NCBI RefSeq assembly: GCF_000027325.1
Contig: NC_000908.2
Location: 330,001 to 362,000, forward strand
Length of the DNA stretch: 32,000 nucleotides
Reading direction: 5' to 3'
Source of the DNA: Mycoplasmoides genitalium G37
GTDB taxonomy: Bacteria; Bacillota_I; Bacilli_A; Mycoplasmatales; Mycoplasmoidaceae
Shown here: positions 1-32,000 of the stretch, piece after piece
How positions within the stretch are numbered: the first letter of the stretch is position 1
Layout: every line of letters begins with the position of its first letter
Notes under the pieces: model-generated
Databases searched by the model: none
Told to the model about the DNA's origin: nothing
The model's input: the letters and a program-made list of their open reading frames with translations, nothing else
Made by a program: the position numbers and the translations under genes

Positions 1-985
1 CAGTAGCAACAATACACATCTCAGGGTACTTAATAATAGGTGTACCTACAGCTGCTCCTAATGAACCGAAGTTAGTAACTGAAATAGTACCTTTATTCAA
101 ATCAGTCAACTTAATCTTTTTTGTTCTAGCTTTGTTAGCTAAATCAACAATTGCTTGGGCAATTTCAACCACAGATTTGGTTTGGGCTTGCTTAATGTTA
201 GGGACAATTAAACCTTCTTCAGTATCAACAGCAATTCCTACATTAATGTCATCATTTAAAACAATTTCGTTTTGATCAGGATCATAACTAGCGTTAAAAA
301 CAGGGAACTTCTTAAGCGCATTAACAATTGCTTTAACAAAGAAAGCAAAGTAAGAAATTTTCATGGAATACTTACTTAAAGCATAACCATTAACACTTTC
401 ACGATATTGTTTTAACTTGGTTGCATTAACATAAAAAGTTAATACAGTGGTTGGGATAATTGCGTGCGACTTTGTCATTGCTTCTGCAATCGCTTTACGC
501 ATTGTTGAGATAGCAATGGTTTTCTGTTCAGTTTTACTTTCTGGTTTTTGGGTTGTTTCTACAGTAATGTTAGTACTACTTGCAACTTTAGTGTCTTTAA
601 CAGCTGGAGTTGCATGAGGTTTTACTCCAAAGATAGGAAAGAGGTTATCAGAAACCTTAATTTCCCCTACTACTGAAGCCCCCGCTTCTTTTACCTTAGC
701 TACTTCTTCAGTTGGTTGAGGTTTTGGTTCAACAAGTGGTGTACTAGTCTTTTCACCAATAACTGCCATCACCTGACCAATGCTAACAACATCACCAACT
801 TTAACATTAATAGCACTAATTGTACCTGCAAAAGGAGAAGGTAGTTCAGTTGTAACTTTATCAGTTTCAACAACAAATAAAGCTTCATCTATCTTGATCT
901 GATCACCAACTTGTTTTAAGATTTCAGTTACTTTTCCTTCATGTAAACCCTCACCAACATCAGTGAATTTAAACTCATTTGCCAT
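1..985 (-). CDS. pdhC: Pyruvate dehydrogenase E2 (dihydrolipoamide acetyltransferase), N-terminal part; the 3' end lies beyond the window start
   Basis: ATG at 985-983. The N-terminus MANEFKFTDVGEGLHEGKVTEILKQVGDQIKIDEALFVVETDKVTTELPSPFAGTISAINVKVGDVV is a lipoyl domain with the ETDK motif. It lies downstream of pdhA and pdhB on the same strand. Confidence 0.9.
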   Translation of the reverse strand, partial: MANEFKFTDVGEGLHEGKVTEILKQVGDQIKIDEALFVVETDKVTTELPSPFAGTISAINVKVGDVVSIGQVMAVIGEKTSTPLVEPKPQPTEEVAKVKEAGASVVGEIKVSDNLFPIFGVKPHATPAVKDTKVASSTNITVETTQKPESKTEQKTIAISTMRKAIAEAMTKSHAIIPTTVLTFYVNATKLKQYRESVNGYALSKYSMKISYFAFFVKAIVNALKKFPVFNASYDPDQNEIVLNDDINVGIAVDTEEGLIVPNIKQAQTKSVVEIAQAIVDLANKARTKKIKLTDLNKGTISVTNFGSLGAAVGTPIIKYPEMCIVAT

Positions 986-1041
986 ATCGTATTGATAGTA
1001 CTTAAAGTTTAAATTTAATAGTAGTGATCTATAACAAATAA

Positions 1042-1069
1042 AAAAAGCCAGTTTAGTTACTGGCTTTTT
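1042..1069 (-). terminator. Intrinsic terminator hairpin (symmetric, could act on both strands) between the micro-ORF and pdhC
   Basis: 11-bp perfect stem aaaaagccagt (1042-1052) / actggcttttt (1059-1069) with loop ttagtt. On the minus strand the stem is followed by a U-run (complement of the A-run at 1038-1046). Confidence 0.7.
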
Positions 1070-1092
1070 AGTTGTTAGACAAAAATTTTGTC

Positions 1093-1164
1093 TTACTTTT
1101 TACAGCAGCTGTTGCACTTAGCGCATTCGCACTTGCATTGGCAGCATTTCTTGTTGTCTTCCAT
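1093..1164 (-). CDS. Candidate 23-aa cysteine-rich micro-protein MEDNKKCCQCKCECAKCNSCCKK
   Basis: ATG 1164-1162, TAA 1095-1093, 8 Cys in 23 residues. It starts 70 nt after the pdhB stop and ends 23 nt before the hairpin terminator. It is locally GC-rich in an AT-rich spacer. Too short for the ORF track. Confidence 0.4.
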   Translation of the reverse strand: MEDNKKCCQCKCECAKCNSCCKK

Positions 1165-1234
1165 CACTTTAATTTATGAAATGAGGTACCTAGCTCTAAA
1201 AAATAAAGCTAGGTAACTATATTTTAAAAAAGTG

Positions 1235-2215
1235 TTATTTTAAAAGTTGATTAACTGCATCAATAACCCGTGCATTAATTTCAAACTGGTATTTTTCACC
1301 TCTAGCTAAAGGCACAACAATATCAAACCCAGTTACCCGTTGTGGGGCTTTTTTGAGATAAGTGAATAGTTCTTCAGTTACTGAAGTGATAATCTCTGCA
1401 CTTGTAGTGAAACTTTTCACCGCTTCAGTCACTACAAGTAGTCTTCCTGTTTTCTTCACTGAGTTAAATACTGTTTGTTTATCTCAAGGGGAGATAGTAC
1501 GCAAGTCAATTAACTCAATTCCCTTATCTTTCAATTCCCCGCTGTAAACTAAGTTAATTAAATCAAACATTGTAGGACCATAGCTAACTATTGTAAGTTC
1601 ACTACCTTCACTAATCAAGTTGGCTTCACCAATAGGGACAGTGTAATAATCACTAGGAATCTCCTGACGAAAAGCACGATAAAGCTTCTTTGGTTCAAAA
1701 AAGATAACAGGATCAGGTGATTCAATAGCAGCTAGAAAAAGTCCTTTGGTATCATAAGGATTTGATGGCATCACTGTTTTAAGCCCAGCAATCTGTGCAT
1801 AAATTGCTTCCAATGTTTCACTGTGGTGTTCCAATGCTTTAATCCCCCCACCCATTGGCATCCTCACTACTAGTGGAGCGGTATATACACCACGAGAACG
1901 GTTTCTAATCCTAGCAGCATGGACAAAGATTTGAAACATAGCTGGGAATGAAAAGCCTGAAAACTGGATCTCTACAATAGGTTTAAGACCACCTATAGCA
2001 GCCCCAACCCCAATACCAGCCATAGAGTTTTCTGCTATAGGACAATCCCATACCCTTTCACTCCCATACTTTTGTTGTAAGCCTTTAGTTGCACGGAACA
2101 CACCCCCTTCAAAACCAGCGTCCTGGCCATAGAGTACAACGTTTTGATCTCTTTCCAGTGCAAGATCCATTGCGTTGTTTAACGCTTCAATGTTATTTAC
2201 TTGGATTTTTGACAT
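1235..2215 (-). CDS. pdhB: Pyruvate dehydrogenase E1 beta subunit, 326 aa
   Basis: Track ORFs 1235..1459 and 1484..2215 are in the same frame and joined across TGA. The stop at 1235-1237 is a real TAA. The sequence MSKIQVNNIEALNNAMDLALERD...VWDCPIAENSMAGIGVGAAIGGLKPIVEIQF is typical of E1-beta. Confidence 0.95.
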
Positions 2216-2232
2216 AGTTATCTTTTTTTAAA

Positions 2233-3309
2233 TTAGTCTTTAAAGTATTTTTTTGCAATCTGTTTCTGTTCAACTAGTTCAGGGGTTAATTCTTGATAGT
2301 TGTAATCAAACACCTCATCTACTGATACAGGAGTATCTAGTACCATCTTTTCATAAGCAGCTTGGATTTCCTGTTCAATTTTGCTGAACATCTCTTCTTC
2401 TTGAGCTTGGTTAAGAATTGATCTATCAAACAAGAAGTTTCGCAACCGCTTCACTGGATCACTCTTCATTCCCTCCTCCTCTTCTTGTTTGGTTCTGTAG
2501 ATAGAAGGGTCATCTGAAGTGGTGTGAGGACCTTGCCGGTAGCTGAAGAACTCAATTAAGACTGGTCCATTACCACCTCTAGCGTAATTAGCAGCATCTT
2601 GCATCGCTTCATAACTAGCAATTAGATCATTACCATCAACCCTTACCCTTGGGATCCCACATGCTATTGCTTTAACGCTTAGATCACTAACAGCAGATTC
2701 AAGTTTAGTTCTTGTTGAGATAGCAAACTGATTGTTGTTAATACAAAAAACAGTGTTTCACTTGTGGATGCTTGCAATGTTCATCGCTTCATAAAATTCC
2801 CCTTCAGCTGTACCTCCATCACCAATCATAGTAACAGCAACATTAGGTTGCTTTTTATAGTGCAACATGTAACCTAATCCAGCAGCATGGGAATACTGAG
2901 CACCAATGGTGATGTTAATAGGTAAAGTTTTGTATTTAGCATCTATCTGACTACCTTTTTCATTACCATTTCAGTAGAGTAAAAGTTGTTCTGGTTTTAC
3001 CCCACGATACAACATTAAAGCCCCACTACGAAACGTAGGACAAACCCAATCATTTTCATTTAAACCTAATCCCATTCCAACCTGTAAAGCTTCCTCTCCC
3101 AAATTAGGAGCGAAGTTTAACATCTTACCAGCACGCTGTCAAACTAACATCTTTTTGTCCATCATTCTACTCAAGTTCATTAAGTAATAAGCGTGTTTTA
3201 ACTGTTCATCAGTTAGGGTAATTTTGTGGTTAGGATCAATTAATTTACCCTCATTATCATAAACCTGATAAAGGGTAGTTGGAACTTTATTTTTAATCAA
3301 GATTGCCAT
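2233..3309 (-). CDS. pdhA: Pyruvate dehydrogenase E1 alpha subunit, 358 aa
   Basis: ATG at 3309-3307, real TAA at 2233-2235, frame kept across several TGA. Contains the TPP-binding region GDGGTAEGEFYEAMN. The C-terminal part matches track ORF 2233..2604. Confidence 0.93.
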
Positions 3310-3336
3310 ATATTTCTATGCTAATTTAAAACTAAG

Positions 3337-4773
3337 CTATTTTTTAGGAATGTAATAGCTAAAACCAAGTGCTTGTAAAACAGTTGCTAACACAAAGTTA
3401 AACGGTTTGTTGTAATGTGGAAGAAAATAAACATCCACTAAACCCAGTTCAGTTAGTAACATCTGCTTTTGGATTGCAAGTGCAATATAGAAAATAATCT
3501 CACTGTGATTGGTATTCCAAGAAAGGAGTTGTGCTCCTAAAATTCTTAGGGTTTTCTTGTCATATACAAGTTTAAAACGCACCTTGTCATAACTGCCCAT
3601 AAACTCAGGACGATCATTGTCATCAACAACTGATATGCCAACATCAAAACCTAACTTCTTAGCACGCTGTTCAGTTAATCCACATGCTGCTAAATTTAAA
3701 CCAAAGATATGGAGTGCATTGGTGCCAACGATAGATTGGAGTTTAACTTGGTTACTACCAATGATATGCATCGCAGCTACTAATCCACTCTTTACTGCAT
3801 TGGTAGCAAGATCGATGTTTTCATACTGTTCACTAGCAGCATTGTAAATAGCAGCACAACCCCCAATGACATAAACATCCTTATGATTTAGTGCTTGGAG
3901 AAATTCATTAACTTTAATTGAACCGTTGTGAATAAACTCAAAGTTTTGATCTTTAGGAACAAACTTAGTGCTAGGTCTAAACCCAATTGATTGGATCACA
4001 AGGTCTGCATTTACTATTCCCTTATCAGTTTCAACTCCTTTGACAACGTTGTTTGTACTATCAACAACAAAGCCCTTAACACTGCAACCCATCATTAGTT
4101 TTAACCCATCTTTTTGCATCACTTTTTCAAGTTCATCAGTAAACTCATGATCAAAGTTATTACCAGCAGGCTTATCAAGTAAGTCAATTACTGTTACTTG
4201 CTTTTTGCATAACCAAGCTGCTTCAGCAAGTTCCAAGCCAATGTAACCAGAACCAACAATAGCAACTGATTTAATGGTTTTATCTTTACGAAAACTATCG
4301 ATTAAGGTAAGTGCATGTTGGTATAACTTACAGCTAATTAAGTTCTTAACATTACCACAATATTTGTCAGTGTAGTTAAACTCCAAAGGCTTGTGTGTCA
4401 CCTTGTTTTCAACATTCATACATATAGGTCATGCTCCTGAAGCGATTACTAGTTGATCAAACTGATCAGTGAACTCTTTATTTGATGTTAAATCTCTAAC
4501 TGTTACCTGTTTTTTGATTAGATCAATGTTAGTAACATCATGACTCATAAAGATGTTAGCGCCCATCTGTTTCAACTCCTCAGGGTTGGAATAGAAAAGA
4601 TCATCAGTGTTTTTAACAACACCACTAACAGCAAGTGCAATTCCACACCCCAGAAACGAGATGTTTGTGTTTCTATCATAAGCGTTAACCTTAAAGTCCT
4701 TACTTTTTGAAAGTAAAGTTCTAATAAAACTAGTACCAGCGTGATTTATTCCAATCACAATCACTTTTTTCAT
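3337..4773 (-). CDS. nox: NADH oxidase (FAD-dependent pyridine nucleotide-disulfide oxidoreductase), 478 aa
   Basis: Track ORFs 3337..4419 and 4429..4773 are in the same frame and joined at TGA. N-terminal FAD fold VIVIGINHAGTS, redox-cysteine context SFLGCGIAL, second dinucleotide fold VAIVGSGYIGLELAEA. The stop is TAG. Confidence 0.93.
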
Positions 4774-4855
4774 ATATCTTAGCTGCAGTAATTTTTTAAG
4801 CTATTTAAGGATAATTTGTGCAGTAGTGATTCGATCTTTTAAAATTAAGCTTTTG

Positions 4856-5398
4856 CTAGTAATGTAATAAAATCTTGCTAACCACATTTGGTTGTAACTT
4901 AGCTTTACCATTGAGTTTTTTCAGCTCAATTAAAAAGCAATATCCCACAGTTTCACCATTTAACTGTTTAAGTAATTGGTCAATAGCAGCAACTGTTCCA
5001 GCAGTGGCAAGTACATCATCAACAATAACACACCTTTTAGCATTATTAGCTTGGATTAATGAAGTGGTTGACATCTCCAATACAGCATGTTTTCTGTACT
5101 CCAAATCATAGCTAGCACTAATTAATTGCCCTGGGAGTTTATTGGCTTTTCTAACCAATACTAACGGGAGTTGGGTTTTAGAAGCTAATGCTCCCCCAAA
5201 GATAAAACCCCTCGCTTCAGGACATACTATCGCTTCTGCATTAATAGCTTTAATAAACTGTGCCATTTGGGTTAGCACAAAATTAAATAGTTGGGGATTG
5301 GAAAATACTGGGGTAATGTCATAAAACAATGTACCTTGGTTGGGAAAATTTTCAAAGCGCTTGATTGCTTGATCAAGCAACTTAAAGTTTTGATCCAT
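4856..5398 (-). CDS. apt: Adenine phosphoribosyltransferase, 180 aa
   Basis: PRPP-binding motif VIVDDVLATAGTV. I prefer the ATG at 5398 (MDQNFKLL...) over the upstream alternative start at 5434 because the upstream gene's true TAA stop is at 5412-5414. Confidence 0.88.
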   Translation of the reverse strand: MDQNFKLLDQAIKRFENFPNQGTLFYDITPVFSNPQLFNFVLTQMAQFIKAINAEAIVCPEARGFIFGGALASKTQLPLVLVRKANKLPGQLISASYDLEYRKHAVLEMSTTSLIQANNAKRCVIVDDVLATAGTVAAIDQLLKQLNGETVGYCFLIELKKLNGKAKLQPNVVSKILLHY

Positions 5399-5411
5399 AA
5401 ATATCTTTTTT

Positions 5412-8324
5412 TTAAAAACTGTTAATTCCTGCAATTAACTGCTCTTCAATCTGATCAATCTCTTTAAAAGGATGTTTTTTGTGTTTTAAGCTCAAACGGG
5501 AATGAACATAGTTGAAAGGACTGAGTCAACCATTGATTAAACCAAAGCAAAACATTGGTAAAAAAGCAGTTGCAACATCAAATAAACCAACAATAGCAAT
5601 TAGATAAAAGATCACAAGGTTAAAGTTGCCATCAATCCCACCAAAGTTAAAACCACTGTAGATAATAAAAATGAAAACTAAGCTAGAACTTTCAATCAGA
5701 TCTATCTTCCACTGCGAGTTGAAGTTATCGTTAAATAAGTTTTTGATAAATACCTTGTCCTTTAAGCTCCTTTTAAACCAGTAAAAGTAAGTCCAAGTTG
5801 TTGTTTGTGATACCTTAGCTGCAAAAAAGAGCCAAAACAGATAAACAAAGGTAATTAACTGGATTGTTGATTGGTCTATACTAAACAGATAGTTAGTTAG
5901 ATACATCACTGCAAACAAACCACTACATAACAAGATAAAGCTAACCAAATAACTTAAACAATAAGCAACACCATATCTAATCAAACAATAAGCTAAGTAC
6001 AGTAAACTAACTATTCCTATCCCAGCAATAATCCCGTTACTTGATTCAACATCTGCTGCTAAAAATTCTCCTAACAGGTTAGGTTGAACAAGATATAAAA
6101 CTAGCATTACAACTCCTATAGCTAACAAGATTAGCCATACAAACAAAAACTTCCAGTTGTTTTTCAAAAAGAAATCATGTTGGTTTTTGGTTATAAAAAA
6201 GTCTGTGTTCAAGTCACTAGTTGAACTTAAAAGTGAATAGTTACTAGAAGTTTTAGTTAGTGCTTTTGCATCCTTCTGATAGAGAAAAAGCTTTCAGTTT
6301 GCACCTGATTCTGAACTGACAAACAGTGAGATTAAAACGATGCTGATTCCATAACTAAAAAAGTAAGAAGTAATGGCTGATATTGCCATCAAATTAGCTA
6401 GTTGTTGGACCTGATAATTAGAAAGATAGATAACAACTAAAGCACTAATTAACCAGGTAATGTGAAACTCAAGATTAGCAAAAAAGCTTCTTTTTAAACA
6501 CAGTTTTCACGATTCGATAATAGAAGCATTATTTCTAATATTTCTTAAGAATAACTCTCCTAAATTCAAGAGATTAATTAGGTTGATGGCAATAACAAAG
6601 AAGATGCCCACAAAAGAAAAGACATCAACAACTCCACCAACTGCACTAAAGATAACCAGTGATGACACCACACTTAACCCTAAAGCTAATGCTTTGTATA
6701 ACCCTAAGAGCTTGTATCGTAGTGTTAATAGAACAGCAGCAATAAGAACGATGATACCAAACGCAATAAAACTAGAAGCAAAATTAGAAACATCTGTGAT
6801 GGTATTTGCAAGTGGAGCGTTAACCAGACTTGTTTTTGCAGTTGCAATGGTAGCTGCTGTGGGAAATGGATTTGTTAAAAGCTCTTTAACAGTAGCTGCT
6901 GTTACAAAGTTTGGTGGGGTGTATGTACCATCACTACTCAAGAAATTACCAACTTGAAACTTAATATTACCACCATATTCTATCCGTTGGTTGTTAGTGT
7001 CTAAAAAGCTTTGTAGAGTAGGATTAATCTTAACAGGATCACCGGTTTTGCTAACCGGATCTTCAGTTCTAATTTCACTGATAATATAGTTATGGAATAA
7101 CCCTGAAAAACCACTGCTATCTGCACTCCTTAACTTTCTTGTATCAGCACTATTTGAAACTGTAATTACATCTGAACTATTGTTGTTATTGTTATTATTC
7201 TGGTTATTATTGTCATTACTGTTGCTAGCAACCGCTGAAAAGTGGTTAGGAGCAGCGTAGATATAATAAAGGTTTTTGAGAGTAATGTCACTTGCTTTTT
7301 TAATAGGAGATGCCCCATTAGCATCAGTGTTTAAAAACAGATTATCACCACTAGCAAAGCTACCCTTTGCATGTAAAAATTCCCAGAGACTCTTCTCTCT
7401 TTCATTAAAGGTGAGATAATCACTACTACCCTCAACTACATTAAAGATATTACGGACATAGTTTAATGCGCCTTGTTTATCTTTTCACAATACTAAAGTT
7501 TTATTACCACTACTTGAAGTTCCATTCGCATTTTGCTTAAAAAATTTACCATTGCCCTCAACACTAGCTTGCCCATTACCAGTATTATAATCAGAACTTG
7601 ATAAGTTTTTAGAGTTGATAAAATCAAGAAAATCGGTGTGTAAACTTTCTTTGGTAACTACATTTTTATTTAACTTGTATTCAAAGGTTAAAGCACTGTT
7701 TACAGAAGTGTTTTGGGGAACAACTGCCCTAATGGAAGCATTAATAAAATTATTATCCAGTGAATCAAATAAAACCACTCCATCAGTTGTTTCAAGTGAA
7801 AGTTGGTAGTTGTGTTCAACTGAACTAATTGCATTTCTTCTAACCTGAGCATCAACTTGTCTTTTTCTTTGGCGGGTTTTGGCTTGCTCACGGTTTTGTT
7901 CAAAGGTGAGAGTAACAGAAGGTAATCCCCCATTAACCAATCAGGACTTGTCAATGTTGTCAAGTTCACTAGCAGTTTTATCATTAGTGTTTTTAGTAAT
8001 GTTTACAGAAGAAAAGCCCTGAATGAATAAACTGTTAGCATAACTTTTTTCAACACCATCTAAAAAGCTATCAATGTTAGTGATGTTTTCAATCCCGTTG
8101 GTTGGTTTTGTTTGCTGAGGATCTAATGAGGTATTGTTAGTTGACTTATGGTTTAAAAAGTAAACAGTTGTAGTGGTAGAACCGTTGAAAACAGCACCTA
8201 ACCTGCTGTCATTTAACAGTTTGTAACTCCCAAAAATAACACCAAACAAACCCAGACAAACAAGTCCAAGAATAGTTCCTATTTTTAGGATTCAGTCCAA
8301 AGAAAAGCGCTTTTTGAACCTCAC
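5412..8324 (-). CDS. Large polytopic membrane protein, 970 aa; tentatively a SecDF-like protein-export membrane protein (MG277 by recollection)
   Basis: Track ORFs 5526..6212, 6507..6941, 7485..7940 and 7941..8249 share one frame and are separated only by TGA. I checked 6213-6300 and 5412-5528 codon by codon. The 5526 stop is TGA, so the frame runs on to TAA at 5412-5414. GTG start at 8324 (RFKKRFSLDWILKIGTILGLVCLGLFGVIFG, a signal or TM segment). It has a large hydrophilic loop and a C-terminal multi-TM block. The SecDF call is from memory of database annotation, not from alignment. Confidence 0.75.
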
Positions 8325-8366
8325 TAACTATTTTTAATAACTTAAATTTTATATAAATATTAAGTA

Positions 8367-10529
8367 ATGGCAACCATTCAGGAAATCGAGTGTGATTTTT
8401 TAGCTAAAATAGCACAAAAATTTACTAATGCAGAGATTGAATTAATTAACAAAGCATTCTATCACGCTAAAACTTGGCATGAAAACCAGAAACGGCTTAG
8501 CGGTGAACCTTTTTTTATCCATCCTTTAAGAACGGCATTATCACTAGTTGAATGGAACATGGATCCTATCACTATTTGTGCTGGTTTGTTACATGACATC
8601 ATTGAAGATACAGACCAAACCGAAGCTAATATAGCAATGATTTTTAGCAAAGAAATTGCTGAGCTTGTCACTAAGGTTACAAAGATTACCAATGAATCTA
8701 AAAAGCAACGTCATCTCAAAAATAAAAAGGAGAATCTTAACTTAAAAAGCTTTGTTAACATTGCAATCAATTCTCAACAAGAGATAAATGTAATGGTACT
8801 AAAACTAGCAGATCGACTTGATAACATCGCTTCCATTGAGTTTCTCCCCATTGAAAAGCAAAAGGTAATTGCAAAAGAAACTTTAGAACTTTATGCAAAG
8901 ATTGCTGGGAGGATTGGGATGTATCCTGTTAAAACAAAATTAGCAGATCTTTCATTTAAGGTGTTGGATTTAAAAAACTATGATAACACCCTGTCAAAGA
9001 TTAACAAGCAAAAGGTCTTTTATGACAATGAGTGGGATAACTTCAAACAACAATTAAAAAAAATCTTAGCGCAAAATCAGATAGAATACCAACTTGAAAG
9101 TCGGATTAAAGGCATTTACTCTACATATAAAAAACTAACTGTTCATGAACAGAACATCAGTAAGATCCATGATCTTTTTGCTATCCGCTTAATTACTAAA
9201 TCAGAACTTGATTGTTATCACATCCTTGGTTTAATTCACCTTAATTTTTTAATTGACAGTAAATACTTCAAAGACTATATTGCCTCACCTAAACAAAACC
9301 TTTACCAATCAATTCATACCACTGTTCGTTTAAAAGGGTTAAATGTTGAGATCCAAATTAGAACCCAACAGATGGACAATGTTAGTAAGTTTGGCTTAGC
9401 TAGTCACTGGATCTACAAAGAACAGAAAGAGGGATTGTTAGCACCTGCTTTGCAACTTAATTACCTAGTGACAAAACAAAAACACTCACATGATTTTCTA
9501 AAAAGGATTTTTGGGACTGATATTATCAAGATTAATGTTAGTGCTAGTCATGAACCTAATGTAATTAAGCAAATTAATGTTGATAGCAACAATAAACTCC
9601 TTGATATTGCTTTTGAAAACTATCCCAAGCAATTTGCTAAATTAACCAAAATTGAAATTGATGGGGTTGAGATCAATTCTTTTGATACTAGTGTTGAAAA
9701 TGAGATGCTGATTGAATTTTACTTTGGCAAGAATAACAATTTGAAATCAAAGTGAATTAGGTATATGAATAACCCTATATACCGTGAAAAGGTAAAAAAG
9801 AGCTTGGCTAAACTAGCTAAATCTGGTAGATACAGTGAGTTAGCTTTTTATGAAAAAGAACTGGGTGAAAAACAGTTAAAACTTGCTAGTGAAACTGAAA
9901 TCCAAAAACGCTTAAACACCCTAAGAATTAAAAAAATGAGTGATTACTTAGCGTTAATTGAGTGTACTAACTTTACTAATGATGAACATTTGTTGTTTCT
10001 AGCTAAAAACAACGACAAGTGAAATAAACTAACAAAACCACTTAAGTTTGCTTTTTCAAAAGTAGTTTTTCACAACTCTTACTTTGAACAAATTGAAGGT
10101 ATTTTTATCACCAAAATAGTGATTGAACCATGTTGTAGTAAGATCCCTGATATGCCTGAACAAGTAACTGGTATCTTAACTAAAAACATTTTAAGTGTTC
10201 ACCGTTATGGTTGTAAGAATTTACAAAATAAAAAGCAGTTAAAAATTATCCCGTTATATTGAAATATCCAGCAGTTAAAACTAAAACCACGTAAGTTTCG
10301 CAGTTACATTAACATTAACGGAGTGTGGAGTGAAAAAACCATTAATAAAATCTGTCAAACAATTATTAATGGTGATGGTTATATTGAAAAAATAATTCCC
10401 AAGATCAACAAACAAAAAGATGAATTTGATTTAAACATCACCCTTTTTGTTAATAACTACCAACAACTTCTCACCTTAATGGACCAAATTACCACTAAGA
10501 ATATCAGCTTTAGTTGAAAATACCTTTAG
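8367..10529 (+). CDS. relA: Bifunctional (p)ppGpp synthetase/hydrolase, RelA/SpoT (Rel) family, 720 aa
   Basis: Track ORFs 8367..9755, 9765..10022 and 10323..10517 are in the same frame and joined across TGA. Real TAG at 10527-10529. HD hydrolase motif LLHDIIEDT. Synthetase region GIYSTYKKL...DLFAIRLI...YQSIHTTV. Confidence 0.93.
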
Positions 10530-11182
10530 TTACCAAACACCGCATCATACACTTCTTCATCTCTTAAAAGTAAAACTAAGTGCTTTTTTAGTAGCCGTTG
10601 TGGATTGAAACGTGATACTCTCACTCCATAAACTTTCTTTGTAAATAAAATTAATAAAAAACCAGAAACAAAAAATGCCCCAATAATTGAGATTCCTGTA
10701 TAGAAAAGGATTTGGGAAACTTCAGTTAAATACCGCTTAAAATCATCATTTTGGTTTGGATTTGGGAACTTTTCTAGCATTTGATCAACAAAGCTAGTTA
10801 TGTTATTTAATGTGTGTTTAATTTGGGTAAAAGCAGCATTACTATCAAAGTTATTAATTTTTTTCAATGAACCTTCAAGTGCATTTAAAGAACTATCTAA
10901 TCCTGATGCAAATGAATTGTTTTGCGTTAATTTTCGCCCTTCGTTTAAAGATTTTTCAACTTCTGAAAGTGTTTTAACTAGGTTATTTTGGAAGATATTT
11001 TGGGAGATCTTTTTAATTTCAGTGTTATATTCACTAATCTTGTTATATCCCTCTTTATAGTAGTTGTTAATAGGTTCACGGTAAGTAAAAGCAAAATAAC
11101 CAGCAGTAGCAATTCCACCTAACAATAAAATCCCTACCAAAATAATAAGAAAAACTGCAAGTTTTTTTAATAGTCTAATCAT
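10526..11182 (-). CDS. Membrane protein with an N-terminal TM, a long helical/coiled-coil middle and a C-terminal TM, 218 aa (MG279 by recollection)
   Basis: Track ORF with ATG start and TAA stop. TM1 [27 protein letters not shown]2 [23 protein letters not shown], tail [12 protein letters not shown]. Paralogous architecture to the next gene. Confidence 0.85.
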
Positions 11183-11972
11183 GGTCTAATGCTGTTATCA
11201 CTTCCTCTTCCAAATCAGGATAACGATCTAAGATATCATTAACATGATCAGCTAACTGTTCAGTACTAATAAATCTTGAAAACCTGATCAATCCTCTTTT
11301 TTTAGAAGTTAAAAAGGAAAAGACAATGGTTGTAATCAAAATTGCTAACATCCCACCTGATACAGCAACAATGGTTATCATTGTGACATCATAATAATTA
11401 TTGAACTGTTCAGAAGAAGGGATGTTGTTTTTGATCTTTTCATAGCTACTAACAATGCTTTGTGCTTGTGTAGAAAACTCACTAACTGCACTAATTACAC
11501 CATCAGCTGTTGCTTGTTTTTTTACAGATGGAGATGAACTAGCAGTACCATTTTTATCAAGATTATTTTTAAAGTTGTCTAATTGTGTTTTACTGTTTTC
11601 CAAGTCTTTTTTGGTTGCATCAAGTTCCCTAATCTTTTCTTGACTAATATTACCTAGATTGTTCTGACTCTCTAAGTTCTTTTTGTATTCATCCACTTTT
11701 TGTAAAGATTGCTCTAAGTCTTTTTTAACTTGATCTAAATTGTTAGTAATGGAACTTTTGCTAAATTGGTTAGCACTATTTGCTAAAGCATTAGCAAAGG
11801 CTTTAGCAGAATTGAAAGAACTATCAATGGAATTACGAGCTTGAACATAAAGGTTAGCTGCTGTACTACGAAAATACAAAGCAGTAATACCAAACCCTAA
11901 CAGAAATACAAAAACCAACATTCCAAAGAAAAGCAAGATGGTTTTCGAAAACCGATTAATAAAAATAACCAT
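11175..11972 (-). CDS. Membrane protein, paralog of the downstream gene, 265 aa (MG280 by recollection)
   Basis: Track ORF with ATG start and TAG stop. It overlaps the start of the next gene by 8 nt. TM1 [23 protein letters not shown], coiled-coil middle, TM2 [23 protein letters not shown], tail [13 protein letters not shown]. Confidence 0.85.
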
Positions 11973-12032
11973 TTAAATACTTGTACTTTTAACCAAACTA
12001 ATGGTTATAAAAGTGTTTTGAAAACAAAACTA

Positions 12033-13703
12033 CTAGAGTTTAAGTTTAACACCCAATGCGTTGGTTTTAAGTTCTTTTGCTAGTGATTTAACTTCATTTG
12101 TATCACTGGAAACACCAGTAATATCAACTGTTTCAAACTTTTCTTCACCAATTACAGTAACCAACCCTTCAACTGCTTTAGTCATTCTTTCAAGACTACT
12201 ATCTGTATCATTTTCTAGTTTTTGGAACTGTACACTGTATTTACCACTAGCAGTAATTCTTTTGATGTTTTCATCAAATGTTACTCCGTTTTGTTCAGCA
12301 CGTTTTAAGATTTCATTTTGAAACTCGCTGTCTCTGCTTGCGCGTTCATTTTCATAGATGCTAGCACCAGGGTAATAGTTTTCATTAACCCTGTAATAGG
12401 TGTTATCTCCTTCTCTGTAAGCTTCTTCTAAGTGGAGGTTAAGTTCTTTTAAAGAACGGTACACCAAATCATCATCACTATCCTTGTTGGTATTAACATT
12501 CTTAACTAAGTACTTGTCAATGTATCCCCCAGCAAAATAACCTTGGAACTGTCTTTCAAACCTTCTGTAGTTGTAAATATCACCAACTGCTTGTTTGAGC
12601 TTATTAGCATCAATGGCTGAATTATCACTGTTTTGGAGTGTAACTTGGGTTAAATCAATGTGGGTAAATGGTTTTGAGGCAAACAGATCATAGATAACAT
12701 TAGTTTTACTTCCCAATACTAATGGGTTAAAACCAAAACTATTTGCTTTACTGGTGGAATAAAATTCCAACTCAACTACGTTTGCAAAGATTTGTTTAGC
12801 TACATTAACACCAGTGTAATCACCATAAAGTGAAACTTTTTTAACTGATTCTGGTAATTGCAATTCATTAAGTTGTGAACCATTACCACTTAAACCTCTA
12901 ATAATTAGGTAAGTAGGTTTTTCTGAATCTATTGTTGTTTTTAAAGCACTGATATCTTTAGCATCAATTGCGAGTGTTTTAACATCTTCAAAGAAGTGGT
13001 TTGGGTATGAGTCATAAAGTGGTGAACCTTTAGCAGCAAAATAAGTTCACTTATCATAAGTAAGGTTATTACTAGTTGAAACAGTTGTTGCTTTTGTGTT
13101 ACTCCATCCGCTGAAACTAGGAACTTGTCTAAACACATCATCATAACCACGGTTGTTTGCCATGAGAGTACCGTTAGTTGTTTGCAAGATTGGCATCAAC
13201 ACGCGGTTATTGAAATATTCAGTTGATTGGTAATAGCTAAGCAGTGAACCATCACTAGCAACATGATCATAATAACCAGCTTTAAAACTAGGAGTAATAA
13301 AGTTATCACCTGTTTTAATTAAGCCACTAATTTCAGTTTTAGGAACAGGACGGTCTAAACCCTTTGGACTGTTAGTGATCGCTTCTGATAACTCATTAGC
13401 AAAGTTTCTAAATTTCTCACGGAAGTTAGCACCACCAGATAAATCAATCTCACTCTGATAGCTACCATCGTTTAAAGAAAGTGATTTCAACTTTACTTCT
13501 GCACTAGGAGATTGTGTTGAGAACAACTTAAAACCGAGGTTACCACTCCTACCTGATGCAACCAAAGCATAACCACTTTGATTAACTAGGTTAGTGATCA
13601 TAACTGCTGAGAATGTGGTTAACGCTCCAGCACCTAAAACACCAATAGTCCAAAATAATTTACGCTTAAATTTCACACTATTTTTATGTTTTTTAAATTG
13701 CAT
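12033..13703 (-). CDS. Surface-anchored protein of 556 aa; by position and length the MG281 'Protein M' immunoglobulin-binding protein
   Basis: Track ORFs 12033..12863 and 13047..13703 are in the same frame and joined across TGA. ATG start, TAG stop. N-terminal anchor KLFWTIGVLGAGALTTFSAVMITNLV followed by a large ectodomain. The Protein M identity rests on synteny and my recollection of Grover et al. 2014, not on alignment. Confidence 0.8.
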
Positions 13704-13835
13704 TATTTTTTGTATTATTAGAAACTTTTAATTTGTAAACAGTAGTCTACTTATCAATTTTAAATTAAATCCACTAGTAAACTTCAATAACCCTTTCTCT
13801 GAAAGAGCTTGGTAATTTATTAAACAAATAAAAAA

Positions 13836-13860
13836 CACCCTTAAATTGCTTTAAGGATGT
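13836..13860 (-). terminator. Intrinsic terminator after the greA-tRNA transcription unit
   Basis: On the minus strand CCTTAAA-gcaa-TTTAAGG (plus-strand 13839-13856) is followed by gtgTTTTTTaTTTg. It lies 24 nt downstream of the tRNA-Gly 3' end. Confidence 0.65.
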
Positions 13861-13883
13861 AATGAGTTTAAATCTTTAATTTT

Positions 13884-13957
13884 TGGAGCGAGTAATCGGA
13901 ATCGAACCGACACGATCAGCTTGGAAGGCTGATGTTCTACCATTAAACTATACTCGC
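13884..13957 (-). tRNA. tRNA-Gly (anticodon UCC), CCA encoded
   Basis: Reverse complement GCGAGTATAGTTTAATGGTAGAACATCAGCCTTCCAAGCTGATCGTGTCGGTTCGATTCCGATTACTCGCTCCA. It folds as a cloverleaf, with anticodon loop CTTCCAA and T-loop GTTCGATTC. Confidence 0.93.
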
Positions 13958-13964
13958 ACAAATT

Positions 13965-14050
13965 TGGTGCCCAAAGCCGGACTTGAACCGGCACACCATT
14001 ACTGGCGTGGGATCTTAAATCCCATGCGTCTACCATTCCGCCACTTGGGC
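13965..14050 (-). tRNA. tRNA-Leu (anticodon UAA), long variable arm, CCA encoded
   Basis: Reverse complement GCCCAAGTGGCGGAATGGTAGACGCATGGGATTTAAGATCCCACGCCAGTAATGGTGTGCCGGTTCAAGTCCGGCTTTGGGCACCA. Anticodon loop TTTAAGA. Confidence 0.92.
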
Positions 14051-14125
14051 TGGTGACCCACCCGAGGATCGAACTCGGGACCCTTTGATTAAAAGTCAAA
14101 TGCTCTACCGCTGAGCTAGTGAGTC
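14051..14125 (-). tRNA. tRNA-Lys (anticodon UUU), CCA encoded
   Basis: Reverse complement GACTCACTAGCTCAGCGGTAGAGCATTTGACTTTTAATCAAAGGGTCCCGAGTTCGATCCTCGGGTGGGTCACCA. Anticodon loop CTTTTAA. It abuts tRNA-Leu with no spacer. Confidence 0.93.
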
Positions 14126-14171
14126 TTTTTGATAGGGAGTTAACCCTATCTTTAGAAATTTAAGCTTTAAC

Positions 14172-14246
14172 TGGCTGGGATGGATGGGATCGAACCATCG
14201 CATGATAGAGTCAAAGTCTATTGCCTTACCGCTTGGCTACATCCCA
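14172..14246 (-). tRNA. tRNA-Gln (anticodon UUG), CCA encoded
   Basis: Reverse complement TGGGATGTAGCCAAGCGGTAAGGCAATAGACTTTGACTCTATCATGCGATGGTTCGATCCCATCCATCCCAGCCA. Anticodon loop CTTTGAC. Confidence 0.9.
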
Positions 14247-14250
14247 AAAA

Positions 14251-14337
14251 TGGTGGACAGGGAGAGATTCGAACTCCCGAAACCATAAAGGTGTCTGATC
14301 TACAGTCAGAAGCGTTTAGCCACTTCGCTACCTGTCC
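14251..14337 (-). tRNA. tRNA-Tyr (anticodon GUA), long variable arm, CCA encoded
   Basis: Reverse complement GGACAGGTAGCGAAGTGGCTAAACGCTTCTGACTGTAGATCAGACACCTTTATGGTTTCGGGAGTTCGAATCTCTCCCTGTCCACCA. Anticodon loop CTGTAGA. Confidence 0.9.
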
Positions 14338-14364
14338 ATTACTACCAGCAAGATATTTTACAAA

Positions 14365-14850
14365 TTATCTGTTGCTGATCTTCAGGATTTTAACACGATA
14401 GGGAACTTCAATACCAACAACATCACATTCATCACCAATTAAACGCCCATAGATTGCAAGGGCAAGGGGTGATTCATTGGAAATTTTGTGTTCTTCAGGA
14501 TTTGCTTCAAGTGTACCTACAATTGTGTATTTTTCGTTCGATTTAGAACTGTAATCATAGATCTCAACAGTGCTCCCTAAGCTAACTTTTGTTACTTTGG
14601 TTTTTGCTTGGTGGTCACTAATTAACTTAGCGTTGGCTAATATATCTTGAATTTCAGCAATCCTAGTTTCAATCTCACCTTGCTGTGCTTTAGCTGCATC
14701 ATAATCAGCATTTTCACTTAAATCACCCTGATCACGTGCTTCTTGTAAGAGTCTGATAATCTCAGGACGTTTAACTTGGATTAGGTTTTCAAGTTCTTTT
14801 TCCAGTTGCTTAAATCCTTCTTGAGTTAGGTAATTTTTATTTAGTTCCAT
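14365..14850 (-). CDS. greA: Transcription elongation factor GreA, 161 aa
   Basis: Track ORF. The N-terminal coiled coil with the DLSENADYDAAK motif and the C-terminal globular domain are typical of GreA. The TAA stop is 27 nt upstream of the tRNA-Tyr 5' end. Confidence 0.93.
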   Translation of the reverse strand: MELNKNYLTQEGFKQLEKELENLIQVKRPEIIRLLQEARDQGDLSENADYDAAKAQQGEIETRIAEIQDILANAKLISDHQAKTKVTKVSLGSTVEIYDYSSKSNEKYTIVGTLEANPEEHKISNESPLALAIYGRLIGDECDVVGIEVPYRVKILKISNR

Positions 14851-15030
14851 GACAAAATTAAAAGCAGCAAAAACACTTTTATTATTTAATTATTTCCCCT
14901 TTTTTTGCCAATTTTTGCTAAAAAAATAGAAAATCAGTATTGCAGTAATATAGATATTAAATAGTAAATTTCTATTTAACTTCGAAATAATAAACTCAAG
15001 ATCAACAGAAGATTGTGAGTTTTAATACAG

Positions 15031-15165
15031 ATGAGAGAAAACAATAGTAATGCTCAAAACAAAAAGAAGATCCGCTTTTTAGCTTTGGGCATCATTATTC
15101 TAATCGTACTAATTGCTTTAATTACTATGCTTTTTATCACTGGAGTAATTAGTCGCAACCGTTAA
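15031..15165 (+). CDS. Candidate 44-aa single-pass membrane micro-protein MRENNSNAQNKKKIRFLALGIIILIVLIALITMLFITGVISRNR
   Basis: ATG at 15031, TAA at 15163-15165, read codon by codon. Polar, basic N-terminus, then a 24-residue hydrophobic helix and a basic C-terminus. It ends 16 nt before the proS ATG, in the greA/proS divergent spacer. Below the ORF track's size cutoff. Confidence 0.4.
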   Translation: MRENNSNAQNKKKIRFLALGIIILIVLIALITMLFITGVISRNR

Positions 15166-15181
15166 GATTACTTTTTGCTAG

Positions 15182-16633
15182 ATGACAAAAAAAACACAAG
15201 ATCTCACTAGTTGGTATGACCAACTGCTAGTTAAAGCAAAGTTAATTTGTCATGGTGAAGTTAAAGGTACAGTTTGTTTTTTAAATAACAGTTGAGGCTT
15301 ATGGATGGAAATCCAACAGCTTTACAATGATGCAATTGCAAATAAAAATCAATTGTCTGCAATTGCTCTAACTAAATTCCAACCAACTACTAGTTTTTGT
15401 TATCAAGTATTCCAAGTACAACTCCCTACCCTTTCTTTTTACAGTGAATATCAAAAGGAAAAAACCCATATCAAAGGTTTTAATCCTGAGCTTTTTTTAA
15501 TTAATCAAGTTGGTCAAAAACAACTCAATGATCCTTTGGTTTTACGACCTACTAGTGAGATTGCTTTTTGCAACTTATGGAAAAAACAAGAGTTATCTTA
15601 CCATGATCTACCTTTAATTTATAACCAGTGAACTCAGGTTTTTCGTGCAGAAAAAAACACCAGACCTTTTTTGAGAAACAGTGAGTTTTACTGACAAGAA
15701 ACTCATGGGCTTTTTGTGGATCAGAGCCAATCTGAACAAGCTGCTATTAGCTTTTGAAATTTATATCAGGATTTAATTATTAACAAACTTTGTATCCCTG
15801 CTTTTGTTGGTTTGAAAAGTGAAAGTGAAAAATTTGCAGGTGCTAAAAACACATGGACAATAGAAGCAATTATGCCTGATGGACAAAGTTTACAATGTGC
15901 CACTAGCCATGATTTAGGTGACACTTTTACAAAGAGTTTTACTATCAGCTATCAGAGTAAAACTAACCAAAAAATGACTCCAAGTAGTTTTAGTTGTGGG
16001 ATGTCAACTAGGATCTTAGGAGCAATTTTTTTAACCCACAGCGATGATTATGGTTTGGTTTTACCTTGGTATCTAGCAAGTAAACAAGTCAAGTTATACC
16101 TGTTTGATAAAAACAATAACCCTAAAACAAGAGCTTTAGCTTTTTTAGTGAAGGATTTTTTAGAAAAACTCAAAATTCGCTTTAGTTTTATAGAAATTAA
16201 CAATCAACTAGGTAAACAACTTTTAAAAGGAGAAATAGAAGGTATTCCATTACAGATGATTGTTGATAATGAAAAAACTATTAACATCTTCAACCGCTTA
16301 ACACGTTTAAAAACCAGCTTAACATTTGCAAATCTCCAAACTGAATTTGTTAATTTAGTTAACAACTACCATACAGAGATGTATAGAAAAGCAAATGATT
16401 TAGTTGAACAAAAACTAGCAAGAGTACAAACTTTAAAGGAAATTGAACAAGCATTCAAAAATAAAAAGGCTGTTTTATGTACCGTGAAGTTAACTGGTGA
16501 ACTTGAACAACACTTAAAGACAAAATACCAAGTTAGTGTTAGGTGTGTTTTTAAAAAGTCAGATGTAACACAAAACTGTCCTTTTACAAATCAACCTTGT
16601 TTTGATTCAGTTTTAATTGCACGTGCTTACTAA
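15182..16633 (+). CDS. proS: Prolyl-tRNA synthetase (class II, short archaeal/eukaryote-like type), 483 aa
   Basis: ATG at 15182 (MTKKTQDLTSWYDQLLVKAKLI...). Track ORFs 15305..15631 and 15812..16633 are in frame with it across TGA. Class II motif region LRPTSEIAFCNLW...FRAEKNTRPFLRNSEF. TAA stop. Confidence 0.92.
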
Positions 16634-16853
16634 CAAAGTACTGTCAATCACTACCCAATAAAACCCTTGATTATTTGGTTTTATTTAATTTATTTCTAAA
16701 TATTTTTTACCAGTAATTTTTGTTTAAAAACAAACTCGTTTTGTAAAAGAAAAAAGTTAGAGTTGTTGTATTTCAATAACGATTATTTAGCCTCTAAAAT
16801 CGATTAGACGATCTTCTGATCGTTTAAGATTTATTCAAATTCAACATGACTTT

Positions 16854-17252
16854 ATGACTTTTACAAACAAAGAAAAAAATTGCAAACAAAGCAAATCATT
16901 AGCAGCGTTGATGACAAAATTTAAGCGCTCGCAATTAATCTTGAAACACCAAGCTAATAACATAGCACTGGAGTTGTGAAATGAAAATGATATTAACCTA
17001 TCAAAACAGCTTATTGAGTTAATAGAAGATACTTTTTCAATGCTTAAAAAAGAAACTGTTGATTTTATCTATGACATCTATATTTATGGCAAAAAGCCGT
17101 GTGATATTGGTTATTCTAATTCCACCTATTACAAAAAACTAAACAAAGCAGCTAATAGTTTTTTTGACCATTTTGTTTGAGATTCGTCAATATTAGACAA
17201 AAGGATCATAACTAATGGCAGCAATTCTCAACGTACAACGAATTCAAAATAA
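16854..17252 (+). CDS. Small protein of 132 aa with a C-terminal helix-turn-helix resembling sigma-70 region 4 or ArpU-type regulators (MG284 by recollection)
   Basis: ATG at 16854 is the first ATG after an in-frame TAG at 16788. Two in-frame TGA. TAA at 17250-17252. HTH-like stretch VDFIYDIYIYGKKPCDIGYSNSTYYKKLNKAANSFF. Invisible in the ORF track because TGA splits it into short pieces. Confidence 0.65.
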
Positions 17253-18258
17253 CCAAGTCACTGAGTACACAATGAGTCCAGTGCGTAATTTTGCAAACAC
17301 AAAAGATGTATATTTTGATGCGCAATTAACAAATATAGAAAGCAAAATTGATAGTAGTAGGGCTCAAATTCACCTTACTATTGCACTAAAATACAACACT
17401 AATCTCCCTGATAATATCTTTCAAGCCCACTTCAGTTTAGGCAATTGACAAAGTGATAAGATTCAACTTCAAAAAGCTCCTGATAAAAAACACGATAGTT
17501 TAAACAGCATTAAATATTTTTATGCATTTCTAGATGTACCCCGTTCAGCACTAGCAAAAAAAGAAATTAATAGGTTTAGTAATGTGGTTGCTAGAGTATT
17601 GAGAATAAGTTTTCGCTTGCAAGATCAATCTGAAAAAGGGAATTGAAGTGACTATCATTTGTTTGATACTGTAGCTAGTGAATTGTATGCAACAGTAATT
17701 AAAGAAACAATCAACTTTGGCAACATGATTAAGATTAATGCACTTGATGGTAGTAAACAGCTAACTAGTAGCCAAGGAAGTTTTAAATACAGTTGAACAA
17801 TGTATGACTATAGGAATTTAGAACAACTTGATGAGGTGAGAAACTTGATCAATATCAGTTTTGACAAACCAGTTCAAATAGTAAATGTTGATGTCAAAAT
17901 TCACTATGTTCCAACTAAAGGTAGGTTACAAGAGATAAAACAACAAGGTGAGTTTGAAAATAACCTTGATGTTAATGAAAAGCTTAAACTCAATTTAATA
18001 GGCAATTGAAATTTTGACAAACATAACAAGAAGCTAATCAGTGATATTTCAGGTACTGGAATCTTTTTACCCCAGGGTGGTTATGGAAGTTATGAAATAA
18101 TGATTGGCGCTACAGTAGGTAATGATTTCTACACAATTATAGCCAACAACCAGTTTAAGTACGAAACACCTTTAGATGATCTTGAACAAAATGACTTTTT
18201 TGAGGTAAATTATTTACCTGTTTACAGTACATACAACTTTAGTGATTTAACTCAGTAA
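17215..18258 (+). CDS. Conserved hypothetical protein, 347 aa, no signal peptide (MG285 by recollection)
   Basis: Track ORFs 17215..17448 and 17800..18009 are in the same frame. The intervening and following segments are interrupted only by TGA. TAA at 18256-18258. The start overlaps the previous gene by 38 nt in a different frame. Confidence 0.75.
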
Positions 18259-18260
18259 GT

Positions 18261-18851
18261 ATGATTTTTTCAATTAGTAAACGAAAGTTAATTTGCGGAT
18301 TTTTGCTAGTTATTTTAACAATAGGTGGGGTTTTGGGTGGTGTTTATTTAGTTACTAAAAACAACAAGGATAACTACCAAAATGAAAGTAATTTCAACAA
18401 TCAAGAACAAATTAGTAAAATCCCTAATTTCAAAGCTATTGGTCCTGAAACACAACGTATCTTAAGAGAAAGAAACTATCCTTTAGATGATAGTGGTTAT
18501 TATGTTTATAAGTATGGTGAAATTAATAGGTATCTAAGAAATGAAAGTGAACTAGATGAATTAATTAACTATAGAGTGATGGTACCTTCACTTAAATTAC
18601 ATCACAAAAGGGTTAATTTTGATAAGGCATTTCTTGAAAGTAAATTAAGAAAATGGATTATCAAAGCAATTAAGCAACATAACTATTTCCAACACTTTGA
18701 AAATGAACCAAATTTAAGAGTTCAATATAACATGAATATTCCAGCACAAAAAATTGATGTTAATGCTGTTTGATCTTATAAAAAAGATAATGATGCTGCT
18801 ACTGGTAAGCCAATCCGATATTGAGATCAATTTGAGCTTAAACTTAAATAA
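18261..18851 (+). CDS. Hypothetical membrane-anchored protein, 196 aa (MG286 by recollection)
   Basis: Track ORF 18261..18773, extended through TGA to TAA at 18849-18851. N-terminal TM LICGFLLVILTIGGVLGGVYLV. The start lies 2 nt after the previous stop. Confidence 0.8.
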
Positions 18852-18882
18852 TAAATCTTTATAATTTTTACTAGATTTACTA

Positions 18883-19137
18883 ATGCAAACGCATGAAATT
18901 CTTTTAAAAATTAAAGAAATTGCTAAATCAAAAAACTTTAATCTTAATTTAGATGAAAAGACAATAAATCAACCACTTCGTGAGTTGAAAATCGATTCAC
19001 TTGATATGTTTAGTATTGTTGTTAGTCTAGAAAATGAATTTGGGATTAGTTTTGATGATGAAAAGTTAATGAATCTAAAAAATCTTGCTGACTTGGTTTT
19101 AGAAGTTAAAAACCTTTTAGCAAAAAAAGGGGTATAG
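18883..19137 (+). CDS. acpP: Acyl carrier protein, 84 aa
   Basis: Track ORF. Phosphopantetheine attachment motif LKIDSLDMFSIVVSLENEF (DSL). TAG stop. Confidence 0.9.
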   Translation: MQTHEILLKIKEIAKSKNFNLNLDEKTINQPLRELKIDSLDMFSIVVSLENEFGISFDDEKLMNLKNLADLVLEVKNLLAKKGV

Positions 19138-19202
19138 TTCAAAGGTAGAACATCTGTCTTCAAAATAGAGTGTTGTGGGTTCGAGTCCTGCTACCCCTGC
19201 CA
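19128..19202 (+). tRNA. tRNA-Trp (anticodon UCA, reads UGA/UGG), CCA encoded
   Basis: AGGGGTA TA GTTC AAAGGTA GAAC A TCTGT CTTCAAA ATAGA GTGTT GTGGG TTCGAGT CCTGC TACCCCT G CCA folds as a 75-nt cloverleaf. Its first 10 nt overlap the last codons and the stop of acpP. Confidence 0.9.
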
Positions 19203-19210
19203 TAAAATAT

Positions 19211-19242
19211 AAAAGCTTAGTAAGTTTTTACTAAGCTTTTTT
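19211..19242 (+). terminator. Intrinsic terminator after tRNA-Trp
   Basis: 13-bp perfect stem aaaagcttagtaa (19211-19223) / ttactaagctttt (19228-19240), loop gttt, then further T residues. Confidence 0.8.
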
Positions 19243-19272
19243 CAATCCCCCCATTCCCCCAACCTCTATTTT

Positions 19273-19674
19273 GTGTTACTAGTGCCTAAGGTGGTATTGG
19301 AGTATCACAACCTGAATAACCAAGTAGTCAAAGAGAGTTTGGAAGTGGAAGCAACTGATTCTTTTGATCCCACCCAAAGGTTGCAAAAAGATAGTCCAAT
19401 GAAGGATACAGGAAAGATGGGGGAGAAACTCCAAGAGACCATGTCATCAATGAGTGGTGGTGGGGCTACATCTCCTCGCAAAGCCCTCACCATTGAGGTG
19501 GAAAGGGGGAGTCAAAGTGATTCACTTTTAAAAAACGACTTTGCCAAAAAGCCACTGAAACATAAGAACAGTAGTGGGGAGGTGAAGTTGGATGCGAGTG
19601 GGGAGTTTACTGAGGCCTGAAAACCATTGTTGACTACTGATCAAATAGCAAGAGAGAAGGGGATGGGGGCGACT
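19273..19674 (+). repeat. MgPar block 1: mgpB-like segment, ending ...REKGMGAT at 19674 and followed by TAG at 19675-19677
   Basis: Track ORF 19273..19620, extended through TGA. The frame (p mod 3 = 1) is closed by TAG at 19675-19677. Confidence 0.8.
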
Positions 19675-19676
19675 TA

Positions 19677-20260
19677 GACTTTCTCCCCTGAATCGGCAAC
19701 AACAAACCCTTCTCCAACTCCCACACTGCTTCCCTTTCTTCTTCTTCTTCTTCCCCACTCCCCACTTTTTCTAACATCAATGTCGGGGTTAAATCAATGA
19801 TCACTCATCTCAACAAAGAAAACACCCGGTGGGTGTTTACCCCTAACTCTTCACCAGACATTTGAACGGGAGCAGGTTATAGAAAAGCTAATAACAACAA
19901 TAACGGCATCTCCTTGACAAGTGTGTTGCCTAGTAGCAATAGTAGTCAACAGTTTAATCCCAATTCAGATGATAATAAAGTCACTCAAGGTGGTGGCTCC
20001 CCAGCCAAAAAAACAACCACCTATTCCTTTTTACCCAATTCCATCAGTCCCACCAGTGACTGGATCAACGCATTGACTTTTACTAACAAAAATAACCCGC
20101 AGCGCAATCAACTGTTGCTCAGAAGCTTACTAGGAACTATCCCGGTATTGATCAATAAGAGTGGAACGGGAGATGAGTTTACCCATACGAGTGAGCAGAA
20201 ATGGGATAAAACGAATGAAAAAGATGGGAATTTACCTGGGTTTGGGGAGGTGAATGGTGG
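19677..20260 (+). repeat. MgPar block 2: mgpB-like segment from a non-adjacent part of mgpB, in a different frame from block 1
   Basis: Frame p mod 3 = 0 reads DFLPWIGNNKPFSNSHTASLSSSSSSPLPTFSNINVGVKSM...GFGEVNGG continuously under code 4. The similarity I recognise ends about 20260. Confidence 0.8.
19737..19751 (+). repeat. (TCT)5 trinucleotide tract encoding poly-Ser inside the mgpB-like block
   Basis: tct tct tct tct tct, read in the block-2 frame. Confidence 0.9.
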
Positions 20261-20406
20261 TTTTTATCAACTAAATAAAAAACTTATTAGCTTATTTTTA
20301 TTAGGTTTTTACTTATTTAATAGTTAAAAAAGTTTTGAATTTTTCTTAGTTTTTTATTTGTTTAATAGTTAAAAAACACTAGGCTTTACCTTTATTTAAT
20401 TAATAA
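20261..20406 (+). repeat. AT-rich spacer between the mgpB-like and mgpC-like parts, containing a 16-nt direct repeat
   Basis: tttaatagttaaaaaa occurs at 20316-20331 and again at 20361-20376. Multiple stops in all frames. Confidence 0.8.
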
Positions 20407-21780
<1,374 letters not shown>

Positions 21781-21790
21781 AGAAATATTT

Positions 21791-23682
21791 TTATGAGTTT
21801 AAAACAAGGTAATGCAGATAACTAGCTAAATCAACAACTGGAGGTTTTGTAGCCCCATTTCTTAAATCCAAATTATGTAAGTTTTGCTGTTTAAGTAAAT
21901 CCATAAATTTACCATCTTGAACTTTTATCTGTTCTTTTACGTGTAAAGTGAAAAGTAGTTGATTGTCTTTAAATTGAAATAGAGAACCTGGATAATCAGT
22001 ATTTTGAACTAAGTTATAATCCAAATCACCATCAACTATGAACTTGACATCCATTTCACCATTTCATGATGAAGGGATACCAGAAAAAGGTGCAAATCAA
22101 CTAAATAACCCAGTTAATTTGTATCCACCTTGGTACTTTATGTCAATTTCAAATTTAAATTTGTATGGATAATGTTGCCTAAATTCAATTCCATTATTTT
22201 TTCAATCAATGGTTGGATTATTTTCCTTGTTTTCAATTTTTATGCTTGTTAAGTTTAGTTTTATGTCAGTATAGGAAGTTAGCTTTCCTCTTAATCAGTC
22301 AGACATATAAAGACCTTCAAGCCCTTGTCTAGGAAACTGAATTCCTTTTTCACTAAAGGCTTTCTTTGCATTTTCACTTTCATCTTTTTTATTATTTTTG
22401 TAATAATCTGACGTTGCTTTAGTAAAGCTATTAATTAAAAGTGAAAAAGTTTTATTTTTATCAGCAGCAAAAGAAGTTTTTAGAGCATCTATTAGTTGAG
22501 TCTTATCAGTAACATCTTTCTTTTGATTTTTTCAATAATCTTTAAATTCTTTAGCATTTTCAAATGATTTATTAAATTGTTCTTGTTGTTCTTTTAAGCG
22601 CTTAGCTTCCTCTTCTTTTCGCTTAAGTTCTTCTTCTTGTTTTCTTCTTTCCTCAGCTAAAATTCGTTGTTGTTCTTCATAATCAGCTTTAGCTTTTTCA
22701 CGTTCTTTTTTGAATGGTTCAATTATTTCTTTTTCAAATTTTGTTTTAGCTAAATCTAGTTGTTCATCAATTTTTAAAACTGAATTAAAGATATTTGTAT
22801 TGGAAAGAAAAAGTGAATCACTTACAGCAGTTTTAGCTATTGAAGTGAGATCATTTTGATTTTTATCAACAAGTTTATTAATTAGAGGTTTTCAAAACAA
22901 TTGGGTATTTAGATCGTTACCATTAAAGCTATTTTGCAACTCTTGTAAATTCAAAAAATTAGAAGTTTGGGCTTTTAAATCAAATTGCAAGTTAACAGTG
23001 TTGTTACCACCTTCATAATCAACTTCAAAATCCATTTTGATTTCAAAGCTATAACGAATCTTATCTTTAATAACAATGTCATTTTTTTAACCAATTCAAG
23101 ATTAAAGTCTTTTAATTGAATTTTCTTTAAGTTGTATTGATTAAATATTTCAACAATACTTTCGGTAATGTTTAAACCTTTTGGATGCAATTGTGGAAAG
23201 AAATTTTCATTAAGGAATTTAAAAAAATTCTGTGGAACTTTAGGCAATTTATCTTCATCATTAATTGGAAAAATTTTGTTAGTTTCATTAATGCTTGATT
23301 ACAGCCTATTTAATAAATCAACTGTTTTTTTAATACCTGATTTAAAACCACTTAAAAGATGAAAAATATCTATAACATTAAAGTTCCTAGGATAAAATTC
23401 ATTCTTAAATTTCTCTTGAAATAAGTCAAAGTTTTTATCATAATCTTTCTCTTTAGCAATATAGTTTTCTTCTTGCTCTGTTATAGCTGTTTGCTGTTGG
23501 AGTAGAATACTATTTTCTCTACTATTTGTTGTACTTGATTTTCTTAGACTAGGTTGACTTAAATTTGCAGCTGAGCCATTATAGATAGAAGGGACAATAA
23601 GTACACCAGCAGTTAAAGTTGATGCAAAAGAGACAAAGAGAAAAGTTTTAATTTTAAAACGAGATTTTTTGATAGCTTTCAA
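21791..23682 (-). pseudogene. Disrupted gene for a signal-anchored coiled-coil protein (probably MG288, of the MG032/MG096/MG288 paralog family). It has an in-frame TAA and a frameshift at an A7 tract. Its largest intact piece is 21791..23035 (414 aa from ATG)
   Basis: Piece A, 23302-23682: TTG start, MKAIKKSRFKIKTFLFVSFASTLTAGVLIV..., ends at a true TAA at 23299-23301. Piece B continues sensibly in the same frame (SSINETNKIFPINDEDKLPKVPQNFFKFLNENFFPQLHPKGLNITESIVEIFNQYNLKKIQLKDFNLELVKK) up to the T7 tract at 23082-23088. Piece C is in another frame. It is closed by TAA at 23087-23089, right at the tract, and is then open to TAA at 21791-21793 with only TGA interruptions. One extra A would join B to C. 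Confidence 0.7.
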
Positions 23683-24023
23683 AGTTAATAATTAATATTG
23701 AAAATAATTAGCTAAAACTAAAAAAGTTACAAACGAAATTGAATTTGTTTAAAACTAAAACAGACAGGGAAAATTTAACATTATATTCTAACTCTGAATA
23801 GCAAAAAATATAAGAATAGCTTTAATTCAAAAAAGTAATTCGGATCTTAAAAAATATTTTTTAATAAAGATTAATTGCCAGCAACTTGAATCTAAGTAAT
23901 AAAGTGAATATTTATTTTTATTAAAAACTTATATTCAAATTTGTAGTCTATTTTTAACTAATATAAAAAAGTTGAATATTTAAAAACAATTAATTTTGAT
24001 AATTAATAATCCAGGATTAATAA

Positions 24024-25846
<1,823 letters not shown>

Positions 25847-25857
<11 letters not shown>

Positions 25858-27478
25858 GTTGTTTTTTCACCAAGTTGGCGATAATAAAAAACGCTTAATT
25901 TGGTATTGAAAACTATTAATAATAATTGCTGTTTTGGCTATTGTCATTTACAGTTGAATAGATAACTTTTCTAGCTTTAATCAGTTTGGTTTAAATGTTT
26001 TTATTAATAACATTACAAGCTTATTTACCCCCAATCTTAACCACGAATATACACTAGTAAGATTCCTAGCACAAACTGCTTTTTTTGTTACAGGAGGTAG
26101 CTTTTTAGGATTTATTTTTGCGATCCTATTTTCCTATTGAACTGCATTTAAAATTCAACCCTTTTACATTGCTCTACCGATCAGGTTAATAACTATAGTT
26201 TTAAGAGCATTTCCCGTACTTTTATTTGGTTTTTTATTTAGTAATTTATTTAATAAACAACTAGCAGCTACACTAACGATTAGCTGGTTTAGCTTTTTAT
26301 GGAATACAAAATACATTACTACATTTTTTGAAAACAGCAATTTAAAGTATTTTTTTAACAAAAAAATTAGAGAAGGAAGTGGTTTTAAAGCTTTTTGAAC
26401 TACTATTTTTCTTAGTGAAAATGAGCGACTATGGTTGTTTTTTCTTTATAGTTTAGAAGCAAATTTTCGTTGAACTACGCTTCTAAGTATATTTGGCATT
26501 GGTGGCATAGGACAACTAATTGTTGATCCTTTAAGTATAAGGGTGCAGTTTGATCTTGTATTAATTCCATTAGTTGTTTTAATAACCTTTCTAATTTTTA
26601 TAGAAGTTGTTGTTTTTTTATTATCAAGTTTTGTTTTTGAGAAAAATAGTGAAGATTTAAGACCAATTTTAAAAACAACAGTTATTGAAAAACGAAAGTG
26701 AAAAAGAATTATATTTATTTTGTTTATTGTAGTACTAATTAGTCTTAGTTTAGCCAATTTAGTGACTATTGATTACAGAATTAACGATGCTGAATTTTTA
26801 CAAGATTTTTTTAACCAGTTTTTTCAGTTAAAAAGTAATCTTTTTTCAAGTAATGATCCTAATATAAACCCAATTTTAATGTTAGTTAAACTTACAACTC
26901 AAGCTATTAGTTTAATTAGCTTGGTTGTAATCTTTTCTATTCTCTTTGGTTTTATATCATGTAATTTATTTAAAAAGAGATTTTCAATTAGTTTTAAGAT
27001 CTTATTACTTTTTGTTAGAGTAGTTCCTAGTATTCTGTTGTTTAGGCTACTAGATCCTTTATTTCTAGAAGCAAAAACAACTATTATTTTAGTCTTACTA
27101 ATTAATCATGGTTCAAGTTATGGCCAATTGATGTCAATTAACTTTAATAAGGCAAATCAAAATATCATCAATAACTATAAAAATCATGGTATGACAAAAG
27201 GTTTTATTTTATGAAACTATTTGTTAGTTGAAAATAAACCTAATTTAATAAACATTACCAGTGATGCTTATGATAGTGTAATTAGGGATTTAATTTTGTT
27301 TGGTAGTTTTGGCGGTTCAATTATTGGTAGTAGAATTACTAATTTTTTTGAAAGAGCTCAATTTGATAATCTAGGTTCTGTTACAATCCCATTAATGGTT
27401 TATCTAATTGCAATAGAAATAATTTTTCTTTCAGTTAGATTAACTAGAATTTCAGTTTTTAAGAACTACCTTTACTAA
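25847..27478 (+). CDS. p69: ABC transporter permease (p69), 543 aa
   Basis: ATG at 25847 overlaps the p29 end by 11 nt. Track ORFs 26720..27214 and 27221..27478 are in frame with it. The sequence between has only TGA interruptions and is strongly hydrophobic with many TM segments. TAA stop. Confidence 0.85.
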
Positions 27479-27891
27479 TGATAGTTTTGAAAGAAGCGCT
27501 CTAATATTAAAACTGCAGCTAATGTATCTTTAGCCTTTTTAAAATCCTTATGTTTTAAATCCATTGTTATAAGCTTATCTTTAACAGCACTTGTAGTATT
27601 ACTTTCATCAACCAAAATTATTGGCAAATTAAAACGTTTTTCTAAAAGTTGTTTAAATGATTTAATTGCCTTTTGAATATCAGAATAATAGTGAAATTTG
27701 GGAAAACCTATCACTATTTTTTCAAGTTCATACCCATCGTTTTTAATTCGCAAAAATAAGTTGTTAACAGCAGTTTTGAAATTATTTTTTACTTCAAAAA
27801 CATGAAATGCAGAAGGATATTTATCTAGTGTATTGGCAATTGCTGTACCTATTTTTTTCAAGCCAAAATCAATTGCTAATATATATTTCAC
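27475..27891 (-). CDS. ruvX: YqgF/RuvX-family putative pre-16S rRNA nuclease (Holliday junction resolvase-like), 138 aa
   Basis: Track ORF with a GTG start. N-terminal ILAIDFGLKKIGTAIA and ...VDESNTTSAVKD... are typical of YqgF. The stop overlaps the p69 stop convergently by 4 nt. Confidence 0.85.
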   Translation of the reverse strand: MKYILAIDFGLKKIGTAIANTLDKYPSAFHVFEVKNNFKTAVNNLFLRIKNDGYELEKIVIGFPKFHYYSDIQKAIKSFKQLLEKRFNLPIILVDESNTTSAVKDKLITMDLKHKDFKKAKDTLAAVLILERFFQNYH

Positions 27892-30593
27892 TATTTATTT
27901 TGAAACAATTCATTAAGCTTTTGAGGGGTAACATTATCCTGAAAAGAACCTCTAAATAACTTATCATTGCCTCCGCCCTTTAAATTAAAACTATTTCTTA
28001 ATTTTTCAATAATGGTGGTAGTTTTATTTCCTATAACAATAAATGAATTACTTTCATTGAATTGATTAATTATCAAGAAATTTTTAGTTTGATTTTGATT
28101 GAAAACATCATGTAGTGTTTGTAGCAATAGTTTAGGTTCTACGTCATTAAAAGTGGCAATTACATAACTTTTATTTTCATCTACTAAGGATAATAATTGC
28201 TTTTTAATTGATAAAGCTAAAGCTTGCTGTGATACTTTATAGTTTTTTGTTTTTAACTGGTTAATATCATTTTTTAAAGCTAATAAAGTATCAGATGCAT
28301 CTCTTAATTGGGTAATTTTTTCAGGTAAGATAAATTTATCTAGCCTTTGTTGCAATTCTTTTAACTCAACTTTAAAAATTGAACTATCAATCAAAGATAG
28401 AACTTTTTCAAGTTCTGATTTTAATTGGATTAATTTTTGATTTTCTGCTTTTAAATAGTTGTTAATAGTTTCATTACTGCTAATGATTTCAATCCTTCAT
28501 CTTCCAGCTCCTAAAGAATAGAAATCAGTAATAAAACAATCTTCAATTGAAGCAGTGTTAGCTACATGAGTGCCACCACACAACTCAACACTATAATCAC
28601 CAAAGCGGATCACTCTTAATATTTCATGTTGAGAATATTCCTCTTCAAAATAAGCAATTGCATTTAGTTTTTGACTCCCTTCAAAATCAGTAAAAATCTC
28701 TTTTGAGCTTATTTTTTGTTTAATCAAAGAGCGAATTTTATTTTCTACTTTCTCAAGTTCATTTCTTGTTAAATGACGATTCAAATTAAAGTCAATAGTT
28801 GCTTTTTGCGCAGATTTAAAAGCACCACTTTGTTTAATAAGTGGATCAATTTCTTTTTGTAAAGCTGCATGTAAAAGGTGTTCTAAACTATGGTTGTTAG
28901 CAGCAAGTTTTCTTCAAGTTTCATCATGTGATAAAGTTACTTGATCATTGAGTTTAAAACTACCTACTAAAAAGTAGTGGAAGTGTTGTTTATTAGGTCC
29001 TTTAAATACACCTTGAAAACTGATTTTTTGATCATTATTATTAGAATGATTAATGCAACTTCCTTCATCATATCTCTGTCCTCCAGAAGTAGCATATAAA
29101 ACTGTTTGGTCAAAAACTACATAACCACTTTGATTATTAAGTTCTTTAACTGGTAAATAATTTTCATCAAAAAGACCAATTACCTTAGCATTAATTTTAT
29201 TTTTGTGATAAAAAAAAGTACTTTTAGTTTTGAAATTAACTAAATTAATATTTTGTTTTTCAAAATTTATAGTTTGGTTATTTTGCTTAGAGATAGAACG
29301 ATGTTTGGCCATTAACTGATCAAATACTGTTCAATCAATAGTTAAACCTTTTTGATTAACTAGTTCTCTTATTATTTCAACAGGAAAACCGTATGTTTCG
29401 TTCAATTGAAATGTTAATTGGGGAGTTAGAGTATTGTTTTTAACACTTTTTTCAAACAGCACTAAACCTAAATCAATCGTTTTATTAAATGCATTAATCT
29501 CTTTTAAAACTACCTGTTTAACAGTTTCATTTTTAGCTTTTAAATGTTGATAATAATTCTCATATGAAGCGATGATTTCATCTATTATCTTTTCAATAAA
29601 TGCTAAGTTTAATTGCAATTTCTTACAAGCTATTAAAGCACGTCTTAAAAGTCTTCTTACTACATAATTTCTCTCATTAGGACCAGGTAAAACTCCTTCT
29701 GAAATGGTAAAAGTGATTGCTTTAAAGTGATCAGCAATAATCCGAAAATAACTCTGTTCTTTCACTTTTTGAGGATCGAATGTAAAGTAAGAGTTGGGAT
29801 CATATTTAAATGGACAAAAAGCTTCAATTATTTTGATTAGCTTTAAAAAGATGTCAGTATCAAAATTGGTTGGACTATTTTGTAATACTGAAACAAGTCT
29901 TTCTATTCCAGCACCTGTATCAATATTTTTTTGAGCAAGTTCTGTATAGTTGCCATTACCATCATTATTAAATTGACTAAAAACAATGTTTCATATCTCA
30001 ACATAACGATCATTTTCAATGTCCTCAAAGAAAAGTTTTTCACCAATTTTTTTAGGATCAAATTTCTCACCACGATCATAATAGATTTCAGTGCAAGGTC
30101 CACAAGGTCCTAAACCTAAGTCTCAAAAGTTACGACTTTTGTCACACTTAATAATGTGATTTTTATCAATTTTATGCTTAATTCATCTTTTATAAGTAGT
30201 TTCATCATCTTCATAAACAGTGATATAAAAACGCTTAGGATCTAGCTGATAATAATTAACTAAAAGATCAAAAGCAAAATCAATTGCTTCTGTTTTAAAA
30301 TAATCACCGATTGAAAAATTTCCAAGCATCTCAAACAAAGTTTGATGTCTTGAAGTAAAACCCACATTTTCAATATCATTTACCCTTAAACATATCTGTG
30401 CATTAACAAGGCGTTTAGATGGTGGTGTTTTTCTAGCACTGAAATAATCTTTTAAAGTAGCAACTCCTGAATTGATTCATAATAATGATGGGTCGTTGAT
30501 CGGAATTAGTGATTTTGAAGCTAAAACCAGATGGTCTTTCTTTGCAAAATAATCTAATCAGGTTTGCCTTACTTTATCAGTTGTTCAATTCAT
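27891..30593 (-). CDS. alaS: Alanyl-tRNA synthetase, 900 aa
   Basis: ATG at 30593 ([31 protein letters not shown]...). Track ORFs 27891..28394, 28497..28784, 28914..29312, 29331..29765 and 30183..30365 all lie in its frame. Motifs [14 protein letters not shown] and the editing-domain CGGTHV. The TAG stop shares 1 nt with the ruvX GTG. Confidence 0.93.
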
Positions 30594-30650
30594 TGCTTAA
30601 TTTTAAATGCAATTTACCAGTGATAAAAATAACTATAGTTCTTTTATTTG

Positions 30651-31385
30651 CTAATTTATTTTTATTTCAAACTTTTTGTTAGCAATTTGTGCATAAACAT
30701 GATTATCAGCTAAGAACTGCTGAAACTTATTTTGACTGTTTACTGTTCATAAATTTAAAGGTAAGTTAAGTTTTTTGATCATTTGGGGATACTTTTCATA
30801 TATTTTGGTTCATGGGTGGAGGAATTGACAAATCTTTTGGATTCTAGCTGTACTAATTGTTTCAAACTGTTTTTTAGTCCAAAATAAAAAACCTTTTTTG
30901 TAACTATTATCTAAATCATAAACTTTTTGCAAAGATTCAAAGTTAAAGGATGAAAACAAGATCTTATCTATTGCTTTTTTACCATAACCTTTAACTAGGT
31001 CAACAAGCTTCTTTTCAATTCCTAAATATGGTTTTTGATCAGTTTTAATCTCAATATTGATTAACTTAAATTTATCTAAATAAAGATCTAAGAACTCTTT
31101 TAAAGTTAGGATCGATTGAAATTGAATTTTAAGGTGAAAAAAAGCACTATGATCATCTCTTTTTAAACTAACTAATGATTCAAACTCAACCTCCTTATTA
31201 ACTAATGCGGTTCTCAATGTTGTCTCATCATGAATGATAACTAACTGTTCATCTTTAGTTAAATGAACATCAAGCTCTATTCCATCAAAACAATATTCAA
31301 AAGCTAAATCAAATGCTAGTTTGGTGTTTTCTGGAGCAATGAATGAATAACCCCTATGTGCTAAAAGCAATTGCTTGTTATGCAT
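30651..31385 (-). CDS. glpQ: Glycerophosphodiester phosphodiesterase, 244 aa
   Basis: Track ORF 30810..31391 ends at a TGA. Read as Trp, the frame continues to TAG at 30651-30653. I prefer the ATG at 31385. Catalytic motifs [16 protein letters not shown] and [11 protein letters not shown]. Confidence 0.88.
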
Positions 31386-32000
31386 TATCAAGATCTCTTC
31401 AACGGTATGAAGCTTTATTTAATCGTTTAATTTCCATGCTATTTGAGATAAAAACAATTGATCCACATATCAAACCAAACAAAGCAATGGATAAACAAAT
31501 AGCAGCGATAATTTGATAACCAGTGTTACTAGTATTACTTTGTCCTGCAACTGTATATTTCTTACCAACTTCAGCAGTCACAGTGTAAAGTCATCCATCA
31601 GTAGAAAAACCAATAAAACTAAGTAAACCAACACTAGATGCATAGTTATTTTTACCAATATCAATTTCACCTATTTGGTTATATCTGACTGTAACCATTC
31701 CCCATGATAAGATACCAGTAAAGATATAGAGAATGGAAGAGAAAGTAATTAAAGTGATGTTAGCAGAATTTGTTTGTACAAAACCAAGTAGAATAAATGC
31801 TAGAACAAATACAATACCAAGAACAGTACATATCATTAAAAACAAGATATAGCTTTTACACTTATCTGCTAATCTACAAAGATAAACACTAACAGCACTT
31901 CTCAGTGCATAAGTTCTAATTCCCCCAATTACAGTTACTAATACTACAGGCGCTAAAAATGCATTTTGCAACATCTGTAAAAGGTAATAAGCAAAAGTGC
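31378..32000 (-). CDS. Polytopic membrane permease, C-terminal part (MFS-like; MG294 by recollection); the 5' end lies beyond the window
   Basis: Track ORFs 31399..31581 and 31591..31974 are in the same frame. The 31399 stop is TGA, and the real TAA is at 31378-31380, overlapping the glpQ start by 8 nt. Successive hydrophobic helices. Confidence 0.75.

What the first reader, a model, noticed from the sequence alone, without database searches (positions are those of the whole stretch)
1093..1164. Cysteine-packed 23-codon micro-ORF with its own terminator between pdhB and pdhC
The pdh genes are tightly packed (17-27 nt spacers), except for a 249-nt gap between pdhB and pdhC. On the coding strand this gap holds ATG...TAA encoding MEDNKKCCQCKCECAKCNSCCKK. 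That is 8 Cys in 23 residues, in CC and CxC spacing like metallothionein or metal-thiolate peptides. A strong hairpin with a U-run follows 23 nt later. The run of TGC/TGT codons makes a local GC island in AT-rich spacer, which is hard to explain by drift. It could be a metal- or redox-binding micro-protein. It could be a Cys-sensing leader peptide gating read-through into pdhC/pdhD. It could also be an RNA element that only looks coding.
Basis: seen in the sequence. Interest (0 to 1): 0.72.

Follow-up and report, generated by a model that had tools for sequence, protein, structure and literature searches.

The report
Known cysteine-rich mini-gene (MP200 orthologue)
The cysteine-packed 23-codon reading frame between pdhB and pdhC is real and conserved, but it is the Mycoplasma genitalium copy of the MP200 small RNA and its cysteine-rich peptide, described in M. 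pneumoniae and M. genitalium since 2000-2005; only its cellular function is still open.

Summary
On the minus strand at 1164..1093 lies ATG...TAA encoding MEDNKKCCQCKCECAKCNSCCKK (8 Cys in 23 residues). It sits in the only long spacer of the pdh cluster (249 nt), and an intrinsic terminator follows 23 nt later.

M. pneumoniae has the same arrangement at the same place: a -10 box, a 5' hairpin, and ATG-GAA-GAC... encoding MEDKKCCGCKTETANCSKCNCGGCKCCQK. A hairpin follows the stop codon, then the same GCCAGT/ACTGGC terminator. All indels are whole codons. Seven Cys columns are kept. Half of the differing codons are synonymous in the Cys frame, against 0-2 of 8-10 in the other five frames.

This is MP200 RNA / MPN391a (Göhlmann 2000; Zimmerman & Herrmann 2005). 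In M. pneumoniae it has its own mapped start and end, is extremely abundant and is non-essential. Its 29-residue peptide is routinely used as an N-terminal fusion tag.

A Cys-sensing attenuator is not supported. No antiterminator can form, and pdhC has its own mapped transcription start. Sampled relatives (M. amphoriforme, testudinis, alvi, pirum, gallisepticum, imitans) lack the ORF.

The best reading is a self-contained, highly expressed mini-gene for a metallothionein-like thiol peptide. That function is inferred, not shown. Novelty: already known.

The parts
1221..1226 (-). -10 promoter box TAAAAT of the mini-gene, 9 nt after the pdhB stop codon. An overlapping alternative box TATAGT lies at 1221..1216.
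   Evidence: It aligns with TAGAAT (extended TGtTAGAAT) of M. pneumoniae. The promoter scan found TATAGT. The M. pneumoniae TSS was mapped at 469317, which is L083 x=3541, just downstream of that box. The TSS in this genome is inferred at about 1217-1214.
1187..1215 (-). 5'-terminal hairpin of the transcript (UACCUAGCUUUA...UAGAGCUAGGUA, 12 pairs).
   Evidence: MFE and centroid fold. M. pneumoniae has a 16-pair hairpin at the same place. It shares the CCUAG/CUAGG base, but the upper stem differs in sequence. The role as an mRNA-stabilising 5' stem-loop is inferred.
1161..1186 (-). Weak hairpin that pairs the AUG with an upstream CCUCAU; there is no Shine-Dalgarno sequence.
   Evidence: CCAUUU pairs with AGAUGG in M. 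pneumoniae, and CCUCAUUU with AAGUGAUGG here. Any function is not established.
1093..1164 (-). 23-codon ORF MEDNKKCCQCKCECAKCNSCCKK plus TAA. It has 8 Cys, 6 Lys, and no aromatic, His or aliphatic residues; 2.6 kDa, pI 8.5.
   Evidence: The orthologue is at L083:3606-3695. BLASTP gives E=4e-5, with 17 invariant columns. Codon test.
1077..1093 (-). Hairpin starting at the last base of the stop codon (AGACAAAAUUUUUGUCU).
   Evidence: M. pneumoniae has a longer hairpin (GGCGAAAUUUcucuAAAUUUCGUU) at the same place with a different sequence. There it is followed by UUUU ending at x=3721, which equals the mapped TTS 469137.
1034..1069 (-). Intrinsic terminator: AAAAAGCCAGU-aacuaa-ACUGGCUUUUU followed by a U-run.
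   Evidence: The hairpin alone folds at -13.4 kcal/mol. The GCCAGT/ACTGGC stem is conserved in M. pneumoniae with a different loop.
1006..1011 (-). -10-like TAAACT, the candidate promoter of pdhC itself.
   Evidence: It aligns with TAAAAT of M. pneumoniae, where the pdhC TSS was mapped at 469068, 13 nt before its ATG. For this genome it is inferred only.
1235..2215 (-). pdhB (E1 beta), TGA read as Trp; the upstream neighbour.
   Evidence: It is 89% identical to M. pneumoniae PdhB.
1..985 (-). pdhC (E2), 5' part, running off the window; the downstream neighbour.
   Evidence: MANEFKFTDVGEGLHEG is shared with M. pneumoniae.

Best explanation
The 249-nt pdhB-pdhC spacer holds a complete, self-contained mini-gene. 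It is the M. genitalium orthologue of M. pneumoniae MP200 RNA / MPN391a.

A -10 promoter (TAAAAT, 1226-1221) lies just after the pdhB stop. It would start a transcript of about 175-185 nt near 1217-1214. The RNA opens with a strong 5'-terminal hairpin and carries a Shine-Dalgarno-less AUG at 1164. It is translated into the 23-residue peptide MEDNKKCCQCKCECAKCNSCCKK. It ends with a post-stop hairpin and an intrinsic terminator (1069-1034). pdhC/pdhD are then transcribed mainly from their own promoter downstream of that terminator.

Shown here: the ORF, the hairpins and the terminator; their conservation in M. pneumoniae; and coding-type substitution in the Cys frame only.

Shown by others for M. 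pneumoniae: separate TSS and TTS, very high RNA level, non-essentiality, and peptide synthesis.

Inferred: the peptide has 35% Cys, is Lys-rich and has no aromatic, His or aliphatic residues. Both species have 2 CC, 3 CxC and 2 CxxC motifs. It most likely works as a metallothionein-like thiolate peptide that buffers metal ions and/or oxidants. These organisms have a flavin NADH oxidase next door and lack catalase and glutathione (the last point is from my own knowledge).

My probabilities: identity as the MP200 orthologue and a translated mini-gene about 0.9; thiol, metal or redox buffer as the actual function about 0.35-0.4. The confidence figure given for this explanation refers to the identity and mini-gene architecture.
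For: Anatomy.

Orthologue in four M. pneumoniae genomes, same position and strand.

Peptide homology: E=4e-5, 17 invariant columns of which 7 are Cys. All indels are whole codons.

Codon test: in the Cys frame 5 of 10 differing codons are synonymous. In the other five frames 4 of 46 are (Fisher P=0.006).

Literature:
- Its Table S2 gives TSS 469317, TTS 469137 and essentiality NE, with the pdhC TSS at 469068.
- Its Table S5 gives log2CPKM 14.2 and 12.4, the highest of all listed smORFs.
- NCBI record 'MP200 [Mycoplasmoides pneumoniae M129]' has exactly this 29-residue sequence.
- The mp200 peptide is used as an N-terminal fusion tag.
- The title of Göhlmann et al. 2000 names a small RNA in the pdh cluster of both species.

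Composition criteria of metallothioneins are met.
Against: Nothing here shows transcription or translation in M. genitalium itself.

The exact 23- and 24-residue peptides are in no public protein set searched.

There is no sequence membership in any metallothionein family: Pfam and NCBIfam gave nothing, PDB gave nothing, and human MT2A gave E=0.38.

The comparison rests on two species only. The codon test against the +1 frame alone is weak (P=0.07).

The gene is non-essential in culture and absent from the pdh region of all other sampled relatives, so any role is dispensable or niche-specific.

The extreme G/C-ending codon choice and the strong folding could reflect selection on the RNA rather than on the peptide.
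Confidence: 0.85

Rival explanations
1. The RNA is the main functional product, either as a structured small RNA or as a dual-function RNA. The ORF is translated, but the peptide is secondary.
For: The locus was discovered as a small RNA (title). The RNA level is far above any other smORF mRNA. Folding is much stronger than shuffles, z -5.1 here and -8.9 in M. pneumoniae. Three hairpins are kept with different sequences. GC3 of 0.70 and 7 of 8 TGC codons would strengthen UGC/GCA pairing.
Against: Synonymous changes are concentrated in the Cys frame, the ATG-GAA-GAC start is conserved, and all indels are whole codons. The peptide is reported as synthesised in M. pneumoniae. No Rfam family matches. 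No target or partner is known.
Confidence: 0.2
2. It is a Cys-codon leader peptide that senses Cys-tRNA charging and gates read-through of the terminator into pdhC/pdhD, as in classical attenuation.
For: A short ORF with 8 Cys codons lies upstream of an intrinsic terminator and of pdhC on the same strand.
Against: No antiterminator forms. In the nascent transcript the terminator's 5' arm gains only -0.5 kcal/mol (M. genitalium) or -1.8 kcal/mol (M. pneumoniae) from any alternative pairing, against -13.4 and -15.0 for the terminator. The stop codon lies 23-31 nt before the stem, and a separate hairpin sits in between. In M. pneumoniae pdhC has its own TSS 13 nt before its ATG and MP200 has its own TTS. 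The downstream genes have nothing to do with Cys supply.
Confidence: 0.04
3. The real product is the overlapping +1-frame ORF. In M. pneumoniae this is a 47-residue, TTG-initiated, Ala/Val/Lys-rich protein. It is the ORF annotated as a hypothetical protein in many genomes and the one whose coordinates are listed for MPN391a.
For: The Table S2 start codon and stop (469290/469147) and the 'expected 5.3 kDa' in Table S5 match this 47-residue ORF (5258 Da), not the 3.1-kDa Cys peptide. It is deposited as a hypothetical protein in at least 36 contigs. Its tryptic peptides are far easier to detect by MS, so the single MS peptide may belong to it. The frame is open in both species.
Against: In this window that frame has no ATG, GTG or TTG before the last few codons. 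The M. pneumoniae TTG lies inside the paired 3' arm of the 5' hairpin. Only 1 of 10 differing codons is synonymous. An open +1 frame is forced by TGC repeats, which read GCN (Ala) in that frame.
Confidence: 0.04
4. The plus strand encodes a small membrane peptide, MLDKNFVLLFTAAVALSAFALALAAFLVVFHHFNLWNEVPSSKK (1072-1206, TTG start), and the Cys frame is its mirror image.
For: The antisense frame is open in both species and looks like a transmembrane helix.
Against: None of 10 differing codons is synonymous in that register. The frame is a forced consequence of TGC giving GCA and of the lack of TTA/CTA codons. The mapped RNA in M. pneumoniae is on the pdh strand. No promoter or terminator is placed to serve it. 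It is not in any protein collection.
Confidence: 0.01
5. It is a chance ORF in a spacer that merely carries a terminator for pdhAB and a promoter for pdhCD.
For: Cys-rich off-frame ORFs do occur by chance. M. gallisepticum and M. imitans have a spacer with a terminator and a promoter and no ORF.
Against: The ORF, its ATG, its Cys columns and its signals are conserved between two species whose flanking spacer has diverged. There are also published expression data.
Confidence: 0.01

Closest known systems
MP200 RNA / MPN391a of Mycoplasma pneumoniae (Göhlmann et al. 2000, J Bacteriol 182:3281; Zimmerman & Herrmann 2005, FEMS Microbiol Lett 253:315; Lluch-Senar et al. 2015, PMC4332154)
   Same: It lies in the same slot between pdhB and pdhC on the same strand. 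The -10 boxes align. Both have a 5' hairpin with the CCUAG/CUAGG base, an ATG-GAA-GAC start and a KKCCxCK core. Both have 2 CC, 3 CxC and 2 CxxC motifs, a post-stop hairpin and a GCCAGT/ACTGGC terminator. The 2000 title already names M. genitalium.
   Different: It is 23 residues instead of 29 (whole-codon indels of 1, 3 and 4 codons). It has 8 Cys instead of 9. The spacer is shorter (249 against 318 nt), as is the predicted RNA (about 180 against about 210 nt). Its post-stop hairpin has no U-run. The peptide is not deposited in any protein set searched.
Metallothioneins (for example the 9-Cys beta domain of mammalian MT2; bacterial SmtA/BmtA; mycobacterial MymT)
   Same: It is small, about one third Cys, Lys-rich and free of aromatic residues and His. 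It has CC, CxC and CxxC spacing, and a Cys count (8-9) like one three-metal cluster domain (the MT properties are from general knowledge).
   Different: There is no detectable homology. It is half the size of the known bacterial metallothioneins. Metal binding has never been tested.
Leader-peptide transcription attenuators (trpL, hisL, thrL type)
   Same: A short ORF rich in one amino acid's codons is followed by an intrinsic terminator upstream of an operon.
   Different: There is no antiterminator alternative. The downstream gene has its own promoter. The downstream genes are not related to Cys. The RNA accumulates as a stable, very abundant species.
Dual-function small RNAs that also encode a peptide (for example SR1/SR1P of Bacillus, RNAIII/hld of Staphylococcus)
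   Same: It is an abundant, highly structured small transcript with its own promoter and terminator, and it carries a translated micro-ORF.
   Different: No base-pairing target or RNA-level activity is known, and there is no sequence relation.

Membership tests
MP200 RNA / MPN391a (M. pneumoniae) | It lies in the pdhB-pdhC spacer on the pdh strand. | tested here: met
   Window 986-1234 (minus strand) against L083:3485-3802.
MP200 RNA / MPN391a (M. pneumoniae) | It encodes a short Cys-rich peptide homologous to MEDKKCCGCKTETANCSKCNCGGCKCCQK. | tested here: met
   BLASTP E=4e-5. There are 17 invariant columns including 7 Cys. Indels are whole codons, and 5 of 10 differing codons are synonymous in this frame only. 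The reference sequence is NCBI CAG7571469.1 'MP200'.
MP200 RNA / MPN391a (M. pneumoniae) | It has its own promoter and its own intrinsic terminator, making a separate transcription unit. | tested here: inconclusive
   At sequence level this is met: TAAAAT aligns with TAGAAT and the terminator stem is conserved. The TSS and TTS are mapped only in M. pneumoniae. There are no expression data for this genome in the tools.
MP200 RNA / MPN391a (M. pneumoniae) | The peptide is actually synthesised. | not testable with these tools
   Synthesis is reported for M. pneumoniae only (title cited; paper not held). The use of the peptide as a fusion tag shows that its start region works.
Metallothionein | Low mass, about 30% Cys in CC/CxC/CxxC motifs, and no aromatic residues or His. 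| tested here: met
   2.6 kDa, 35% Cys, 0 F/W/Y/H, 2 CC + 3 CxC + 2 CxxC.
Metallothionein | Sequence membership in a described metallothionein family. | tested here: not met
   No Pfam or NCBIfam hit at E<=10. No PDB relative. Human MT2A gives E=0.38.
Metallothionein | It forms metal-thiolate clusters. | not testable with these tools
   This needs metal titration and ESI-MS of the peptide.
Leader-peptide attenuator | A short ORF enriched in the sensed amino acid's codons lies upstream of a terminator. | tested here: met
   Eight Cys codons, with the terminator 23 nt after the stop.
Leader-peptide attenuator | Mutually exclusive antiterminator and terminator structures are coupled to ribosome position. 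| tested here: not met
   Alternative pairing of the terminator's 5' arm is worth -0.5 and -1.8 kcal/mol, against -13.4 and -15.0 for the terminator. The terminator forms in the MFE and centroid folds of both species.
Leader-peptide attenuator | Downstream genes depend on the leader's promoter. | tested here: not met
   M. pneumoniae pdhC has its TSS at 469068, downstream of the MP200 TTS at 469137. An aligned -10-like TAAACT is present here. There is no direct data for M. genitalium.
Any Rfam RNA family | A score at or above the family's gathering threshold. | tested here: not met
   The best hit is Yfr10 at 31.3 bits against a threshold of 43. Only tRNAs pass in the whole window.

The most novel reading that the evidence does not exclude
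MP200 and its M. genitalium orthologue would be the smallest bacterial metallothionein-type peptide: a single 8-9-Cys cluster domain made at very high level. It would act as the main low-molecular-weight thiol, metal and peroxide buffer of two pathogens that lack glutathione and catalase. It might be recycled by the neighbouring lipoamide/E3 system. It would have arisen de novo in the pdhB-pdhC spacer of the M. pneumoniae/M. genitalium lineage only. None of this has been tested. The held literature offers only 'predicted to be involved in peroxide resistance'.
Probability: 0.3. Interest if true: 0.5.

Novelty: already known. Interest (0 to 1): 0.18.

Why it matters
As a discovery it matters little. 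The small RNA in the pdh cluster of both species was published in 2000 and the M. pneumoniae peptide in 2005, and the peptide is now a routine fusion tag.

Three things remain useful.

(a) The M. genitalium peptide is not in any protein set I could query. The M. pneumoniae locus is widely annotated in the wrong (+1) frame as a 47-residue hypothetical protein. The two-species comparison settles the frame in favour of the Cys peptide.

(b) The attenuator idea can be set aside.

(c) The function of one of the most abundant transcripts of two minimal-genome pathogens is still unknown. It is directly testable with metal binding, peroxide and metal stress, and start-codon against recoded mutants.

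Tried and rejected
- Pfam, NCBIfam, PDB sequence and Rfam searches on the peptides and RNA gave nothing.
- The peptide is too short for the search for homologous proteins, whether given alone or as an alignment. A concatenated 52-residue query returned only the MP200 record itself.
The table-11 fragment gave two Logan contigs identical to the window, hence no polymorphism data.
- The genome-contig scan with PdhB did not return M. genitalium or M. pneumoniae. M. pneumoniae was reached through protein hits instead.
- Metagenome pattern scans: the strict pattern gave 0 hits. The looser pattern gave 120 or more chance hits, none a homologue. The recurring soil 'MEDKKCCELACC' is the out-of-frame overlap of a GGAGGA ribosome-binding site and the ATG of a signal-peptide protein.
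- The Göhlmann 2000 and Zimmerman & Herrmann 2005 papers are not held, so their contents are cited only through titles and citing papers. My recollection that MP200 runs as species of about 205 and 210 nt is from memory and unverified. It does fit the roughly 208 nt predicted from L083 x≈3545 to x≈3752.
- No mention was found in the supplements of PMC6721554 or PMC6385055.
- Structure prediction was not attempted, because the peptide is below the 30-residue limit and would probably not fold without metal.

Full report
WHAT IS THERE

The window is 32% GC and reads TGA as Trp, and it carries a tRNA with anticodon UCA. Its PdhB is 89% identical to that of M. pneumoniae, so it is M. genitalium-like. 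I did not see the organism named.

The genes nox, pdhA, pdhB and pdhC lie on the minus strand with spacers of 27, 17 and 249 nt. In the 249-nt spacer (986-1234) the minus strand carries ATG (1164) ... TAA (1095-1093). This encodes MEDNKKCCQCKCECAKCNSCCKK, with 8 Cys in 23 residues. An 11-pair hairpin with a U-run follows 23 nt later (1069-1042). It is the only terminator-like site in 800-1500.

IS IT MORE THAN CHANCE?

Cys makes up 0.8% of the window's proteins and 2.9% of its six-frame translation. Even so, a 21-codon off-frame ORF inside apt has 7 Cys by accident, so Cys density alone does not prove a gene.

Two other things do. First, the ORF is 43% GC in a 25% GC spacer. Its GC3 is 0.70 against 0.24 in the genes (P=6e-6), and 7 of 8 Cys codons are TGC where the genes use TGC 15% of the time (P=1.4e-5).

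Second, the ORF is conserved. I reached M. pneumoniae through PdhB homologues. Its 318-nt pdhB-pdhC spacer carries, at the same place and on the same strand, ATG GAA GAC ... encoding MEDKKCCGCKTETANCSKCNCGGCKCCQK, with 9 Cys in 29 residues. The two peptides align with E=4e-5 and 17 invariant columns, 7 of them Cys. Both contain exactly 2 CC, 3 CxC and 2 CxxC motifs and no aromatic, His or aliphatic residue. The length difference consists of whole-codon indels of 1, 3 and 4 codons.

Of the 10 aligned codons that differ, 5 are synonymous in the Cys frame (TGC/TGT, AAG/AAA). In the other five frames only 0-2 of 8-10 are synonymous (pooled 4 of 46; Fisher P=0.006). With only two species the test is small. 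Against the +1 frame alone it gives P=0.07.

THE SURROUNDINGS FORM A COMPLETE MINI-GENE

In the alignment of the two spacers, TAAAAT (1226-1221) matches TAGAAT of M. pneumoniae, which has the extended form TGtTAGAAT.

From there the predicted RNA (1217-1034) folds with z=-5.1. The M. pneumoniae RNA folds with z=-8.9. Both show the same order of elements:
- A strong 5'-terminal hairpin sharing a CCUAG/CUAGG base, with an upper stem of different sequence.
- A weak hairpin pairing the AUG.
- The ORF.
- A hairpin starting at the stop codon, with a different sequence in the two species.
- The GCCAGU/ACUGGC terminator.

There is no Shine-Dalgarno sequence. Downstream of the terminator, TAAACT (1011-1006) aligns with TAAAAT of M. 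pneumoniae, ahead of pdhC.

IT IS ALREADY KNOWN

Lluch-Senar et al. [quoted passage not shown]
- Their Table S2 gives TSS 469317, TTS 469137 and essentiality NE (65 transposon insertions). It gives the pdhC TSS as 469068, 13 nt before its start codon, and the pdhAB TTS as 469365.
- Their Table S5 gives log2CPKM 14.2 at 6 h and 12.4 at 96 h, the highest of all listed small ORFs.
- Using the relation x = 472858 - coordinate, the TSS falls just after the TAGAAT box. The TTS falls on the UUUU after the post-stop hairpin of L083.

The reference lists give two papers, neither of which is held:
- Göhlmann et al. [quoted passage not shown]

NCBI holds the exact 29-residue sequence as 'MP200 [Mycoplasmoides pneumoniae M129]'. 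The peptide is routinely fused to reporters. The M. genitalium peptide itself is in no protein collection I could query.

A FRAME PROBLEM NOTICED ON THE WAY

The start codon and stop listed for MPN391a (469290/469147) and its 'expected 5.3 kDa' are not those of the Cys ORF, which is 3.1 kDa. They belong to a 47-codon, TTG-initiated ORF in the +1 frame (5258 Da). The same ORF is deposited as a 'hypothetical protein' in many M. pneumoniae genomes.

That frame is open in both species only because TGC repeats read GCN in the +1 frame. In this window it has no ATG, GTG or TTG before its last codons. In M. pneumoniae its TTG sits inside the paired arm of the 5' hairpin. Only 1 of 10 differing codons is synonymous. 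The comparison therefore favours the Cys frame. The single MS peptide in Table S5 cannot be assigned to either frame from what I could read.

RIVALS

Attenuator. In the nascent transcript the terminator's 5' arm gains only -0.5 kcal/mol here and -1.8 kcal/mol in M. pneumoniae from any alternative pairing. The terminator hairpin is worth -13.4 and -15.0. The stop codon lies 23-31 nt upstream with another hairpin in between. pdhC has its own mapped start in M. pneumoniae. Not supported.

Antisense membrane peptide (1072-1206, plus strand). None of 10 differing codons is synonymous, the strand is wrong relative to the mapped RNA, and there are no signals. Rejected.

RNA-level function. The abundance, the structure and the odd codon choice keep a dual-function RNA possible at about 0.2. 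It does not exclude the peptide.

DISTRIBUTION

The pdhB-pdhC spacer is much shorter in most relatives:
- 11-17 nt in several Mycoplasmoidaceae MAGs.
- 26-85 nt in M. pirum, M. alvi, M. amphoriforme, M. testudinis and two unnamed relatives.
- 148-157 nt in M. imitans and M. gallisepticum, with a terminator and a promoter but no ORF.

None of these 6-9 kb loci holds a comparable ORF. Metagenome scans found no homologue. The mini-gene thus appears confined to the M. pneumoniae/M. genitalium lineage. I could not scan whole genomes.

HOW IT MOST LIKELY WORKS

Shown: a conserved promoter-like box, hairpins, ORF and terminator, with coding-type constraint on the Cys frame.

Shown by others in the sister species: an independent, extremely abundant, non-essential transcript and a synthesised peptide.

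Inferred:
- The 5'-terminal stem-loop and the 3' hairpins stabilise the mRNA.
- The peptide is 35% Cys, +3 net charge, and has no hydrophobic core. It is unstructured until its thiolates bind metal ions or react with oxidants. That is a metallothionein-like buffer sized like one three-metal, 9-Cys cluster.
- It lies next to the H2O2-relevant NADH oxidase/PDH cluster.

It is not a member of any metallothionein family by sequence, so this says what it works like, not what it belongs to. I put the identity at about 0.9 and this function at about 0.35-0.4.

VERDICT

The element is already known and its function is still open. Interest is low.

Noticed in passing
L083:3568-3711 (M. pneumoniae); the equivalent frame is at window 1207-1070 (minus strand): The MPN391a start and stop coordinates and the 'expected 5.3 kDa' in Lluch-Senar 2015 correspond to a 47-codon TTG ORF in the +1 frame of the MP200 RNA, not to the 29-codon Cys ORF. 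The same is true of a 'hypothetical protein' annotated in at least 36 M. pneumoniae contigs (P0122). In the M. genitalium window that frame has no usable start codon, so it is probably a mis-called frame.
   Followed up: yes
window 1093-1164: Codon usage is extreme for this genome. Seven of 8 Cys codons are TGC against 15% in the genes, 4 of 6 Lys codons are AAG against 26%, and GC3 is 0.70 against 0.24. This could reflect decoding by the single tRNA-Cys(GCA) in a very highly expressed message, or selection for UGC/GCA pairing in the RNA.
   Followed up: partly
L083:3696-3721: In M. pneumoniae the hairpin right after the stop codon is followed by UUUU, and the published TTS (469137) falls on its last U. 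The canonical terminator lies 30 nt further on. This suggests two alternative 3' ends. The M. genitalium post-stop hairpin (1093-1077) has no U-run.
   Followed up: partly
window 4968-5033 (minus strand, inside apt, off-frame): A 21-codon ORF, VCYCWWCTCHCWNSCCYWPIT, has 7 Cys. This shows that Cys-dense off-frame ORFs arise by chance in this genome.
   Followed up: yes
window 19128-19202 (+): A tRNA with anticodon UCA, which ARAGORN labels SeC. In a genome that reads TGA as Trp it is tRNA-Trp(UCA).
   Followed up: no
window 13884-14337 (-): A cluster of five tRNA genes: Gly(UCC), Leu(UAA), Lys(UUU), Gln(UUG), Tyr(GUA).
   Followed up: no
window 21453-21484: A perfect (TAG)x10.7 trinucleotide repeat. 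It lies where a plus-strand ORF (20647-21825) is predicted under code 4, in which TAG is a stop in one frame. Its nature was not examined.
   Followed up: no
L094:4979-5135 (M. gallisepticum); L001:4970-5117 (M. imitans): The pdhB-pdhC spacer of these relatives has a terminator hairpin (ATATTTATCGTTTTTATTAA...TTAATAAAAACGATAT) and a TAGAAT box but no micro-ORF. The mini-gene may therefore have arisen in a spacer that already split the operon.
   Followed up: partly
L117:4442-4480 and related soil-metagenome contigs (L112, L119, L147): A recurring 12-codon 'MEDKKCCELACC' was found by the pattern scan. It is the out-of-frame overlap of a GGAGGA ribosome-binding site and the ATG of a signal-peptide protein. 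It is an artefact and unrelated to the finding.
   Followed up: yes

Follow-up and report, generated by a model that had tools for sequence, protein, structure and literature searches.

We showed that the two overlapping genes downstream of the Protein M gene of Mycoplasma genitalium are diverged tandem paralogues, which are already catalogued in the curated family TIGR04527 ('MG_279/MG_280 family', mycoplas_twoTM), a model defined by pairing and architecture. The window analysed was a stretch of 32,000 nucleotides from strain G37 (NC_000908.2, positions 330,001 to 362,000 of the forward strand), in which the genes at 10526-11182 and 11175-11972 on the minus strand are MG_279 and MG_280, called as ORFs under code 4. 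The whole account given below, of a catalogued paralogue pair whose products would be membrane hairpins joined as a hetero-oligomer and encoded in a lineage-specific operon, has in our estimation a probability of about 0.6. The present result thus describes anew, and correctly, a family that had already been catalogued. Three points are new, namely the small size of the family, the place of its strongest conservation and the occurrence of the pair as one reading frame in another lineage.

The coordinates of the features are collected in Table 1. Both genes and their 8-nt overlap were found exactly where the first-pass annotation had put them, and its placement of the pair behind the Protein M gene, on the same strand after a short spacer, agrees with our coordinates. 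The start codon of MG_279 falls within the last codons and the stop of MG_280, and translation of MG_279 is likely coupled to that of MG_280 at this overlap. At the other end, the final 4 nt of MG_279 are shared with the stop of the convergent relA/spoT gene. Junctions of the same type elsewhere have a 1-nt overlap (genome G019, M. pneumoniae-like) or a 2-nt gap (G086 and G042), and in every tandem pair of the family the start and stop overlap or abut. The Protein M gene was also matched by Pfam PF20757, PF22805 and PF22806, and the hydropathy scan gave its product a single N-terminal TM anchor (segment 22-40).

Table 1. Features of the MG_279/MG_280 locus in positions of the window (residues refer to the encoded protein).
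Feature	Nucleotides	Strand	Residues	Size, basis or remark
MG_279-type gene (P0001)	10526..11182	-		218 aa; ORF and translation; TIGR04527 match
MG_279 predicted TM1	11093-11161	-	8-30	hydropathy scan, charge bias
MG_279 predicted ectodomain	10721-11092	-	31-154	
MG_279 predicted TM2	10643-10720	-	155-180	hydropathy scan
MG_279 predicted cytoplasmic tail	10529-10642	-	181-218	
MG_280/MG_279 overlap	11175..11182	-		8 nt, ATGATTAG
MG_280-type gene (P0002)	11175..11972	-		265 aa; ORF and translation; TIGR04527, PF23067
MG_280 predicted TM1	11877-11945	-	10-32	hydropathy scan
MG_280 predicted ectodomain	11385-11876	-	33-196	
MG_280 predicted TM2	11313-11384	-	197-220	hydropathy scan
MG_280 predicted cytoplasmic tail	11178-11312	-	221-265	
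Protein M stop to MG_280 start spacer	11973..12032	-		60 nt
Protein M gene (MG_281 type)	12033..13703	-		556 aa; TIGR04525, 782 bits
Conserved TTTAATAAAT box	13815..13824	-		~110 nt upstream of the Protein M ATG; alignment with G019

Membership in TIGR04527 (cut-off 125 bits) was clear for both proteins, with 230.8 bits over residues 1-216 of P0001 and 273.6 bits over residues 1-259 of P0002, and a six-frame search of the own genome with this model hit exactly two places, MG_279 and MG_280. The tandem paralogy suspected earlier was confirmed directly by BLASTP (30% identity over 114 aa, E = 2e-5). PF23067 (MG280; threshold 27.4 bits) was passed by P0002 with 452 bits, while P0001 reached 19.3 bits and stayed below the gathering threshold because the YP box was lost from the tail of MG_279, which also lies on a very long branch. 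Two TM helices, one near each terminus, were present in all 23 aligned family members.

The family is narrow in range and small. At E <= 1e-8 it was matched in three of the 51 genera sampled in the order (g1, 8 of 10 genomes; g12, 6 of 8; g13, 2 of 21), the TIGR04527 cut-off was exceeded in 14 genomes, and no match at E <= 1e-8 was obtained in the control genomes. Members were detected in Mycoplasmoides, in Malacoplasma and in a small number of genomes from a third genus, and nowhere else. Word-seeded homologue searches, run with one protein or with a profile, gave only 2-3 proteins, and 1.84 billion representatives were therefore searched exhaustively by HMM. About 50 clusters were returned at full length (215-370 aa); the family thus comprises only ~50 sequence clusters and, self-fusion apart, never occurs with another domain. 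Shorter cluster entries for MG279 (199, 79 and 64 aa) reflect an alternative TTG start call or fragments and were rejected as firm evidence of gene loss. A related-locus search with the closer alignment set gave five named loci. In the open literature searched for MG_279, MG_280, MPN399, TIGR04527 and PF23067 no functional study was found, as the first reading had supposed.

The common plan of both proteins, a TM helix, a heptad-rich helical ectodomain, a second TM helix and a short tail, was recovered by the hydropathy scan, with two TM segments in each. Clusters of K and R stand before TM1 and after TM2 in both, therefore an N-in/C-in topology is predicted, and each protein would be a helical membrane hairpin with its N and C ends in the cytoplasm. 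By the assigned TM boundaries the ectodomains measure 124 aa (MG279) and 164 aa (MG280), or 135 and 178 aa when counted between the 19-residue hydropathy cores; they are rich in N, S and K and contain neither Cys nor Trp. These regions had been described as coiled-coil stalks, a description that held in part. The heptad a/d contrast exceeded that of shuffled sequences (z = 3.9 for MG279 and 4.8 for MG280), but it was distributed over three separate register blocks per protein, and in the AF2 secondary structure the ectodomains fall into 3-4 helices, each 20-52 residues long. The AF2 models, built from 15-row alignments, were of low confidence (pLDDT 57 and 49, pTM 0.29 and 0.26), and only secondary structure was taken from them; in MG280 it runs from TM1 into a helix at 35-66, then 72-102 and 108-141, and 156-183 into TM2. 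This suggests antiparallel bundles or hairpins rather than a single long stalk, in a geometry that is tentative given the low confidence of the models.

Conservation is distributed unevenly along this plan, and by the family alignment the most conserved part is the predicted cytoplasmic tail, not the ectodomain (2.23 versus 1.35 bits per column among 44 representatives). The top conserved positions in the same set were H243, Y194, P252, Y251, G228, R233, K224 and G17, and the two glycines of TM1, G17 and G28, are near-invariant in the family. The tail follows a consensus of about 40 residues (YK.VDG..V.R...L..H...ILKKYPEL), and the two tail motifs that had been noticed as shared do line up in the family alignment. 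Between M. genitalium and G019, identity was 36% in the ectodomain, 72% in TM1 and 64% in the tail for MG280, and 55%, 67% and 77% for MG279. Among M. genitalium alleles (15 of MG280 and 9 of MG279), 11 of the 19 variable sites lay in the ectodomain, which makes up 62% of the length; within-species variation is not concentrated there and therefore gives no signal of diversifying selection within M. genitalium. A tail HMM matched no protein of the own genome besides the pair. The ankyrin-repeat protein P0079 was rejected as a tail match, being a chance hit through the recurring 'LTQKYPELKHQL' string.

In another genome (G012) the pair is fused as a 542-aa 4-TM ORF with no stop at the junction, and the fusion is also present in a second library protein, P0033, which is clearly diverged from the G012 ORF. 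By these predicted reading frames, the M. penetrans lineage encodes the tandem pair as a single 4-TM ORF. This argues for paralogues that act next to each other, and MG_279 and MG_280 most likely adjoin as a hetero-oligomer. The basis for this hetero-oligomer is a gene fusion in another lineage. The deep nodes of the tree stood at 70/84, and the duplication in the fused lineage was not shown to be the duplication event of MG_279/MG_280. An obligatory hetero-pair is impossible since several species have a single copy.

Co-transcription of the pair with Protein M, which had been proposed earlier, stands for the sister species M. pneumoniae by a shared TSS and falling RNA; in the genome analysed it is suggested by the spacer. 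The terminator scan detected no convincing intrinsic terminator in the spacer, whose fold (z = -1.55) contains no more than a 6-bp A/U stem, and the spacer aligned in part with that of G019. The conserved TTTAATAAAT box comes after the tRNA-cluster terminator (13835-13860) and is a candidate -10 region of the three-gene unit, which the Protein M gene probably heads. In M. pneumoniae, 117 nt separate the mapped TSS from the downstream start of mpn400. Published tables for that species assign MPN398, MPN399 and MPN400 a common TSS at 482114, with TTS sites at 480050 and 478450, and log2 CPKM falls stepwise down the unit (from 8.3-9.1 to 7.0-7.7 and then 5.8-6.6); the three genes were named an operon by Ruiz et al. 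All three proteins were detected by MS in cell extracts, and the MS area of the Protein M orthologue was roughly 10-fold larger than those of the two hairpin proteins. MPN398, MPN399, MG_279 and MG_280 are all in essentiality class NE (non-essential). In SEC-MS the three M. pneumoniae proteins were found in fractions >600 kDa, as are many unrelated proteins.

Across genomes the link to Protein M proved local. Adjacency of the family to an M-domain gene was seen only in the genome analysed and in G019, while in ten others (G030, G007, G012, G050, G047, G039, G024, G078, G184 and G156) they are separated by 35-430 kb, and no Protein M orthologue in these ten has a 2-TM neighbour, the neighbours being unrelated. 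Three near-complete genomes (G055, G071 and G033) carry an M-domain gene and no detected family member. Nor was a conserved partner gene found in the family neighbourhoods, which vary: azoreductase- and RarA-like genes in the gallisepticum-like group, large surface proteins and an ABC ATPase in Malacoplasma, F5/8-type-C proteins in M. testudinis and ffh in g13. The dedicated surface module of three proteins that the first-pass annotation had envisaged was not backed by this distribution, by which the apparent operon link is an arrangement of the genitalium/pneumoniae lineage and not a conserved module. Gene order in mycoplasmas is highly rearranged, so that a functional tie to Protein M may exist even where synteny is lost. 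The Protein M family and the MG_279/MG_280 family have nearly the same narrow genus range.

It is unlikely that MG_279 and MG_280 are dedicated accessory subunits that pack on the TM anchor of Protein M and space, cluster or stabilise it within one Ig-evasion module. The position on the same strand behind a spacer without terminator, the single TSS of the M. pneumoniae orthologues and their designation as an operon speak for such a role, as do the occurrence of both families in g1 and g12 (M-domain genes also in g2) and the glycine-rich TM helices of Protein M (GVLGAGA) and of both hairpin proteins (G17, G28). In addition, the published mpn400::Tn mutant was uncomplemented, so that polar effects on mpn399/398 were not excluded. 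However, adjacency is limited to the genitalium/pneumoniae pair, Protein M orthologues elsewhere have unrelated neighbours, M-domain genes persist in three genomes with no family member detected, the MS areas differ roughly 10-fold, and the essentiality classes are unlike (F versus NE). Constraint in the family is strongest on the cytoplasmic tail, whereas Protein M is almost without a cytoplasmic part, and recombinant Protein M reportedly binds Ig on its own.

Each protein might alternatively be a minimal TM receptor resembling a chemoreceptor or NarX/NarQ sensor module, relaying the signal of an outside ligand to the tail, which we regard as very doubtful. The helix order of the MG280 model (TM1, four helices, TM2), its 164-aa ectodomain and the strong conservation of the tail would suit such a receptor, and Foldseek gave weak matches to NarQ sensor-TM fragments (TMq 0.31-0.36, rmsd 7-8 A) and to chemoreceptors. 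Yet no match to Pfam 4HB_MCP, TarH or HAMP was obtained even at E <= 1, no Foldseek match to the PDB had E < 0.03 (best NarQ, E = 1.1, TMq 0.36, with a low-confidence model), no known output domain is present in the tail, which is found nowhere else in the genome, and the poor conservation of the ectodomain is unusual for a specific ligand site. The PDB profile matches (928 at E <= 1; designed bundles, HA2, chemoreceptors, EzrA) were rejected as compositional, being generic coiled coils. Pfam matches in the helical region (LMBR1, HlyE, BAR, tetraspanin, RNase Y N-terminal region) and PADLOC matches there (JetC, LmuB, DruC) were below threshold and were likewise discarded. A reading of the pair as alpha-helical pore formers, or as membrane-damaging proteins, of the ClyA/HlyE/AhlC type is close to refuted: the HlyE match of MG279 (E = 0.024) had 14.4 bits against a cut-off of 25, AhlC, ClyA and XaxA appeared among low-ranked Foldseek matches with TM 0.18-0.25 and E > 0.1 (for ClyA and AhlC, TM 0.19-0.25 and E at least 0.17), and terminal hydrophobic helices with positive-inside flanks mark resident membrane proteins, unlike secreted toxins; the proteins were moreover detected in cell extracts.

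In the preferred reading, that of a hairpin pair in a lineage-specific operon, each protein would display a fast-evolving antiparallel helical bundle of 125-165 residues on the cell surface, carried by a conserved core of TM1 with its pair of near-invariant glycines, a collar of aromatic residues on the outer face of the membrane, TM2 and the ~40-residue tail. Transcription reading through from the promoter of Protein M would express MG_279 and MG_280, with MG_279 translation coupled to MG_280, at levels well under that of Protein M. The paralogues would stand side by side as a hetero-oligomer, dispensable in culture, with the variable ectodomain as the host-exposed face and the TM/tail core contacting a partner or the inner leaflet. 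A further proposal, which we hold to be distinctly unlikely, is a minimal two-subunit transmembrane receptor or adaptor, in which hetero-paired hairpins would present the variable bundle to a host ligand or the Protein M anchor and the invariant basic tail (YK.VDG...H...ILKKYPE) would relay or anchor this inside, recruited into the Protein M operon for antibody evasion in the two human pathogens. We know of no two-component or chemotaxis signalling in these bacteria.

M. genitalium and M. pneumoniae are reference minimal cells, and each gene without function is a gap in whole-cell models. Protein M, which blocks Ig, is both a virulence factor and a biotechnology reagent, and the pair, which is conserved and is expressed in M. 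pneumoniae, is probably transcribed behind it; if the pair modulated Protein M display, this would bear on immune evasion and on the reading of the published mpn400 transposon mutant. Since the link is lineage-specific and the constrained part is predicted to be cytoplasmic, the evidence shifts the focus away from a Protein M complex to the TM/tail core and the MG_279-MG_280 contact.

Compared with known systems, the MIB-MIP/Protein M Ig-blocking systems are likewise fast-evolving and, as predicted for the pair, surface-located, and the pair is probably co-transcribed with an M-domain gene; however, the MIP protease is conserved beside its partner MIB, whereas the MG_279/MG_280 family has no enzymatic domain and is not conserved beside M-domain genes. 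Chemoreceptor and NarX/NarQ sensor modules resemble the pair in predicted element order and ectodomain size and are architectural analogues only, since MG_279 and MG_280 lack a sequence-family match, HAMP, a kinase/MCP output domain and a significant fold match. MPN398/MPN399/MPN400 (IbpM) of M. pneumoniae form the orthologous unit, alike in order and strand, with identities of 59%, 46% and 56%; its overlap is 1 nt versus 8 nt in M. genitalium, and the MPN399 ectodomain is 22 residues longer than that of MG280, with indels. No feature of MG_279 and MG_280, the name-giving members of TIGR04527, departs from that family, and the two-TM plan, the occurrence in tandem and the confinement to mycoplasmas all agree with it.

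The interpretation of the three genes as a surface module is partly supported, while the underlying observation is confirmed, since the code 4 ORFs reproduced the tandem, same-strand paralogues that the first-pass annotation had placed directly behind Protein M. The MG_279 and MG_280 ORFs share 8 nt (ATGATTAG). MG_279 and the convergent relA/spoT overlap by 4 nt at their stop codons (10526-10529 of the window), and no terminator was found between these two genes. The two proteins were identified as MG_279 and MG_280 because exact copies of both were present on dozens of Mycoplasmoides genitalium contigs (this genome, 580,076 bp), and Protein M was identified as MG_281 (TIGR04525, 782 bits).

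Coordinates of the genes and sequence elements in the window
Feature	Position	Strand	Description
Protein M	12033-13703	minus	556-aa ORF, genetic code 4
MG_280	11175-11972	minus	265-aa ORF, genetic code 4
MG_279	10526-11182	minus	218-aa ORF, genetic code 4
Protein M-MG_280 spacer		minus	60 nt, between the 265-aa ORF and Protein M
TTTAATA box	13815-13824	minus	conserved with the M. pneumoniae-like genome G019, ~110 nt upstream of the Protein M start
tRNA-cluster terminator	13835-13860		TTTAATA box comes right after
TATAAC / TATTAAC element	11990-12005	minus	in the Protein M-MG_280 spacer, partly conserved with the G019 spacer (locus L032)

The paralogy was borne out by BLASTP (30% identity over 114 residues, E = 2e-5) and by common membership of NCBIfam TIGR04527 (mycoplas_twoTM, MG_279/MG_280 family protein; MG279 231 bits, MG280 274 bits, cut-off 125). 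Since both proteins pass TIGR04527 and MG280 is the seed of Pfam PF23067 (452 bits, with MG279 under the threshold of that model), curation already covers the pair together with its two-TM plan and tandem order. Searched exhaustively with an HMM, 1.84 billion proteins gave only ~50 full-length family clusters (215-370 aa), in which no added domain was found; the further matches were long coiled-coil proteins and an ankyrin protein (a chance match). Outside Mycoplasmoides and Malacoplasma, members were found only in g13, a genus belonging to a second family, where 2 of the 21 genomes have one (L058:7472-9568 in G184 and L059:7249-9353 in G156). In both, ffh (SRP54) lies 15-19 nt upstream; transfer or loss could account for so patchy an occurrence. 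A 248-aa protein of G087 (L021:1456-2202; genus g2, which has MIB-type M-domain genes) shares the plan of a TM helix, helical ectodomain, second TM helix and short basic tail, and may be a very distant relative (TIGR04527 below threshold, E = 1.4e-5).

TM segments were located by hydropathy scan at residues ~8-30 and 155-180 of MG279 and ~10-32 and 197-220 of MG280. K/R clusters precede TM1 and directly follow TM2 in both proteins, and the first 15 tail residues of each contain four K/R and zero D/E; from these clusters, the positive-inside rule predicts cytoplasmic termini and an external helical domain. The ectodomains are rich in N/S/K, lack Cys and Trp, and have a heptad a/d hydrophobic contrast well over shuffles (z = 3.9 and 4.8). 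Hydropathy and a/d contrast together uphold the shared plan of TM, heptad-like helical ectodomain, TM and short tail. The heptad pattern of each ectodomain is, however, split into three blocks with differing registers. AF2 on 15-sequence alignments returned all-helical, low-confidence models (pLDDT 57 and 49) with four ectodomain helices of ~30 residues each in MG280, a 52-residue helix and two shorter ones in MG279, and a small beta-hairpin immediately after TM2 in both. The secondary structure of these models suggests an antiparallel bundle or hairpin of putative geometry rather than a long stalk.

Alignments of 23 members from related genomes, and then of 44 representatives at ≤50% identity from the HMM search, gave a family anatomy that is new in this analysis: the cytoplasmic tail is the most conserved part (2.23 bits per column) and the ectodomain the least (1.35). 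Of the best-conserved positions, six are tail residues (H243, Y251, P252, G228, R233 and K224); the others are Y193 and Y194, immediately ahead of TM2, Y42, immediately behind TM1, and G17 and G28, within TM1. In the tail, the consensus reads YK(K/N)VDGK.V.R...KK.L..H..KILKKYPEL, of which MG280 retains the H...IL.RYP.L part; YP was lost from MG279 and its M. pneumoniae orthologue, both on a very long branch. The comparison of this genome with G019 repeats the pattern: identity is 36% with indels in the MG280 ectodomain, 72% in TM1 and 64% in the tail; for MG279 the values are 55%, 67% and 77%, respectively. The tail motif was not found in other ORFs of this genome.

Tandem pairs recur in this genome, G019 and several Malacoplasma genomes, with the genes overlapping or abutting in every pair, while several species carry a single copy; the tree did not separate the Malacoplasma and MG_279/MG_280 duplications as the same or different events. 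In G012, which we take to be M. penetrans-like, both copies form a single 542-aa code 4 ORF with four TM helices (L035:9283-10911), and neither a stop nor an ATG for the second half was found at the junction. A sequencing error was ruled out because P0033 (530 aa), a library protein that has clearly diverged, shares the fusion. Such a fusion is topologically possible only with the first tail and second N-terminus on the same membrane side, in agreement with the N-in/C-in prediction, and by Rosetta-stone logic it argues that the paralogues may assemble side by side. The uncultured Mycoplasma sp. G058 carries four recently duplicated tandem copies with spacers of 200-320 nt (L040:8232-12139, equal to L046:3890-7797).

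For M. pneumoniae, a TSS at 482114 is common to MPN400 (IbpM), MPN399 and MPN398, the orthologues of Protein M, MG_280 and MG_279, with TTSs at 480050 (~200 nt beyond the mpn400 stop) and 478450 (Lluch-Senar et al. 2015, PMC4332154, Table S2); the TTS of the unit is ~220 nt inside the relA orthologue. Expression of the three genes forms a staircase (log2 CPKM 8.3-9.1, 7.0-7.7 and 5.8-6.6; PMC4559472, Table S11), and MPN398-400 was named an operon (Ruiz et al., bioRxiv 10.1101/647750). The feature is thus already known as a family and as an operon. Co-transcription, as first proposed, has the support of these published tables for M. pneumoniae, while in M. genitalium it is suggested by the spacer, where no terminator-like hairpin was found. 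The TTTAATA box, a candidate -10 element, agrees in position with the 117-nt leader mapped for M. pneumoniae; the TATAAC / TATTAAC element could be a weak internal promoter, at a place where M. pneumoniae has no TSS assigned.

The operon favours a three-gene surface module, but in the genomes sampled at family and order level, a family gene lay next to an M-domain gene only in this genome and G019. The nearest M-domain gene was 35-430 kb away in ten genomes (G030, G007, G012, G050, G047, G039, G024, G078, G184 and G156), in seven of which no 2-TM neighbour was found beside the Protein M orthologue, and the neighbours of family genes differ by lineage. An M-domain gene without any family member, even with a broader profile, was found in G055 (95% complete), G071 (92%) and G033 (96%). 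In published M. pneumoniae data, MPN398 and MPN399 give similar MS areas, ~10-fold below those of MPN400; MPN400 was scored 'fitness' and the other two non-essential, as are MG_279, MG_280 and MG_281. These findings lower the likelihood of a functional link with Protein M, with the caveat that kin are non-independent and mycoplasma gene order is fluid. Since the mpn400::Tn4001 mutant was characterised without complementation and the downstream genes go unmentioned (PMC7176901), we infer that its mild cytotoxicity defect may include a polar share from mpn399/398.

The best reading of MG_279 and MG_280 is a pair of hairpin membrane proteins that would act autonomously, the surface bundle being variable and the TM/cytoplasmic core constrained; only in the genitalium/pneumoniae lineage would the pair draw its expression from the tail end of the Protein M transcript. 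That no function is recorded for the pair agrees with the literature searched, where MG_279, MG_280 and MPN399 are undiscussed in main texts and the family accessions uncited. Sequence profiles gave no significant match to solved structures, only generic coiled coils, and the fold search with the low-confidence model gave nothing significant (best E 0.03, TM ≤0.36). For both proteins, all sensor, HAMP, toxin and defence-system families stayed below threshold, and the test for membership of the chemoreceptor/NarQ-type sensor family was negative. In architecture, the nearest analogue of MG279 and MG280 is the chemoreceptor / NarQ sensor module, composed of TM1, a four-helix bundle and TM2.

What the first reader, a model, noticed from the sequence alone, without database searches (positions are those of the whole stretch)
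12033..13703. Protein M candidate: a generic immunoglobulin-binding surface protein
A 556-aa protein with one N-terminal membrane anchor and no recognisable enzyme motifs lies between the tRNA cluster and the paralog pair. This is where I recall MG281 lying. MG281 is Protein M, which binds antibody light chains and blocks antigen binding through a fold with no relatives outside mycoplasmas. The gene starts only after the tRNA-operon terminator, so it needs its own promoter in the 122-nt spacer 13704-13825.
Basis: partly seen in the sequence, partly recalled or inferred. Interest (0 to 1): 0.7.

Follow-up and report, generated by a model that had tools for sequence, protein, structure and literature searches.

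The report
Mycoplasma genitalium Protein M gene (MG281)

Summary
The ORF at 12033-13703 (minus strand) is real. It encodes 556 aa once the single in-frame TGA (codon 219) is read as Trp under genetic code 4. It has one N-terminal hydrophobic anchor and no cysteine. The translation is letter-for-letter the deposited MG281 protein of M. genitalium (AAC71503.1, "IgG-blocking protein M"). Residues 74-468 are 100% identical to the crystallised "Protein M TD" (PDB 4NZR/4NZT, E 5e-264). It scores 782 bits against the NCBIfam equivalog TIGR04525 (cut-off 140). It carries all three Pfam Protein M domains. It is 56% identical to M. pneumoniae IbpM/MPN400, in the same gene order. The family is tiny: 21 representatives among 1.84 billion proteins, and every named one is a mollicute.

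The terminator hairpin after tRNA-Gly is strong (-12.2 kcal/mol, z -5.2, followed by a U-run). M. pneumoniae has a terminator at the same place. The spacer holds exactly one Pribnow-type hexamer, TAAAAT at 13762-13757, with TTGAAG 19 nt upstream. That match is not statistically compelling, and no mapped 5' end could be retrieved.

Verdict: observation confirmed, interpretation supported, already known, low interest as a discovery.

The parts
12033..13703 (-). Protein M (MG281) coding sequence, 556 codons plus TAG stop (12033-12035)
   Evidence: ORF; exact match to AAC71503.1; PDB, Pfam, NCBIfam.
13047..13049 (-). In-frame TGA = Trp219 (genetic code 4).
   Evidence: One search shows '*' at this codon. 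PDB 4NZR has W at the aligned position. A tRNA with anticodon UCA lies at 19128-19202.
13584..13658 (-). N-terminal hydrophobic membrane anchor, about residues 16-40. It follows a Lys/Arg-rich N-terminus and has no lipobox Cys.
   Evidence: the highest Kyte-Doolittle 19-mers start at residues 16-23, and the Cys count is 0.
12300..13484 (-). Residues 74-468, identical to the crystallised Protein M TD construct
   Evidence: 4nzr_M, E 5e-264, every aligned residue identical.
12384..13469 (-). Pfam M_large_dom (residues 79-440), the Ig light-chain-binding core that distant mollicute homologs share
   Evidence: 747.5 bits. (19 of 19 family members carry it).
12300..12383 (-). Pfam M_smaller_dom (residues 441-468)
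   Evidence: 73.4 bits.
12036..12299 (-). Pfam M_C (residues 469-556). This is the C-terminal domain absent from the TD crystal construct and held to cap the antigen-binding site.
   Evidence: 134.9 bits; only the M. genitalium and M. pneumoniae members have it. Function from PMC8593674.
13825..13860 (-). Intrinsic terminator of the tRNA cluster: 11-bp hairpin at 13860..13835 followed by a T-run at 13834..13825
   Evidence: -12.2 kcal/mol, z -5.16, 0 of 200 shuffles fold as well. M. pneumoniae has a terminator at the same position.
13757..13762 (-). Candidate -10 (Pribnow) box TAAAAT, the only TANAAT in the spacer. The predicted 5' UTR is about 45-48 nt. Not validated.
   Evidence: The best local alignment with the M. 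pneumoniae spacer is centred here, but p is about 0.1. About 0.35 matches are expected by chance in the spacer.
13782..13787 (-). Candidate degenerate -35 element TTGAAG (TTGANN type), 19 nt upstream of the TAAAAT
   Evidence: Read. The TTGANN form and the 15-21 nt spacer are described for M. pneumoniae promoters in PMC4402517.
13884..14337 (-). Upstream context: tRNA-Tyr, Gln, Lys, Leu and Gly cluster
10526..11972 (-). Downstream context: MG280 (11175-11972) and MG279 (10526-11182), possibly co-transcribed with MG281
   Evidence: The 60-nt gap 11973-12032 has no terminator-like site and no TANAAT. The same order occurs in M. pneumoniae.

Best explanation
The ORF is MG281 of Mycoplasma (Mycoplasmoides) genitalium and encodes Protein M. 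The protein is held in the membrane by a single N-terminal hydrophobic segment, and the rest is displayed on the cell surface. The large domain (residues about 79-440) binds the variable region of kappa and lambda light chains of IgG, IgA and IgM with very high affinity. The C-terminal domain (469-556) sits over the paratope, so free antibodies can no longer reach their antigen. This is a pre-emptive and generic blockade of antibody, and no protease partner is involved. Shown here: the identity of the gene and protein, the domain architecture, the anchor, the synteny, and the terminator upstream. Taken from the literature on this same protein: Ig binding and the blocking mechanism. Inferred: transcription from its own promoter in the 122-nt spacer, with TAAAAT at 13762-13757 as the best candidate, possibly continuing into MG280 and MG279.
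For:: residues 73-468 align to PDB 4NZR/4NZT 'Protein M TD', E 5e-264, and residues 74-468 are all identical; the exact 556-aa sequence is AAC71503.1 and ABY79491.1, named 'Uncharacterized protein MG281' and 'IgG-blocking protein M [Mycoplasmoides genitalium]'. TIGR04525 prot_M_MG281 equivalog, 782 bits against a cut-off of 140. M_large_dom, M_smaller_dom and M_C; 56% identity to M. pneumoniae IgG-blocking protein M; the order greA, tRNAs, Protein M, MG280, MG279, relA is conserved; one hydrophobic segment, no Cys, 62.2 kDa, matching the '62-kDa surface protein' in PMC8593674; the mass-spectrometry peptide QVPSFSGWSN202TK reported from AAC71503.1 equals residues 193-204 of this translation, so the protein is expressed. 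Mechanism: PMC8593674, PMC9262362 and PMC7176901. Terminator. Promoter candidate.
Against: Nothing contradicts the identity. For the mechanism, Blotz et al. (PMC7176901) found that removing the C-terminal region of the M. pneumoniae orthologue weakened Ig binding. They argue that this region promotes or stabilises binding rather than only blocking sterically. For the promoter, one TANAAT in 122 nt is close to the chance expectation of about 0.35 at the intergenic density of 2.9 per strand-kb. The spacer similarity to M. pneumoniae is not significant: 49 of 500 shuffles score as well. The generic sigma-70 scan gave no more sites than shuffles do.
Confidence: 0.98

Rival explanations
1. MG281 is transcribed mainly by read-through from the tRNA or greA operon rather than from a promoter of its own. 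The hairpin would then act as a leaky terminator or as a processing site.
For: No statistically compelling promoter lies in the spacer. All genes from greA to MG279 are on the same strand. It is general knowledge, not tested here, that terminators in genome-reduced mycoplasmas are often leaky.
Against: The hairpin is strong for this genome (-12.2 kcal/mol, z -5.16) and is followed by a U-run. A terminator occupies the same position in M. pneumoniae although its sequence is unrelated. Each species keeps exactly one TAAAAT in its spacer.
Confidence: 0.2
2. The protein is the binding half of a MIB-MIP type capture-and-cleave system and works with a dedicated immunoglobulin protease.
For: MIB is a distant homolog of Protein M with the same light-chain binding core (PMC8593674). 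One review speculates that Protein M cooperates with DUF31 proteins in M. genitalium (PMC9262362).
Against: No protease gene is adjacent. The neighbours are tRNAs and MG280/MG279. The protein carries the C-terminal cap domain that MIB lacks. [quoted passage not shown]
Confidence: 0.03
3. The locus is a pseudogene, or two separate genes, interrupted by a stop codon at 13049-13047.
For: Under the standard bacterial code (table 11) the frame is broken by TGA.
Against: The genome uses code 4. A tRNA with anticodon UCA is present at 19128-19202. Many other genes in the window are whole only under table 4. The crystallised protein has Trp at this position. Similarity to IbpM runs uninterrupted across it.
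Confidence: 0.005

Closest known systems
Protein M (MG281) of Mycoplasma genitalium G37; PDB 4NZR/4NZT; NCBIfam TIGR04525
   Same: Everything. The 556-aa sequence is identical to AAC71503.1, and residues 74-468 are identical to the crystallised construct.
   Different: Nothing detected. Other strains differ at about a dozen scattered positions and are at least 99% identical.
IbpM (MPN400) of Mycoplasma pneumoniae
   Same: 56% identity over 98% of the length. It has the same three Pfam domains, an N-terminal anchor, the same gene neighbourhood, and a terminator between tRNA-Gly and the gene. It binds IgG, IgA and IgM.
   Different: It is 582 aa with small insertions. Its upstream spacer is about 240 nt rather than 122 nt and is barely alignable. 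It is also reported to bind fibronectin and plasminogen.
MIB of the MIB-MIP system (for example Mycoplasma mycoides subsp. capri)
   Same: It has a distantly related light-chain-binding core fold and blocks antibody function (PMC8593674).
   Different: MIB has an extra N-terminal arm, lacks the C-terminal cap, also binds antigen-bound antibody, and recruits the protease MIP encoded next to it. None of this applies here.
Distant 'IgG-blocking protein M' homologs of Malacoplasma iowae, Mycoplasmoides alvi and a Ureaplasma MAG
   Same: They share M_large_dom at about 22-25% overall identity.
   Different: They lack recognisable M_smaller_dom and M_C. No function has been tested, as far as the texts read here show.
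Classical bacterial Ig-binding proteins (Protein A, G and L)
   Same: They are surface proteins that bind immunoglobulin outside the normal antigen-specific mode. Protein L also targets light chains.
   Different: No sequence or domain relationship was found. According to PMC8593674, those proteins bind whether or not antigen is bound and do not block antigen-antibody union.

Membership tests
Protein M (IgG-blocking protein M, TIGR04525 equivalog) | Sequence match to the experimentally characterised and crystallised Protein M | tested here: met
   100% identity over residues 74-468 to 4NZR/4NZT, E 5e-264; the full length is identical to AAC71503.1 (MG281).
Protein M (IgG-blocking protein M, TIGR04525 equivalog) | Score above the curated equivalog cut-off | tested here: met
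   782 bits against a cut-off of 140, covering profile positions 1-525 of 526.
Protein M (IgG-blocking protein M, TIGR04525 equivalog) | Three-part architecture: large domain, smaller domain and C-terminal domain | tested here: met
   PF20757 (79-440), PF22805 (441-468) and PF22806 (469-556), all far above their cut-offs.
Protein M (IgG-blocking protein M, TIGR04525 equivalog) | Membrane-anchored surface protein with a single N-terminal transmembrane segment | tested here: met
   the only strongly hydrophobic stretch is at residues about 16-40. The surface orientation itself is inferred. Surface exposure was shown experimentally for the orthologue MPN400.
Protein M (IgG-blocking protein M, TIGR04525 equivalog) | High-affinity binding to kappa and lambda light chains and blockade of antigen binding | not testable with these tools
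   This rests on published work on this same protein (Grover et al. 2014, as summarised in PMC8593674, and PMC9262362). The primary paper is not in the library.
Protein M (IgG-blocking protein M, TIGR04525 equivalog) | Restricted to mollicutes of the Pneumoniae group | tested here: met
   only 21 representatives with E <= 1e-3 among 1.84 billion proteins; the named ones are Malacoplasma iowae, Mycoplasmoides alvi and Ureaplasma sp. The unnamed metagenomic members could not be placed.
MIB-MIP immunoglobulin capture-and-cleave system | Adjacent gene for the MIP serine protease | tested here: not met
   the neighbours are the tRNA cluster and greA on one side and MG280, MG279 and relA on the other. 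No protease domain was found.
MIB-MIP immunoglobulin capture-and-cleave system | MIB architecture: N-terminal arm domain and no C-terminal cap | tested here: not met
   One search shows that the M_C cap domain is present. The MIB features are as described in PMC8593674.
Mycoplasma surface lipoproteins | Lipobox with an invariant Cys after the signal peptide | tested here: not met
   the protein contains no cysteine.

The most novel reading that the evidence does not exclude
MG281, MG280 and MG279 may form one transcription unit driven from the TAAAAT at 13762-13757. The two small membrane proteins, each with an N- and a C-terminal hydrophobic segment flanking a coiled-coil-like middle, would then be functional partners of Protein M, for example in its presentation or anchoring. 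The evidence does not exclude this. There is no terminator or Pribnow match in the 60-nt gap. MG280 and MG279 overlap by 8 nt. The order is conserved in M. pneumoniae. However, two closely related genomes say little, and I could not examine the neighbourhoods of the distant homologs.
Probability: 0.08. Interest if true: 0.4.

Novelty: already known. Interest (0 to 1): 0.08.

Why it matters
Protein M is a remarkable molecule. It is a generic antibody blocker with a mycoplasma-specific fold. It is relevant to chronic M. genitalium infection and to vaccine design, and it is used as a biotechnological reagent; an engineered protM78-420 fusion even turned up in the protein search. All of that has been published since 2014. 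The value of this check is as a positive control: the first-stage reader correctly recalled the gene, its coordinates, the TGA re-joining and the neighbourhood from raw sequence. The only open point it touches is where MG281 transcription starts and whether MG280 and MG279 ride on the same mRNA. That is a small, ordinary question.

Tried and rejected
- Two genome-contig scans, one with the Protein M sequence and one with the M. iowae-type homolog P0019, returned pattern hits but no tblastn-confirmed locus. The organism was therefore identified through exact protein look-up instead.
- The 19-member family alignment was too divergent for the search for related loci.
- A profile search of the word-indexed protein database with that alignment returned only the same three proteins. 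As a result, the gene neighbourhoods of distant homologs, and any linkage to the MG280 family, could not be examined.
- Grover et al. 2014 is not held in the library. The supplementary TSS tables of the M. pneumoniae promoter papers are not held either, so no mapped 5' end for MPN400 could be retrieved.
- A global MAFFT alignment of the two upstream spacers was uninformative. The local alignment is centred on the TAAAAT boxes but is not significant.
- The generic sigma-70 scan gave no more hits than shuffles do. Its one hit near the start, AATAAT ending at 13702, overlaps the ATG and was rejected as a promoter for this gene.
- The weak PDB hits to FtsX periplasmic domains (E about 0.01) and the weak Pfam hits to PB2 cap-binding and PilN were treated as noise.
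- The pseudogene reading under table 11 was rejected.
- Structure prediction and fold search were not run, because the sequence is identical to a solved structure.

Full report
**Observation**

Under the standard bacterial code the minus strand between 12033 and 13703 reads as two ORFs, 13047-13703 and 12033-12863. A straight translation shows one frame of 556 codons interrupted by a single TGA.

The window is a genetic-code-4 genome:
- ARAGORN finds a tRNA with anticodon UCA at 19128-19202, which it labels SeC.
- A table-4 ORF scan makes this and many other split ORFs whole.

ATG 13703 is the first start codon after the in-frame TAA at 13730-13728 (read). The product is 556 aa and 62.2 kDa, and it has no cysteine. 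Its only strongly hydrophobic stretch lies at residues about 16-40, behind a Lys/Arg-rich N-terminus. So it is a signal-anchored protein, not a lipoprotein.

- Five tRNA genes (Tyr, Gln, Lys, Leu, Gly) lie at 13884-14337 on the same strand.
- Two small membrane-protein genes lie downstream at 11175-11972 and 10526-11182.
- Those two genes are only weakly related. BLASTP gives E 2e-5 over 114 residues. The second reaches the Pfam MG280 model at 19.3 bits, below the 27.4-bit cut-off. "Paralog pair" is therefore acceptable but soft.

**Identity**

- Against all PDB chains, residues 73-468 align to chain M of 4NZR/4NZT, "Protein M TD", at E 5e-264. Every residue from 74 to 468 is identical, including Trp at the TGA codon.
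- Pfam finds M_large_dom (79-440, 747 bits), M_smaller_dom (441-468) and M_C (469-556), and nothing else credible.
- NCBIfam's equivalog model TIGR04525 "IgG-blocking protein M" scores 782 bits against a cut-off of 140.
- An exact-sequence look-up finds the 556-aa translation as AAC71503.1 and ABY79491.1. It is named "Uncharacterized protein MG281" and "IgG-blocking protein M [Mycoplasmoides genitalium]", and it occurs on 32 contigs up to 583 kb.

The window is therefore M. genitalium, and the gene is MG281. Fourteen strain variants are at least 99% identical. The M. pneumoniae orthologue (IbpM, MPN400) is 56% identical over 98% of the length. It lies in the same order: greA, five tRNAs, Protein M, MG280, MG279, relA.

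**How it works (literature on this same protein)**

Protein M is a 62-kDa surface protein. It binds the light chains of IgG, IgA and IgM with very high affinity. Its C-terminal domain forms a cap over the antigen-binding site, so it blocks antigen-antibody union. It acts only on free antibody, not on pre-formed immune complexes (PMC8593674; PMC9262362).

IbpM of M. pneumoniae is surface-exposed, binds the same three Ig classes, and is dispensable in culture. Truncating its C-terminal region weakened binding, so the role of the cap may be more than steric (PMC7176901).

For M. genitalium itself:
- MG_281 tolerates transposon insertion, and its transcription is independent of the alternative sigma factor MG428 (PMC4446450).
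- The protein was seen as a differentially phosphorylated spot in a phosphatase mutant (PMC3639085).
- A hexosylated peptide, QVPSFSGWSN202TK, was detected by mass spectrometry (PMC12453214). It matches residues 193-204 of the translation here.

**Family breadth**

An exhaustive phmmer scan of 1.84 billion cluster representatives found only 21 proteins at E <= 1e-3 and 9 at E <= 1e-10. The named ones are "IgG-blocking protein M" of Malacoplasma iowae, Mycoplasmoides alvi and a Ureaplasma MAG.

All 19 full-length members that I aligned carry M_large_dom. Only the M. genitalium and M. pneumoniae proteins carry M_smaller_dom and M_C. In that picture, the MIB proteins of other mollicutes are distant relatives that lack the cap and work with an adjacent protease, MIP. 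No protease gene is adjacent here, so the locus is not a MIB-MIP system.

**Transcription claim**

The terminator is well supported. An 11-bp hairpin at 13860..13835 is followed by TTTTTATTTG. It folds at -12.2 kcal/mol, with z -5.16 and 0 of 200 shuffles folding as well. M. pneumoniae has a terminator of unrelated sequence at the same position after tRNA-Gly.

The spacer 13704-13825 is exactly 122 nt. M. pneumoniae promoters are defined mainly by a TANAAT Pribnow box with a degenerate TTGANN -35 element at 15-21 nt (PMC4402517). The spacer holds exactly one TANAAT on the coding strand: TAAAAT at 13762-13757, 53 nt from the ATG, with TTGAAG at 13787-13782 and a 19-nt gap. The M. pneumoniae spacer also holds exactly one TAAAAT (L001 5874-5879). 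The best local alignment of the two spacers is centred on these boxes.

The statistical support is weak:
- 49 of 500 shuffles score as well as that local alignment.
- At the intergenic density of 2.9 TANAAT per strand-kb, about 0.35 matches are expected in 122 nt.
- The generic sigma-70 scan is uninformative.

The own-promoter idea is therefore reasonable and has one concrete candidate, but it is not demonstrated. Read-through from the tRNA operon remains possible. I could not retrieve any mapped 5' end for MG281 or MPN400.

Downstream, the 60-nt gap before MG280 has no terminator-like site, only weak AT-rich hairpins and no TANAAT. MG280 and MG279 overlap by 8 nt. MG281, MG280 and MG279 may therefore be one operon.

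**Comparison and novelty**

This is not a relative of Protein M. It is Protein M itself, identical to the database and crystal sequences. Every sequence-testable defining feature is met. The biochemical feature, light-chain binding and blockade, rests on published experiments with the same protein. Features of MIB-MIP, lipoproteins and the classical Ig-binding proteins were tested and not met.

The finding is already known. Its only residual open questions are the transcription start and the extent of the operon, and both are minor. The interest score is low, although the protein itself is biologically notable.

Noticed in passing
window 19128-19202 (+): ARAGORN labels this tRNA 'SeC (tca)'. 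In this code-4 genome it is the UGA-decoding tRNA-Trp(UCA). Many ORFs in the window are split under table 11 and whole under table 4.
   Followed up: partly
window 19273-21825 (+): This block has raised G+C (0.38-0.41 against about 0.30 around it) and fragmentary ORFs without proper starts. One ORF (20446-21825) matches Pfam MgpC adhesin at E 4.9e-77. It looks like an MgPa repeat (MgPar) archive used for antigenic variation of the adhesins rather than an expressed gene.
   Followed up: partly
whole window: The Pribnow consensus TANAAT is strongly under-represented: 83 matches against 214 +/- 15 in dinucleotide-preserving shuffles. It is about 2.3 times denser in intergenic than in genic DNA. 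Several matches sit just upstream of gene starts, for example 8346-8351, 14355-14360, 16795-16800 and 30600-30605. Avoidance of in-frame TAA and TAG may explain part of the depletion.
   Followed up: partly
window 10526-11972 (-): MG280 (265 aa) and MG279 (218 aa) each have an N-terminal and a C-terminal hydrophobic segment around a polar, coiled-coil-like middle. They overlap by 8 nt and follow Protein M after a 60-nt gap without a terminator. The arrangement is the same in M. pneumoniae. Their function is unknown, and a link to Protein M is untested.
   Followed up: partly
alignment A3 (Protein M family): Only the M. genitalium and M. pneumoniae proteins have recognisable M_smaller_dom and M_C domains. 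The 17 distant representatives (M. iowae, M. alvi, a Ureaplasma MAG and unnamed metagenomic sequences) have the large domain only. Their C-termini may therefore be different modules.
   Followed up: no
window 16854-18851 (+) and 21791-23035 (-): These are mycoplasma-specific genes of unknown function: an unassigned 132-aa ORF, DUF5443 (347 aa), DUF5452 (196 aa), and a DUF237/DUF240 protein (414 aa) next to the MgPar block.
   Followed up: no
protein search hit P0002: A synthetic construct, 'FLAG-w3-IgA-protM78-420-G4S3-LPETG-His6' in a pET24a cloning vector, is among the closest database hits. This shows that Protein M is already used as an engineered antibody-binding reagent.
   Followed up: no

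What the first reader, a model, noticed from the sequence alone, without database searches (positions are those of the whole stretch)
16854..17252. Sigma-region-4-like small HTH protein at the head of an uncharacterised three-gene cluster
The 132-aa protein ends in VDFIYDIYIYGKKPCDIGYSNSTYYKKLNKAANSFF. Its spacing (hydrophobic helix, turn, IG.S..T....L..A) resembles the -35-binding HTH of ECF/sigma-70 region 4 and ArpU-type phage regulators. This genome is known to have very few regulators, one being a minimal alternative sigma that drives recombination with MgPar donors. The gene overlaps the next ORF by 38 nt. It is preceded by a 220-nt spacer that contains the inverted repeat acgatc-ttct-gatcgt (16808-16823), 31 nt before the ATG. 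So it is a candidate second minimal sigma-like or activator protein, possibly autoregulated.
Basis: inference. Interest (0 to 1): 0.62.

Follow-up and report, generated by a model that had tools for sequence, protein, structure and literature searches.

The report
MG284: sigma-region-4-like regulator, not a sigma
This small Mycoplasma genitalium gene (MG284) encodes a DNA-binding protein whose fold copies the promoter-reading end of a sigma factor and whose nearest relatives are phage late-gene activators, so it is a credible new regulator candidate in a genome with very few, sitting directly before two genes that the recombination sigma factor σ20 is known to switch on.

Summary
ORF 16854-17252 (code 4, 132 aa) is MG284 of M. 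genitalium. The tail sequence, the 220-nt spacer, the 38-nt overlap and the inverted repeat are all present.

The HTH reading is supported. AlphaFold gives a long N-terminal helix followed by a four-helix domain. That domain superposes on sigma region 4 structures at 1.7-2.7 Å, although the Foldseek E-values are weak. Profile-profile comparison places the MG284/MPN403 family (NF045770) beside the phage late activators ArpU (96%, E 6e-9) and DUF1492/LtrB (91-95%). It is not UPF0122/YlxM. There is no sigma region 2, so it is not a sigma factor.

The gene heads a module found across mollicutes: a small HTH gene, a gene of about 290-360 aa, and a gene for a membrane-anchored protein. Published RNA-seq and primer extension (PMC6105099) show that MG285 and MG286 are σ20-induced from a start site upstream of MG285, which lies inside MG284. 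MG284 itself is not listed as induced.

The inverted repeat is not conserved in M. pneumoniae, although the recognition helices are identical. It is therefore more likely an RNA hairpin or terminator than an operator.

The first stage of this scan noted the same family on another genome. No function has been published. My best reading is an ArpU-like, promoter-specific activator (about 0.5).

The parts
15182..16633 (+). proS (MG283), the upstream neighbour. It is also upstream of the MG284 homologue in several other mollicute genomes.
   Evidence: ORF list; phmmer synteny with L008, L017, L018 and L020; L032.
16795..16800 (+). TAAAAT, a -10-like box conserved between M. genitalium and M. pneumoniae. 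It is the candidate MG284 promoter, and the hairpin would start at about +1.
   Evidence: Invariant columns 176-181 in the Mgen/Mpn alignment. That it works as a promoter is inference; no TSS data were available.
16804..16827 (+). Inverted repeat / hairpin TTAGACGATC-ttct-GATCGTTTAA followed by a T-rich stretch. It looks like a terminator or a 5'-UTR stem-loop.
   Evidence: -11.4 kcal/mol, z -2.8. The sequence is not conserved in M. pneumoniae.
16854..17252 (+). MG284 coding sequence (132 aa, table 4), a member of the MG284/MPN403 family.
   Evidence: NF045770 E 5.5e-13; 76% identical orthologue in M. pneumoniae.
16863..16955 (+). Codons for the long N-terminal helix (residues 4-34). It precedes the DNA-binding domain and may serve dimerisation or RNA polymerase contact (inference).
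   Evidence: AlphaFold model with pLDDT above 90 over most of the helix.
16983..17171 (+). Codons for the four-helix sigma-region-4-like domain (residues 44-106). The HTH is residues 66-106 and the recognition helix is NSTYYKKLNKAANSFFDH.
   Evidence: Y87, Y93 and A99 are invariant and S88 nearly invariant in the family alignment.
17164..17195 (+). Best conserved candidate for the published σ20-dependent promoter of MG285: TTGACC-N19/20-AATATT/ATATTA, lying inside the 3' end of MG284.
   Evidence: Motif scans. M. pneumoniae has TTGACC-N20-ATTTAT ending 19 nt before the MPN404 ATG. The existence of the TSS comes from PMC6105099; its exact position is my inference.
17215..18258 (+). MG285 (DUF5443, 347 aa). 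It is σ20-induced, predicted as two beta-sandwich lobes, and homologous to the second gene of the module in other genera.
   Evidence: (hhalign 98%, E 3e-14); PMC6105099 Table 1.
18261..18851 (+). MG286 (DUF5452, 196 aa), σ20-induced, with a hydrophobic N-terminal stretch (residues about 11-31) read as a membrane anchor.
   Evidence: list of gene-3 N-termini; the anchor is read from the sequence and was not computed; PMC6105099 Table 1.

Best explanation
MG284 is a small DNA-binding protein of the MG284/MPN403 family. It consists of a long N-terminal helix, a four-helix domain with the fold of sigma-70 region 4 (the part that reads the -35 element), and a disordered tail. The family is a chromosomal sister branch of the phage late-gene activators ArpU, LtrB (DUF1492) and RinA.

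I propose that it works as those activators do. It would be a promoter-specific activator that binds a site at or near the -35 position and helps RNA polymerase holoenzyme start transcription. It lacks region 2, so it cannot replace sigma.

The most likely target is the conserved module it heads, MG285 and MG286. In most mollicutes these genes are translationally coupled to it. In M. genitalium and M. pneumoniae they also have a σ20-dependent promoter embedded in the 3' end of MG284.

The upstream inverted repeat is an RNA hairpin, either the proS terminator or a 5'-UTR stem-loop. It is not an MG284 operator.

Shown here: the fold, the family relationships, the synteny, and the σ20 induction of MG285/286 (the last from the literature). 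Inferred: DNA binding, activation, and the identity of the target.
For: - **Fold.** The AF2 model has pLDDT 81 and pTM 0.69, with helices 4-34, 44-62, 66-77, 82-85 and 89-106. The low-rmsd Foldseek PDB hits are sigma region 4 domains: SigL 3hug (1.7-1.9 Å over 55 columns, probability 0.97), SigE 2h27, SigD 3vep/3vfz, and ECF holoenzymes 6dv9_F and 5zx2_F. BFVD hits are 108-154-aa phage proteins labelled ECF sigma, transcriptional activator or Sigma70_r4, aligned over nearly full length.
- **Sequence profiles.** phrog_248 'transcriptional activator' matches 19 of 19 family members, best E 7e-8. Weak DUF1492 hits occur in 7 of 19 and 10 of 150 members. Sub-threshold TIGR01637 ArpU hits reach E 1.3e-4 over nearly the whole length in family members.
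- **Profile-profile.** hhalign gives ArpU 95.9% (E 5.6e-9), DUF1492 91-95% (E 1e-6 to 2e-8) and UPF0122 below 1%. The ECF region 4 alignment is in the correct register but weaker (10-58%). DUF1492 versus ECF scores 96%.
- **Direct link to ArpU.** The family profile hits a bona fide ArpU protein at G064:C71:104.4k.
- **Known function of relatives.** LtrB/DUF1492, ArpU and RinA are experimentally shown activators of phage late promoters (PMC3753634).
- **Conservation.** The family is single-copy in 43 of 61 sampled genomes of the same GTDB family. Against M. pneumoniae dN is 0.21 while dS is saturated.
- **Synteny.** The order HTH gene, MG285-like gene, anchored-protein gene recurs across genera with changing upstream genes: proS, a TsaD-like gene, a MetK-like gene.
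- **Link to σ20.** MG285 and MG286 rise 16-18-fold on σ20 overexpression, with a mapped TSS upstream of MG285 (PMC6105099).
Against: - There is no direct evidence of DNA binding, of a target site, or of any effect on transcription.
- MG284 gets no hit from Pfam sigma or HTH models. Foldseek E-values are weak (0.7-5 against PDB, 0.04 at best against BFVD), as is usual for a 60-residue domain.
- MG285/286 expression in M. genitalium is already explained by σ20, and MG284 is not in the σ20 table. An activator role at that promoter is therefore not required.
- No DNA motif shared upstream of the homologues was found.
- In three non-mycoplasma genera the family gene sits next to ptsI and not next to an MG285-like gene. 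The target therefore cannot be universal.
- Region-4-like HTH domains also occur in repressors (KorA) and in non-transcriptional proteins (UPF0122, small terminases).
Confidence: 0.5

Rival explanations
1. MG284 is a true minimal alternative sigma factor, or the region-4 half of a split sigma. It would bind core RNA polymerase and direct it to its own promoter class.
For: It has a region-4-like fold. By sequence, σ20 of this organism also shows only region 4 (PMC4446450). Mollicutes are reported to carry partial sigma homologues with only a -35-binding domain (PMC5138195). The MG284 family is present in genera where no σ20 homologue was detected.
Against: The protein has only one long helix ahead of the region-4-like domain, so there is no region-2 bundle for -10 recognition, DNA melting or clamp-helix binding. 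hhalign to ECF sigmas aligns region 4 only, at 10-58% probability. The closest families are activators, not sigmas. At 132 aa, with about 25 residues disordered, it is smaller than σ20 (171 aa). No partner carrying region 2 was identified.
Confidence: 0.07
2. MG284 is an accessory or antagonist of σ20. It would act as a region-4 look-alike that modulates σ20 or σ70 occupancy of RNA polymerase or of σ20 promoters, placing it upstream in the σ20 activation cascade.
For: It lies next to the σ20-dependent MG285 promoter and overlaps it. The authors of PMC6105099 expect unidentified factors upstream of RrlA and RrlB. The fold is region-4-like.
Against: The distributions do not match. The MG284 family is in 8 of 12 sampled genera. 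σ20 homologues are detectable mainly in 2 genera, one of which lacks MG284. There is no sequence link to RrlA or RrlB, and no experimental hint. hhalign of the family against σ20 itself finds nothing.
Confidence: 0.12
3. MG284 is a DNA- or nucleic-acid-binding protein with a non-activator role. It could be a repressor of its own module, or a structural or recombination-related DNA binder that works with MG285 and MG286.
For: The same HTH fold occurs in KorA repressors and in UPF0122. The module is induced together with recombination genes. No activator target was found.
Against: The closest families by profile are activators. UPF0122 is excluded (below 1%) and coexists with the family in other genomes. 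The inverted repeat that could have been an operator is not conserved.
Confidence: 0.2
4. MG284 is a decaying remnant of a phage regulator with no current function.
For: Its relatives are phage-borne.
Against: It is single-copy and syntenic across many mollicute genera in a non-phage context. It is 76% identical between M. genitalium and M. pneumoniae, with dN 0.21 against a saturated dS. Several residues of the recognition helix are invariant or nearly so. It is retained in a 580-kb genome.
Confidence: 0.04

Closest known systems
ArpU family phage packaging/lysis transcriptional regulators (TIGR01637; Ltr superfamily of Quiles-Puchalt et al. 2013, PMC3753634)
   Same: Similar size (about 100-150 aa). 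Both have an N-terminal helical part followed by a C-terminal region-4-like HTH. hhalign gives 95.9%, E 5.6e-9 over 71 columns. The MG284-family profile finds a bona fide ArpU protein.
   Different: MG284 and its relatives score below the TIGR01637 cut-off: best E 1.3e-4 at 22 bits, against a cut-off of 43, and no hit in the M. genitalium genome. The context is chromosomal and non-phage, with no terminase downstream. The helix before the recognition helix is 4-6 residues shorter.
LtrB / DUF1492 (PF07374) phage late activators
   Same: hhalign gives 91-95%. Weak direct Pfam hits occur in 7 of 19 and 10 of 150 members.
   Different: Most members, and MG284 itself, are below the Pfam gathering score. 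The two families occur in different genomes and families: f7 has 0 of 15 genomes with DUF1492 but 11 of 15 with the MG284 family.
Sigma-70 region 4 of ECF sigma factors (PF08281/PF04545), including σ20/MG428 of the same genome
   Same: Same four-helix fold at 1.7-2.7 Å rmsd. The alignment register is the same as regions 4.1-4.2.
   Different: There is no region 2. Pfam region-4 models do not detect MG284 in the genome. hhalign probability is only 10-58%. There is no detectable similarity to σ20 itself.
UPF0122 / YlxM (PF04297; PDB 1xsv)
   Same: A small protein of about 110 aa with a region-4-like HTH. It appears as a Foldseek hit at rank 16.
   Different: hhalign probability is below 1%. UPF0122 coexists with MG284-family genes in the same genomes and is nearly universal in Bacilli (189 of 200). 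The two families are therefore not orthologous.

Membership tests
MG284/MPN403 family (NCBIfam NF045770) | Match to the 57-position C-terminal domain model above the 37.3-bit cut-off | tested here: met
   48.7 bits, E 5.5e-13, residues 53-107. Relatives in other Bacilli score 66-77 bits.
Sigma-70 family sigma factor | Region 4 (-35-binding HTH) present | tested here: inconclusive
   The fold matches region 4 and the profile register is right. Pfam Sigma70_r4 and r4_2 give no hit, and hhalign probability is 10-58%.
Sigma-70 family sigma factor | Region 2 (-10 recognition, core binding) present | tested here: not met
   The model shows a single 31-residue helix ahead of the region-4-like domain. 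No region-2 alignment to the ECF set was obtained.
Sigma-70 family sigma factor | Binds core RNA polymerase and directs promoter-specific initiation | not testable with these tools
   Needs pulldown and in-vitro transcription.
ArpU family (TIGR01637) | Score above the 43.1-bit curated cut-off | tested here: not met
   No hit for MG284 or anywhere in the genome at E <= 10. Family relatives reach at most 22 bits. Homology shows only at profile-profile level.
ArpU/RinA/Ltr superfamily | Encoded in a phage or prophage just upstream of terS and the late operon | tested here: not met
   Neighbours are proS, MG285, MG286 and acpP. Other genomes have a TsaD-like gene, a MetK-like gene, proS or ptsI as neighbours. 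tblastn of a homologue from a related genome (L005) against 50,697 phage records found nothing.
ArpU/RinA/Ltr superfamily | Activates transcription from a cognate promoter | not testable with these tools
   Needs reporter assays or RNA-seq.
DUF1492 / LtrB (PF07374) | Score above the 21.5-bit gathering cut-off | tested here: not met
   MG284 gets no hit at E <= 10. Seven of 19 relatives hit only at E >= 0.02.
UPF0122 / YlxM (PF04297) | Profile similarity, and one orthologue per genome | tested here: not met
   hhalign probability below 1%. The family coexists with UPF0122 in the same genomes.

The most novel reading that the evidence does not exclude
MG284 is the dedicated 'region-4-only' co-activator of an ancient mollicute module (MG285/MG286-like surface proteins). 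In σ20-less mycoplasmas it would be the sole switch for the module. In M. genitalium and M. pneumoniae it would act together with σ20 at the promoter embedded in its own 3' end. That would tie a conserved membrane module to the σ20 recombination and cell-to-cell DNA-transfer programme, and would supply one of the missing upstream control factors.
Probability: 0.12. Interest if true: 0.8.

Novelty: new member of a known kind. Interest (0 to 1): 0.5.

Why it matters
M. genitalium and M. pneumoniae are model minimal cells with only a handful of recognised transcription factors. I found no function for MG284/MPN403 in the searchable literature. Placing it in the sigma-region-4 / ArpU-LtrB activator superfamily adds a concrete and cheaply testable regulator candidate.

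Its position gives a direct experiment on two open questions from PMC6105099. It overlaps the σ20-dependent promoter of MG285/286, two σ20-regulon genes of unknown function. One question is what acts upstream of, or alongside, σ20. The other is what the non-recombination members of the regulon do in antigenic variation and horizontal DNA transfer.

The family also extends to Ureaplasma, M. gallisepticum and non-mycoplasma Bacilli, so a result would transfer to those organisms.

Tried and rejected
- **Direct searches with MG284 alone.** Pfam found nothing even at E 10. phmmer against PDB sequences gave only noise. The word-indexed homologue search found only M. genitalium and M. pneumoniae. PADLOC defence models found nothing for MG284, MG285 or MG286.
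- **Comparison with σ20.** hhalign of the family against the single σ20 sequence gave nothing.
- **Phage records.** tblastn of a family member against the phage collection gave no match.
- **UPF0122/YlxM identity.** Rejected.
- **σ20 consensus near MG284.** TTGTCA-N18/19-ATTWAT was scanned with up to 2 mismatches. No + strand site lies between proS and MG285 except ATGACA-N17-ATTAAT at 16911. The published promoter must therefore be degenerate, and I can offer only a conserved candidate.
- **Shared operator or motif.** Upstream regions of the homologues show nothing general.
- **Inverted repeat as operator.** Rejected on non-conservation.
- **MG285 structure.** The model has only moderate confidence (pLDDT 68). 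Foldseek gave generic two-beta-sandwich matches (arrestin, cytokine receptor, adhesins) at TM about 0.2, so no function could be assigned.
- **Extent of the module.** The gene-2 profile did not detect the second genes in L031 and L033.
- The supplements of PMC6105099 and PMC6721554 are not held.
- **dN/dS.** Not computable because dS is saturated.

Full report
**What is there.** The window is part of the 580-kb Mycoplasma genitalium chromosome (G000:C1:330001-362000). Read with table 4, the gene order is:

| Gene | Coordinates | Strand |
|---|---|---|
| greA | 14365-14850 | - |
| proS | 15182-16633 | + |
| ORF of the finding | 16854-17252 | + |
| 347-aa ORF | 17215-18258 | + |
| 196-aa ORF | 18261-18851 | + |
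| acpP | 18883-19137 | + |

MgPar-like repeats follow. The ORF of the finding is MG284. NCBIfam NF045770 'MG284/MPN403 family protein' matches residues 53-107 at E 5.5e-13. The M. pneumoniae orthologue is 76% identical. The downstream genes are DUF5443 (MG285) and DUF5452 (MG286). The only correction is that 30 nt, not 31, lie between the repeat and the ATG.

**Is it an HTH of the sigma region 4 type?** Direct searches are silent. Pfam gives nothing at E 10, and PDB sequence search gives noise. PHROGs gave a first hint: phrog_248 'transcriptional activator', E 4.7e-4.

I collected homologues from whole genomes. The family is single-copy in 43 of 61 sampled genomes of the same GTDB family, in 8 of 12 genera. 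Source names include Ureaplasma, M. gallisepticum, M. imitans and M. bradburyae. I aligned 19 of them as A1.

- All 19 hit phrog_248, best E 7e-8. Seven hit DUF1492 weakly.
- An AlphaFold2 model built on A1 is confident (pLDDT 81, pTM 0.69). It has a 31-residue helix (4-34), then helices 44-62, 66-77, 82-85 and 89-106, and a disordered tail.
- Against the PDB, every low-rmsd Foldseek match is a sigma region 4 domain or a close structural cousin. These are SigL region 4 (3hug, 1.7-1.9 Å over 55 columns, probability 0.97), SigE region 4 on -35 DNA (2h27), SigD region 4, ECF holoenzymes, UPF0122 and KorA. E-values are weak (0.7-5), as expected for a 60-residue domain.
- Against viral models, the matches are 108-154-aa phage proteins called ECF sigma, transcriptional activator or Sigma70_r4, aligned nearly end to end.
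- A profile of 150 wider relatives gives as its best PDB sequence hit region 4 of an RNA polymerase sigma factor (8x6g_H). The alignment is in the exact 4.1-4.2 register, with a 4-residue deletion before the recognition helix. E is 0.05, so this is suggestive only.

**Which known family is closest?** An exhaustive profile search found 320 representative clusters, all about 90-140 aa. Whole-genome searches across the class found the family in 28 of 200 sampled genomes outside the starting family. Those relatives score higher on NF045770 (66-77 bits) than MG284 does. They also give sub-threshold hits to ArpU (TIGR01637, E 1.3e-4 over positions 12-130 of 136) and RinA.

I built reference alignments from genomes for DUF1492/LtrB, ArpU, UPF0122 and ECF sigmas and ran hhalign:

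| Comparison | Probability | E-value |
|---|---|---|
| MG284 family vs ArpU | 95.9% | 5.6e-9 |
| MG284 family vs DUF1492 | 91-95% | 1e-6 to 2e-8 |
| MG284 family vs UPF0122 | below 1% | - |
| MG284 family vs ECF sigma (region 4 only, right register) | 10-58% | 3e-3 to 1e-4 |
| DUF1492 vs ArpU | 93% | - |
| DUF1492 vs ECF | 96% | - |

The ArpU reference set holds only three sequences, and one of them (L046) is the protein described next. The MG284-family profile hits a protein at G064:C71:104.4k at E 7e-7, and that protein is a bona fide ArpU member, above its cut-off.

The MG284 family is therefore about as close to ArpU and LtrB as those two are to each other, and it is linked to sigma region 4 through them. 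ArpU, RinA, LtrA and LtrB are experimentally shown activators of phage late promoters (PMC3753634). MG284 fails the curated cut-offs of each of these families and is not phage-borne. I file it as a sister family, not as a member.

**Is it a sigma factor?** No region 2 exists. One long helix precedes the region-4-like domain, and no alignment to ECF region 2 is obtained. In the genome, Pfam region-4 models find rpoD and σ20 (MG428, 171 aa), plus one weak sub-threshold match at 8809-8928 (E 0.047), and none of these is MG284. A defining feature of sigma factors is thus tested and not met.

The 2016 survey of mollicute regulators already remarked that many putative alternative sigmas in this class have only a -35-binding domain (PMC5138195). 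I could not tell whether MG284 was among them.

**The cluster.** In loci from many genera, the homologue is followed by a protein of about 290-360 aa and then by a protein of about 130-200 aa whose N-terminus looks like a membrane anchor. The genes often overlap by 4 nt. The upstream gene changes among proS, a TsaD-like gene and a MetK-like gene. The second genes are homologous across genera (hhalign 98%, E 3e-14). The same three-gene layout appears in three further GTDB families (L031, L032, L033), although there the second gene is not detectably similar. In three non-mycoplasma genera the family gene instead sits directly upstream of ptsI.

MG285 models as two beta-sandwich lobes. The confidence is only moderate, and only generic structural matches were found. 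No function can be assigned.

**What the literature adds.** Torres-Puig et al. 2018 (PMC6105099) showed by RNA-seq that MG_285 and MG_286 rise 16- and 18-fold when σ20 is overexpressed. By primer extension they showed that a σ20-dependent TSS lies in the region upstream of MG_285. They note a putative σ20 promoter upstream of MPN404 as well. MG_284 is not in their table. Because MG284 overlaps MG285, that promoter must lie inside the MG284 coding sequence.

No site with 2 or fewer mismatches to TTGTCA-N18/19-ATTWAT exists there on the + strand, apart from ATGACA-N17-ATTAAT at 16911, which has the wrong spacing. The best conserved candidate is TTGACC (17164-17169), N19/20, then AATATT/ATATTA. 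It matches TTGACC-N20-ATTTAT in M. pneumoniae, which ends 19 nt before the MPN404 ATG. That distance is typical of σ20 promoters (Table 1 of PMC4446450). This placement is my inference.

Detectable σ20 homologues are concentrated in two of the 12 sampled genera, and one of those two lacks the MG284 family. The module is older and wider than σ20, so elsewhere it must be expressed in some other way.

**The inverted repeat.** It is real. As + strand RNA it forms a 10-bp stem at -11.4 kcal/mol, z -2.8. It is weaker on the - strand. It looks like a terminator.

In M. pneumoniae the sequence is different. Only a marginal hairpin (-4.7 kcal/mol, z -1.0) sits at the same place. Yet the recognition helices of MG284 and MPN403 are identical, so an operator for this protein should have been conserved. 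I therefore read the repeat as an RNA element: either the proS terminator or a stem-loop at the 5' end of the MG284 mRNA. A TAAAAT box conserved in both species lies just upstream, at 16795-16800.

**Verdict.** MG284 belongs to an uncharacterised, widely conserved family whose DNA-binding domain derives from sigma region 4, and whose nearest relatives are the ArpU/LtrB/RinA phage activators.

- 'Second sigma factor' is not supported.
- 'Autoregulated through the palindrome' is not supported.
- The most likely mechanism is an ArpU-like, promoter-specific activator, probably for its own MG285/286 module (confidence about 0.5 for activator, lower for the target).
- Rivals are a σ20 accessory or antagonist, a repressor or other DNA-binding role, a minimal or split sigma, and a non-functional remnant.

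The first stage of this scan had flagged the same family on another genome with the same idea (e1-2531450). That note repeats the idea and is not independent evidence.

Noticed in passing
L021:2279-3312 (M. pneumoniae representative genome, G019:C1): MPN404, the MG285 orthologue, is split by a frameshift. MG285 residues 3-91 align in frame 2 and residues 92-347 in frame 1. The σ20-regulated gene may therefore be broken in this M. pneumoniae genome.
   Followed up: partly
L023:1135-3023 (G000:C1, about 533.8-535.7 kb); L027, L028, L029: The σ20 gene MG428 overlaps ptsI (MG429) tail-to-tail by 4 nt. In three non-mycoplasma Bacilli genera the MG284-family gene lies directly upstream of ptsI, whose identity is confirmed at E about 1e-140. 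This may be a recurring link between small region-4-like regulators and ptsI, or it may be coincidence.
   Followed up: partly
whole genome G000: UPF0122/YlxM (PF04297) is not detected in M. genitalium at E <= 1, although 189 of 200 sampled Bacilli genomes have it, including other Mycoplasmatales families.
   Followed up: no
L009 and L014, about 70 nt upstream of the MG284 homologue: A 36-nt stretch holding the perfect palindrome TTTACAAA-T-TTTGTAAA is identical in two genomes of one genus while the flanks differ. It is a candidate operator in that genus.
   Followed up: no
L008:2666-3163 and L017:2665-3165 (oriented loci): In one genus the third gene of the module has no N-terminal anchor. 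It carries an 'IPSGCLS' motif that resembles the 'LP..' motif near the start of the MG285-like genes, so it may be a tandem paralogue of gene 2.
   Followed up: no
P0082 (305 aa, from the representative library): This protein matches the MG284-family profile in four stretches at E 1e-9. One member of the same 150-protein set, not identified individually, scores E 4e-32 on Sigma70_r4_2, and P0082 is the likeliest candidate.
   Followed up: no
window 19128-19242: acpP is followed closely by a strong terminator-like hairpin on the - strand scan (19240-19211, 13 pairs). I did not examine this.
   Followed up: no

What the first reader, a model, noticed from the sequence alone, without database searches (positions are those of the whole stretch)
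23082..23088. Homopolymeric A7/T7 tract at the exact frame switch of the gene beside the MgPar
In mRNA sense the sequence is GTT AAA AAA ATG. The upstream frame reads plausibly up to the tract, then turns into improbable sequence and stops 36 codons later at 22975. The other frame is closed by TAA at 23087-23089, at the upstream edge of the tract, and is then open for 432 codons to the real stop. One extra A, or a -1 slip on the A run, fuses the two into ...NLELVKKNDIVIKDKIRYSFEIKMDFEVDYEGG.... This is the signature of slipped-strand phase variation, or of transcriptional or ribosomal slippage.
Basis: seen in the sequence. Interest (0 to 1): 0.65.

Follow-up and report, generated by a model that had tools for sequence, protein, structure and literature searches.

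The report
Frameshifted poly-A tract in broken MG288
The A7 run is where one A was lost from an A8 run in the Mycoplasma genitalium surface-protein gene MG288, which in this genome also carries an upstream stop codon, so it is a doubly broken gene copy and not a working on/off switch, although the gene is broken and repaired in varied ways in other strains.

Summary
On the minus strand, GTT AAAAAAA TG (23088-23082) separates a frame that dies at 22975 from a 431-codon frame ending at 21791. Adding one A gives ...LELVKKNDIVIKDKIRY..., which is exactly the sequence of natural intact 631-aa MG288 alleles in other M. genitalium strains; all of these have A8.

The gene encodes an N-terminal membrane anchor, DUF240, a coiled coil and DUF237 (MG032/MG096/MG288 family). 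It is CAA, an invariant Gln, in intact alleles. A7 to A8 therefore cannot restore the full protein here.

TAA and A7 travel together in every G37-like sequence fetched (8 loci; the ORF is on at least 23 contigs). A7 also occurs in one deeply divergent allele (M6282). That sequence differs from an Illumina assembly by this single base over 4.45 kb.

Other strains carry different lesions: indels in and outside homopolymers, and nonsense codons. Two frame-restoring "scars" exist.

A7 runs are ordinary here (41 in 32 kb). I found no support for programmed recoding.

Verdict: this is a slipped-strand deletion fixed in a two-hit pseudogene. Species-level reversible silencing is plausible but unproven.

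The parts
23302..23682 (-). N-terminal fragment of MG288: TTG start, 127 codons (MKAIKKSRFKIK-TFLFVSFASTLTAGVLIV...), with a basic n-region plus hydrophobic anchor and the first part of DUF240. Annotated elsewhere as a separate 127-aa hypothetical protein (WP_029329864.1).
   Evidence: The exact 127-aa sequence is in the collection on 32 contigs. Pfam DUF240 spans residues 75-305 of the repaired protein.
23299..23301 (-). Lesion 1: in-frame TAA nonsense codon. It is CAA (Gln128) in every intact allele, and this Gln is invariant in the family alignment.
   Evidence: T versus C at 23301; Q128 invariant; a single C>T reproduces the 127-aa product.
23089..23298 (-). Continuation of the same reading frame after the TAA (70 codons, SSINETNKIF...DFNLELV), up to the tract. 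It is the central part of DUF240.
23082..23088 (-). Lesion 2, the finding: an A7 run in mRNA sense (T7 on the plus strand). It is A8, encoding Lys-Lys-Asn, in all alleles that read through, so this is a 1-nt contraction.
22975..23081 (-). Out-of-frame tail read by the upstream frame after the A7 run (MTLLLKIRFVIALKSKWILKLIMKVVTTLLTCNLI, then stop).
   Evidence: The same tail terminates protein P0023 of strain M6282.
21791..23035 (-). The 414-aa ORF annotated as MG288 (UniProt P47530 / WP_041360951.1). It starts at the first ATG (MDFEV...) after the frame switch. It contains the C-terminal third of DUF240, a Glu/Lys/Arg-rich coiled coil and DUF237. It lacks the membrane anchor.
23325..23331 (-). 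A second A7 run in the same gene (GGT ATT AAA AAA ACA). It is A8 in one Illumina assembly (L001, ERR486851).
23221..23227 (-). A T7 run in mRNA sense (CAG AAT TTT TTT AAA). A T6 version explains the truncated 169-aa protein P0034 from another assembly.
23393..23398 (-). Frameshift 'scar'. The window reads GAA-TTTT--ATCC (..NEFYPRNF..). The type-2 allele reads GAAGTTTTAGATCC (..NEVLDPRNF..). The out-of-frame intermediate GAA-TTTTAGATCC (NEF-stop) still exists in strain L001.
   Evidence: (P0021, P0010).
22628..22649 (-). GAA/AAG-rich triplet repeat in the coiled-coil segment, with an in-frame +AAG polymorphism (EERRKQ versus EERRRKQ) in other strains.

Best explanation
The window carries the G37-type allele of Mycoplasma genitalium MG288. 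This gene normally encodes a 631-aa protein: an N-terminal membrane anchor, DUF240, a coiled coil and DUF237. The ancestral, functional allele has an A8 run encoding Lys-Lys-Asn. In this lineage one A was lost, most likely by replication slippage (the mechanism is inferred), which shifts the frame. An independent C>T change 71 codons upstream turned the invariant Gln128 codon into TAA. The locus is therefore a two-hit pseudogene that annotation splits into a 127-aa and a 414-aa ORF. Regaining A8 would not restore the anchored full-length protein. Across the species MG288 is dispensable or conditionally counter-selected, and different strains inactivate it by different indels and nonsense mutations. 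At least twice the frame was restored by a nearby second indel. Shown here: both lesions, the A8 state of intact alleles, the linkage and stability of TAA+A7, the heterogeneous lesions in other strains, and the scars. Inferred: the slippage mechanism, surface exposure of the protein, and the direction and cause of selection.
For: One Pfam DUF240 match runs unbroken across both lesions of the repaired protein (residues 75-305; DUF237 at 467-593). The family alignment is colinear and gap-free at the junction, and Gln128 is invariant. Intact 631-aa alleles exist in several genomes (M2288 CP003773, CP145105/6, CM142914 and others), all with CAA and A8. Of the 22 fetched loci, 13 are A8 and 9 are A7. 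Eight of the 9 A7 loci carry TAA and the linked C at 23164, including G37-length CP159789, M2321 CP003770 and five Illumina assemblies. The 414-aa ORF is on at least 23 contigs. The same lineage shows further decay: an extra CAA>TAA gives 286-aa plus 118-aa products. Other strains carry different lesions: a G deletion giving TAG, A7>A8 at 23325-31, T7>T6, T5>T4, non-repeat 1-nt indels, and a +A at 22413. The paralogue MG096 is 650-651 aa in all 15 listed members from the same genomes, so MG288 breakage is gene-specific and not a general assembly error. dN/dS between the two intact allele types is 0.33, so the protein has been under purifying selection. The tract itself is unexceptional: five of the six runs of 8 or more in the window lie in intact ORFs (relA, proS, p37, p29, alaS). 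At the homologous site the other family members fetched (one from M. pneumoniae, MG096 of M. genitalium, and P0005 of unidentified species) have only A6 or A4.
Against: A7 also occurs on a deeply divergent (type-2) allele in M6282 (CP003771). That sequence differs from Illumina assembly ERR486831 only by A7 versus A8 over 4,450 bp. This is what a fast switch would produce, and it fits a hypermutable tract better than a one-off decay event. Frame-restoring second-site indels suggest selection to regain the protein, so 'pseudogene' may understate the biology at species level. I could not examine reads, RNA or protein, so minority A8 subpopulations in G37 cannot be excluded.
Confidence: 0.8

Rival explanations
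1. The A8/A7 run is a true contingency (phase-variation) switch. It flips at high frequency within M. genitalium populations, turning a surface protein on (A8) and off (A7), as in M. hominis vaa. The G37 lineage is a copy caught in the OFF state that later became locked by the TAA.
For: It has the same geometry as vaa: A8 ON, A7 or A9 OFF, switching at 1e-3 to 1e-4 (PMC524362). A7 is present on two allele types that differ at about 150 sites, with the flanking markers 23164 and 22999 not shared. L014 and L025 are identical over 4,450 bp except at this run, while the 8 other runs of 7 or more agree. Other homopolymers in the gene also vary. Compensatory scars show that the frame is regained. 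The N-terminal anchor suggests a surface location. M. genitalium lacks mismatch repair (established knowledge, not tested here).
Against: In this window A8 cannot restore the full protein because of the TAA. A7 is invariant in all 8 TAA-haplotype loci fetched (the ORF is on at least 23 contigs), even though the tract is no longer under selection there. Only A7 and A8 are seen, never A9. Many inactivating events lie outside repeats or are nonsense mutations, which indicates general loss of function and not a dedicated switch. A8 runs sit in housekeeping genes of the same window. The tract is absent from the other family members fetched. The M6282 A7 could be a homopolymer sequencing error, because the platform of CP003771 could not be checked.
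Confidence: 0.15
2. The DNA stays A7, but RNA polymerase slippage or -1 ribosomal frameshifting on the A run produces some fused protein (programmed or compensatory recoding).
For: A runs are slippery for both RNA polymerase and tRNA-Lys (established knowledge). The RNA just downstream (23081-22990) folds better than shuffled controls: -20.9 kcal/mol, z = -2.9, with 1 of 200 shuffles as good.
Against: Intact alleles encode the fusion directly with A8, so nothing needs recoding. The split arrangement is not conserved. Bacterial transcriptional slippage is documented on runs of about 9 A/T (PMC5009743), and this run is 7. The zero frame reads GUU AAA AAA AUG, i.e. U AAA AAA, which is not a canonical X XXY YYZ. 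The main 13-bp stem starts 31 nt after the run, not at the usual 5-9 nt. Any fused product would begin after the TAA, so it would lack the anchor and the first 128 residues.
Confidence: 0.04
3. The A7 is a sequencing or assembly error in the window, and the true sequence is A8.
For: Homopolymers are classic error sites.
Against: The same A7, linked to the same TAA and the same SNP at 23164, is found in independent complete genomes (CP159789, CP003770) and in five independent Illumina assemblies.
Confidence: 0.01

Closest known systems
Mycoplasma hominis vaa adhesin gene poly-A switch (Zhang & Wise 1997, as summarised in PMC524362)
   Same: A short poly-A run lies inside the coding region of a mycoplasma surface-protein gene. 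A8 is in frame and A7 is out of frame. The mechanism is slipped-strand mispairing in an organism without mismatch repair.
   Different: For vaa, reversible switching at 1e-3 to 1e-4 was shown in clonal populations, and the tract sits at the 5' end. Here switching is not demonstrated, the run is 31% into the gene, and the window copy carries an additional nonsense codon, so it cannot switch on.
Reversible gene silencing by frameshift indels and 'frameshift scars' in Mycobacterium tuberculosis (PMC8339072); homopolymer variants in glpK (PMC6667613)
   Same: A non-essential or conditionally costly gene is disrupted by 1-nt indels, often in 7-8 nt homopolymers. The frame is later restored by a nearby second indel that leaves a few altered residues. 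MG288 shows two such scars: EVLDP to EFYP, with the intermediate still extant, and WKPL to LKTS in CM142914 relative to CM142909/11/12/17.
   Different: The organism and the gene differ. The sample here is about two dozen loci, with no phylogeny-wide test for selection. Several of the genomes are Nanopore-only assemblies.
Ordinary unitary pseudogene in a reduced genome
   Same: There are two independent disabling mutations, further decay within the lineage, and intact copies in conspecific strains.
   Different: The long-term dN/dS of intact alleles is 0.33, and frame-restoring events argue that the gene is still useful in some settings.
Transcriptional-slippage rescue of poly-A frameshifts in Buchnera and Blochmannia; programmed -1 frameshifting (dnaX, IS elements) (review PMC5009743)
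   Same: An A run sits at a frame junction in an AT-rich reduced genome.
   Different: Those cases use longer runs (about 9 or more) or canonical heptamers with stimulators, and they are conserved. Here the run is 7, the arrangement is strain-specific, and an upstream stop makes rescue pointless.

Membership tests
MG032/MG096/MG288 protein family (DUF240 + DUF237) | Pfam DUF240 followed by DUF237, above the gathering thresholds | tested here: met
   DUF240 E=1.6e-65 (residues 75-305 of the repaired protein) and DUF237 E=1.7e-40 (467-593). UniProt P47530 is identical to the 414-aa ORF. The family is tiny, with 17 hits among 1.84 billion representatives.
Homopolymer (slipped-strand) phase-variable contingency gene | A repeat tract whose length change shifts the reading frame, with length variants among isolates | tested here: met
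   A7 in 9 and A8 in 13 of the 22 fetched loci. A7 occurs on two allele types.
Homopolymer (slipped-strand) phase-variable contingency gene | The ON length restores a complete functional product in the same genome | tested here: not met
   In the window, and in all 8 G37-like loci, a TAA at 23301-23299 precedes the tract. The feature is met in other strains (631-aa alleles).
Homopolymer (slipped-strand) phase-variable contingency gene | Reversible high-frequency switching within a clonal population | not testable with these tools
   Read-level or colony-level data are needed. The only hint is that L014 and L025 differ by this single base over 4.45 kb, which could also be a sequencing error.
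Homopolymer (slipped-strand) phase-variable contingency gene | Tract unusually long for the genome, or conserved as a tract among homologues | tested here: not met
   A8 runs also occur in intact relA, proS, p37, p29 and alaS ORFs. The other family members fetched have A6 or A4 at the homologous site. Runs of 8 or more are, however, depleted overall (6 observed, 26 expected).
Programmed -1 ribosomal frameshift | Canonical slippery heptamer X XXY YYZ in the zero frame | tested here: not met
   The zero frame is GUU AAA AAA AUG, so the heptamers are U AAA AAA or A AAA AAU(G). Tandem re-pairing is imperfect (sequence).
Programmed -1 ribosomal frameshift | Stimulatory RNA structure 5-9 nt downstream | tested here: inconclusive
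   The downstream 92 nt fold at -20.9 kcal/mol with z = -2.9, but the main 13-bp stem begins 31 nt after the run. There is too little variation to test covariation.
Programmed -1 ribosomal frameshift | Two-frame arrangement conserved across strains and homologues | tested here: not met
   13 of 22 loci read straight through the tract with A8. All four family members in the alignment are colinear single ORFs.
Transcriptional slippage site | A/T run long enough for RNA polymerase slippage (about 9 or more in documented bacterial cases) | tested here: not met
   The run is 7. The criterion is taken from PMC5009743.
Pseudogene | Disabling mutations relative to intact conspecific alleles, with further decay in the lineage | tested here: met
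   TAA plus frameshift. An additional nonsense mutation appears in derivatives P0008 and P0016.
Pseudogene | No functional product | not testable with these tools
   I found no proteomic or transcript data for MG_288 in the searchable literature.

The most novel reading that the evidence does not exclude
MG288 is a genuinely switchable surface-protein gene of M. genitalium. It is repeatedly silenced by 1-nt indels, fastest at the A8 run, and re-activated either by reversion or by nearby compensating indels, under fluctuating host pressure. That would be a repeat/indel-based on/off system in a pathogen whose antigenic variation is otherwise attributed to MgPar recombination. The gene sits directly beside MgPar8, in a recombination hotspot that can also shuffle ON and OFF alleles between strains.
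Probability: 0.25. Interest if true: 0.6.

Novelty: new member of a known kind. Interest (0 to 1): 0.4.

Why it matters
For this window, the result corrects the annotation. The 127-aa 'hypothetical protein' and the 414-aa 'MG288' are two pieces of one dead 631-aa gene. The type strain G37, which is the basis of minimal-genome and whole-cell models, therefore lacks a protein that some clinical strains have. At species level, the mix of intact, differently broken and frame-repaired alleles marks MG288 as a candidate host-interaction or immune-target gene under on/off selection. It is an uncharacterised, lineage-restricted, membrane-anchored protein next to MgPar8. If the A8 run switches within infections, this would add a second, simpler variation mechanism to M. 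genitalium biology and would be easy to test by amplicon sequencing.

Tried and rejected
1. The search for related loci on genome contigs with the family alignment found no confirmed locus. I fetched family-member DNA through the look-up of encoding contigs instead.
2. A scan of metagenome contigs for the tract flank gave 0 hits.
3. A PDB sequence search with the intact protein gave no hit.
4. AlphaFold2 on a 5-sequence alignment of the paralogue gave mean pLDDT 43.8 and pTM 0.25. That is too poor for a fold search, so none was run. Only an N-terminal helix, a long central helix and beta-rich DUF240/DUF237 parts can be read from it.
5. Literature: no paper in the library discusses MG_288 variation. 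Only the recombination table in the Fookes 2017 supplement lists it. McGowin 2012 (the sequencing method for CP003771) is not held. The ERR-to-strain mapping was not found.
6. My first reading of the L002 lesion as T5>T4 was wrong. At DNA level it is a non-homopolymer 1-nt deletion (CAATATG to CAATTG) relative to the type-2 reference.
7. The tail-only matching was too permissive for P0023 and P0031. For those I relied on the DNA alignments instead.
8. A sequencing error in the window is rejected by the independent assemblies.
9. P0014 (a frameshift at the RQGLEG site) could not be reproduced by any single-nt change, and its mutation is left unclassified.

Full report
**Identity of the window.** The window has 32% G+C and needs genetic code 4 (TGA = Trp). 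With that code it gives long ORFs in the order known for Mycoplasma genitalium around MgPar8: pdh genes, relA, proS, MG288, then a p37-like CypI gene, an ABC ATPase, and alaS. The gene names are cross-checked by the recombination table of Fookes et al., which lists relA, greA, proS, MG_284-MG_291 and alaS in block 337080-364726 with MgPar8 (PMC5745988 supplement). The finding lies in the minus-strand gene next to the MgPar.

**Check of the observation.** It is correct in every detail.
- In mRNA sense the sequence is CTT GAA TTG GTT AAA AAA ATG, with the A7 at 23088-23082.
- The incoming frame reads ...DFNLELVKK and then 35 implausible codons to a stop at 22975.
- The other frame is closed by TAA at 23089-23087 and is then open for 431 codons to the stop at 21791.
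- Inserting one A gives ...NLELVKKNDIVIKDKIRYSFEIKMDFEVDYEGG....
- The tract is not rare. The window has 41 A/T runs of 7 or more (first-order Markov expectation 63 +/- 8) and six runs of 8 or more (expectation 26 +/- 5), and none of 9 or more.
- What matters is its position, not its existence.

**What the gene is.**
- When both interruptions are bridged, the repaired protein gives one unbroken Pfam DUF240 match (residues 75-305, E=1.6e-65) and one DUF237 match (467-593, E=1.7e-40).
- This is the MG032/MG096/MG288 family. The 414-aa ORF that starts at the first ATG after the tract (23035) is identical to UniProt P47530, 'Uncharacterized protein MG288'.
- The family is tiny and lineage-restricted: 17 hits among 1.84 billion cluster representatives. 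It has no relative in the PDB by sequence.
- The true N-terminus is a TTG start at 23682, followed by KKSRFKIK and an 18-residue hydrophobic stretch without a lipobox cysteine. This is probably an uncleaved membrane anchor that puts the rest of the protein outside the cell. That is an inference; PMC524362 notes that most mycoplasmas lack signal peptidase I.
- The middle of the protein is a Glu/Lys/Arg-rich helix.
- An AlphaFold model of the paralogue was too poor (pLDDT 43.8) to say more.

The 'upstream frame' is itself interrupted. An in-frame TAA sits at 23301-23299, 71 codons before the tract. In every intact allele this codon is CAA, and the Gln is invariant in an alignment of the two intact MG288 allele types with three other family members. 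A single C>T change reproduces the 127-aa product. The window copy is therefore split into three pieces. Restoring A8 would give at best a protein that starts after the TAA, without the anchor and without the first 128 residues.

**Comparison with other strains.** I fetched DNA for 22 MG288 loci.
- Intact 631-aa alleles exist in M2288 (CP003773), CP145105/6, CM142914 and others.
- Across the 22 loci the tract is A8 in 13 and A7 in 9.
- Eight of the nine A7 loci are the G37-type haplotype. Their A7 is perfectly linked to TAA and to a C at 23164. They include a 580,076-bp genome (CP159789), M2321 (CP003770) and five independent Illumina assemblies.
- The 414-aa ORF is recorded on at least 23 contigs and the 127-aa ORF on 32.
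- The A7 is therefore real, not a sequencing error, and it is stable in that lineage.

**Recurrence at the tract.**
- MG288 exists as two deeply diverged allele types that differ at about 150 sites, mostly in the 3' part (dS 0.45 there against 0.04 in the 5' part; dN/dS 0.33 overall).
- The ninth A7 locus, M6282 (CP003771), is type 2. The nearest flanking markers (23164 and 22999) differ from the G37 type, so its A7 is most simply an independent contraction.
- Over 4,450 bp it differs from Illumina assembly ERR486831 only by A7 versus A8 at this run, while eight other runs of 7 or more agree.
- This is either real slippage between near-identical isolates or a homopolymer error in CP003771. I could not obtain the sequencing method.

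**The gene is broken in many ways, not only at the tract.** Observed in other strains:
- a G deletion that creates TAG at 23398;
- A7 to A8 at the other run, 23331-23325;
- T7 to T6 at 23227-23221;
- T5 to T4 in the DIFHLL codons;
- 1-nt indels outside homopolymers (CTCTAAT to CTCAAT, CAATATG to CAATTG, and +T in AAAATAATCC);
- a +A at 22413;
- a second CAA to TAA nonsense codon arising on the G37-type allele.

As a control, the paralogue MG096 is 650-651 aa in all 15 listed members from the same genomes. MG288 breakage is therefore gene-specific and not a general assembly artefact. Several of the newer genomes are probably Nanopore-only (R10.4.1 plus Medaka, PMC12852374) and deserve caution.

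**Frame-restoring scars.** Two intact alleles carry the footprint of a frameshift that was later compensated.
- (i) Type 2 reads GAAGTTTTAGATCC (NEVLDPRNF). Strain L001 lacks the G and hits TAG. Type 1, including the window, additionally lacks AG and is back in frame (NEFYPRNF).
- (ii) Five genomes (CM142909/11/12/17 and CP199926) have the CTCTAAT to CTCAAT deletion, which gives 281-aa and 368-aa pieces. CM142914 shares their rare G1365A marker and the same deletion, but has an extra T in the T4 run 9 nt upstream. That restores a 631-aa ORF with WKPL changed to LKTS.

This resembles the 'frameshift scars' described for reversible gene silencing in M. tuberculosis (PMC8339072). Together with dN/dS = 0.33, it argues that the protein is useful in some settings.

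**Is it a phase-variation switch?** The geometry matches the classic M. hominis vaa switch: A8 ON, A7 or A9 OFF, at 1e-3 to 1e-4 (PMC524362). Arguments against a dedicated switch are:
- A8 runs also sit inside intact housekeeping ORFs of this window (relA, proS, alaS, and the p37-like and ABC ATPase genes).
- The other family members fetched have only A6 or A4 at the homologous site.
- Many of the inactivating events are not in repeats.
- A7 has not drifted in any of the G37-type loci fetched (the ORF is on at least 23 contigs), although the tract is no longer under selection there.

For this window the switch reading fails outright because of the TAA. For the species it remains open; I put it at about 0.25.

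**Recoding rivals.**
- Programmed or compensatory slippage at the RNA or ribosome level is unlikely. Intact alleles encode the fusion directly, and the split arrangement is strain-specific.
- The run is shorter than the roughly 9 A/T on which bacterial transcriptional slippage is documented (PMC5009743).
- U AAA AAA is not a canonical heptamer in the zero frame.
- The downstream 92 nt do fold better than shuffled controls (-20.9 kcal/mol, z = -2.9). However, the main stem starts 31 nt after the run, and I chose the test window arbitrarily.
- Any fused product would still lack the N-terminal 128 residues.

**Conclusion.** The tract is the scar of a 1-nt contraction of an A8 run in MG288. It is fixed, together with an upstream nonsense codon, in the G37/M2321 lineage. 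The locus here is a two-hit pseudogene that annotation splits into two 'genes'. The broader pattern across strains, with recurrent, heterogeneous and sometimes reverted inactivation of a membrane-anchored protein gene beside MgPar8, is the more interesting result. I did not find it discussed in the searchable literature.

Noticed in passing
window 23299-23301 (minus strand): There is an in-frame TAA nonsense codon 71 codons upstream of the tract. It is CAA (an invariant Gln) in all intact alleles and is perfectly linked to A7 and to a C at 23164 in the G37-type haplotype.
   Followed up: yes
L014 (CP003771.1, M6282) versus L025 (Logan ERR486831), 4450 bp: The two sequences are identical except for A7 versus A8 at the finding tract. 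Eight other runs of 7 or more agree. This is either real slippage between near-identical isolates or a homopolymer error in the deposited genome.
   Followed up: partly
L019 (CM142914) versus L020-L024 (CM142909/11/12/17, CP199926); window equivalent about 22880-22900: This is a compensated frameshift. A 1-nt deletion (CTCTAAT to CTCAAT) splits the gene in five genomes. One related genome adds a T to a T4 run 9 nt upstream and regains a 631-aa ORF, with WKPL changed to LKTS.
   Followed up: yes
window 23393-23398: The allele difference EFYP versus EVLDP is a -1 plus -2 indel pair. The out-of-frame intermediate (TAG stop) is still present in strain ERR486851, where the nearby A7 run at 23325-23331 is A8.
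   Followed up: yes
window 21791-22650 versus L002/L014/L018: There are two deeply diverged MG288 allele types. dS is 0.45 in the 3' part against 0.04 in the 5' part, and dN/dS is about 0.3. This mosaic is consistent with recombination. Fookes et al. place MG_288 in a recombination hotspot block with MgPar8. I did not determine the source of the divergent 3' segment (a paralogue or another lineage).
   Followed up: partly
window 22628-22649: There is a GAA/AAG triplet repeat in the coiled-coil segment, with an in-frame +AAG polymorphism (an extra Arg) in several strains.
   Followed up: partly
window 21453-21484 and 19736-19753: There are perfect trinucleotide arrays, (TAG)x10.7 and (TTC)x6, inside the MgPar region next to MG288.
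   Followed up: no
window 9056-9063, 15187-15194, 24421-24428, 25598-25605, 29210-29217: Five of the six runs of 8 or more A/T in the window lie inside intact ORFs (relA, proS, the p37-like gene, the ABC ATPase gene, alaS). Runs of 8 or more are about 4-fold depleted relative to a Markov expectation, and none reaches 9.
   Followed up: partly
window 22990-23081 (minus strand RNA): The 92 nt downstream of the tract fold at -20.9 kcal/mol (z = -2.9 against shuffles). A 13-bp stem is formed by two copies of the quasi-palindromic UUUGAA motif. It is probably incidental.
   Followed up: partly
L015 (M. pneumoniae JBLTZR010000008.1): In M. pneumoniae two DUF240/DUF237 genes lie in tandem next to a type I restriction S-subunit gene (Methylase_S) and an MG185/MG260-family lipoprotein gene. 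This context differs from that of MG288.
   Followed up: no
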